Assembly (NCBI GenBank): GCA_964187785.1
Contig: OZ076409.1
Span: 33,110,001 to 33,174,000 of the forward strand
Source: Amphiscolops sp. MND2022
Taxonomy: Eukaryota
Length of the DNA stretch: 64,000 nt
Direction: 5' to 3'
Positions 1-64,000 of this stretch are shown in pieces. The notes beneath the pieces are model-generated. The model worked only from the letters and a program-made list of their open reading frames with translations. It made no database searches and was not told the DNA's origin. Every line of letters begins with the position of its first letter. Positions within the stretch are counted from its first letter, which is position 1. Made by a program: the position numbers and the translations under genes.

Positions 1-471
1 TGCTTTAAATGTATCTTATTTATACAACATATTTCAACTGATATTTGCCTATATTTACTGTAGAAATGTAAACTACATTTATACCATTGTTAGATAGGGA
101 TTTTTTCCACTGAATAGTTATAGTCAAGTTGGGTCTTAGGACGGAGAGACTAATTAATCAACTTCTCATTCTTCACAATTTTTCGCTAGAGTCAGAGCGA
201 CTAAGTAGCTACTCTCATAGTCGGAGAGCCGGAGCGCGTGAAGATACAGCGAGGAAAGTGTGTGACGGGTCATATCGGATCCAAATCAGTGCAAAGGGGA
301 ATCGCAGGAGGTTTCTACGGGTCACATCGGACCCACCAGCTAAAAGATACAGTCCTCTAAAACAAGAAAACCAGGAATTGTTTAGTGACGGTCCACAGCA
401 CTAAGCAACGGATCAGGGCGGCGTAAAGATTGTCGAGTCTCAGCGCAGGAGAAAGGCAAGCAGCCGTTACA
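1..471. mobile_element. Probable LTR terminus of a retrotransposon inserted into the satellite (continues beyond the window start)
   Basis: Non-satellite sequence ends in ...GCCGTTACA at 471, the same TGTAACGG/CCGTTACA terminus as the LTR at 37823-38539. The satellite monomer resumes immediately (TATATTGACAC...). Confidence 0.45.
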
Positions 472-3400
472 TATATTGACACAAAAAACAATTCACACCA
501 GATAGTCTATTAGATTTTCAATAAGAAAGACATTTTTTCGTTTTCCTCTACGCTTTTTGCGTGTCGTAATATAATATTGATTGCGAAAAAAATCGCTGCC
601 CTCATTTGAGGACAAAATCACTCGAGGTTGTACAGGAATGATGAAAAACGTAGTAGGAACCACCATCCATAACTAAAGCTTCATTGAAAAAAACTTTTAT
701 ATGCGTTGTCAATGGTGACAAACTGTGTTACTAGAGTGGTACAGTAACTTAGCAAACAGTTGCTCAGTTTTTGAGAAAAAGAAACGAATTTAATGAATGT
801 ACTTTTTTGCCATTTTTCACCTTTTTTCTGTTACTTTTTTGCCAGTGGCTCGGAAAAAAACCTATACTGACAATAATAAAACTTCACATCAGATAGTCCA
901 TTAGATTTTCAAAAAGACAGACATTTTTTAGATTTCCTCTATGCTTTTTGCGTGTCGTAATTTATTATTGATTGCAAAAAAAATCGCTGTCCTCATTTGA
1001 GGACAAAATCACTTTCGAGGTTATACAGGAACTGTGAAAAAGTAGTAGGAACCACCATCCAAACGTCCGGACTTGCTTGTCTGCAGACAATATTTTCATG
1101 AAAATAACGCCAATAGGTCTTTTTTGATTTCCTCAGAATAACCTCGACGGTACTCCGAGAAGCAGAAAATTGACAAAACTCTGGCAAACTTTCTTCGAAG
1201 CTTCATTTCTGCACAAATAATAGCCGCAGCTACAATCGACTCTCTGTTCCAGAAAGCCCTCTACCTAAGTTTTCAAATGCACATTGGTTAGGTTGTGAGT
1301 TGCCGCCACTTGTTGGGGTAAAAGCGCCACTCCGGCGGCGCGGGTCCGGCTACGCCGGGCTTTTCAATTATCGGTTCAACTCATAACTAAAGATTCATTG
1401 AAAAAAACTTCTATATGCGTTGTCAATGGTGGAAACTGTGTTACTAGAGTGGGACAGTAACTTAGCAAACAGTTGCTCAGTTATTGAGAAAAAAACGAAT
1501 TTCATGAAATGTACTTTTCTGCAATTTTTCACTTTTTTCAGTTACTTTTTTTGCCAGTGGCTCGGGAAAAAACCTATATTGACACAAACATCAATTCACA
1601 CCAGATAGTCCGTTAAATTGTCACTAAAAAAACATTTTGTCGTTTTCCTCTATGCTTTCTGCGTGTCGTAATTTGTTATTGACTGCGAAAAAAATCGCTG
1701 TCCTCATTTGAGGAAAAAGTCACTGTCAAGGTTATACAGAAATCATGAAAAACGTAGTAGGAACTAACATCCAAACGTTCTAACTTGATTGTTTTCGGCT
1801 ACAGACGACAGTTTCATGAAAATAACGCCAATATTTTTTTTTCGATTTCCTCATCGACAGTACACCGAGAAGTCAAAAGACTGACAAAATTCTGTCAAAA
1901 TTTCTTCATTTCTCCACAAATAATAGCCGCAGCTACAATCAATGCTACGTTGGACATATCAATTATCGGTTGAACTCATAACTAATGCTTCATTGAAAAA
2001 ACTTTTATATGCGTTGTCAATGGTGGCGAACTGTGTTACTAGAGTGAGACAGTAATTTAGCAAACAGTTGCTCAGTTGTTGAGAAAAAAACGAATTTCTG
2101 AATTGTACTTTTTTGCAATTTTTCACTTTTTTCAGTTACTTTCTTGCCAGTGGCTCGGAAAAACATCAATATTGACACGAATAACAATTCACACCAGATA
2201 GTCCATTAGACTGTCAATGAGAAAGAGAATTTTTTGTTTTCCTCTATGCATTTTGGGTGTCGTAATTTCTTTTTGATTGCGAAAAAAATCGCTGTCATCA
2301 TTTGATGACAAAATCACTGTCGAGGTTATACAGAAATGATAAACCACGTAGTAGGAACTACCACCCGAACGTCCTATTTGCTTGTTTTTGGCTGCAGACG
2401 AGAATACGACATTTTCATGAAATTAACGCCAATATTTTTTTTTCGATTCCCTCAGAATAATCTCGACAGTACACAGAGAAGTCGAAAAAGTGACAAAATT
2501 GTTGCAAATACTCTTCGAAGTTTTTTTCCTCCACAAATAATTGCCGCAGCTACAATCGATTTTCTGTTCTCTGTTTCGAAAGCCCTTTACATAAGCTTTC
2601 AAATGCACATTAGTTAGGTATTGAGTTGGCGCCACTTGTTGGGGTAAGAGCACCACTCCGGCGGCGCGGGTTCGGCTACGCCAAGCCTTTCAATTATTGT
2701 TTGAACTCATAACTAAAGCTTCATTGAAGAGAACCTTCTAATTGCGTTTCAATGATGGCAAACTGTGTTACTAGAGTGGAACAGTAACTTAGCAAACAGT
2801 TGCTCAGTTACTGAGAAAAAACGATTTTTCTGAATTGTACTTTTTTGCAATTTTTCACTTTTTTTCAGTTACTTTTTTGGCAGTGGCGCGGATAATTATC
2901 GATATTGACACAAATAACAATTCACACCAGATAGTCCCTTAGATCGTCAAAAAGAAAGACAATTTTTGGTTTTCCTCTAGGCTTTTGCGTGTCGTAGTTT
3001 ATCTTGATTGCGAAAAAAATCGCTTACCTCATTTGAGGACAAAATCACTGACGAGGTTATACAGAATTGATGAAAAACGAAGTAGGAACCACCATCCAAA
3101 CGACCTAACTTGCTTGTTTTTGGCTGCAGACAACATTTTCATGAAAAAAACGCAAACAAGTTTTTTTTATCTCCTCAGTATAACCTCGACAGCACACCGA
3201 GATGTCCGAAAAATGACAAAAATCTGGCAAATTTTCTACAAAGCTTCATTTGTCCACAAATGATAGCCGCAGCTACAATCGATTTTCTGTTCTCTGTTCC
3301 TGAAAGCCCTTTACATAAGCTTTCAAATGCACATTAGTTAGGTCGCGAGTTGCCACCACTTGTTGGGGTAAGAGCGCCACTCTGGCGGCGCAGGTCCGGC

Positions 3401-6400
3401 TACGTTGGGCCTTTCAATTATCGGTTGAACTCTTAACTAATACTTCATTGAAAAAAAGTTCTTCTTGCGTTGTCAATGGTGGCAAACTGGGTTACTAGAG
3501 TGGGACAGTAACTTAGCAATCAGTTGCTCAGTTGTTGAGAAAAAACAATTTTTCTGAATTGTACTTTTTTTGCAATTTTCCACTTTTTTCAGTTACTTTT
3601 TTGCCAGTGGCTCCGAAAAACATCATTATTGACACAAATAACAATCCACACCAGATAGTCCATTAGACTTTCAATAAGAAAGATCATTTTTTGTTTTCCT
3701 CTATGCATTTTGGGTGTCGTAATTTACTTTTGATTGCGAAAAAATTCGCTGTCCTCATTTGAGGACAAAATCACTGCCGAGGTTATACAGAAATGATAAA
3801 AAACGTAGTAGGAACCACCATCCAAACGTCCTAACTTGCTTGTTTTTGCTCGCAGACGACATTTTAGGGAAAAAACGCGAATAATTTTTTTTCGATTCCC
3901 ACAGTTTAACCTCTACAGTACACCGAGAAGTCGAAAAAGTGACAATTTTCCGGGAAAAGTTCTTCAACGCTTCATTTCTTCACAAATATTAGCAGCAGCT
4001 CCAATCGATTTTCTGTTCCTGAAGCCCTCTACCTAAGCTTTCAAATGCACATTAGTTAGGCCGCGAGTTCGCGCCATTTGTTGGGGTAAGAGCGCCACTC
4101 CGACGGTGCGGGTCCGGCTACGCCGGGCTTTTCATATATCGGTTGAACTCATAACTGAAGCTTCTTTGAAGAGAAACTTCTAATTGCGTTTTCAATGGTG
4201 GAAACTGTGTTACTAGAGTGGGACAGTAACTTAGCAAACAGTTGCTCAGTGTTTGAGAAAAAGAAAAACGAATTTTATGAAATGTACTTTTCTGCAATTT
4301 TTCACTTTTTTTCGGTTTTTTTTGCCACTGGCTCGGAAAATATCTATTTTGACACAAATTACAATTCACACTAGATATTCCTTTAGATTGTCAAAACGAA
4401 AGACAATTTTCCGTTTTCCTCTAGGCTTTTGCGTGTCGTAGTTTATCTTGATTGCGAAAAAAATCGCTTACTTCTTTTGAGGACAAAATCACTGACGAGG
4501 TTATACAGAAATGATGAAAAACGAAGTAGGAACCACCATCCAAACGTCCTAACTTGCTTGTTTTTGGCTGCAGACAACATTTTCATGAAAAAACGCCAAC
4601 AAGTTTTTTTTATCTCCTCAGTATAACCTCGACAGTACACCGAGAAGTCGAAAAATTGACATAATTCTAGCAAAATTTCTTCGAAGCTTCATTTCTCCAC
4701 AAATAAAAGCCGCAGCTACAAACGATTTTCTGTTCTCTGTTCCTGAAAGCCCTTTACATAAGCTGTCATATGCACATTAGTAAGGACGTCAGTTGCCGCC
4801 AGTTGTTGGGGTAAGAGCGCCAATCCGGGGCACGGGTCCGGCTACGACGGGACTTTCAATTATCGGTTGAACTCAGAACTAAAGCTCCATTAAAAAACTT
4901 CTACATGGTCAATGGTGGCAAACTGTTTTACTAGAGTGGGACAGTACCTTAGCAAACGCTTGCTCAGTTTTTGAGAAAAACGAATTTTATGAAATGTACT
5001 TTTCTGCAATTTTTCACTTTTTTGGTTACTTTTTTGCCAGTGGCTCGGAAAAAAACCTATATTGACACAAATAACAATTCACACCAGCTAGTACATTAGA
5101 TTGTCAATGAGAAAAGCCTTTTTTGTTTTCCTCTATGCTTTTTGCGTGTTGTAATTTATTATTGATTGCGAAAAAAAATCGCTGTCCTCATCTGAGGACA
5201 AAATCATTGTCGAGGTTATACAGAAATGATGAGAAACGTAGTAGGAACCACCATCCAAACGTACTAACCTTCTTGTTTTTGGCTGCAGACAATATTTTTA
5301 TGAAAATACCGCCTATAAGTTTTTTTCGATTTCCTCAGAATAACCTCCACTGTACACCGAGAAGGCGGAAAATTGACAAAATACTGGCAAAAGTTCTTCG
5401 AAGCTTCATTTATCCACAAATAATAGCCGCAGCTACAATCGATTCTCCGTTCCTGAAAGCCCTCTACCTAAGCCTACCTAATGCACAATAGTAAGGTATT
5501 GAGCTGGCGCCACGTTTTGCGGTAATAGCGCCACTCCGGCTGCGCGGGTCCGGCTACGCCGGGCGTTTAAAGGATCGGTTGAACTCATAACTAAAGCTTC
5601 ATTGAAAAAAAACTTCTATATGCGTTTTCAATGGTGGCAAATGGTGTTACTAGGGTGGGACAGTAACTTAGCAAACAGTTGCTCAGGTATTTAGAAAAAA
5701 CCAATTTTTAATGAAATGTACTTTTCTGCAATTTTTCACATTTTTGGGTACTTTTTTGCCAGTGGCTCGGAAAAAAACCTTTATTGACACAAATAACAAT
5801 TCACTCCAGCTAGTCCATTAGATTGTCAATGAGAAAAGCCTTTTTTGTTTTCCTCTATGCTTTTTGCGTGTTGTAATTTATTATTGATTGCGAAAAAAAA
5901 TCGCTGTCCTCATTTGAGGACAAAATCACTGTCGAGGTTATACAGAAATGATGAAAAACGTAGTAGAAACCACCAACCAAACGTCCTATTTACCTGTTTT
6001 TGTATTTATACTGCAGACGACATTTTCATAAAAATAACGCCAATAAGTTTTTTTGATTTCCTCAGTATAACCTCGACACCACACCGAGAAATCCAAAAAA
6101 TGACAAAAATCTGGCAAATTTTCTTCAAAGCTTCATTTGTCCACAATTAATAGCCGCAGCTACAATCGTTTTTCTGTTCCCTGTTCCTGAAAGCCCTTTA
6201 CATAAGCTTTCAAATGCACATTAGTGAGGTCGCGAGTTGCCACCACTTGTTGGGGTGAGAGCGCCACTCCGGCGGCGCGGATCCAGCTACGTTGGGCCCT
6301 TCAATTATCGGTTGAACTCATAACTATTGTTTCATTGAAAAAACTTCTATATTGGTTGTCAATGGTAGCGAACTGTGTTACTAGAGTGGGACAGTAATTT

Positions 6401-9400
6401 AGCAAACAGTGGCTCAGTTGTTGAGAAAAAAACAAAGTTCTGAATTGTACTTTTTTGCAATTTTTCACCTTTTTTCTGTTACTATTTTGCCAGTGGCTCG
6501 GAGAAACATCAATATTGACACAAACAACAATTCACACCAGATAGTCCATTAGACTGTCAATGAGAAAGATAGTTTTTTGTTTTCCTCTATGCTTTTTGCG
6601 TGTCGTAATTAATTTTTGGTTGCAAAAAATATTGCTGTCTTCATTTGAGGACAAAATCACTGTCGAGTTTATACAGAAATGATGAGAAACGTAGAAGAAA
6701 CCACCATTCAAACGTCCTATTTACCTGTTTTTGTATTTATACTGCAGACAACATTTTCATGAAAATAACGCCAATAGGTTTTTTTTTGATTTCCTCAGAA
6801 TAACCTCGACAGTACACAGAGAAGTCGGAAAATTGACAAAATTCTGGCAAATACTCTTCGAAGTTTTTTCTCCACAAAGAATAGCCGCAGCTACAAGCGA
6901 TTTTCTGTTCTCTGTTCCTGAAAGCCCTTTACATAAGCTTTCAAAAGCACACTAGTTAGGTCGCGAGTTGCCACCACTTGTTTTTGTAACAGTGCCACAC
7001 CGGCGGCGCGGGTACGGCTGCGCAGGGACTTTCAAATATCGGTTGAACTCATAACTAAAGCTTCATTGAAAATTGAAAAAAAATTCTGAATGCGTTTCAA
7101 TGGTGGCAAACTGTGTTACTAGAGGGGAACAGTAACTTGGCAAACAGTTGCTCAGTTATTGAGAAAAAACGAATTTTCTGAATTGTACTTTTTTGCAATT
7201 TTTCACTTTTTTTCAGTTACTTTTTTGCCATTGGCTCGGAAAAACATCGAGATTGACACAAATACCAATTCACACCAGATAGTCCCTTAGATTGTCAAAA
7301 AGAAAGACAATTTTTGGTTTTCCTTTATGCTTTTTGTGTGTCGTAATTTATAATTGATTGCAAAAAAAATCACTGTCCTCATTTGAGGACAAAATTACTG
7401 TCGAGGTTATACAGAAATGATGAAAAACGTAGTAGGAACCACCATCCAAACGTCCTAACTTGCTTGTTTTTGTCTGCAGACGACTTTCTTAGGAAAAAAA
7501 ACGCGAATAATTTTTTTTCGATTTCCACAGTTTAACCTCTACAGTACACCGAGAAGTCGAAAAAGTGACAATTTTCCTGCAAAATTTCTTCAACGCTTCA
7601 TTTCTTCACAAATATCAGCAGCAGCTCCAATCAATTTTCTGTTCCTGAAGCCCTTTACCTAAGCTTTCAAATGCACATTAGTTAGGCCGCGAGTTCGCGC
7701 CACTTGTTGGGGTAAGAGCGCCACTCCGACGGTGCGGGTCCGGCTACGCCGGGCTTTTCAAATATCGGTTGAACTCATAATTAAAGCTTCATTGAAAAAC
7801 TTCTATATGCGATTTCATTGGTGGCAAACTGTGTTACTAGAGTGGGACAGTAACTTAGCAAACAGTTGCTTATTTATTCAGAAAAAACGAACTTCCTGAA
7901 ATCAACTTTTTTTTGCAATTTTTCACTTTTTTCAGTTACTTTTTTGCCAGTGGCTCGGAAAAAAATTTATATTGACACAAATAACAATTCACACCAGATT
8001 GTGCAATAAATTGTCAATAAGAAAGACAATTGTACGTTTTCCTTTATGCTTTTTGTGTGTCGCAATTTTTTATTCATTGCGAAAAAAATCGCTGTCCTCA
8101 TTTGAGGAGGAAATCACTGTCGAGGTTATACAGAAATGATGAAAAACGTAGTGGGAACTACCATCCAAACGTCCTAACTTGGTTGTTTTTGGTTTCAGAC
8201 GACATTTTCATGAAAAAAACGCCAATAGTTTTTTTTCGATTTCCTCAGTATACCCTCGACAGTACACTGAGAAGTCGAATACTTGACAAATTTCTGGCAA
8301 AATTTCTTCAAAGTTTCATTTTTTTTACAAATATTAGCCGCAGCTACAATTGATTTTCTGTTCTCTGTTCCCGAAAGCGCTTTACATAAGCTTTTAAATG
8401 CACATTAGTTAGGTATTGAGTTGGCGCCACTTGTTGGGGTAAGAGCACCACTCCGGCGGCGCGGGTACGGCTGCGCAGGGCCTTTCAAATATCGGTTGAA
8501 CTCATATCTAAAGCTTCATTGAAAAAAACTTCTGAACGCGTTTCAATGGTGGCAAACTGTGTTACTAGAGTGGAACAGTAACTTAGCAAACAGTTGCTCA
8601 GTTATTGAGAAAAAACGAATTTTCTGAATTGTACTTTCTTGCAATTTTTCACTTTTTTTCAGTTACTTTTTTGCCAGTGGCTCAGAAAAACATCGATATT
8701 GACACAAATAACAATTCACACCAGATAGTCCCTTAGATTGTCAAAAAGAAAGACAATTTTTGGTTTTCTTTCATGCTTTTTGTGTGTCGTAATTTATTAT
8801 TGATTGCGAAAAAAATCGCTGTCCTCATTTGAGGACAAAATCACTGCCGAGGTTATACAGAAATGATGAAAAGCGTAGTAGAAACCACCATCCAAACGTC
8901 CTAACTTGCTTGTTTTTGTCTGCAGACGCCTTTTTTAGGGAAGAAAACGCGAATATTTTTTTTCGATTTCCACAGTTTAACCTCTACAGTACACCGAGAA
9001 GTTGAAAAAGTGACAATTTTCCGGCAAAAGTTCTTCAAAGCTTCATTTCTTCACAAATATTAGCAGCAGCTCCAATCGATTTTCTGTTCCTGAAGCCCTT
9101 TACCTAAGCTTTCAAATGCACATTAGTTACGCCGCGAGTTCGCGCCACTTGTTGCGGTAAGAGCGCCACTCCGACGGTGCGGGTCCGGCTACGCAGGGTT
9201 TTTCAAATATCGGTTGAACTCATAATTAAAGCTTCATTGAAAAACTTCTATATGCAATTTCATTGATGGCAAATTGTGTTACTAGAGTGGGACAGTAACT
9301 TAGCAAACAGTTGCTCATTTATTCAGAAAAAACGAACTTCCTGAAATCAACTTTTTTGCAGTTTTTCACTTTTTTCAGTTAATTTTTTGCCAGTGGCTCG

Positions 9401-12400
9401 CAAAAAAACTTATATTGACACAAATAACAATTCACACCAAATTGTGCAGTAAATTGAAAATAAGAAAGACAATTGTACGTTTTCCTTTATGCTTTTTGTG
9501 TGTCGTAATTTATTATTCATTGCGAAAAAAAATCGCTGTCCTCATTTGAGGAGGAAATCACTGTCGAGGTTATACAGAAATGATGAAAAACGTAGTAGGA
9601 ACTACCATCCAAACGTCCTAATTTGTTTGTTTTTGGTTTCAGACGACATTTTCATGAAAAAAAACGCCAATAATTTTTTTCGATTTCCTCAGTATACCCT
9701 CGACAGTACACTGAGATGTCGAATAATTGACAAAATTCTGGCAAAATTTCTTCAAAGTTTCATTTTTTTACAAATAATAGCCGCAGCTACAATCGATTTT
9801 CTGTTCTCTTTTCCCGAACGCCCTTTACATAAGCTTTTAAATGCACATTAGTTAGGTATTGAGTTGGCGCCACTTGTTGGGGTAAGAGCACCACTCCGGC
9901 GGCGCGAGTACGGCTGCGCAGGGCCTTTCAAATATCGGTTGAACTCATAACTAAAGCTTCATTGAAAAAAACATCTGATCGCGTTTCAATGGTGGCAAAC
10001 TGTGTTATTAGAGTGGAACAGTAACTTAGCAAACAGTTGCTCAGTTACTGAGAAAAAACGATTTTTCTGAATTGTACTTTTTTGCAATTTTTCACTTTTT
10101 TTCAGTTACTTTTTTGCCAGTGGCGCGGAAAATTATCGATATTGACACAAATAACAATTCACACCAGATAGTCCCTTAGATTGTCAAAAAGAAAGACAAT
10201 TTTTGGTTTTCCTTTATGCATTTTGTGTGTCGTAATTTATTTTTGATTGCAAAAAAATTCGCTGTCCTCATTTGAGGACAAAATCACTGCCGAGGTTATA
10301 CAGAAATGATAAAAAACGTAGTAGGAACCACCATCCAAACGTCCTAACTTGCTTGTTTTTGCTCGCAGACGACATTTTAGGGAAAAAACGCGAATAATTT
10401 TTTTTCGATTCCCACAGTTTAACCTCTACAGTACACCGAGAAGTCGAAAAAGTGACAATTTTCCGGGAAAAGTTCTTCAAAGCTTCATTTCTTCACAAAT
10501 ATTAGCAGCAGCTCCAATCGATTTTCTGTTCCTGAAGCCCTCTACCTAAGCTTTCAAATGCACATTAGTTAGGCCGCGAGTTCGCGCCATTTGTTGGGGT
10601 AAGAGCGCCACTCCGACGGTGCGGGTCCGGCTACGCCAGGCTTTTCAAATATCGGTTGAACTCATAACTGAAGCTTTCTTTGAAGAGAAACTTCTAATTG
10701 CGTTTTCAATGGTGGAAACTGTGTTACTAGAGTGGGACAGTAACTTAGCAAACAGTTGCTCAGTGTTTGAGAAAAAGAAAAACGAATTTTATGAAATGTA
10801 CTTTTCTGCAATTTTTCACTTTTTTTCGGTTTTTTTTGCCACTGGCTCGGAAAATATCTATTTTGACACAAATTACAATTCACACTAGATAGTCCATTAG
10901 ATTGTCAAAACGAAAGACAAATTTTCGTTTTCCTCTAGGCTTTTGCGTGTCGTAGTTTATCTTGATTGCGAAAAAAATCGCTTACTTCTTTTGAGGACAA
11001 AATCACTGACGAGGTTATACAGAAATGATGAAAAACGAAGTAGGAACCACCATCCAAACGTCCTAACTTGCTTGTTTTTGGCTGCAGACAACATTTTCAT
11101 GAAAAAAACGCCAACAAGTTTTTTTTATCTCCTCAGTCTAACCTCGACAGTACACCGAGAAGTCGAAAAATTGACATAATTCTGGCAAAATTTCTTCGAA
11201 GCTTCATTTCTCCACAAATAAAAGCCGCAGCTACAAACGATTTTCTGTTCTCTGTTCCTGAAAGCCCTTTACATAAGCTTTCATATGCACATTAGTAAGG
11301 ACGCCAGTTGACGCCAGTTGTTGGGGTAAGAGCGCCAATCCGGGGCACGGGTCCGGCTACGACGGGACTTTCAATTATCGGTTGAACTCAGAACTAAAGC
11401 TCCATTAAAAAACTTCTACATGGTCAATGGTGGCAAACTGTTTTACTAGAGTGGGACAGTAACTTAGCAAACGCTTGCTCAGTTTTTGAGAAAAACGAAT
11501 TTTATGAAATGTACTTTTCTGCAATTTTTCACTTTTTTGGTTACTTTTTTGCCAGTGGCTCGGAAAAAAACCTATATTGACACAAATAACAATTCACACC
11601 AGCTAGTCCATTAGATTGTCAATGAGAAAGACATTTTGTTGTTTTCCTCTAATGCTTTTTGCGTGTCGTAATTTATTATTGATTGCGAAAAAAAATCGCT
11701 GTCCTCATCTGAGGACAAAATCACTGTCGAGGTTATACAGAAATGATGAGAAACGTAGTAGGAACTACCATCCAAACGTCCTAACCATCTTGTTTTTGGC
11801 TGCAGACAATATTTTTATGAAAATAACGCCATTAAGTTGTTTTTTCGATTTCCTCAGAATAACCTCGACAGTACACCGGGAAGGCGGAAAATTGACAAAA
11901 TACTGGCAAAAGTTCTTCGAAGCTTCATTTATCCACAAATAATAGCCGCAGCTACAATCGTATCTCTGTTCCTGAAAGCCCGCTACCTAAGCCTTCAGAT
12001 GCACATTAGTAAGGTATTGAGTTGGCGCCACTTGTTGGGGTAAGAGCGCCACTCCGGCGGCGCGGGTCCGTCTGCGCAGGGCTTTTCAAATATCGGTTGA
12101 ACTCATAACTAAAGCTTCATTGAAAAAAAACTTCTATATGCGTTTTCAATGGTGGCAAATGGTGTTACTAGGGTGGGACAGTAACTTAGCAAACAGTTGC
12201 TCAGGTATTTAGAAAAAACCAATTTTTAATGAAATGTACTTTTCTGCAATTTTTCACATTTTTGGGTACTTTTTTGCCAGTGGCTCGGAAAAAAACCTTT
12301 ATTGACACAAATAACAATTCACACCAGCTAGTCCATTAGATTGTCAATGAGAAAAGCCTTTTTTGTTTTCCTCTATGCTTTTTGCGTGTCGTAATTTATT

Positions 12401-15400
12401 ATTGATTGCGAAAAAAAAACCGCTGTCCTCATCTGAGGACAAAATCACTGTCGAGGTTATACAGAAATGATGAGAAACGTAGTAGAAACCACCATCCAAA
12501 CGTCCTAACCTTCTTGTTTTTGGCTGCAGACAATTTTTTTATGAAAATAACGCCAATAAGTTTTTTTCGATTTCTTCAGAATAACCTCCACAGTACACCG
12601 AGAAGGCGGAAAATTGACAAAAAACTGGCAAAAGTTCTTCGAAGCTTCATTTATCCACAAATAATAGCCGCAGCTACAATCGATTCTCCGTTCCTGAAAG
12701 CCCTCTACCTAAGCCTACCTAATGCACATTAGTAAGGTATTGAGCTGGCGCCACGTTTTGCGGTAATAGCGCCACTCCGGCTGCGCGGGTCCGGCTATGC
12801 CGGGCGTTTAAATGATCGGTTGAACTCATAACTAATGCCTCATTGAAAAAACTTCTATATGCGTTTTCAATGGTGGCAAACTGTGTTACTAGAGTGGGAC
12901 AGTAACTTAGCAAATAGTTGCTCAGTTGTTCAGAAAAAACGTTTTTTATGAAATGTACTTTTCTGCAATTTTTCACTTTTTTTGGTTACTTTTTTGCCAG
13001 TGGCTCGGAAAAAAACCTATATTGACACAAATAACAATTCACACCAGCTAGTCCATTAGATTGTCAATGAGAAAAGCCTTTTTTGTTTTCCTCTATGCTT
13101 TTTGCGTGTTGTAATTTATTATTGATTGCGAAAAAAAATCGCTGTCCTCATCTGAGGACAAAATCATTGTGGAGGTTATACAGAAATGATGAGAAACGTA
13201 GTAGAAACCACCATCCAAACGTCCTAGCCATCTTGTTTTTGGCCCGCAGACAATAATTTTATGAAAATAACGCCAAAAGGTTTTTTTCGATTTCCTCAGA
13301 ATAACCTCGACAGTACATCGAGAAGGCGGAAAATTGACAAAATACTGGCAAAAGTTCTTCGAAGCTTCATTTATCCACAAATAAAAGCCGCAGCTACAGT
13401 CGTATCTCTGTTCCTGAACGCCCGCTACCTAAGCCTTCAAATGCACATTAGTAAGGTATTGAGTTGGCGCCACTTGATGGGGTAAGAGCGCCACTCCGGC
13501 GGCGCGGGTCCGGCTGCGCAGGGCCTTTCAAATATCGGTTGAACTCATAACTAAAGCTTCATTGAAAAAAAACTTCTATATGCGATTTCAATGGTGGCAA
13601 ACGGTGTTACTAGGGTGGGACAGTAACTTAGCAAACAGTTGCTCAGGTATTGAGAAAAAACGAATTTTATGAATTGTACTTTTCTGCAATTTTTCACGTT
13701 TTTTTGTTACTTTTTTGCCAGTGGCTCGGAAAAAAACCTTTATTGACACAAATAACAATTCACACCAGCTAGTCCATTAGATTGTCAAGGAGAAAAGCCT
13801 TTTTTGTTTTCCTCTATGCTTTTTGCGTGTTGTAATTTTTTATTGATTGCGAAAAAAAAAATCGCTGTCCTCATCTGAGGACAAAATCATTGTCGAGGTT
13901 ATACAGAAATGATGAGAAACGTAGTAGGAACCACCATACAAACGTCCTAACCTTCTTGTTTTTGGCTGGAGACAATATTTTTTATGAAAACACCGCCAAT
14001 AAGTTTTTTTCGATTTCCTCAGAATAACCTCGACAGTACACCGAGAAGGCGGAAAATTGACAAAATACTGGCAAAAGTTCTTCGAAGCTTCATTTATCCA
14101 CAAATAATAGCCGCAGCTACAATCGATTCTCTGTTCCTGAAAGCCCTCTACCTAAGCCATCAAATGCACATTAGTAAGGTATTGAGTTGGCGCCACTTGT
14201 TGGGGTAAGCGCGCCACTCCGGCGGCGCGGGTCCGGCGGCGCGGGTCCGGCTGCGCAGGGCCTTTCAAATATCGGTTGAACTCATAACTAAACTCGGTTG
14301 AACTCATTTGAGGAGAAAATCACTATCAAGGTTATACAGAAATGATGAAAAAGGAAGTAGGAACTAACATCCAAACGTTCTTACTTGCTTGTTTTTGGCT
14401 GCAGACGACATGTTCTTGAAAATAACACCAATAATTTATTTTTCGATTTCCTCAGAATAACCTCGACAGTACAACGAGAAGTCAAAACATTGACAGAATT
14501 CTGGCAAAATTTCTTCAAAGCTTCATTTTTCCACCAATAATAGCCGCAGCTACAATCAATTTTCTGTTCCTGGAAGCTCTTTACATAAGCTTTCAAATGC
14601 ACATTAGTTCGGTTGCGAGTTGCCGCCACTTGTTTGTGTAACAGTGCCACACCGGCGGCGCGGGTACGGCTGTGCAGGACCTTTCAAATATCGTTTGAAC
14701 TCATACCTTAAGCTTCATTGAAAAAAAACTTCTATATACGTTTTCAATGGTGGCAAACTGTGTTACTAGAGTGGATCTGTAACTTAGCAAACAGTTGCTC
14801 AGTTATTCAGAAAAAAGGAACTTCCTGAAATCAACTTTTTTTGCAATTTTTCACTATTTTCAGTTACTTTTTTGCCAGTGGCTCGAAAAAAATATATATT
14901 GACACAATTAACAATTCACACCAGATTGTGCATCAGATTGTCAATAAAAAAGACAATTGTACGTTTTCCTCTATGGTTTTTGGGTGTCGTAATTTATTAT
15001 AGATTGCGAAAAGAATCGCTGTCCTCATTTGAGGACGAAATCACTGTATAGGTTATACAGAAATGATGAAAAACCTAGTAGGAACCACCATCCAAACGTC
15101 CTAACCTTCTTGTTTTTCGCTGCAGACAATGTTTCTATAAAAATAACACCAATAAGTTTTTTTTTCGATTTCCTCAGAATAACCTCGACAGTACACCGAG
15201 AAGGCGGAAAATTGACAAAGTACTGGCAAGATTTTTTCAAAGCTTCATTTCTCCACAAATAATAGCCGCAGCTACATTCGATTTTCTGTTCCTGAAAGCC
15301 CTTTACCTAAGCTTTCAAATGCACATTAGTTAGGTATTGAGTTGGCGCCACTTGTTGGGGTAAGAGCACCACACCGGCGGCGCGGGTCCGGCTACGCCGG

Positions 15401-18400
15401 GCCTTTCAATTATCGGTTGAACTCATAACCAAAGCTTCATTGAAAAAACTTCTAAATGCGATATCATTGGCGACAAACTGTGTTACCAGAGTGGGACCGT
15501 AACTTAGCAAACAGTTGCTCAGTTATTGAGAAAAAAACGAATTTAATGAAATGTATTTTTATGCAATTTTTCACTTTTTTCAGATACTTTTTTTGCCAGT
15601 GGCTCGGAAAAAACCTATTTTGACACAAATAACAATTCACACCAGATAGTCCATTAAACTGTCAATAAGAAAGAGAATTTTTTGTTTTCCTCTATGCTTT
15701 TTGCATGTCGTAATTTATTATTGATTGCAAAAATTATTGCTGTCTTCATTTGGCAAAACATCACTGTCAAGGTTATACAGAAATGATGAAAAACGGAGTA
15801 GGAACCACCATCCAGACGTCCTAACTTGCTTGTTTTTGGCTGCAGACAACATGTTCATGAAAAAACGCCATTAATTGTTTTTCGATTTCCTCTGTATAAC
15901 CTCGACAGTACACCGAGAGGTCGAAAAAGTGACAAAAATCTGGCAATTTTTCTTCAAAGCTTCATTTCTCCACAAATAATAGCCGCAGCTACAATCGATT
16001 TTCTGTTCTCTGTTCCTGAAAGCCTTGTTCCTATCTTTGTTGTTTTTGTCTGCAGACGACATTTTCATGGAAGAAACGCCAATAAGTTTTTTTTCGATTT
16101 CCTCAGAATAACCTCGACAGTACACCGAGAAGCGGAAAATTGACAAAATTCTGGCAAATTTTCTTCAAAGGTTCATTTCTCCACAAATAATAGCCGCAGC
16201 TACATTCAATTTTCTGTTCCTGAAAGCCCTTTACCTAAGCTTTCAAATGCTCACTAGTATATGCGAGTTGGCGCCACTTGTTGGGGTAAGGCGTCACCCC
16301 CTCGGCGCGGGTCCAGCTACGCAGGGAATTACAATTATCGGTTGAACACAAAACTAAAGCTTCATTGAAAAAAACTTCTATATGCGATTTCATTCGTAGC
16401 AAACTATGTTACTAGATAGGGACAGTAACTTAGCAAACAGTTGCTCATTTATTGAGAAAAAAAAACGATTTTTATGAAATGTATTTTTATGCAATTTTTC
16501 ACTTTTTTCAGTTACTGTTTTTGCCAGTGGCTCGCAAAAAAACCTATATTGACACAAATAACAATTCACACCAGATAGTCCATTAAACTGTCAATAAGAA
16601 AGAGAATTTTTCGCTTTCCTCTATGCTTTTTGCGTGTCGTAATTTATTATAGATTGCGAAAAGAATCGCTGTCCTCATTATGGGACGAAATCACTGTCGT
16701 TGTTATGCAGAAATGATGAAAAACGTAGTAGGAACTACCATCCAAACGTCCTAACTTGCTTGTTTTTTTTGCTGCAGACGAAATTTTCATGAAAGACACG
16801 CCAAAGGTTTTCTTTTCTATTTCATTAGTATAACCTCGACAGTACACCGAGAAGTCAAAAAATTGACAAAAATCTGGCAATTTTTCTTCAAAGCTTCATT
16901 TCTCCACAAATAATAGCCGCAGCTCCAATCGGTTTTCTGTTCCGAAAACCCTTTACCTAAGTTTTCAAATGCTCACTAGTATATGCGAGTTGGCGCCACT
17001 TGTTGGGGTAAGGCGTCACCCCCTCGGTGCGGGTCCAGCTACGCAGGGAATTACAATTATTGGTTGAACACAAAACTAAAGCTTCATTGAAAAAAACTTC
17101 TATATGCGATTTCATTCGTAGCAAACTATGTTACTAGATAGGGACAGTAACTTAGCCCAACAGTTGCTCATTTATTGAGAAAAAAAAAACGATTTTTATG
17201 AAATGTATTTTTATGCAATTTTTCACTTTTTTCAGTTACTTTTTTTGCCAGTGGCTCGGAAAAAAACCTTTATTGACACAAATAACAATTCACACCACAT
17301 AGTCCATTAAATTGTCAATAAGAAAGACAATTTTTTGCTTTCCTCTATGCTTTTTGCGTGTCGTAATTTATTTTTGATTGCAAAAAAAAATTGCTGTCCT
17401 CATTTGAGGAAAACATCACTGTCAAGGTTATACAGAAATGATGAAAAACGTAGTAGGAACCACCATCCAGACGTCGCAACTTGCTTGTTTCTGGCTTCAT
17501 GAAAAAACGCCAATATATTTTTTTTCGATTTCCTCTGTATAAACTCGACAGTACACCGAGAAGTCGAAAAAGTGACAAAAATCTGGCAAATTTTCTTCAA
17601 AGCTTCATTTCTCCACAAACTATAGCCGCAGCTACAATCAATTTTCTGTTCTCTGTTCCTGAAAGCCTTGTTCCTAACTTGGTTGTTTTTGTCTGCAGAC
17701 GACATTTTCATGGAAGAAACGCCAATGATTGTTTTTTCGATTTCCGCAGAATAACCTCGACAGTACACGGAGAAGCGGAAAATTGACAAAATTCTGGCAA
17801 ATTTTCTTCAAAGGTTCATTTCTCCACAAATTTTAGCCGAAGGTACATTCGATTTTCTGTTCCTGAAAGCCCTTTACCTAAGCTTTCAAATGCACATTAG
17901 TTAGGTATTGAGTTGGCGCCACTTGTTGGGGTAAGAGCGCCACTCCGGCGTTTCGGGTCCGGCTACGCCGGGCCTTTCAATTATCGGTTGAACACAAACC
18001 TAAAGCTTCATTGAAAAACACTTCTATGTGCGCTTTCATTGGTAGCAAACTATGTTACTATAGTGGGACAGTAACTTAGCAAACAGTTGCTCAGTAATTG
18101 AGAAAAAAAAACGAATTTTATTAAATGTACTTTTCTGCAATTTTTCACGTTTTTGAGTTACTATTTTGCCAGTGGCTCGCAAAAAAATGTGTATTGACAC
18201 AAATAACAATTCACACCAGATAGTCCATTAGATTGTCAATAAGAAAGATACTTTTTCGTTTTCCTCTATGCTTTTCGCGTGTCGTAATTGATTATAGAAT
18301 GCGAAAAGAATCGCTGTCCTCATTTGAGGACAAACCACTGTCTAGGTTTTGCAGAAATGATGGAAAACGTAGTAGGAACCACCATCCAAACGTCCTAACT

Positions 18401-20505
18401 TGCTTGTTTTTGGCTGCAGACGAAATTTTTATGAAAAACACGCCAATAGGTTTTCTTTTCCATTTCCTTAGTATAACTTCGACAGAACATCGAGAAGTCG
18501 AAAAATTGACAAAATTTTTGCAAAAGTTCTTCAAAGCTTCATTTCTCTACAAATAATAGCCGCAACTCCAATCGGTTTTCTGTTCCGAAAGCCCTTTACC
18601 TAAGTTTTCAAATGCTCACTAGTTAGTTGCGAGTTGGCGCCACTTGTTGGGGTAAGAGCGTCACTCCCTCGGCGCAGGTCCGGCTACGCAGGGAATTTCA
18701 AATATCGGTTGAACTCATAACTAAAGCTTCGTTGAAAAAACTTCTATATGCGTTTTCAATGGTGGCAAACTGTGTTACTAGAGTGGGACAGTAACTCAGC
18801 AAACAGTTGCTCAGTTATTGGGGAAAAAACGAAATTTCTGAAAGGTACCCTTTTGCAATTTTTCACGTTTTTTCAGTTTTTTTCCCAGTGGTTCGCAAAA
18901 AAATCTGTATTGACACAAATAACAATTCACACCAGATAGTCCATTAGATTTTCAATAAAAAAGACAATTTTTGGTTTTCCTCTATGCTTTTCCCGTGTCG
19001 TAATTTTTTATGGACGTTTCAAATATCGGTTGAACTCATAACTAAAGCTTCATTGAAAAACTTCTAAATGCGTTTTCAGTGGTTGCAAGCTGTGTTACTA
19101 AAGTGGGACAGTAAATTAGCTCAGCAAACAGTTGATCAGTTATCGAGAAAAAAAACAAATTTTCTGAACTGTACTTTTTTGCATTTTTTCACTTTTTCTA
19201 GTTATTTTTTTGTCAGTGGCTCGGAAAAAAAACTATATTGACACAAATAACAATTCACACCAGCTAGTCCATTAGATTGTCAATCAGAAAGACATTTTTT
19301 TCGTTTGTCTCTATGCTTTTTGCGTGTCGTAATGTGTTATTGATTGCGAAAAAAAATTGTTGTCCTCATCTGAAGACAAAATCACTGTCGAGGTTATACA
19401 GAAGTGTTGAAAAATGTAGTAGGAACCATCATCCAAACGTCCTAACTTGCTTGTTTTTGGCTGCAGACAACATTTTCATGAAAAAAAAACGCCAATTCGT
19501 TTTTTTTTTCGATTTCCCTCAGTATAACTTGGACAGTAGATCGAGAAATCAAAAAATTGACAAAATTTTGGCAAAATTTCTTCAAAACTTTTTGGAACTG
19601 CGACCATTGGAACTGCGGCTAATATTTCTCCACAAATATTAGCCGCAGTTCCAATGGGTTTTCTGTTCCCAAAAGCCTTTTACCTAAGCTTTCAAATGCA
19701 CGCTAGTTAGGCTGCGAGTTGGCGCCACTTGTTGCGGTAAGAGCGCCACTCTGGCGGCGTGGGTCCGGCTACACCGGGCTGTTCAAATATCGGTTGCACG
19801 CATAACTAAAGCTTCATTGAAAAAACTTTCTGAAACCGTTTTCAATGGTGGCAAACTAAGTTACTAAAGTGGGACAGTAACTTAGCAAACAGTTGCTCAG
19901 TTGTTGACAAAAAACGAATTTTCTGAATTGTACTTTTTTTTGCATTTTTTCACTTTTTTTCAGTTACTTTTTCGCCAGTGGCTCAGAAAAAAATCTATAT
20001 TGACACAAATAACAATTCACACCAGATAGTCCATTAGATTGTCAATGAGAAAGACAGTTTTTTGTTTTTCTCTATGCTTTTTGCGTGTCGTAATTTATTA
20101 TGGATTGCAAAAAAGATTGCTGTCTTCATTTGAGGAAAACATCACTGTCAAAGTTATACAGAAATGGTGAAAAATGTAGTGGGAACCATCATCCAAACGT
20201 CCTAACTTGCTTGTTTTTGAATGCTGACGACATTTTCATGGAAAAAAACCAATTTTTTTTCGATTTTCATCAGTGTTTTTTCTCACAAAATAGAAACCTT
20301 CCTGAAAGTTTTATTTCTCCACGAATAAGAGACGCAGCTCATAACTGAATTTTCATTGAAAAAACTTCTATTTGCGGTTTCAATGGTGGCAAATTTTGTT
20401 ACTAGAGTGGGACAGTAACTCAGCAAACAGTTCCTCAGTTATTGAGAAAAAACGATTTTTCTGAATTGTACTTTTCCTGCAATTTTCCCTTTTTTCAGTT
20501 ACTTT
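472..20505. repeat. Tandem satellite array, ~720-bp monomer, ~28 copies, diverged, with higher-order repeats
   Basis: The marker AATTCACACCAG (occasionally with one mismatch) recurs at about 490, 883, 1592, 2186, 2919, 3643, 4363, 5076 ... 19252 and 20014. Spacing is mostly 710-740 bp, with some deleted units (~330-600 bp) and some lengthened units (~920-1150 bp). Confidence 0.96.
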
Positions 20506-22507
20506 TTAAAGCAGCGTAAACCTCCGCTGCTTAGTTGCATGTTTGAAGCCCAGATGGCGAAGTCTACCCCTCTGCATTGGCAATTTTCTGTAACCAGGTA
20601 GACGACGCGCTGTGATGCTGAATGCAATTGGTTGAAATATGGGGGAGGCACGAAAGTCGATGATGACTGTAGTTTTTCTTTCAATATCCGCTGAGCCTTC
20701 TCCATTGCTCCTTCTGGGTTGATGGCTGCATTCAGGAACACTACCCGTTGTGTAGTCGTTGGGCTCCGCTATTCTGTCCCGGACAGTCTGGTCATCAGTC
20801 ATTCACACGCTAGATGGTCAAGCACATTGCTTATGACGAAAATTTTAGGAGGAGGTTCACCGTAGGTTACCGTCATTTCCGGATCGAACATTGCCGCAAG
20901 AATCTCTGCCATTTTGGTGATTCTGGATAACAGTAATTTCATGACCATCACGTCGGAGAGCACGTTATCAATGGGCATTATTTTCAGAAAGGTGGAGTCT
21001 ATCAGTAAGGCGTAGCGCGCGCGCGGCAACATTCCTTTTGGCATTGGCAGTTGGGCTTCTAAGTCGCTGGACAACCTGGAGCTCAGTTCGATGGTTTTTC
21101 CGGTCAGGAAACGGTATCTCTCCTCGAACTGATTGCGCAGGTCAATGTTGAGCGAATCCAGATAGTTGTTTCCCTCACTGGACAGCAGATTCACCACTCT
21201 ACTGAGCCACGCAGGCTCCGTTACTGGTGTGTGATCTGCTCGTAGAGACATGCTCATGAACACTGAAACTGTCATTTTCTTCACCGTTGCATGTTCGTCG
21301 TCATTTGAGGGGCACATATTTTTCTCATGTAGCCAACCATTGGAGACTAACCCGGCTGCCTCCCGGATTCTCCTTGCATCTTTCGGCACCGGCGTGCCCT
21401 TTGCATTTTGCTTTGGTGGCAAAGTAAGTTTACTTTTTTTTCTTTACTTTTACATCTGGGTCTTCGTGCATAATGTCCTTCTTAGTTCGTTGGGAATGTG
21501 ATACGCCTTGATACCCAATAGAGATTGACCGAGGCTGTCGCGACGACTGTTGGCGGGGCGTTGGTCGTTGAGATAGAGATTCTCGCGACGAGGTCTGTTT
21601 TGGTGGAGGCAGTTCTCACAATTGCGGTGGTTGAGCGGCGGAAGCACCGATGCTTCCGACAATACTAGTTTATTTGGCTCAGCTTGCTCGTGGGCTGTGC
21701 CTTTTCATTTGATGCCTATTTGTCAGGTGGCGGGTTGCTAGAGGGGCTAATTTTCACATTTTGTGGTGCCGGAATGACGGTTCTGGATGTAGAACAATCA
21801 ATGCCTTTCCTGGACGCCGGACGGCGGTTCGCTCCCCCTCTTGGAGACGAAGTGGGGCACATAAAGGTGAGCGACTAAGGTCTAAACCACCATACTGAGG
21901 GTGACCTGGTTAGTCAGACGCAAGAATTAACATTGGGGACACAAGCAGTCGATTGTTCATGACAGGAGGAGTTGCTAAACGTGGATGGTGTGCCGAAGAA
22001 CCCGCGGGCTCTCTGATTTGTTGCCTTGTTAGCTGGTTGAGGTGGAACCGCAGGTGGCGTTGCGGAGAATTGTAGTGAACGATTTTGCTGGACACCTCGG
22101 GTCTTGGAGCCCTATGATATGGACATACGATCATCATGGAAGTGACGAGTCAGGCCGTTGCCAGGCCAAGTTCCATTTTCGAATGTCATCGATCGTTGAA
22201 AGCCAGGAAAGACGGAGGTAATGGTGACAGATAGCAAAGGCGCTTGAGTCTGGGGATCCATTTGGGCAATCATGACTGATAGGCTGGCAAAAATAGCAGG
22301 GGAGACTCCATTGGTCAATCGATAGCGTACAAGAGCCGCTTGTGATATGCGATGTACGCTTGTGGTATCATAAATGCGTTTGTCAATGTTTGGCGAGTCA
22401 GCGTAAGAACGCGAAGGATTTCGTTTATTTCGATCGTCTTGATCCATCGGCACAGATATAAAAGACAAATCGGTCTGAAAAGGTAGAGGCAGGGGCCAAT
22501 CAGTCAA
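20499..22507 (-). pseudogene. Disrupted retrotransposon accessory ORF; C-terminal part has SGNH/GDSL-hydrolase-like motifs
   Basis: ORF pieces at 22112-22507, 21450-21662, 20799-21422 and 20499-20802; the 21450 and 20799 pieces are in the same frame, separated by stops. Motifs RYALLIDS, KIFVISNVLDHL and TFVPPPYF fall in SGNH block order. Truncated by the satellite. Confidence 0.45.
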
Positions 22508-22599
22508 ATATGTTTACTTGTGACAATAGCAGAGTGGGTATGGAAAACTAGTGATTAAAAAAAGAATGGAAACGCGTTAATGAAGTAGAAACTGTAGAA

Positions 22600-23850
22600 A
22601 AGTGAATGGTGAATTGTTGTAGAAAAAAGGGTAAAGGTAGTGCGCTATGCTGTCAATGGAAAAGTACGTCCGATCGTGCAGAATTGCGGAAAACGGGGTA
22701 TCGGCGAAGACGTCCATCAGATACACTTAAAAAGAGGAAAGATTGTGCAATGGACGCTCGGGATCTAATAGAGAAAAGTGAATTTCGGAAACATCATGCT
22801 CGGTGAGTCGTGCCTTCAAATTTTCAAGGCAGTAGACAAGGACGTCTGCAGTCATGGGACAGCGCGGGTTCGATCTAGTTATGAGCAAATGGGTCATTTG
22901 AGGGAATCCGTCGACAAAAGATTGCTGTAACGTAAGTACGTTCCCGAGTTCGGGTCGTAACCGAAAGATGGAGTTGGTAAAATGCTCAAAAAATATGTAG
23001 AGAGGAGCAGCCGAACTTGTGTCTGAATTTGCAGGGCAACATTTGACTAGGTGATGTGGTGCTGGAGGAAGTCTTATTAGTCGTAACTGATATAATTCAC
23101 CAATTGAGGTCGAAGAGCACCGGGGTAAATAATTTCTCGTCCTGGTGCATCGATCTTGCCAAACCGAGCGTAGTAGCGAACGATTGTCGACATTAGCACG
23201 AGACCGCACATCAAGGGCGCTCAAGGCTGAGTGGACTGCGACAGGCTTGGGTAACACATGTGTCCACTCATCCAAAAAGCGAATACGAGGACAGCGTGTG
23301 AGAAGTGCGACATTTAGTTCAAACCACCAATGGATCTTCACTTTCCCACGAAATAAATCGATAATTTGGAAGCAAAGGATGAGGTCCGGTGTTGTTGCAG
23401 TACGCAAATTCTCCAGACAGCTACGCAAGTTGTTCGGATGAACCAAGTCAAAATTGCGGAGGGCGGTTATCAGCAGCCATCAGTCCTTCGCAGGCTGATA
23501 TATATCGCCCCTGCCTAAGATGTTGCAGTTACCTAGTATGTATCGTGGAGTAAGTCAGCGGTATTACAAGGTACAATTTGAACTGGTTCTCTCATAATTG
23601 AAAGGTCCAAAAGCGATGTTCGGGGGCACCGAAGGAATAGTGATTGGCAGTGTGAACTCAAGGCCTTGATGATCATGGGTCCATTCTTTGAATCGAGTAC
23701 AGGGAGCCTTGGCCACTTCCGATTCGGCCAATTTTGTTAGGATATGCTCCACCCAGAATGATGCGCTCTAGCCCTGTATATGTCTTTTAGGCGCGTATGA
23801 CATATCGATTGACCAAGCTGATAGAGGGTGCACTATTCGTGTCTACCATC
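22600..23850 (-). pseudogene. Accessory ORF3 (copy 1): tandem TARG1/OARD1-like macrodomain protein, disrupted
   Basis: ORFs 23564-23752 and 22727-23446 plus read-through of stops give WLLITA..NNLRSCLENLR and LVKCCPANSDTSSAA..RPELGNVL..HLLITR..CLENLKARLTEHDVSEIHF..LMDVFADT. Clearly homologous to 39767-41043. Confidence 0.62.
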
Positions 23851-24001
23851 ATCAGGACTCGCCGGTTTAATCGGAAGTTCCGGTAGAATCAGATGATTTT
23901 ATGTGCAGTCACGTAGTTTCAGAGAGATTACGCGTGACTCCATCACGCCGTAAGCGATAACGTGTGTTGATAGGTGGGGCGGGATATTCTTGATCAGTGG
24001 T

Positions 24002-27000
24002 TCAGAGAGGACTGGGGTTTGAGAAGTCGGAATCAGGTGCTTGCGGTGGGGTTCGTTGAATGGGAATTCGTGGTCTATTGGGTGGACGGCCACGGGAGCG
24101 TCCCTGTCTTCGTACGCCTCCAAACTTTCTCTGGTTAAGCCCACCACGAGAGACACCAGTAGTCCTAGGAGGACGTTCTCTAGGTCCTCCGCTTCTGTTG
24201 GTCAACTTGGTGGGTTGAGTGCGCGGCGGCACTGGCAGAAAGTAATGATGTTGGTTGAATGGTATCCAGAGATGCGTCTGATGAAGCGTTAGTGACAGGT
24301 TGATCTACCTGAGGCCAGATCGGGAAGTTGCTCAGCATATCAGTTAGGGAAAGATTGGTTAGTAGCGGGCCCGAAGTACCCATTAGGGAAGTTTCGGCTC
24401 CTCTTGTTGAAGGTAAGGGCGGAGAACCTTGTACACTGGGTTGAGCATTCACCAACTCATGTTCAGAGAATAGAATAACTTGGTTGGATGGCGGTGATGG
24501 TGGCAATTCAGATGAGGGGGCTGTCGGGGCTTCAAGTGGGATAGCTAAGCCCACCCTTTCACTCGTTTTTAACTGTGCAAAGGGGAGGGGGATATTCACC
24601 ATCTTTATCAGTCGAAGAATCGAATTGTTGATGGTAGAGACGGCCTCCTGCAAGCATTCGTGTACGTAGTCTGGTATTCATGCAGTGTCTTTGTCGAGGG
24701 GATAGTGAGGTGTTACGCGCTTCCGAATGAGGTTCTTCCTCACGATAGGATGGTTTGAAACATCATCAGGTATTTCGAACGGAGTGTTCAGGCTCTGGGT
24801 CCATTATCATGGCTACAAAATTCATTGTTCGTAGGCACTAGGGCCTATTCTGTTGGTCCACCATGATGTGGTTCAGCCGTTCAAAATGTACTTTCTCTCC
24901 TGAATCAACGATGTAGACACGTCCGTCTTGTAGCAATTTTGCTACTTTATTAGGACCGCGCTATGCTCGCATCAGTTTGGGTGTTCCCTTCTGAGGGATG
25001 TAACGACAGAATACTCATACTGGTTCGCCCACCCAGTAAGCCAATGCCTGAAGTGTTCGATCGTATTCCAATTTTTGACGCCGTTGGGCCTGATACGCGT
25101 TGCGCCGCAAAAGGTCATGGATTTCGTGTTGTCCGGCGACAATATGATCTACATAATCTTCGCGTGATTCGTAAGCTTGTGTGGCGGGTTCAGAATACAA
25201 AAAAACGAGCGGTATTGCTTTCTCTGTTCCGCTCGTCAACATGTAGGGTAGAGTTATACGCGCCCATCACTTGATACAAATGTTGATCCCAATCTCTCAT
25301 TCGCCGAGAGCAAAATACTCTAAGGAGAGTCAAAAAGGTACGATTTTGTCGTTCGACCAGCCCTTGGGTTCTAGAAGGCCAAGACGTCGAAGTTACTTTC
25401 GTAACTTGCGATGCTCTCATGAATTAACTCCAGCAGTCAAGTTGTGGGCATTGAAGTTTCGTGGGTGTACCGTGACGGGCAAACCACGTTTGTAGGAGTA
25501 GCTTCGAAGTTGTAGTCGCATCATATTCTTAGTGGTTGCAGGGAACTGCTTCTGCAAACTTCGAAAAATGGTCAATGATGACTAAAATCCCGGTGTTGAG
25601 GTTGTCGAAAGGACAGATCTTCATATCATCATATTGCACCAACTCAATAAAGTATCCTCTTTAAATGTTTTTTATGTGGAATCGTTCGTCGCCGTGTTTG
25701 TCCCGCACTTGTTGGCACTGGTTGACGTATTGCCCATTTGTTCTGCGGATACCGGACCAAGTGTGACGTTCGTGGATCCATGCCGGCACTTTCGAAAGCC
25801 TTGGTGACCCATAGCATCGTGGGCCTTGAATAAGGTCTCGTGTTGGTACAGTTGTGGCATTGAGATCATGCAGGGGCGTGTGTGGAGTGCAATTCGACTT
25901 TTTGGATACTTGACACTTGGATATCTTATCCCGTTGGCATTGATCAGTAATGAGTCTTTCTTCTGCTTGTATTAGATTTTACGCGAAAACGCGCACGTTC
26001 TCAGGAATTATTCCTTCCAATAGATTCTTTAGCCACAAGTTCTCGGATTGCCGAGATGTGTACGTCTCGATTTTGCGCCAAAAGTTGATCTTTTGGACCA
26101 TGTATCGTGTTGGCGTGTTCGTGAACTACCATATTCACATCACTGATAACAGGGGTCACTTCTCTCACATATTTCGGAGTTGCATTGAGTGCTTGTTTTT
26201 CTGCGCCTGTCGAAGCGTATGTGGTTCTGGATGGCACGTTGGCAATATGTGTTGGTAACAAGTAATCTTGTCGGCATTCTTCAGTCAATTCGATCCAATC
26301 CTCTGGATATTCAGAGAGTTCTCCACAAGGATTGACTTCTCTGGTGGCGGTAGTGTCGGTAGTGGAGCTTTCAGTGCTTCCTCACAAGAGGTTATGCTTA
26401 GATTGCAGTTGCGGACCCGGGTTCTTATTAGCATTCTTTATGAGGGCTTCCCATTGGCTTTTCGGAGATGTGTGGGCTAATCGGGATGATCCGGGATTAC
26501 CCGTCCTTGAACGTCAAACCAGGACACTAGTGGAAGTTGTCATCTCGTTCTTGGGATGGGAATTTCCATTTCTCCGCAACGGGAAGTAATTGTCAATCGT
26601 GCTTCTTGTAGCCGATTCTTCGTTTGCTAAGTCCGTCCGCATTTCGATGTTGCGTTCTTAGACGATGATCTATGTTAAAATGGTACTTTTCCAGGGCCAT
26701 GATACAGCGGCCAAAGATTGATTGGTCTCTTGAGTGAGTAGGTTTTCAACCAGGCCAGGGCCTGATTGTTCACTCTCAGAGTAAATTTCCGGGGACATAG
26801 ATTGCTGTGATTCTTCAAAATGAAGTAATATGCAGCGTACATTTCTAGCTTTGGGGGCCATATTTTGCTTGGGTGGGCGTTAGTTTCTTCCTACCGAACA
26901 AATTGATTGCAACTTCTTGTTGTCAGGGGAACCTCGCCATTGGTGGAGAATACCTGATTCTGCTACGACTTCTAGAGTCAGTGTCCAGGACCAATTCTCC

Positions 27001-27045
27001 TCAGAGTCCGCTTGTGCCAAAACTGTGGCTTCAATCAAAGCTTTC
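24002..27045 (-). pseudogene. Gypsy pol remnant (RNase H, integrase zinc finger and core, low-complexity C-terminus)
   Basis: Many frameshifted pieces match the pol at 41.2-44.3 kb, e.g. MPQLYQHETLFKAHDAMGHQG, MRASQVTKVTS and HDLLRRNAYQAQRRQKLEYDR. Confidence 0.85.
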
Positions 27046-27715
27046 ATAGGTAAGGCAACATCAGAAGAGCCACATGTAGTAAGTGCTACAATAAATCCGA
27101 CAGGTAGGCGGTGCGCACAAACATCGACGATGAATTACCACTCCTCACGAAGGAAAACAACCTAACCCCCGAACAAGGTGTACATAACATAACGGAAAAA
27201 TAAAACACTAGAACCGCCGCGACCAGTCAGGAAATCTAAAAGGCTACCTTTCGCAAAACAAAGATAAAAATTAGGCGGAGTACCGTACTATACAAATAAC
27301 ATTAAAAAGAAGCTAACTAATAACGGTTATCTATTACAGGAAAAGACAACAACAAAAACAACGGATGGACGTGAAGAAGCAGATTACGGTAAAATACGGC
27401 AAGATGACAGAGAAATCCGTTTAATACGGTCTTGCCGAAATACTCAACAAACTTTCACCGGACCACTCCGGAAGTGAAGGGGGAATGTGGCATACACTGC
27501 AAACCGTAACCTTCAAACATACCGTAGAATACGAACCTAGACAAAGAGACTTGGTTTTTTGTTTATCAACAAACTCTAAATGCTATCAATTTATGTTGCT
27601 TAGTTTTGTAACCATTAATATACTGAGAGATGATGAAGTATAGTTTGTTCAGTGAAAGATTCAGTTAACTCTTAGAATAAAGATCTGTTATACCATAGAA
27701 TACCCGAATACAACA
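27046..27715 (+). mobile_element. 3' end of a different LTR retroelement (pol tail, PPT, probable 3' LTR)
   Basis: Basic pol-tail-like peptide (PPRPVRKSKR). Polypurine tract GGAAGTGAAGGGGGAA ends at 27485 and is directly followed by TG at 27486. AATAAA lies near 27676, and a candidate end ...TACAACA is at 27715. No partner LTR or TSD is visible. Confidence 0.45.
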
Positions 27716-28291
27716 CTTGAATGCATGACAATACGGTTCTATAAATGACCTTTTTGATCAGTCACAAGCCAAATATTTCGGCTTTGCAAAAATAAGGAAA
27801 CTTATTTTTAACGAAACTCTCAATAAGGAAACTCTTTTCAAGCGATCGGGCCCGTTGTAAAGATTCGCTCAATTTGGTTTGGAAACTTTTATTGACAAAG
27901 CAAGTAGTTGGGAGCTTTTATTTGGGAAAAAACATGGGGTACCCGTACTGACAAAATTTTGAATTCCAGGACTGCCAAGGATTCCCAAGGACTGGTAAGG
28001 ACTTGTCAAGTTCTGGACCAGTCCTTACAAGTGCCACTTTTAGCCTTACAAGTCCTGGACCAGTCCTTACCAGTCCTGGGGAATCCTGGAGATACGCTGC
28101 CCAGGACTGGAACACAGAAAAAATCCAGAACCAATTCAGGGTTTATGAGGGCCAAATAAGTGCTAAATATAGTTGGAATAACTGTAATTGGGTGCGGGAA
28201 GAAGTTTTTTTCAGTATGTTACCTTACGAAAAATAGTCTCTCTCGAATAATCATAAAATGATTTCAAAAATACTTGTTTTTTATTACTTTC

Positions 28292-28653
28292 GCTGGGCAA
28301 ACTGTCGAGAAAAAGTCGATACTGGCAGGGCTACCAACAAGCATTTGCATAAAAAAGCACCATTCACAATAATACATCAAATGAATGAGGTCAAAAACCA
28401 TGTTGGATGTCTCTCGAAGTCCATCAAAAAAGCAGATCAGGACATCAAAAATATCCGTTTTTATAGTCTTGGCTGGCCAACTGAAAAACAGTCGACACTG
28501 GCAGGGCTACCAACGAGCAGGTGCATGAAAAAAGGCACATTCCCAATAAAACGTCAAATGAATGATGTCAAAAACCACGTTGGATGATGCATCTCGAGGT
28601 CCATCAAAAAAGCAGATCAGGACATCGAAAATATCTGTTTTTTAGTCTTGGCT
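28292..28653. repeat. ~180-bp tandem duplication inside the DNA transposon
   Basis: ACTGGCAGGGCTACCAAC...GTCCATCAAAAAAGCAGATCAGGACATC...AGTCTTGGCT occurs twice in tandem. Confidence 0.85.
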
Positions 28654-28792
28654 ATGAAATATAGACTGAAATAAAGGACAGTGCAAACTGGAACCATGTT
28701 GAAAGGGTCTTTACGGAATGGAATTAGCCCGAGTTGAAGCATGGGCAGTCAGGAAGATAGGCAATGTGCCACAATTTCTGAAGGGATTAGGG

Positions 28793-29998
28793 TCTAAAAT
28801 CAACGCATTTTAGATCTTATTCATCTTCTCTAAAGAATAATTTTTGAAAGGAATAAGATCTAAAATCAACTGCATTTTAGATCTTATTCCCCTTGTCTGA
28901 AAGGAATAAGATCTGAATGCAATAAGATCTAAAATTTCAGGACGGAAATAAGATCTAGGTTCAATGCATTTTAGATCTTATTCTCCTTCTCTAAAAAATA
29001 ATTTCTGAAGGGAATAAGATCTAAAATCAATGCATTTTAGATCTTGTTCCCCTCAGAGAAGGGGAATTCTCTGAAAGGAATAAGATCTAAAATCATGATG
29101 ATACACATGATGATACACATGGCACTTGATTGATGACGAAGATCCACGATATCTGATAAAAGTAGAATAATAAGAAAAAAAACTTCAGAGAAGGGGAATA
29201 AGATCTAAAATCAATGCATTTTAGATCTTATTCCCCTTCTCTGAAAGGAATAAGATATAATTTATCAGGACCGAAATAAGATCTAAAATCAATGCATTTT
29301 AGATCTTATTTTCCTTCTGTAAATAATAATTTCTGAAGGGAATAAGATCTAAAATCAATGCATTTTAGATCTTATTCCCCTTCTCCAAAGAATAGTTTCT
29401 GAAGGGAATAAGATCTAAAATCAATGCATTTTAGATCTTATTCCCCTTCTCTGAATGGAATAAGATCTAAAATCATGATTTTAATCTTGCTCCCTTCAGA
29501 GAAGGGGAATAAGATCTAAAGAATAATTTTCGAAGGGAATAAGATCTAAAATCAATGCATTTTAGATCTTATTCCCCTTCTCTGAAAGGAATAAGATATA
29601 ATTTATCAGGACCGAAATAAGATCTAAAATCAATGCATTTTAGATCTTATTCTCCTTCTGTAAAGAATAATTTCTGAAGGGAATAAGATCTAAAATCAAT
29701 GCATTTTAGATCCTTTTCCCCTTCTCTAAAGAATAATTTCTGAAGGGAATAAGATCTAAAATCAATGCATTTTAGATCTTATTCCCCGTCTCTGAATGGA
29801 ATAAGATCTAAAATCATGATTTTAATCTTGCTCCCTTCAGAGAAGGGGAATAAGATCTAAAGAATAATTTCTGAAGGGAATAAGATCTCAAATCAATGCA
29901 TTTTAGATTTTATTCCCCTTCTCTGAAAGGAATAAGATCTGAAGGGAATAAGATCTAAAATTTCAGGATGGAAATTAATCTAAAATCAATGCATTTTG
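28793..29998. repeat. Palindromic minisatellite (GGAATAAGATCTAAAATCAATGCATTTTAGATCTTATTCC units)
   Basis: About a dozen near-perfect palindromes, plus half sites, separated by short CTTCTCTGAA/GAATAATTTCTGAAG linkers. Confidence 0.92.
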
Positions 29999-32900
29999 GG
30001 AAAACCCCAATTTCTATCATTATATCCGGCACTATTGAGCCCAGACATAGTCTCGACTATGGGAATAGTACCGGAACACTTATTCTGACAATAACCGAGC
30101 CCTCATGGGGCATAATTGATACGAAGTACCTTTGATAGTGATAGGAAATACAAGCAACTAAGTTTTTCCTACTCAAATTCAAAATGGCCGCGCCCATTAT
30201 GCAACTTCGAATTTTTCATCGAAGTTTCTCAAGGACTGCTAAGGACTGCACCAAGACTGGTAAGTTGCGAAATTTTCGGAAACTGGGGAAATCCTTGGCA
30301 GTCCTTGGAATCCTTGAGTTATCCTGTCAAGGACTTGGAATCCTTGAGTTGTCCTGGCAAGGACTTAAGTCCACTGGAGTGTCAGTACGGGTATAGTTAC
30401 TTTTGTCGTACTGTAAAGTAAGAACTCGCGATTATACAGAAATTCATTAGCAGTCCAATAATTTTCCTGTTCCTGTTTGTTTTCTATTTTCGCTGATTTG
30501 TGGAACGGAAATCTTTATTTCAGTCGCCGCTTTGCATTCAACATTCTATTTTATACTCTTGTGCAAGCAGAAAAGTGAGCGATGATCAAGGACGTGAACT
30601 TTCTGTTCCTAAGACTAAGCCCTAGATGCGACGCCAGTTTGGGCTAGTTGTGATTTGTTTGGGCTTCGGCTTAAAGACTGCTTGGTAGCAAGTCATCTCA
30701 TGTCAAAGACTACTCCTTTCAATTGGGAGCCATCCTTTAAGCTTCAACCGAAAATTACATGCATTGTTTTTCTTTCTATTTTATCACTTATACTTCTTTC
30801 ATATCTTCTCAGTAAACAGCCATCACATCTAAGTTATTAGATGATTGACATTTTCATTCCCTTGTTTTACTTGTGCTAATCTTGAAATTATCCTTTGTAA
30901 TTATCAAATAGTTTGAACGGGAGTAAGGCTAAACAGCTAATTTTTCAAATGAGACAAAATAGTAGACTTTCAGAATCGATCCAAATAGACGAGTTTCAAA
31001 ACAGGGACAAATTTGGTCTCGTTCTGAAAATCGGCTATTTTGTCCGGTTAAAATCGGCTGCTCTGTCCCGCATCCGGTTTCAAATTAATTTCATGTGCGC
31101 TGAAACTAAACTATTCACATCTCCAGGATTTTTCATTTGGTGTTTTTGGGAACATTAGTGAATTCCATTGTGTCTTTGTTTGATTGAGGTTTTCCGACAA
31201 GTTATAACGCCTCCTCCCCATTTCGTGGCATCTCCAAAATTCTAAATCTAAAAATATCTATAACTTCTGCTTGTTAGCTGTCACTATTTTTTCAGCCGAG
31301 GAAAAAACCTTTTATGTGATGTTGGCAATCATGCCCATGCATAAAAAGACCTTGATGTACGTCAAAGCGTTACTTCATCTTGCTTGCATTTTGTCCACTT
31401 TTCATTCACGTCTAAAATGAGTGGTAGTCATTTGAACCTCTGAAGGCTACAAAAGTTTGTGTCGTGGAAATAAAAAGATATCTGAAATCACAGATTTTAC
31501 GACCTTCAGGAACAATATGCGACAATTGTCTCTGGAGAGATGATCGTACTTTTGAAAAGTATTTTGTATAAAGTGGTGTTTTTGAATCAAAAGCTGGTAA
31601 ATAATGAGTTTTGGGTAAATGCGATATTAAAAAGCGTGAAATGTCAAATGGCGCTTTCATGATTTTTCATAACTGTTAATCTGAAGGGAATAAGTGTGTG
31701 GTTGTAAGTTGGCAATCTCCGGAGATTATAACCCACTGCAGTCAGTGGTGAATCGAAGGGATATTGGGTGTGCACAGAAGGAAATTCATTTCGTCTGCCA
31801 ATTTCAGATCTGATCGCAGTCATTTCGTTTTCCCCATCCAAATCGGTGCCCCGATTCTGCTTTCATTATACTCGCGCTCTTTTCCCACTATCTACCTCTC
31901 CCAGGACTCTGTGGGAAGCACGACCTCATTAGTAGCGTCCTGGAACAACAGGTAAGCAGTCTGTAGATTAAACCACATGTCCAATCTTTTCCATATGTTC
32001 ACTTTTTTAAATAATTCACACTCCCAATTCTACATGAAAAGTAGGTTCATTTCCAATCCCAATATACTCTTCCAATCTCATTTCTTCTTCTGCAGACAAG
32101 AACATTCTATGAATATAAATCTTAATCAAATTTTCTTTCAAACAAATTGAAAATCTGTTTGATTAAAATCGCAATTTTTGCCGTCGAAATTCTTCAAGCT
32201 TGGCTGATCTCGTTCTATATGTTAGTAGCTCTTTTAATGAACAAATTTGACTGAAAACTCTGCAAAATCAATTGTTTCAGAGACTGTATTTAGATGATAC
32301 CTACCTTGGTGTGTGCATGTACATTCACATCCGAGTAAGTTCATTTTGAATGTCAGAGAGATATAAACTAAATCGTGAAATATTTCTAAGGCGTGAAATT
32401 TTTCCCCATTCACGGGCAAGGGCTCTGCGAAATACATTTCTATTTTGACTGTCAAAATGAATTATTTTTATGGAAGGAACAGGAAAATAAACAATTGCAA
32501 TTATTTCAAAATTGCGATAAATTTTACTCCACTAGTATAAATCAAAACTGAACTCAGACTGACGAAACGAATTCGGCGTCCCAGAGGTCCTTGTTTACGC
32601 GCATTAAAGATTGCATTTTATCACGAATAACCTGAAAAAACCGTTTTGGATTTTTTTTCGAAGAAAATACAAATTATTTCGAAAATTGAAATAAAGGCTT
32701 ACATCAAATGAGTCCAAAAATTTTTAACAGCTAAGTTCAGGCCACGATTTGCAAATTCGACCATGGACACCTTGAAAAGTTATGGTAAAATATTTGCGTA
32801 CGTTGAATTTACTCTTTTAAAATTCGTCACATCAAAAAAGAACTTATACATTTTTGCAACCAAAAATATAAAAAATCCAAAAATATAAAAAAATAACCCT

Positions 32901-33030
32901 ACATGGACGAGGCAATTTCCGGATCCATTCAAAAACCCGGTGCTTAAACTTTATACCGGAAACGATTTATAGCGCGTTCAAAAAAAATCAGGGCTTTCAA
33001 ATTGAATTTTGAACACTGGGCTGCAAGGCG

Positions 33031-34054
33031 CCCGGGTCGACCCTCCATGGATATCTTAGCAAGATCTTGGAAAATTCTTAGCTAAGATCGTGACAAGATA
33101 TTGCCAAGAATTGCAAGATGCCATGGTAAGATCTTATCAAGAGGGCCATGTTTCCAAGAAAAATCTTACTAAGAAGCCCAATATGGCAAGAAAAATCTAA
33201 CTAAGAAGCCGAATATGGCAAGAAAACAATTGCTACGAACTGCTCGATATCGAGAAAAAGTAGAATCAGAAAACCATTAAATTAAGAGTTATGCAAAAAT
33301 AATCTAGGCATCACTCAACACAAAATTACTGAATGATTTTTACAACCATTTCGATATCGTTTTTTTTTTCAATTGCAAAACTGTCGCCAACAACGGCGTC
33401 AGATAAGCCTTGAGCTGAATCATTACCCAAAATAGAGCAATGACCGCCGTTTCTAGCAGTAATAAGGCTGCTAAACAGGCTCAAAGAAAGCTGGAAATAT
33501 GATTTTCACAAAAATTTCAGGATTTTAAGGTCTTTCCTTTGTAACTTTCCGATAGTGGATCTGGACGTTTGAGAGCATATTTCTCCGTCTCTGGAATCGA
33601 CAGGAATGATAAATTACAAGTTTTGAAAAGCCCTTGAAATTACCTTTCATTTGGTACATTCGGCATTTTTCAGTCTTAAACAGGTGAGGAATTATTAGGA
33701 TTCTCGTCAGAATTGCTGAAGCCAGACTACGTTATCGTAATTTTTCACGCATTTTTGCATGCAAAATTTTTTCAGCAGGTTTAAGCATTTCGATAATGAA
33801 AATGAGTAGAAATAGTCGTTGTTGGGTGAAATGAGCCTTTAGATTGAGTCTCGGCTGCTTGTACCGAAGGTATAGTGTTTTTAAATAATCTTAAAATTTT
33901 GTCCATCGTGATAAGATACGATCTTGGAATAAGTATTATCTTAGTAAGATCTTAATAAGAATCTTGCCATGGGATCCATGGCTGCCAAGATGTACTAAGA
34001 ATTTGGCAAGATCTTGCCAAGACAGTCAAGATGCAGTAAGAGGGTCAACCCGGG
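33031..34054. mobile_element. Non-autonomous CCC...GGG DNA transposon (CMC/EnSpm-like), CG TSD
   Basis: TIR CCCGGGTCGACCCTC / GAGGGTCAACCCGGG, with CG on both flanks. Subterminal CAAGAT/ATCTTG repeats at both ends. Confidence 0.85.
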
Positions 34055-34299
34055 CGGCTAGCGCGGGCCCCTTGCATGTAAAGTTTTTGCGCGAAATCCT
34101 CTGCTTCCGCGTAGCTTCGATGCGCTGGCTCCGAACTTTGCGCCGCGTAAATTCAAAATTTGGATGAGGATCTCACTGAACACTATCCAATTCTTGTTGA
34201 AAGTAATATAATTATCTCTAGGAAGCATCAACGAATAGTTTGCAGACCTATTGGATAAATTCAAAAACTTGACAAAAATGTTCATTTTTTAACGGAGCA

Positions 34300-36160
34300 G
34301 CAAGTGCGTCCCCTGAACTTTACTTTGATCGCAAACCCCAATGAAACAGTGGATCTTTTCGTGAGTATCGAAAAGAAACTGTCCAAAAGCACTTAACTTT
34401 GAACTTCCGTGAAACTAAAGCATGTAATAGCGACTGGATAAACAACAGCATCAAATCAAAACTTGCGGAAAAACCTTTACACAAAAGCCTGCGGAAATAT
34501 CTGCATGATACGGATTAAAACCAAAAAAATATGAATCAGAGAACGTCAAGTGAACAGAATCATAAAAGCGAGAAAAGAGCATTATCACAAACAAAACACT
34601 GAATCAATTGAGAATGGTATGGAATTAATCAATGTTTTAAAAAAATCGTGTCTTCGGAAGCTTCTAGTTAACACAAAGGCCTCGTTGCTTTCTAAATGTC
34701 ATCAAACTCTTGGATTTTTCTTTTCAGTAGGCGCAACTCTTGCGTTTAATAACCAGACTAAATGTTTGGTTAATCAACTATCCTCTTCCGATGGAATTAT
34801 TCAATTCAAAACTACGAACAGCCAAGAGTTATCAGAAATCGTTCAGTCCTTGGAAATAATTATTTTTTTTTGGTCATGACCCAGTATTAAATGCTGTGTT
34901 AATATGTTCCCAGCCGGTTAGTTCTGCTTAAATAACCCTAAGTTTCAGTTACGGTTTCCATGACTCTGTTTGTTCATACTGCTTCAAGATATCGAAAGCT
35001 GTGTCACTTTACACGGTTAATTCAGTTTATGAAGTTAGAAACTACAGGCCAATTTCATTAACGACATAGTTAGGTTGAGTTTTTGAAAGACTTATATACA
35101 ATCGTGCTTGTATTTTTTTCCGAAATGTTTGAAGTTCTCTCTTCCACTCAGGCTGTTTTCCGTCGCAATTGTAGTAATATCGATGCTATATCTGTTCTTG
35201 TGAACAACATTCAAGCTTCTTCTTTGGAGAACAGTCAGCCCCTCAGTTGCTTTTTGGGCTTGCATAAAGTTTTTGATACAGTACACCGTAGCAAATGGAG
35301 GAACAAGCTTTATAATTGCGGCATCCGCGGTCGTGCTTTTGCCTCCCTTGATCGCTAGGCCCATTCAAATTATCAATCAATTGTTTGAGTCAAGGTGTAC
35401 CTCAGGGTTCTATTTTAGGTCCTTTATTATTCAATATTTACATAAAGGACCTCACAAAAGCAAGTCAAAGGGCTCAATGTGTGCTTTTTGCTGATGATAC
35501 TTCCGTTACTTTATCGAAGTTGGACAAAAATATAGTGAAGAGTGAATTGTCTTCTGTTGATTCATTGATGAAAATGAACAAGCTATCATTGAAAACCGAG
35601 AGAACAAAAACGATCCATTTCAACAAGAGCAATTCTGACTTGAATGGGTAATATGAATCTTAATGGTCAAATTTTCGAACAAGTTGAGTCATTCAAGTAT
35701 CTGGGTTTAAAACGTGATGAAAAACTATGCTCCCTCAGAGAATATCCAAGTATTATTGCTTCCAGTATCGGATTCGGAGACTATTCCAGCGAAAACATAT
35801 GTTGCATTTTTACAATTCTTTCATCAAACCAGACATACAATATGGTGGTTTAACCAGTGCATAAACGCACGAGTCAGTACTTGAAAGTTTTTTGAAACTT
35901 TAGAAGCGAAGAATTCGAATAGTTTTGTAATACACCGAAACACTAGTCGTATATGCTAGCGGCAAAATATATCATGAACCGGTGCCCTGGGCTTCATCGT
36001 GACTACTTCAATCTATTTTTCATCCGGGAAATTTCCATGCCCTACACAAATTGAATCTTCTCAAAGATGTATTAAAATAGGGGTAGTGTAGTAAGGCATT
36101 GTGCCTGTGACTGCCCCAGGTAGACAGCCTTATCTTCCAAAACCGAATGTATGTAAATAT
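34300..36160 (+). pseudogene. Decayed non-LTR retrotransposon (LINE, CR1/L2-like) reverse transcriptase with 3' end
   Basis: Motifs NYRPISL (~35040), FLGLHKVFDTVH..KLYNCGIRG, GVPQGSILGPLLFNIYIKDL..LFADDT and VESFKYLG, with many stops. A GGGGTAGT...ACTGCCCC stem-loop near 36080-36117 resembles a LINE 3' end. Confidence 0.8.
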
Positions 36161-36282
36161 ATTGATGATTGTATGAATGTAACTTACATTCATACAATCA
36201 TCAATATTTTATCCGGTAAACAAATATTTAATACTTAGTAATACTTGAAATATTACGAAGTATGAAATATTTGTTTACCGGA
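36159..36282. repeat. Two adjacent long inverted repeats (hairpins)
   Basis: 36159-36207: perfect 24-bp arms with a 1-nt spacer. 36212-36282: 32-bp arms with 2 mismatches and a 7-nt loop. Confidence 0.9.
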
Positions 36283-37822
36283 AAATTAATTTTAATTATC
36301 TTATGTTTCAAAACATCCTAGGTCGGCTTCGACCCAACCTCGATATGATTGGATTAAGTGGCCACAAACGGAAACTAGAAAAACCGAAAAACTACACGCA
36401 CTCAGTTTTAGTTCGGTTGTTTTAGTCCCCGTTTCTTAATTTCAGAACCATCAAGTCACTATTTCGTGAAAGGGCGTGCAATGATAAGTAATGTTGTCTG
36501 AAAATCTCATTCAAGAGTTTTCTTTACGATACGGTCAGCTGGTGCTTTCACAACTAACTGGTACGAAATCGTACCTTTGTCCATTTAGGGTTGACTACGA
36601 ACAAATTTTTGTGCGGAGAACCTACCTGTTCACTGGATAACAATATTGAGTATCAAATTTAGCTCATTTCAGTATCCACTGCGACAAAAAAGGCAAAGTT
36701 GGTTTAATTATGGACATACAAGATTTTTGAAATGATCAAACACTTTTGAGAAGCTGCGCACTTAATGTGGAAGGAGTCATCCGCAGTTGATATTACGTGA
36801 ACATGTAGCTAAGCATGATCAGTAGAGCGACCTACTTTAGTATTAATTCACCTGTAAAAACAACTTCCCGGGTGTATGTACAACAAAACTTCACTTTACT
36901 GCAGGTTTTTTCAAGAGGCAATTTATGGTACTGAAGCAGAAGAAAATTCAAAACCTTTCTGCAAAAAAACTTCAGAATTGGACAAATTGCGTGAAAATGT
37001 GGCTGTTTTCACTTACTCGCCAATTCATTCATGCGACATTTGCGACTTTTCAGTCGTATGAAATCAAAAATCCTCAATAATGCTATCATAAATTGAATCT
37101 AAAAACAAGCAAAAGTTGTTGTTTGTACGTTTGATTTAATTCAACTATTTCGAGCAACTATATTACGTTTTATTCGTATTATTTAGTTCGCAACTATTGC
37201 AACTCTCCCTGTCTATTAGTATTCACTACCCGGGTCGACCTTCCGTGGATATCTTGGTAAGATCTTGGAAAAATCTTAGATAAGATCGTGAAAAGATATT
37301 GCCAAGAATTGCAAGATGCCATGGTAGGATCTTATAAGAGAGCCATGTTTCCAAGAAAAGTGTCACCAAGAAGCCCAATATGACAACAAAAATCTTACTA
37401 GGAAGCCGAATATGGCAAAAAAAATCGCTACGAACTGCTTGATATCGAGAAAAAGTTGAATCAGAAAACCATTAAATTAAAAGTTATTCGATTGTTTGTC
37501 ACCAAATCTTTTTTCCAACATTTCTGAAAAATAATCATAACTCAACTCGATTTCGAACTTTTTCTATTTTCGATCTGAAAGGAATATGATCTAAAATCAC
37601 CCAGACGGAAGATCTCCAATTTCACCCTGAAAAAAACCTTTTACGTCGGTTTTCATTTGACAGGAATAAGATCTAAAGCCACTGGAATAAGGCCTAAAAT
37701 CACAGGAATAAGATCTAACACCACTGAATTGAGAACCGAATCCATCGAAGGTCGTTTTGGGGAATTTTAGATCTTATTCCATGTATATTGCTAGGAATAT
37801 GCATGGAATAAGATCTAGAGTT

Positions 37823-38539
37823 TGTAACGGCAAGCTGTTGTCGGTCGCTTAACACGTTAACAGAGGTGGATGAACCTGCAGAAACGGGTATATCGCTCAG
37901 GACGGGCGCCCATCACCACAGATCCATTTTGCCTCCAGGGGTGCAATACGTCCCGAGGCCGTGGGTGCTTCGACGAATACTGTCCAACCGGTCCTAGTCT
38001 TTGATTGCTAATAGTAACGGGCATCTTCCTGACTCTCTGAAGACCACCGCCTAACTAGCTTGTAAAAACAATGCCAAGAATGAGGTAAATTTCCAATTTC
38101 AGGGTGACATGGGTACTAAGTTCTAAAATGGGGAATAACGTCTAAAATGCCAAAACTAGCGCTTGAGCTAGTTAAAACCAGTGAAAATACATCAGAACAG
38201 GCACAAATATGGCAAACCACACAGCTAGAAGTTGGGGCGCATGGGCTCCAAGCACCAAACAAGGATAATTAAGCCAAAAGACTCATTAAGGTAGCATAAA
38301 GCTAAAATCAAAGAAAATCAGGGTTAGCACCTGAAAAAGAGTCTATTTTTTAGAGTTTTGTAAGCGCATGGACTTCTTCGTTCTCTGTGTTCTCGCTCTG
38401 TCTTGCATGGAAAATGGCGAAAACAGCGAAAAGAGCAATCACATGCCCAGTGCCACGTCACACAGCGGATTAGAATTTTTGAGAAAATTGCTGAACATGT
38501 CCAAGTCGCAAAATTGCTGTACCAGAGGTTCCCGTTACA
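37823..38539 (-). repeat. 3' LTR (717 bp) with 8-bp terminal inverted repeats
   Basis: On the + strand it starts TGTAACGG (37823) and ends CCGTTACA (38539). On the - strand it is preceded by the purine tract CCGGGGAGTGA. Confidence 0.7.
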
Positions 38540-39766
38540 TCACTCCCCGGGATTTATGCATGACGTCCCTGTCATGCGGAGAGACTGGCATTGAAAACGT
38601 CTCCAAATCATTTTGCCATCCATTCGGAGTTCAAACTGGTGATGTTGCAAGGGTACAGTGGCACTGTCAACTTTCGCTGACTGAGCAACCTTGAGGTCTT
38701 CCTTCTTGCAATCCAGGAACGTGCATCGTCCACAAACTGTTGAAACAGAGCTAGCCCTCGAGCTAGAAAACAAGTACTCGAAAAATATACCTTGAAATTG
38801 ATCAAATCCAAAAAGCACCAATTTGTTAGCACGAGTTTTCTGCACCAAATTTGCACAGGATCTTTCTAGCACAATGGTTTTTTGGACGTCTAAAATTTCT
38901 TTTACGGAGATCTCAAGCTCCGAAGCGCACGTGGTTCTCAGCAAAAATGTCTTTTTCCACGACAGTGAAATTTCGGTTTGCTGCAAAGTTAAAAGATGTT
39001 TTCGATAAAACTTCTTTTCAGCGGAAAAACCGCCGTTTAAAAGGAAGACAAGCTGCTGTTTTCGATAATATCTTGTTCACACGGTTTGGTTTGGGCAACA
39101 CAAACTGATGTGCAGCTCCATACCTGAATAGAGTTCAGTAGCATCTGCTAACCAGCGCATAGGAAGCAATCTACGAACTACTCGTGAGAGTTAGCACTGG
39201 TGTGTGTCAGGTAGGCAAAATTAGACAACATCCTGCAAATTAGAGAATATCACGTTGAACACTGGAAGACACTGGGAAACTTGGGAAATTTACGCAAAAA
39301 CGAAAATAGCACCTTTCGGGCGAAGCGTTACATGTAGAGTTTTTGGGTTAAATCTACAACGTTTGCATGACTGAAGCCAAAGTTTTGAAACAATGACTGC
39401 TTGAAAAGGGCGTCCGGATGACCAGAGTCCATTACCACACGTAAAAGTATCCTCTGGGAGTTGTTCAGTCGAATAGTGGAGTAGAGGAATGTTTCAACCC
39501 TCAACTGGGGCTCCCCGGGCCTTAGTCGTCTCCCCGGGCTTCAGTCATTGAGTGCCCTCTTTGATAGGAAGACAGTAATGACCAACAGAAGATACAAGAG
39601 GAAGAGTTGGCGTTGACAACCCCCTCCCTCCTTGAAAAGTAGTGGAGTGTAGTTTGGAATGCTGAGGCAGCATCATCCGGTAGCGTGCGAGCTACCAAAA
39701 GAACGTATCAAGCCAGAAGTATCAGAAACTGAAATTAAAAATAAACAAAAGGAAAGAACATTAAAG

Positions 39767-41043
39767 TTAGGTGATACCAGGAAACTGTCCAATGCTGGCA
39801 ATAGAGACATAGACGCGATCATGTAGAATAACTGTGATACCAGTTCCTGCAAAAAAGTCCATGACACTATGATAGAAGCTGTCCAAGCTGCGAAGTGGGC
39901 GCTCAGGGTCAACTATGGGGAAGTGAATATCAGGGATTTCATTGGACAATAATAAAGCTTTCAAATGTTCCAAGCATAGGAAGAAATCATCGGCGATTTG
40001 GGGTGCACGCTGGGAGCGGCGTGTTATCAGCAGGTGGACTATCAGGTTATCTAGGAAAGATGAGGCTGGGACAGTCAGGACTTCGCCAACTTTTGGGCGA
40101 AGTTGGAATATGTTTTCGACGCCACACTCGCGAAGAATGTAGCGCAAGGCTGCAGAATTAGTATCAAGGTCTACAGGGCATCATTTTGCTACATGGCCCT
40201 GCACTTGCAAGAAGTTAGTTTGGTCGTATACAATATAGTTGACCAAGTTGGGTCGTAAGGCACCAGGAAACACGATCTGACGTCCGGGTCCTTTTTCGTC
40301 AGCTGGATCGAAGTGGTTCTGTCCCCGAATAGCGGTCAAGTCCTGCCATACGGACCTTGATAGAGACTGATTATCCACATTGGCTGTCGACCATGCGTCA
40401 AGAGTACCCAGTGCAGTGTGGATCGTTACAGGCTGGTTAAAGGAATGAGTCCAATCAACCAAAAGGCGGATACGAGAAAAGTTACAATAAAAATCAACGA
40501 TGTGGAAGCAGAGAATTAGTTCCTCAGTAACCACAGTCCGCAAATTTTCTAGACAACTACGCAAGCTGTCAGGCCGGACCAACGAGTGAGTGTGAGAGGC
40601 AGTTACCAGTAACCACCAATATTGGGCAGGGCGATAGACTTCCCCAGACTGACATGTGACGCCGTATTTGTCAGATAGAAGGTCAACCGTAATACAGCGG
40701 ACTATTTGGATGGGTCTCTTTCAAAATTGAAAGGTCCAAATACAATGTTAGGAGTAACAGGAGGCACTGTGACTGCCAATGTGAATTCCAAACCGCGTAG
40801 ATCGCTCGTCCACTCCTTGAAACTGGGACAAGGTTCTTCAGCAACCTTGGATTTAGACAACTCTTCCAGAACGACATCTACAGGAAAAATTCGCTCTCTT
40901 TCTAGTCCGGTGTATGTCTTCTCTGCACGGATTACTACGCGACTAACAAGAAGTTTACCATTGTGGATAAGGGGTTGAGGCTTTGGACGGACCGGAGTTT
41001 TCGGACGTCCAATTGGAATAGTAGGAGACTTGTTCAGAGCCAA
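39767..41043 (-). pseudogene. Accessory ORF3 (copy 2): tandem TARG1/OARD1-like macrodomain protein, one frameshift and one in-frame stop
   Basis: Joined ORFs 40702-41043, 40181-~40700 and 39767-40147. Domain 1: IVRCITVD..CQSGEV..WWLLVTA..PDSLRSCLENLR. Domain 2: IVYDQTNFL..HVAK*CPVDLDTNSAAL..RPKVGEV..HLLITRR..CLEHLKALLLSNEIPDIHFP..VMDFFAGTGITVILH. Confidence 0.68.
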
Positions 41044-41217
41044 AACGCAAGTGCAATCGCGGAGTTCACAGGTTCCAGAGCGATATCTAGGTACTCGAAT
41101 ACGGCGTAGGTCATAGTGTGGGTTAACCTGTGAAGCGCTTTGGTCAACATCGGATGTAAGCTGCGCAGTGGGCGCTTCAGAATCAGAATCCGGTGTAATT
41201 GATGGTTGTGTGTCAAT

Positions 41218-44200
41218 TTAACGAGCAATCTGCCGTGAAGAGGTGGTAGTGTGTCCTCTGGGCCGCCGAGGAGGGCGACCTCGAGGACGTCCTCTGTGAA
41301 CTTGTCTTTGCGCGCGTGAGCGCAAATCCTGACAATGGGAAGGTGTACTTCGCGTTGAACCACGAGATAGAGCAGCTCGCGGCCTGCCCCTATTTCGCGT
41401 GCTATGGACGTTGTACCAAGCAGCTGGCTCGTCGGAGCCGGATAACTCAGTGTTACTGGTTTCAGTGTCCTGGAGGTTAGAGATGCCATCCGGCAATGGG
41501 GGAACACTGACTGGCACATCCGTCAATGAAGGATTTGTCAAAAGAGGAGCAGATGTACCCGCTAGTGATACCTGTGCTTCTGTTGTTGCCGTGGAGGCAT
41601 CTTGTGTTTGAGCTGCGTCCGGGATAACTTCAGGTTCGGAAAATAATGGTAGCTGATCGTTAAAGGCAGGTTTATGTGACATAGGTTGTTCATCGGGAGG
41701 CACTGAAGCGTCAACTAGTGCAGGAAGTTCAGCCTCTGAAGGATTTGGCTCATCGGACAGCAAGTCTGCAGAGCGCTCACGCTCTGGGTCGGAGGTGGAA
41801 TAGTCAAATTGCTGGTAGTGGAGACGACTGCCTCCGGCTCGCATTCTAGTACGCAACCTCGTGTCCATCCAGTGGCGTCTCCTTGATGGTAGCGATACAT
41901 CTGATGCTTCAGACAGCGGTTCCTCCTTGCGATACGGAGGTTGTGAGCAGTCATCTAAGATCTCCTCAGCTGAGTGCTCGGGCTCAGGATCCATTACAAC
42001 GACCACTTCGCCATTCCCAGCGGGGAGAGCAACAAACTCCGTAGGTCCACCATGATGAGGTTTGAGTCGCTCAAAGTGCACTTTTTGTCCTGAGTCTAGG
42101 ATATAAACACGGCCATCTTGTAGTACACGGACAACCTTGTGCGGATCACGCCAAGCTTTCATCAACTTCGGTGATCCCTTTTGAGGTACATAGCGGCAGA
42201 ACACCCAAACAGGGTCTCCTACATTATATGCGTTCCCGCGAATAGCGTGATCATACTTCAGTTTTTGACGTAGTTGCGCCTGATGCGTGTTTCTACGCAC
42301 CAAGTCATGAATCACTGGTTGCCGAGCCAGAATATGCTCTACATAGGCTCCATGCAATTCAAATGATCTGGCTGCGAACTCAGGATAGAGAAAAGTGAGG
42401 GGAATTGCTTTTTCGGTCCCTCGGTTCAGCATGTAAGGTGAGAACCCAGTCGCTGCGTGGCGCGTTGACATACGCTCCCATGACTTCGTCCAAGTGCTGG
42501 TCCCAGTCTCTCATGCGACGCGAGCAGAATACCCGTAACAGGGTCCGCAAAGTTCGATTTTGTCGCTCAACCAGGCCTTGACTGCGCGAGTGACCCGCCG
42601 TAGAGGTGACTTTTGTGACCTGGGATGCCCTCATGAACACGTTAGACACCTCTGCAGTCAAATTGGGGCATTGTCTGATTGCATGCGCGTAGGCGTGCCG
42701 TGTCTGGCAAACCATTTCTGCAACAGTAACCTAGACGTGGTTAGCGCATCGTAATCTTCATGGCTGCAGGTACAACCTCCGCAAACTTGGAGAAGTGATC
42801 AATTATCACCAGAATGCCCGTGTTGTTGCTGTCTGAGGGGCAAACTTTAAGATGGTCGTACTGGACCAACTCATTTAAATACCCACTTTGGATCTTTTTG
42901 AGGTGAAATCGAACGTCACCCGGTTTTGTCCCGTACTTGCTGGCATGTGAGGCACTGACTCACGTATTGACCAACGCTACGACGAATGCCTGGCCAGGTA
43001 TGGCGTTCCTGTATTCGCGCCAGCACCTTAGCAATGCCTTGGTGGCCCATTGCATCGTGAGCACGAAACAGAATTTCATGCTGGTACAGTTGGGGCATTA
43101 CAATCATGCACGGACGCTCGTGCAAAGGACGTTGCCGAGGTGGATATTTCACACAAAGAACCCCATTTTGGTTGATGAACAGGAGATATTTTTTCTGCTT
43201 GTGATAGTTATGTGCGAATGCGCGTACGTCCTCAGGAAAAACGTCGTGATCGATGGATTTTTGTGCCACCAACTTCTTTATGGCTAACACATGCACGTCA
43301 CGGTTTTGTGCCAAAAGCAGATCTTTGATGCTATGCACCGTGTTGGCATGTTCAGGGAGTTCCGTGTCTATCTCTTGAGTAATCTTCCCTAGCTTCCTCA
43401 GTGACGTCAATCCAGTCCTCGGGATAATCTGGATAAAAGTCTTCGTGTGTCTGCAATGTATGCATCGGTGCCTCAGGTAGAGGAGCGCGCAGCGCCCTCT
43501 CCCTTATCTCAGCTGACTGGTGGCGCTTACGCCGTCGTGCAACACGACAAACTTCCTTTTTGTGGTCTGGTTTAGTATTCCGCAAGTGAGCGAGAAGCTG
43601 GGGGTGATTGGGTACCACTCGACCGTGCAAGTCGAACCAAGGTGTAACGTGCAGCTGGTCAAATTCCTCCTGTGAGAGGAAATTCCATTTGTCCGCAACG
43701 GGTGGCAGCTTTTTGAGCTGCTTTTCTCGCCATTGATAATCGTTGGTTCGTTTACTGAGTCCATCGGTATTTTGATGCTGAGTTCTAGGACGATGCTCCA
43801 CCGTGAAATGATACTTTTCAAATGTCATAATCCATCGACCAATCAAGGCCTGATCAGTGGAATAAGTTTTCAGCCAAGAAAGTGCTTGATTGTCAACCCT
43901 CAGGTTGAACTTTCTGGCGCAAAGATAGCTGTGACTTTTGAGAACGAAATAAAAAGCTGCGTACATTTCAAGCTTAGGAGCGCCATACTTCGCTTGAGTG
44001 GCATTCAATTTTTTGCTCCCGTACACAATTGGTCTCAGGCGCCTTTCGCCCGGAAGACCTTGCCACTGATGCAAAATTCCAGAAATTGCAACAGCACTGG
44101 CATCAGTGTCCAGCACAAGTTCGCCCTCAGAATCCGGTTGCGCCAAGGCAGTTGCTTCAATCAAAGCTAACTTAATGGCGTTGAAAGCCTGTTGCTGCTC

Positions 44201-47200
44201 ATCCCCCGGGCGAAATTCGCACCCAGGCCGGTAATAGCATGCAAGGGGGCCACAAGTTTGGCATGTCAGGGAATAAACTCGCGATAATAATTGGCGAAGC
44301 CCAAAAAGCTTTGCAGCTCTGTCTTGTTCCTGGGTACTTCCCAATCGCGCAGTTTAGACACTGCTTTAGGGTCCGGTTTGATATCTTCGGCAGAGACCAC
44401 ACGTCCCAGGTACTTGATTTCCGACTTCACAAAGTCACACTTAGCGACTCTCACCTTGAAGCCAGCTTCTCGCAGACATTCAAACACCTCGCGTAAGCGT
44501 ACCATGTGGCTCAACTGTACGCCATCACCATGCTCCCTTCCCGGTTCACGCGCTCGCGCTATGACTTGTTGAAAAGTAGCTGAAACGTCACACCAAAGGG
44601 CATCCGGCGACATTCAAACAAACCCAGCTCGCAAGCAAATGCCGTCTTCTGCCTGTCTGCTTTGCGTACTGGTATTTGCCAGAAAGCCCAGGCCAAATCG
44701 ATAGTGGTGTAGATCTTGGCCTTACCCAAGCGAGAGAGGCTTTCGTCAATGCGCGGAAGGGGATACGCGTCTTTTATGCTCACTGCGTTGAGGGGGCGAA
44801 AGTCGCAGCAGAAACGCAACTCCCCATTCTTCTTCTTGACCATCACAATTCCACTCGCCCAAAGTGACAGCGAGGGTTGGATCATGCCCAAAGCGAATAG
44901 TTTGCGAACTTCCTGAATGGCGCGCTCTGCTTTCTCGCGCGACATCCGTCTGGCTCCTTCTCGATGAGGTGTAGCTCCAGGTTCAACCTCGACCGTATGT
45001 TTGGCAATTTTACAGCTTTACGATGTCCGCTTTGTGCTTCATGAAGAGGTCGTCAAATTCAGTTAGGATGTTATCCAGAGAGTCGCGGGCAGTTTGTCCC
45101 CACAACTTTTGCACCTCCTCCAACTGAGACACGGGTCCAGGAATAGGGGCCAATAGATAAGGGTCAGTGCGTTTCCTGACCTCGCGCGCTGACAGCCCCT
45201 CCTCCGACGGGTCTGTTGAGGAAAGAAACTCGAACTCCGATGACGACGGAAACTTTGATTGGGAGCTCAGATCAATTTCAGAATAGATCTTGTTGACAAA
45301 ATCGTTTGGGGATTTTGATTTTTGGTCACTTTCTTCTTTGTGCACTTGAGCACATTGAGGAACTGCATGATAGACCAGGCGTACTGGCGCAGCAGTACCA
45401 AGCATGGTGCCACTTTTCACTTTCTGAGCATTGCTTGTCAGGTTGCCAACAGAGACATAGAATACACCTGTCTCTCCGACAGTGGCTATAGTGTCTTCCA
45501 CGAATATAGTGTTCTTCAACACTCGGTTCGATGTTGCAAAGTTAATCAACACATTTCTGAAAGCGAAAGCTTCCAAGTCCGAAGTGGCCACCATGGCAGG
45601 TAGAACAGCACGCCCAAATGGCTGTAGCACCACGTCTTGATCCAAAACTACTGTACTGGATAAAGTTTCATCGCTCGTTTGGGCGTGTGCGTGATGCCAC
45701 ACGGGCTTAACCGGGGCTCGCGCCAGTATTTTCATGGCGGTCAGGTCTACGAGCACGTTATATGCTCTTTGGAAATTCCGATCCAGCAAGAAATCCTCCA
45801 ATCCATGTGCATCATCGAAAACCACGAAATTGGTTTCGAGTTCATATCCACCAAGTTGGAAGCGCACACGCTCCGCTATTCCAAACGTTTTTATCGTCTT
45901 CCCGTTAGCAGCATACAAGTCGATTCGGTGAGGTTGTAGCGCTACGCCTGTCTGCAAGGCTACACGGTTGAAGGCTGAGAAACTCATGATTGATACGCCT
46001 GACCCTGTGTCGACCATTCCTCTCAGTGGAATAGGGTTAGCATTTGGCACTGCGAAAGATACCACGAGCGACGCACGCTCATCAATGAGGGCCTCAACTG
46101 TGGGCTCCTGCCTGCTGATGCTATAGCAGCGTAATTCTTGTGGCCCTAGACACACTCCTTGAGGGAACACATCTACTACCACGCTAGCATCAAATTTCAT
46201 GTCCACGCCATCTATGTTTGCATGCACAGGAACTGGGGTGTACGCCGTGCACGCACTAGCTTGGCCTTCAGTATACCACTCTTTTGGCAGTGGTAAGGAG
46301 ATCCTTTTGACAGTCGGATTGCTAGCTAACTCCAGCTTCATTTTTTCCAAAGTCAAATCCGGGCGTATTTGTTGTTCCGAGGCTAGCATTAGGTGTACAG
46401 ACAGTATAGTTCGGCCACTAGGGTGAAATGTTGTGGACTCCAAACTTGTATGCACCTGCTTTGTGCCACAGGTAACTGTCAGTGGAGCATTTACAGTGGG
46501 TTGATCGGCTGGACGTAACAACAACACCCTGTAATAGGCAGTGGGTGCATTTTGCGCTGCATCAGCTTTCTCCTCCACTTCAGCCCTCGAGCTGAAAGTT
46601 TCCGATTGAATAGACGATGTTGGCCAATCTGCAAATACATCAGTTGTGCACGATTCCACAGGGGCAGCAGGCGCTGAACTCGCAGCAGCAGCAGCAGCAA
46701 CTTGCTGAGATTTACTATCTGGGTCCTGAATCTGACGTCTATCCGCAGAATGCACTACTAGCTTGCGTCTAGAGCAAGCACTCTCCACACAGCGCGAGCG
46801 CTGAGATGAGGTTGCGTCCTGCCTACAAACGGGAGTTGTGTGCACCGAGGCGGCCGGCACTTGTTCACCTTGCAGGGACTGATAAGTTCCAGACTCAGTA
46901 CGTCCTGGGTTACAGGGCTGCCGTTGGTGACGTCGCCTCTGAAGTTCTTGTACGGTGAACCGCAATGATTCTACAGTAGGTGGTTCTGTTAGATATGCCT
47001 CATACACCACCGTCAGTTCTCGTTGCAACACGGGATCACTGACCCCGTCCATGAAACGATGGAAGATTTCATAGCGTCGGGTAGTGAGAGGCTCATCAGG
47101 AAAGCCCTGACTCCTGAGACCTTCCAATGCATCTAAATATTGCATGAGTCCTCTTTTTCAAATTGGCTTCGCAACCTGAAGGCCTGCTTCACCGGCCAGC

Positions 47201-48189
47201 GACTACTTCCCGTCCCAAATCTCCTGGAGAGCAAGGTACTCCTCACATTCTCGTGAGAATCCCGATCGGACTCCGGTTTGTTGATTGGGTAACTCCGAGC
47301 TTCTTCACCTAAGTGATCGGTTATAGCCCAAGCTTTGTCAACAGGTGCAGAATTCAATAATACTTGTTCCAGATACCGTTTCATAACGAGCAGCCACTCA
47401 TCAATAGTTCCATCCTTCGAACCACGGTATGCGGTTGGTCGGACTGCTGTTTGATCACGATTAGCAATTAAGGGGGCCAACTCTTCAGACATGGCTTTGG
47501 ATATCGCCTCCGTGACTTTCAACTGTTCGGGTGATCTGAATTCACTTTTGGTATCACTGGTACATGAGTTGCGCTCTGACAACCCGTCGTCAGCGGTGTG
47601 ACCCACAGGCGACGCATTAGCAATGCCGATGGTTGTGTTGTTCAAGGATTTTGCGTCTGCAACCTCATCTATTGTAGGCGCTGTCATCGGTTCAACCTTG
47701 GTGTCGTTTGACAAGTTAGTTGTGAGACTTTTAAGGAAAACGGGTTCCTTCCTGCTGATGCGATGGAGTAGTGGCACACATCGCCTGTATCTGCGTTAGA
47801 GCTTTGTTCATTTCAGCAATCTGCTGGGTCAGCTCCCGGACATTTCCTTCAGCTTTCTCCGTTTTCTCAGTTTTTTTCTCCAATAGTTCTCTGAGGATAT
47901 ATGATCTTCTCGACGATGTTGAACTGGAGGTGGATATTATCGTCTCCCTCTCCGACTCGGTAGCCCGCGAGCTACCTATCATTACGTCTGTAAAATCAGA
48001 GTCAACTCTGAAACTGTCTCGAGAGGGCCAGTCTTCCTCGTCCAAATCATCGAAATTAGTTTATTTATCTGACATTTGGGGTTCATTTTTGACCTTCAAG
48101 GGCGGTTCATCAATTGGTTGTGCTGCGCTGGTGCCCTCTCCCCCCTTCAAAACGAAGCGGAGGCGCTCAAATTTCTTCGATCGTTTCAT
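41218..48189 (-). pseudogene. Gypsy gag-pol, frameshifted (capsid, aspartic protease, dUTPase-like spacer, RT, RNase H, integrase)
   Basis: Gag: YRGSKDGTIDEWLLVMKRYL. PR: MVDTGSG. RT: LRFCCDFRPLN..DAYPLPRIDE..IDLAWAFWQ, with the YxDD region deleted. RH: LDTDASAVAISG..LEM..VDNQAL. IN: AHDAMGH..CLTC and GLVERQNRTL. Confidence 0.93.
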
Positions 48190-50767
48190 TTCAGATTCAG
48201 ATAGTTCACAACGGCTTTGAAAGAATTTCTCGTGTACCCAAATGTAGTCTCCGGGTCGAAGTCAAGATAAATTCTAACGGTCACAGCGCGCTGTAATTTT
48301 CTCCACACGTTTGACGCTACTCGTTGGGCTAAGAGAACTGCTCTCGGGCAGTTTGTGGCAGTGATGTTGGATAATGCGCAACAAACACACTGTTGAGCCG
48401 TTTTTTGATCTCTCAGCCTCACTGAATTTGGGTATGTTGTGACTAACCAAAAATGTTGTCGGCAGAGCTGACGTGTTACTCGGTGTTCAAGCTACTTGAC
48501 ACAGCTGAATAACACCTGTTTTGGATAAAAATGCTGTCGAAAAGGTTGTAAACTCGGGCAAAATGGTCAAACTTTATGACACCAAGGATTTACTCCTCTC
48601 AAAATCTCGTGATTCTGGTTAAGTCGGATTTCTCAGGGTAGTTTCTGGATATTCAATACCCTGCTCGGGCTCACAGAGTAACACCTAGAGACATTTCGTT
48701 GACGAAATTCAGTCGGAAGTGGGTCGCAGGCACTAAAAACCTCCGATTGGGGGTTTATCGGGAACAAATTTTAAAGTTTCAGTGGAGTCAAAATTTATGA
48801 CCCCTGCCGGCAATTTTTTTGAACTGTAGTATTTGCCTCGTTTGCACCCAGGAAGGCCTACCAGATCCGTTTGGTTGGAAAATGAAGGCTTTTGGTCTCT
48901 GCCTTCCGTAGAGCGGGAGCACTAAGGTTTTATGTTTTCGTTTTATTGACGGTTTTTCGGGATTTCGGCCAAAACGTGTCTCTGAGCACAGTCAAACTCT
49001 GTTTTGTTAGGCGTACTGGGTGAAAAAATGCACAGCACGTTTGCTCAGTCACGCAAGTTGGAGAAATGACCTCACGAAGCTGATAACTACGTCCAGCTCT
49101 AAGCTAGGGCCTTTTTCACAAATTTTTGAAGTTTTCAAAATTTTTCGAAAAACACTACAGTGGCTCTTACAAACACTGGAGACGTAAGATCAGGCTCAAA
49201 ATTAGCCACGCGATCGCACGTATAGCCAGGTACACTGTGACAAGCACCAATTGGGGCTCAGACTATTGAATGAGTTGCAGATGCTGTACAGGCTTTCCGT
49301 ATCACCGTGTCTTATGGGGACACGATTTCTCACGTGCAACCAAAGACTCTTGTCCACAGCGTTGAGCTCGCGAGCTCTATTTTTCAGCAACGGTGCACCA
49401 AACGACACTGACAGCAATGGTCCAAAGCCTTGTAGTCCCAACGTTGCGATGAGGTGCGGCGACAACTCCCAAAAATGGTCCAACTCGTTACGATACACAG
49501 GATATCACAACTGTAAGTAACAAGATGCTATGTCCCAGCAGAGCAGCACACTCGATATTGACCACAATTCGCACGTACAGCAATGAATTCACGAATAGGA
49601 GTTCAAACAAAGGGGTTTTCACAAGTTTCCAACACGTAAAACTGGGTTTTGTCCCACTTTCCAAGTTTTCGTCTCGGTGAAGACTTAAGCCATACTCACG
49701 ATATGTACGTCTCAAGTTGGTGGAAATCACTTGTATGGGTCGGAGCGAGTTTAAATTCACTCAAGCAGTTGGTACCAACCCACAAGCTCAGAAAATGAGC
49801 TTAGATCGAAGCTACACTTTCGTTGAGACGAGCACGAGACGTTTACAACAAATTTTGAACTTTTTCGGAAGGTACAAAAAAAACACAAGTGGCACGTATT
49901 CGTCACTCAAGGGTCGGATCTGGCTCAAAATTGACCAGAGGATCCTGCAGACACGTAGGTACACGGAATTGAGCATTGATATGGGCTCCGAGGATTGTAA
50001 ACTGTTTCGCCTTGGTACAGACGTGCGGTTCTCCTATGTATCAGTAGGAGTCAGAATGCACCCTTATAACACAATTTCCAAACACCGGTTTGAGTTATCG
50101 GCTTGGTTTTCTGGCTATCAATGCACCAACTAGCACAAATTACGTCAGTGGGGTGCAATTCGTCCCCACTTCCCGGCTGGAGTGTTCAGGCACTTCCAAA
50201 AAATTTCGAAAAATTTGTTTTTTTGCACCTCTTTTTGTGCAGTACGTTTTTGCCAATTTTTCAAGAAATATTGTACCAATCGGCTTGAAACTTGGCAGGC
50301 GCTGCCAGTGGGCACCCACAATGCTGGTTCAATGGTCTGATGGAAGCCCGCGAGCTTTCCTGGAATTCCGACTGGGTCCCGACACTATCTCAACAAAAAC
50401 AGTACTTTTTGACACTTTTTTTACAAATTGGCTAAGAGGGTCGACACTACCAATTTTACGGCAGGCACATAAGGGTCAAAGTGTTGCCCCACTGGTCACA
50501 GCACTGCCACAAGCCCTCAATTAGTAGTGCCCGTTAGGTATGAGGCGCTGTCGGTCCTACAGTTTTCGAAATTTTCGGCTAATTTAGCTCGACTTAGTTT
50601 TTCTCGACTTTGATTAGCGCTAGGGTCACCAAATTTTCGGCACTAGTATTATGTTTTGTGGTGGTTACGAAAATGCAACCAGTTTTTAGCAAGGGTTCCG
50701 GAATCTTTGACCCGACCCTAACAATTGGACAGTCCGGTTTTGTGGAAATTTGGTCAAATTCAGTGCG

Positions 50768-51135
50768 TTTTTCAACTTTTCTCAACACTGAAAAGGAATT
50801 TTTGACGCGGTTTTCACCCTCACACGTTATTTTTACTATATAAACAGAAAATAAGATCTCGGAAGCTCCTAGCTAACAAAAAGACAGAGTGCCCAGGGGG
50901 TTTTAATTGTGTACTCAGACACTCCTGAAACTGACTAAAAATAAAGGTTTTTCAACTTTTCTCAGCACTGAAAAGGAATTTTTGCACGCGGTTTTCACCA
51001 CTATGCGTTATTTTTATTGTAAAAACAGAAAATGAGAGCGCATAGGCTCCCAGGACTCGAAAACAGTAAGTGCCCTAGAGGTTTTAATTATGCACTCTGG
51101 CACTCCTGAAACTGGCCAAAAATCAAGGTTTTTCG
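50768..51135. repeat. ~180-bp diverged tandem duplication in the Gypsy 5' leader
   Basis: TTTTCAACTTTTCTCARCACTGAAAAGGAATTTTTG...CACTCCTGAAACTG occurs twice in tandem. Confidence 0.8.
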
Positions 51136-51840
51136 ACCTGTAATCACTAAGAAAACGTTACCAACTCTTTTGAATCCTATTTTTGGTACTGCGGGGTGTA
51201 CCCCAAACTAATAACAGCGTGGAAGAGGCAATTACATTACTATATGGCACTCTGCCGCTAGTATTTCATGGTGGTTTTTTGCCAATTTCGCTAAAAACTG
51301 GGTTTTTTTATACAAAATGCGTCCCAAAAAGGACTCCAACGGCTTTCCTGGTGGACATTACATTACGTAGCAGAACTCTGAAGGTTTTGAGCTGCTTTCC
51401 ATTTTTGCAAGTGCTGTGATTGATACCTAGAGCGTTTGAGCTCGTACCAGGAAAAACACTCAAAAATGCTAAAAACGACGTTTTTGCAACTTTCGCACTC
51501 GAAAACGCACTTTTTTCACAGAAAACAGGTGCCAAAGCACACACTACGTTGCAACAGGGTAAAACTAGCATGCACAAATGATTTTCTGTCCAAAAATACA
51601 CAATCGAAAAAAATGAGGGGTGGTACCTTCGTCGTCCTTTTTCTCAACATCCAGACCAACCAGAGAGAAACGGGGTAGACCGTCGGCAACGTCAGTGTTT
51701 GCTCTAGCTTTCCACCAAAAATCATGCTTCTAGCACGTCTCCACGGGAAATGGGAAAGGATAGTCGGGAACACTCGTTTCAGCTCATCTATCAGTCAGAT
51801 GGAACATGGCGCATCCATCAACTGAATAAGCAAATATAAG

Positions 51841-52119
51841 AAGGATAATTAAGCCAAAAGACTCATTAAGGTAGCATAAAGCTAAAATCAAAGAAAATCA
51901 GGGTTAGCACCTGAAAAAGAGTCTATTTTTTAGAGTTTTGTAAGCGCATGGACTTCTTCGTTCTCTGTGTTCTCGCTCTGTCTTGCATGGAAATTGGCGA
52001 AAACAGCGAAAAGAGCAGTCACATGCCCAGTGCCACGTCACACAGCGGATTAGAATTTTTGACAAAATTTCTGAACATGTCCAAGTCGCAAAATCGCTGT
52101 ACCAGAGGTTCCCGTTACA
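51841..52119 (-). repeat. Partial 5' LTR (279 bp)
   Basis: About 98% identical to 38261-38539 and starts TGTAACGGG on the - strand. Homology stops abruptly at 51841. Confidence 0.85.
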
Positions 52120-53023
52120 GTTCCGCAAAATGACTCTCTCTCTCTCTCTCCAAATTGATTCTCTCCAATTTCATATAGAAAACCCCTGAATGGACCAAAA
52201 ACAGTGTACGTCGAATCTCATTTTAGTGGATTAGGATCTAAAACCACTGATCATTGGAATAAGGACTCAGATCTCTGGAATAAGATTTAAAAATCCACCA
52301 AAATGTCGATGTTTTAGCCAATTTCACCCCCGAAAGCCCCAAAAAATTTCCAAAAAAACTTTGTAGGTAGGTTCTCATTTCACCTTCGTAAGATCTAAAA
52401 CCACTGGAATAAGGTTTGGATTCACAGAGAATTTGAATCTTTACAGGAAATCAAGGTCCAGGCTGAGAAATAGCGTGATGACCCGGCAAAAGAGTTATTA
52501 TACGAATGTAGCTATTTGCAGCACCCTTGATATAAAGTTTGAAATTTTAGAATTTTTTCGATCTTAGTAAGATTCGATCTTGGAATGATCTTGGTAAGAT
52601 CTTAGTGAGAATCTTGCCATGGGATCCATGGCTGCCAAGATGTAGTAAGATTTTGGCAAGATCTTGCCAGGACAGCCAAGATGCTAGTAAGAGGGTCAAC
52701 CCGGGTAACTAGTTTTGTACTAAATAATTTTTCGAGAAATTTCTCCTTTGAAACTAAAAACAATTGATCTTGCTTTTCTTCCCAAATGTTTTTTATTTGA
52801 GGCTTTTATAGGGATGAGATACTTATAACTTTCAGTGACGTTGTATCATCAAACATCATTGCTGTTTTCAAACATGTTGTATCATCGTTTATTTTACATC
52901 GTTTTCTATCATGAAATCCAATTACCTTGTTCGCTGCTTAAATTGGGCGTTTCCAGATTTTCCCGATATAACTTCTAATCTTTTAGCTTCTAATTTCACT
53001 GTGCAATTCGACGTGAACTTTCT

Positions 53024-53185
53024 ATGATGGAACATTTTTCTCAACTGTTACTTCTATTCGTGGCATTGGTTACCAGTGTTGGATGCGCAGATAAGACGTT
53101 GAAAGTCACCAGCGTCCTCAATGAGCCATTTCTATACCAAGATGACAACAGATTCAGCGGATATTGCTATGATTTAGCCAAATAC
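53024..53185 (+). CDS. Exon 1 of an ionotropic glutamate receptor-like (S1 ligand-binding) protein: signal peptide and start of S1
   Basis: MMEHFSQLLLLFVALVTSVGCA-DKTLKVTSVLNEPF..RFSGYCYDLAKY. In-frame upstream stop at 52991. GT donor at 53186, phase 0. Confidence 0.82.
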
Positions 53186-53199
53186 GTTAGTAGGACTTT

Positions 53200-53654
53200 C
53201 CCGTACTGAGGTTCCATTCAATCCCATCGATAGGCATCGATGGACCAGCGATGGACCAGCGGATTTGAATTATCGCTCTTAAAATTTGACTCTTAAAATA
53301 CGATTTTGTATCAAAAAATTTGGTGTTTTCTCTTGGAAAATCATCAGAATCCTGTTTTTCTCAAAGATGAATAATATGGATAACTTATGTATAACTTCAT
53401 TTCCGAATTAAATATTTGGGCATCCTCGAAATCCCAAACAAAGCTTAAATAGACTGAAAAACTTAAATGGCGAGAGTTTTGTTGAAATTTTGAACATGGC
53501 CAAGTCGAACGAATTTTCGTGGGATCATAAACGTTAGAAAAATTTTCGTTAGAAAAACCTCATCGATGCCCATCGATGGACCATTGATGGCCATCGATGG
53601 GCCCCATGGGACTGCGATGGCCATCGATGAACTGCGATGGGATCTCAGTACGGG
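53200..53654. mobile_element. Intronic MITE with CCCGTACTGAG TIRs
   Basis: CCCGTACTGAG (53200) / CTCAGTACGGG (53654), with subterminal CATCGATGG repeats. Flanks are TT/TC, so the 2-bp TSD is imperfect. Confidence 0.75.
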
Positions 53655-54243
53655 TCTGCTGTTTAATAACTAGCTCTAAAACTCAGAAAAAATATCGCCC
53701 GAAAAAACTTGGAAAATACAAATATTTCGAGGAATTTGAAGCTTAAATCTTTTCTAGAAAATCATATTGTTCACATTGATCTGTTGAAGTTCTGTATGTT
53801 ATATAAGCGCGTAAAAGAAGTCAAATATATTTCCTTAGCAATACAAAATACACTTCTCTTGTACCTTTTTCTCCCACACGCGGAAAATTATGTGGAAAAA
53901 TTGTAAAATTACCATAAATTAGTAGCAGATTTTATGTATGAACTTTTGTAAGTCATCAAAATTAAGTGAAAACAAAATACTTTAAAAATTTTATTTCAAA
54001 TAATTTTTTTTATTTTTAAAATTTTATTTTAAATTAAGAAAATATTTTAAGAATATTTTATTTAATTTCATCGACGCAGGAGGGAGAGAGCCACTCCAAA
54101 AGCTTCAAGTTGATGTTCTTTTCAATTCTCTACCCAAGTTCCTTCGAAAATACTTAACTTCCCAATTCCAAAAGTTCAAGATTTTACATGGCTCTGCAAT
54201 TCAAACCTAACTGTAAGTAATGCATTTCCCATCATTTGTTCAG

Positions 54244-54486
54244 ATAACGCAAAAAATGAGCGTGAACATGCAGTTTGGTCTGGTGAAAGATGGCAGGTAC
54301 GGGAGTGTTAATCCAGACACTGATGAGTGGAATGGCATGATAGGGGAACTCATTCGTGGGGATGCAGATGTCGCAATAGCACCCCTCACTGTGACGTTAA
54401 ACAGGGAAAGGGTCGTGAGCTTCACCAAACCTTTCATGCTCACTGAACTTGCGTTCGTTTACAAAAATCCTTCTCAACAAAGTTAG
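54244..54486 (+). CDS. Exon 2 of the iGluR-like gene: rest of S1, ending in TAG (or spliced at 54482)
   Basis: CTAAC branch point and CAG acceptor at 54241-54243. ITQKMSVNMQFGLVKDGRYG..WNGMIGELIRGDADVAIAPLTVTLNRERVVSFTKPFM..VYKNP is canonical AMPA/kainate-type S1 and joins exon 1 in frame. Confidence 0.88.
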   Translation: MTQKMSVNMQFGLVKDGRYGSVNPDTDEWNGMIGELIRGDADVAIAPLTVTLNRERVVSFTKPFMLTELAFVYKNPSQQS

Positions 54487-54840
54487 AAATTTTATAAAAC
54501 ATATTTAATTGTTGCGCAATCAAGAAAGAAACTCACACCCATTTTTGAGCTGCATTTATTTCTCTCAATCCCATAATTACAGTTCTTTCAGAATATGAGT
54601 ACGATGACGAAAAAAAAACAGAAGTATATTGAGTTTCAAATGTCAAAATGTTAACCTAACAAAACGCCCGCCGACCAGCGGGATATTTTACACCAAAACT
54701 GTTCTAGCAATAACATACTTTTAACGATCGAGAGTAGCCAATGCACTATGAAAACTCTGAGGAAGTTGGAAAAGAAAGAAGTTTGACACTTTTTGATTTA
54801 TCTTATCGCATTTTGAAATGAAACACTCAACTTACGATTA

Positions 54841-55045
54841 CCCGGGTTAAGATTGCAGGAATTTTTTTCATGCGCAGGCATGCACGCATGGATCATTTTT
54901 GATAAAGTTTAGAAACTTCAGGGACCCTGCATGGAAAATTTTGTAAAAAATTTCCTGCATCATGTAAAAACTTATAAAACTTCCCTGCATCTTAGAAAAT
55001 CTTGAAAAAATTTTCATGCGTTTTGAAACAAAAACCCTGCAGTCT
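54841..55045. mobile_element. Possible left end of another CCCGGG-type element
   Basis: TA|CCCGGGTTAAG followed by clustered CCTGCA/TGCATG repeats. No right end was found in the window. Confidence 0.3.
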
Positions 55046-55771
55046 GTACAAAATTGAAAAGGTTCAAGCAATTGGTAGAGAAAACTCTCGTGCAATTCAG
55101 ATCAAAAAGCCAAAAAATAGGCATCCCAAGAGAAACAGAACTGCTTATTCGGCGTCCACACCGCAGAATTGGGGTGACTATGATTTCTTTTCTTAAGCCA
55201 CATCACAAAACGTTCTCAGCGGAAAAAAATCTAAATTGAAGATTCAAAATAAACGACAATAATTGTACAACAAAAAAATTACAAAAAAACGGATATACAA
55301 AGAAATCGCAAATGACCAGAACTGACACTACAACAGATAGCAAAGTTCCCTTGTGCGGGTTGGGTGCAGACTCCTGCATCTTTAGGAAAGACTACAGGCG
55401 AAACTCGCTGAAACAAGCAGTGGTAAAGTTATTGGGCCAGCATTCACCTCACATAACTTGAAGGACTCAGAAACAACCGGAAATTGCAAAACTAGTATTT
55501 TGATATTAGGACCATATCGGCACAAATTTACGACTAATTTCACGGAAACTTCTACCGGAAAATCAATTCGAACTCATTGCCAAATAGTTTTTTGGAACAA
55601 TTTTTTCGAAACCTTAGAAGTTTCACCAAAAAATGAAAAGCTACATTTCACAATAAAAAAGCCGCAATGTATGAAGGAAATAATAATACTTAGATTTTTA
55701 AAACACGAAAGGCTGCAATCCCAAAGCGGAGATCCAAAAGTCCAAAACTGACACTAGACCAGATAGCAAGA

Positions 55772-57295
55772 CGTTATTCCACAAATATAGTGATTTTAGA
55801 CGTTATTCCCCAAATAGTTATTTTAGACGTTTTTCCACGAAAATAATGACTTTAGACGTTATTCTACCAGAATACGGTGACTTTAGACAATATTCTAGTG
55901 GAATACCGTGTTTTTAGATCTTATTCTACCACAAAATAGAGTGATTTTAGACGTTATTCCACAAAAATAGTGAGTTTAGACGTTATTGCCCAAAAAAATG
56001 ATTTTCGAAGTTGTTCCACAAAAATATTGATTTTAGACGGTATTGCCCAAAACAGTGATTTTAGACGTTATTCTGCAAAAATAATGATTTTAGACGGTGT
56101 TCTACAAAAATACGGCAATTTTAGACATTATTCCAGTAGAATACAGTGTTTTTAGATCTTATTCTATCAAAATAAAGTGATTTTAGACGTTGTTCCACAA
56201 AAATAGAGAGTTTAGACATTATTGCCCAAAAAATGATTTTAGAAGTTGTTCTACAAAAATATTGATTTTAGACGGTATTGCCCAAAAAGTTATTTCAGAC
56301 GTTTTTCCACGAAAATAATGACTTTAGACGTTATTCTACCAGAATACGGTGACTTTAGACATTATTCTAGTGGAATACCGTGTTTTTAGATCTTATTCTA
56401 CCAAAATAGAGTGATTTTAGACGTTGTTCCACAAAAATATTGATTTTAGACGGTATTGCCCAAAAAAGTGATTTTAGACGTTATTCTGCAAAATAATGAT
56501 ATTAGACGTTGTTCTACAAAAATACGGCAATTTTAGATATTATTCCAGTGGAATACAGTGTTTTTAGATCTTATTCTATCAAAATAGAGTGATTTTAGAC
56601 ATTATTCCACAAAGAAGTGATTTCAGACGTTATTCTACAAAAATACGGTGATTTTAGAACTTATTCTAGTGGAATACTGTGTTTTCAGATCTTATTCTAC
56701 CAAAATAGAGTGATTTTATACGTTATTCCATAAATATAGTGATTTTAGACGTTGTTCCCCGAAAAAGTGATTTTAGACGTTATTCTGCAAAAAAAAGATT
56801 TTAGAGGTTATTCTACAAGAATTCAGTGATTTTAGACATTATTCCAGTGGAATACAGTGTTTTTAGGTCTTATTCTACCAAAATAGAGTGATTTTAGACG
56901 TTATTCCACAAATATAGTACTTTTATAGACGTTAGTCCTCAAAAAAATGATTTTAGACGTTATTCCACGAAAATAATGATTTTAGACGTTGTTCCCCAAA
57001 AAAGTGATTTTAGACGTTATTCTGCAAAAAAAATGATTTTGAAGGTTATTCTACAAGAATTCGGTGATTTTAGACATTATTCCAGTGGAATACAGTGTCT
57101 TTAGATCTTCTTCTACCAAAATAGAGTGATTTTAGACGTTATTCCACAATTGTAGTGATTTTAGACGTTATTCCCCAAAAAAGTGATTTTAGACATTATT
57201 CCATAAAATTATTGATTTTAGACGTTATTCCACCAGAATACGGTGATTTTAGACATTATTCTGGTAAAATACAGTGACTTTGGACGTTAATCCAA
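55772..57295. repeat. ~28-30-bp minisatellite (GTGATTTTAGACGTTATTCCACAAAAATA-like) with recurring multimer pattern
   Basis: About 50 tandem units. The variant TTTTAGATCTTATTCTACCAAAATAGAG recurs periodically. Confidence 0.92.
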
Positions 57296-58016
57296 TAAAA
57301 TGAAGTTTCTGGGTCTTTTTTTGAAAAAGAAGTCATAGAAATGAAATACAATGTCCCAAAATTTAACTGAATTTTTCGGATTAGAAGTTTTCATTTCCGA
57401 AAAATTTGTTGATTTTTCCTCACGAAAAACACGTAATTTTTCAACTCATGCGGACGACTTCAACAGAAACGCTCGCAAAAACCATTAATAATCCTTCTCG
57501 TCAGTTTGTCATATTTTCTGAAAATATTTGACGCTGAAAAGGTTGAAAAAATAATTCAAACTTCAACCAATCAAAACAGCCTAATTTTAATTTTCTGTTT
57601 TAAAGTAGTTCCCTAAAAATGCCGTCTAGAACTTTGTTAAGGAATTGTTTTTGTTTCTCATAACCCGAAAAGTGATAAATATTGCCTATTCCGACAGTTT
57701 TCATCCATGAAAAAAGTTTTTACATCGAAAAAAATTCCAGTAATACGAATTTGTTTGCCACACTGGCACACGTGAAAATTTTGTTTACATCCTATGTTAG
57801 CGTCAGCACTTATAAAGTTTGAGGTTTTCCCCGCAAAAACATGGATTTCGGGGGATTTTTTCTTGAACTTCCTTGATGTTGCTCTGAAAACCCGCCAAAT
57901 TGTATAGGAATCATAATAAAACCTGTAGAAATAGCATTGCATCAGGAAAATACTTTAGCAATAATGATTTTCCATGAAACTCCTAAAATCATGCTAAAAG
58001 TGTTTGGCAACCTATA

Positions 58017-59759
58017 TGTCGCAGGCTGCCGCCTGTGATGGCACTAGGATTACAACTACGACGTCCGGACAAGAAGCCGTACCCGGCACTTTACCTATAA
58101 GTTAAATTTAACATGAAGGATAAACTCTTGCTTTATATCTATATATTATCATGTTTTGTTTTATATACGGTTATTATTAGTCTGTTAAAAGTACTGTTCA
58201 ATTAGCCAAATCCAATAGTTAAAGTTTAGTAATTAGATGCTGTGTATGAATTGAAGCAACGTTGGTAAAATACAATTATACGGCAGTGAAAGAAACGAGT
58301 TCAAGTGACGCAACGCACTGTTCCGGAAGCGTCACTTGAGCGCGTAGCCTTAGTCAATCAGGGTGCAGTGTTTGTTGTATTAAAATATACCTGATTAATG
58401 GCCTAATAAGGTCCTTTGACGTAATCACACAGCGCGTAACTGGTACCTTAGTCAAACGGCCAGTTCTGGCCACTTCATGTATTCGGTCCTTTAATACCAG
58501 TTATTTCTTTGATTGATTAAAACTAATGCGCTAGTTCTATGTAACCACTCTAATGAAAGGTTAACTTTCATTGTCTTGGACTTGATACATTGAGACAATT
58601 AAGGACGTTTGACCTATCTTTGATGATGATTACTTGGCATTGAGGTAATTCGCCTATTCAGGCTCAATTGTGCAGAATGCTGTATTTTCTATACAAAGAT
58701 GCTTTGTCCTAATCTGTTTTGTCCAGCGCAGTATTAAACTTAGTCGGATAAACTGTGACTCCACATAGACGCATGCAGATAACCATTCATTTTGAGCTGA
58801 GCTTGATTTGACAAGGGGACTTGGGCGCAGTAGGAAATATTTGTTTACATTTTTGAAATTAGTAGATTTGTTGATGTAGGTTAATTTGTTTGAAGTTGCA
58901 GCTAATGTTTTGACATTCAGTGAAATGTTGTTGTTGTGATTCCCGAGGAATGTGTGACTTAAAGGGGATGTGCAAGGTCACGCTTTTTGGTATGTTATTT
59001 TACCCGCGTATAATGTAAAAAATGCGATTGTCACCCTCTCAGGAGTATATATACCGGTGTTTTCCTGAGAGGAATTAATTCTGAATTTTGCTATCTACTG
59101 TTCAGTTTGCTAAAAATATTCATTAGAAGTGTACCGTATAAACTCCGTTTTCCAATCAAGACAATTCATTATTTTGCTTGGATTTTCTTCGATGCTTACT
59201 ACTGGAAAACAGAAGAAAGCTAGAAAGACTATAGGACTTGAAAAGCTCTCAGACATTGAAAATTTTGATGTAATGCTTGGAGGAAATCACTTTAGTGATG
59301 TAGATAGAGGGGAAAGCCTAAACAGCAACTTAGTCGGAAGGCCTGAAAGTGCTGTCAGCAATAATCTTGAAAAAGAAAATGGGGAAATGTGCTCAAACCG
59401 TGACTCAGGTGTTAATGCAGATTGTGGGCAAAATTCCGCAAGTGGAAATTTCAGTGCTGAGATAAATAGACTATCAAGTGAATTGAACTCAAGGTTATCA
59501 AGAGAATTAGACGAGATCATGGGTAGTGATAATACTCAGATCCAAAGGGCTATTAGTGACGCAATAAGTAATCAGATATTGCCTCAGATTCGAACTGCCC
59601 TAAATGCCGGATCAGGCCATTTGACACAAAATAGGTGAAACGTTCCGTCTGGGAGACCGGAAATTAATTCCGAGGAAACTTATGGTGAGAAAGCCAAGAA
59701 AAATACTAGATCTGAGCAGCGTACTGATTACCAAAATGGTAACTTGCGTGCTTACCGCA
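58017..59759 (+). mobile_element. Solo LTR (1743 bp), TG...CA, 5-bp TSD CTATA
   Basis: CTATA|TGTCGC at 58012-58017 and CCGCA|CTATA at 59755-59764. Both flanks carry a TAAAATCATGC..AAAAGT repeat, consistent with insertion into one locus. Confidence 0.72.
59192..59759 (+). pseudogene. ORF inside the solo LTR (gag N-terminus-like, helical/coiled-coil), one internal stop
   Basis: MLTTGKQKKARK..SAEINRLSSELNSRLSRELDEIMG..IQRAISDAISNQILPQI. After the TGA at 59636 the same frame stays open to the LTR end. Confidence 0.5.
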
Positions 59760-61675
59760 CTATAAAATCATGCAAAAGTTTCAAACAGTTTCAACTAGGG
59801 TACGCTAAAAACCTACTTCTTCGTTGTACTTGTTTGTTAAACTGTGTGGGTTTCAGTATATACGTAAATGTTCGAGAGTATGCAGCCCAAATGCCAAAAA
59901 TATGTAAAACGAAGAAAAAATCAAGCATTAAACGCAGCACCATAGTCCTCGAAAAAGATGGTTCCTTTAACACAATTTTTCATGGATAAAGCTACCTTCT
60001 GAATTGGAAAAAAATAGGTAATTGAAGGTTGGTTTTTCAAATTTTGAATCTTCACGCTTCTCGATACACTCATGTTTGTCAAAAAATTGTGAAAAAAATT
60101 GTTCAAACTAGCCATATAGATTTCAAATAACGTCTAAAAAACGCTGTTGATAACGTCTAAATTAGCGATTCCATAATCACCACAAACGCACAAAGCGCTA
60201 ACACAAAACGTTTTTTTTACTTTTTCTGGTTATTTGTCATGCAAAAACGAAAGACGACGGGAACGTATGAAGTCGGCGCTATACTTAAGGCCCCAAAACG
60301 CAAACTCCCAAAAATATGCTAATGGAAAACACAAATAAGAGTCGAAACACCCAAAGAGTGCCTCGGAAACCGCTTCAAAAGTTCAAATACAACGTGCTCG
60401 ACCACATGGGATGTTTGTTTGAACATCGGCCTTCTCCTTAGTAAAACGCAATTTATTTCGGATATAAGGTCAGAATTCGGATATAGCGCAATCAATTCGA
60501 CCACATCAGCTTCCTTCGGTGGCAAAAAAGCAATTTACTTTGGCTATAACGTCGAAAATTAGGAAAAAAAATTGAAAAACTTACTGTTGCATAAATACGG
60601 AAAAAATATCAGAAAAATAACAATTTTGAACAGTCTCATAGTGCCAAAAATACAAGAGGGAAACTTTGGGATTTTTCATTATCTAGTCCATTGCAAAAGA
60701 TCCAAAACAGTAACAGGGGACGTTTTTGAAACACTTCAATGTCATGAAACAATTTTAGGTAGACACAGTAGTAAAAGTACGTGGTGGCATTTTAAGCGGG
60801 TGGTTGAGTGAGTAACCAAATATGGTCATAAGGCGGACAACGAAATGAGGTCATGATTGCGAGACGATGACGTAACCGAACGTCAAAAATTATCATTCAC
60901 GGAGAGCTGACTAGAAAGCGAAACAAAAATACACAACCTTGAAAATACGAGCCTTGTGATTTTTTGTTGATATTTCAGGGCAATGAAATGTAAGTTACTT
61001 ACCCTCAAGTGCTGGAAAGCAAAAAATGGAAGGAATAGTTTGTTAAGAATGGAATTTGCGGCCGGATGAAACGAATTAAGATCAAAAAAAGTGCTTTCAT
61101 CTACTAACGTTGAAATGAATGTGCTTCTACTTACTTTCTCTTGATGCTAGTAATCTTTATTGATGCGTGATTTCTTTGCATATATATTCCCTGAAGTTAC
61201 CTTAATTTGCGTAATTATTAAAAGTCTTTTTCATTCCAACCATCAACCATCAAAAGTGTCACTACATTTACTTTACGCTATATTTTCACACCGAGAAATA
61301 TGAAAATGTGACCTGCAAATTGAGAAAATTGCAAAAAAAAATGCTGCAAAAGGCAATGAATCTGGGATTTGAGAGTGGGTGAAATATTGCTGTACCGCGT
61401 AAATTTTTTGAAAAAAGTATGAAAATTGGATTGAAAAGTTTTGGGGGAAAAGTCGCACAGTGCCAAAAAGAAAGCAAAATGGCGTCTTCTGACACTTTAA
61501 CTGTTTGCTAACAAAGATGTCTAACCCCCATCAGACATCGAATCGACGACTGTTTGCTAGATAAGTGTGCGTTTCCACTGGTTTTCAAATCTCTGGGGTT
61601 TGAAACTGTTAACAAGACGGAAACGTCAAAATTCGGCGCTGTAGCTAAAGATCAAAAAGATTGACACTACACCTT

Positions 61676-61759
61676 TCCTCCTCCTCCTTACTCCTCCTCC
61701 TCCTCCTCCTCCTCCTCCTCCTCCTCCTCCTCCTCCTCCTCCTCCTCCTCCTCCTCCTC
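61676..61759. repeat. (CCT)n microsatellite
   Basis: Direct reading; one interruption. Confidence 0.97.
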
Positions 61760-64000
61760 AGTAAAATGCAAAATGTTTCGGATATAACGTCAAAATTTCC
61801 AGAAGTATTGGAAAAAACTTATTGTGGGTATATTTTGACAAAACTAAATTTCTGAATACAAACATCGAAACAGTCTCCAAGTGACAAAAAATGTAAAAGG
61901 GAAGATACTTTGAGCTTTTCGAACTGCATTTCGTTGCAAATTATCAAAAAAATTAAAGAGGACCTTTGGATACAAACGAACGTTGCAAAAGAAGTCGCGC
62001 AGTGCTGAAAAACTTCAAAAGGGGGACCCTACAGTCTTCTCCATTATTATATCTCACGTTATCACGTTAAAAATGGATTGAGTGAACGACGGGGGAGCCT
62101 TTACACTAAACTAGAGCTGCGTTTCCGCTGCCGGTCGAGTAGTTTAGTAGTTCTGTAAAAAGTGAGCGCTACGCATTCATTCCCTGACGAAAGAAGAAGA
62201 AAAAAAGTTGTGACTATATTAGTCGGGCTTTTTCCTCTAGAAGAAAATGCGCCGACTAAAACGGACTGTTGAGGAGAAAAGGTCATCCTCGGCTAGACGT
62301 ATTTACCAGTACCTGCTAAAAAGACAATACCCTTCAAGGTTACCATGAAGTGTGCTAGCATACAATACGTTTACATTGAATACGATACACTTGCTTTTGT
62401 TCATTACTACCGATACAATTTTATATCATTTCTCTTGGGAAATCTCTCCTTTGGTCAATTACACGGACCATTAGCATACTTTCTGTTATCTTTAAAACAT
62501 AGAAAATCGATCGTTTTCGTAGTCGAGAACATTTTCCTTCGAATTACGAGCAGTTCCGGATTCATAGACAGGTAAAATTAACAGAGATACAACCAAAGAA
62601 AACGAGTCCTCTCGGGTCAAGTGAAACTTTTCATGCATACCATTCGGTCTCAGAAAATTGCTCCCGAAAGTGAAATTGACATCAGCCGTAACGATCATTT
62701 GGACATCTTCACTTCATCTTCGGTTCAATTTCTAATTGAAATATGATGTGACTGTCTGAGTTGGAAGTTAAACCTTACGTTGTTAAGCTATTGAGATGTA
62801 ATTGAAGGCGACGATTTTGAAACTTTCAAAATCAACGATTGTTACATTTATTGATTGACTTTCTAGTAACCCATCAGATAAGATTAACTGAGTTGTAAAG
62901 GTTTTTTGTTTCATCTTTGAGGTAATTTGGAAAGTTTCCAAAACGAGTCGAGACCTTCATTTGTTGCTGAAACAAAATGGGGAGATGTGGAATTATAGTT
63001 GCTTGCCATCCATAACAAGAGATACAATTGCTCGACCTGACTCTTGTTGCACTGATGAAACAAATTCGTTAGGATTCAAAATAGTCATTATTGAAGAAGT
63101 CATTATAGGTGCATGTTCTTCATTGTTAAAAGCACCTTTGAGATTGAGACTATGAAATGACGTTGCATGTGAAACAAGACGTTGTCTACTGAAAAATCAA
63201 AAACCCACTTCTGACTTATGTCTTCAGGTGTTTCAAATTGCCAACGCGCATCCTTTTACGAAACGAACCGCAGACATCAAGTGGCTAGGAATTTATGTTG
63301 GTGTGCTTAACACAAGTAATGAGAAGGTCTTAACCTAACATGGTTGGGTCTAAAATTGTTATTTCAAAAAGTGAGCTTCCAAGCTTAATGATATTTTTAT
63401 TGAATCATTACTTAAAAAGCAGCAAGAATAAAACGTGAAAAATTATGTCCTCTGTTACCATCCAATGTTTACCAAATATAATCTGAAAATTTACCGGGAC
63501 TGTTATGATTCTGAAAGTAAAATCCGAAACGAGATTCTAAATGTGCTGCGCATTGTTATGTTTTCTTTTGATACTATCAAAAGTTCATCTTATGATTTGA
63601 AATCTTTTTTAAAAAATATTAGAAGAACAAACAAACAACTAATGTTTTCATGAGATACAACCCCTATTTTCCCAGAAAATTCGCTGATTGCAGTAAAAAC
63701 TTAAGAAGCCTATAACTCAGTATACAAAACCTCTGAAAAATTAACACTCTGCAATATTGTTCAACTGATAAACAACGAGGTGAACTTGGAATTAAATGCA
63801 TCGAAACATGTATAAAATCCACAATACAAAGGACGGTAAAAATATTTTCGAACCTTAAAAAAGTAGCCAGAAACGATTTTGAAAAATCAGAAAAAAACGA
63901 GTATTGAAACTTTATCTTTTGACATGAATAAGTTCGTAAACTGTGTTTACTTAACATCAGAAAATGATTTTTTTCCAATGTTGTTCGACGCAGGAGTTTA

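Follow-up and report, generated by a model that had tools for sequence, protein, structure and literature searches.

The peptides singled out by a sequence-only reading of the window (the whole stretch of 64,000 nucleotides analysed here) are encoded on the minus strand, at 40720-40181 and 40180-39767, 3' of the integrase in a Gypsy element (Table 1). The element belongs to a high-copy Gypsy family, of which it is a decayed copy, and is flanked at both ends by AAC (37820-37822 and 52120-52122). Its terminal module, which comprises two units, is interrupted by three lesions: a one-base frameshift and a TGA, both of which the sequence-only reading had recognised, and a 51-nt in-frame gap, which it had missed. 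Neither the TGA nor the gap occurs in any of the 23 other older copies examined. A stop at 41220-41218 seems to split the module from pol in the window and is absent from the fetched natural copies.

Table 1. Features of the module-bearing Gypsy element and of a second relic in the window.
Feature	Position	Strand	Basis and remarks
Gag-Pol, single frame, broken	39767..48201	-	Gag, protease, RT, RNase H, integrase, linker, macro pair; tblastn with a natural 3,052-aa ORF, Pfam
3' LTR, TG..CA	37823..38539	-	followed by target duplication AAC
5' LTR, truncated, 282 bp, 98% identical to 3' LTR	51838..52119	-	preceded by AAC
Unit 2, predicted TARG1-like pseudo-macrodomain	39821..40252	-	Foldseek, VIA; TGA at 40183-40181 in the window copy
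Unit 1, predicted shortened TARG1-like pseudo-macrodomain without loop 1	40457..40749	-	Foldseek, VIA; in the window copy, a frameshift of one base near 40716 and an in-frame gap of 51 nt near 40485
N-terminal extension, conserved, folds with unit 1 in the model	40750..40956	-	pLDDT 87.9, pTM 0.82 (218-aa piece); lineage pN/pS 0.03
Inter-unit segment, conserved, low model confidence	40253..40456	-	pN/pS 0.09
Cys4 cluster CxxC-x3-CxC	41047..41079	-	in all four families
RGRP repeats in low-complexity linker	41272..41298	-	Pfam AT_hook weak
Tandem module in second, diverged Gypsy relic (45% aa identity)	22637..23758	-	

A first look at the 1.07-Gb genome returned 601 DNA candidates, 40 of which were scored. 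The module was free of stops in 98 of the 113 best-scoring protein matches, a set picked by score and hence biased towards intact copies. All seven fetched full-frame copies of family A, which were chosen for long frames, contain a single ORF of 3,048-3,054 aa with the module at its end. In one copy of each further family the ORF is 3,192 (B), 3,292 (C), 3,134 (D) and 3,116 aa (D2) long, and in the fetched copies of B, C and D it likewise ends with the module. The order within the natural ORF is Gag, protease, reverse transcriptase (RT), RNase H, integrase, a low-complexity RGRP linker, the CxxC-x3-CxC cluster and the two units. The module region is the in-frame C-terminus of a Gag-Pol of ~3,050 aa in intact copies, continuous with the integrase, and not the separate ORF of about 420 codons that had been proposed. 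The pair of units is kept in four young families (A-D), among which the modules are 41-60% identical; the three families besides A are each represented by many near-identical copies. The RGRP motif of the linker is presumably AT-hook-like; the Pfam AT_hook profile gives no more than a weak match (E 0.2), in 6 of 45 members. Metal binding by the Cys4 cluster is a guess.

The module had also been described as an accessory ORF occupying the env position. It is, however, the tail of Gag-Pol, has no hydrophobic stretch above threshold and no predicted transmembrane segment, and relatives possess a separate ORF after pol besides. This second ORF of families B and C (1,430-1,533 aa; L100:2116-6405 and L102:1863-6461, 37% identical to each other) marks a post-pol slot distinct from the module. 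It has no Pfam or PDB match, is not env-like, is absent from families A and D, and contains a stretch which, by eye, we take to be SGNH-like. A remnant of an ORF of this type lies in the window at 22465-20514 on the minus strand.

The LTRs and the order protease-RT-RNase H-integrase agree with Ty3/Gypsy elements, and it is on domain order that the clade would be assigned to this superfamily; the 4-6-bp target duplication of Ty3/Gypsy, in contrast, is not what the tandem-module clade displays. The LTR of family A measures 773 bp and reads TGTAAC..GTTACA in 30 of 30 cases, and its target duplication is 3 bp long at seven of seven solo LTRs and four of five LTR pairs (loci L119-L148). A 3-bp duplication was likewise found in families B, C, D and D2, at a single element of each. 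According to the accessible text of Kojima (2025, PMC12440569), the duplication is 3 bp long in Troyka elements and 4-6 bp in other LTR elements. Troyka also shares the single Gag-Pol, but its ends are CG..CG instead of the TG..CA of families A-D, and in the same text its LTRs are shorter (100-400 bp versus 712-773 bp), as is its internal part (up to 7.7 kb versus ~12 kb or more). Membership in Troyka was rejected because of the TG..CA ends and long LTRs, despite the 3-bp duplication. Literature searches, which covered papers outside Repbase and supplements, found none on TG..CA elements with 3-bp duplications. LTR finders that expect duplications of 4-6 bp would tend to miss the tandem-module clade.

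Several minor observations concern the ends of these elements. The LTR pieces of the window copy at 51838-52119 and 38258-38539 are 98% identical, although the copy carries many breaks and is no more than 89% like any other; either mobilisation after decay or gene conversion would account for the near-identity. A primer-site-like TGGCGACCACAGAGGGA is found 16 nt past the 5' LTR in natural copies, and the spacer between ends in a T run. Two elements of 7.7-8.0 kb (L211, L212) are bounded by family A LTRs of 99.9-100% identity and contain no more than one ORF, of 344-455 aa; they are probably non-autonomous derivatives.

No Pfam macro family was detected on the module in any of 45 members, and annotation will therefore have overlooked it. 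Against the PDB, sequence and profile searches produced weak matches to TARG1 only (E 1.8, 0.03 and 0.014), and the ESM Atlas yielded leads only (0.88-0.91). The C-terminal 421 aa of a natural copy were modelled with AlphaFold2 (pLDDT 73, pTM 0.53, the relative packing of the units being uncertain). In a Foldseek search with this model TARG1 occupied the top eight rows through unit 2 (best E 9e-11, TM 0.76-0.84), the match of unit 2 having a TM of 0.81 at E 9e-11; VIA aligned 138 residues of unit 2 with TARG1 (Z 16.9, rmsd 2.4). Unit 1, folded alone as a 218-aa piece (pLDDT 87.9), also had TARG1 at Foldseek rank 1 (E 1.5e-5), and in VIA (Z 10.6, rmsd 2.8, 115 aligned) TARG1 tied with DarG and 2AFC. 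In unit 1 a gap spans loop 1 and the beginning of the first helix, and the unit is part of a larger 218-aa entity with extra strands. Both units are hence predicted from the models to adopt a macro fold of the TARG1 subtype, with human TARG1 (OARD1, C6orf130; PDB 4J5Q, 4J5R, 2LGR) of the DarG/Poa1p group as top match.

The two TARG1-like units which the sequence-only reading had placed 3' of the integrase are in this way borne out by predicted structures, and its idea of TARG1-type ancestry followed by duplication gains support. Its description of the units as internally similar holds in part: the tandem repeat is established by structure, but sequence likeness between the units is weak by itself (hhalign P 3.9%, 45 columns). 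Against a library of viral structures, macro-type matches were obtained, with no named retroelement among the 50 matches listed, many of which are nameless.

The register between unit 2 and TARG1 is ungapped over 78 residues, and a single offset of six relates the residues of the PDB chain to the published G43, I44, K84 and G123. The counts for unit 2 come from at most 36 aligned sequences, many of them related or decayed copies and so not independent events. With this in mind, the position of the catalytic K84 holds Arg in 35 of 36 sequences and Lys in one, G43 is replaced by Ala in 35 of 36, G121 by Asp in 34 of 35 and G123 by Glu in 31 of 35, while the position of D125 is never Asp. Loop 1 (G41-A-G43-I44 in TARG1) reads x-S-A-A/M and loop 2 (G121-C-G123-L-D125) reads D-P-E-R-P/S, confirming in alignments the earlier observation that the glycine loops are replaced (GAGIA to NSAAL, GCGLD to DPERP). 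The register of unit 1 is weaker; in it the K84 position is Ala or Ser in 52 of 56 sequences, and loop 2, less surely aligned, reads D-x-Y-R-G. In the alignments the residues for ADP-ribose binding and catalysis thus appear replaced in both units.

D20 and D125 of TARG1 have known roles in the pocket. Unit 2 keeps the equivalent of D20 (31/35), which we take to be the adenine-binding Asp near the N-terminus, as well as that of D37 (30/36), and a Ser and an Arg in it are invariant. These conserved residues make a remodelled ligand pocket possible. The accessible text of PMC8501950 gives K84 of TARG1 as catalytic and K84A as inactive, and that of PMC5928194 reports that TARG1 with G123E or G43E neither binds ADP-ribose nor is catalytically active, yet still binds RNA. 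As judged from the alignment, the G123E-type change of unit 2 corresponds to a laboratory mutation that kills TARG1, whereas G43 to Ala is milder than the G43E of those tests. The term "reader or eraser" used earlier is contradicted by the replacements of K84, G43 and G123, with which the alternative of a pseudo-enzyme agrees. In all four families the net charge, the only charge property calculated, is -2 to -9 for unit 2 and 0 to -2 for unit 1, while five of six motif-retaining single domains of other lineages carry +9 to +11.

Selection was assessed against one natural intact copy, a change being called shared when 12 or more of 24 older copies have it. Shared changes in unit 1 comprise 19 synonymous and 6 replacement differences (pN/pS 0.10) and those in unit 2 comprise 29 and 15 (pN/pS 0.15), as compared with a pN/pS of 0.65 in the linker. 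Private changes give 0.95 in unit 1, 0.90 in unit 2 and 0.75-1.04 everywhere, as expected after insertion. Since dS between families is saturated, omega was taken solely from the comparison of family D with D2, where it is 0.12 and 0.08. Across families the units are 44-64% identical, slightly less than the Gag capsid (52-71%). The macro pair is under purifying selection, with a pN/pS of 0.03-0.15. The absence of a macro fold, or neutral evolution with no intact copy, had been named beforehand as grounds against the macrodomain reading; the structure search found the fold, with TARG1 first for both units, pN/pS is low and intact copies are present in the genome, so neither ground applies.

A Pfam Macro scan of the genome led to further Gypsy elements with one TARG1 domain each, which fall into three lineages (L153, L155-L158, L175-L210, L217). 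Elements of clade E have separate gag, pol and env-like ORFs, and the TARG1 domain ends Pol (TARG1 E 1e-26); the target duplication is 5 bp in the four elements with clear ends. Among the 30 clade E loci read, most retain the Thr-Lys and Gly-x-Gly-x-Asp motifs, those without being L175-L177, L179, L181, L188 and L189. The domain lies between protease and RT in the third lineage and between RNase H and integrase in the fourth, of which one locus was read. The first three lineages are ~25% identical to one another in RT, and hhalign aligns the unit-2 profile with the domain of clade E at a P of 91.6%. The TARG1 domains of the four Gypsy lineages may have been captured separately or have passed from one element to another; the macro tree, with 23 rows, long branches and no resolution at the base, does not reach the donor or the number of captures. 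No clear host TARG1 gene could be picked out among the element matches of the genome.

Some further observations were made on these loci. The env-like ORF of clade E (L156:4719-7067, L158:5491-8073) contains an internal peptide that is hydrophobic and, at its C-terminus, a transmembrane stretch; it has no match in Pfam or the PDB. Another multicopy ORF family, represented by L213:1492-2439 on the minus strand and by many frames of 834-845 aa, carries a motif-intact TARG1 domain at its end. Three loci (L149, L150, L151) are probable host macrodomain exons, by eye MacroD-like and macroH2A-like.

With regard to function, the reading preferred here, with a confidence that falls just short of even, is that the macro pair is a non-catalytic protein-docking adaptor on the integrase tail, with a predicted TARG1 fold and a dead site. 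It is drawn from the chromodomain-like place of the module, the dead-site substitutions, the conserved surface and the neutral-to-acidic charge; as the working residues are absent, a docking module is likelier than an enzyme. A Gypsy ancestor would have acquired a TARG1-type domain, like other lineages of this genome, and the domain would have lost ADP-ribose binding and then been duplicated before families A-D split. The D-x-x-R that both units have in place of the GCGL loop hints that the loss came before the duplication, in so far as a weak unit-unit alignment and a tree without resolution at its base allow. Being part of one ORF, the module would be made one-to-one with Gag and be packaged. 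Behind the RGRP linker and the Cys4 cluster it would tether the integrase or the particle to a chromatin protein or a host protein, at the site where chromoviruses carry a chromodomain. Fusions of integrase to chromatin readers are common in Gypsy elements according to the accessible text of PMC12477816.

The same data may be read differently. That the module is a separate accessory gene at the env position, or a neutral relic, is suggested by the window copy alone, where a stop and a frameshift cut it off; the module lesions are private to that copy, intact copies have the module in frame, and selection is purifying. Both versions are therefore rejected, with hardly any residual probability. 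Scarcely more credible is an active ADP-ribose eraser working by altered, Arg-based chemistry, in spite of the TARG1 fold, the conserved Arg at the catalytic position and the conserved aspartates, for loop 2 is occupied by D-P-E, K84 is gone and unit 1 has no loop 1. Binding of nucleic acid (element RNA, cDNA ends or G-quadruplexes, at packaging, reverse transcription or integration) is a better, still decidedly unlikely candidate. The accessible text of PMC2674928 describes the SUD of coronaviruses as a tandem macro pair that binds G-quadruplexes and not ADP-ribose, and RNA binding is retained by TARG1-G123E (PMC5928194, in its accessible text), but by net charge all four families have an acidic unit 2 and a neutral unit 1.

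Counter-defence is the least improbable of the rivals, if on balance unlikely. Here a remodelled pocket or a decoy, the latter raised by the sequence-only reading with regard to PARP defence, would bind a modified substrate, a nucleotide signal, or host PARP or TARG1, and so blunt restriction based on ADP-ribosylation. TARG1-type domains in four Gypsy lineages, at different positions in Pol and mostly motif-intact, suggest that ADP-ribose matters to such elements; unit 2 conserves a changed set of pocket residues, and single domains that have degenerated are seen repeatedly in another clade (L175-L177, L181). On the other hand, the phosphate site is closed in the manner of G123E, a domain that probably is unable to bind ADP-ribose would be a poor sponge, and the low pN/pS gives no sign of domain-wide positive selection or an arms race. 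The docking adaptor remains the preferred reading.

Some retroelement polyproteins carry macrodomain annotations in domain databases. Fish epsilon-like ERVs carry macro ORFs (PMC4977317) and the Gypsy Pol of Ectocarpus carries NADAR (PMC12477816), in the accessible texts of both sources; those domains are single and differently placed, whereas the present module is tandem, degenerate and on the integrase tail. From TARG1 itself it differs in being tandem and fused to integrase, in the replacement of K84, G43, G121, G123 and D125, and in a unit 1 shorter by ~25 aa. With SUD-N/SUD-M of coronavirus nsp3 it shares tandem macro folds in a polyprotein and, by the available description of SUD, a lack of ADP-ribose binding that is probable for the module; SUD is, however, of X-domain type, and the module is TARG1-type, acidic and part of a retrotransposon. 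Chromovirus chromodomains and other Gypsy reader domains occupy the same C-terminal position in Pol (PMC12440569 and PMC12477816, accessible text), but the module has a predicted macro fold in two copies and a putative targeting role. The uptake of ADP-ribose domains by retroelements is thus known, but searches outside Repbase, subscription papers and supplements found no report of a tandem pseudo-TARG1 attached to integrase, nor of any macrodomain in the Pol of a Gypsy element.

Hosts use ADP-ribosylation against viruses and phages, and the present elements bear on whether they also turn it on retrotransposons. A tentative and rather doubtful proposal is that ADP-ribosylation constitutes an unrecognised front of conflict between animal hosts and LTR retrotransposons, with repeated uptake of TARG1 erasers by Gypsy lineages and, in an unreported lineage with a 3-bp stagger, a dead duplicate serving as an integrase-guiding or defence-blocking module. 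The genome offers a natural panel in young families: intact TARG1 at three Pol positions, singly degenerate domains and the tandem dead pair, all assayable in isolation.

Positions 1-20500 of the window are a satellite array with a unit of ~720 bp, and at 28783-29927 and 55769-57325 there are short palindromic repeats and 29-bp tandem repeats, all from a single motif family (GAATAAGATCTAAAA-like). A remnant resembling, by eye, a non-LTR reverse transcriptase lies at 35074-35853 on the plus strand.
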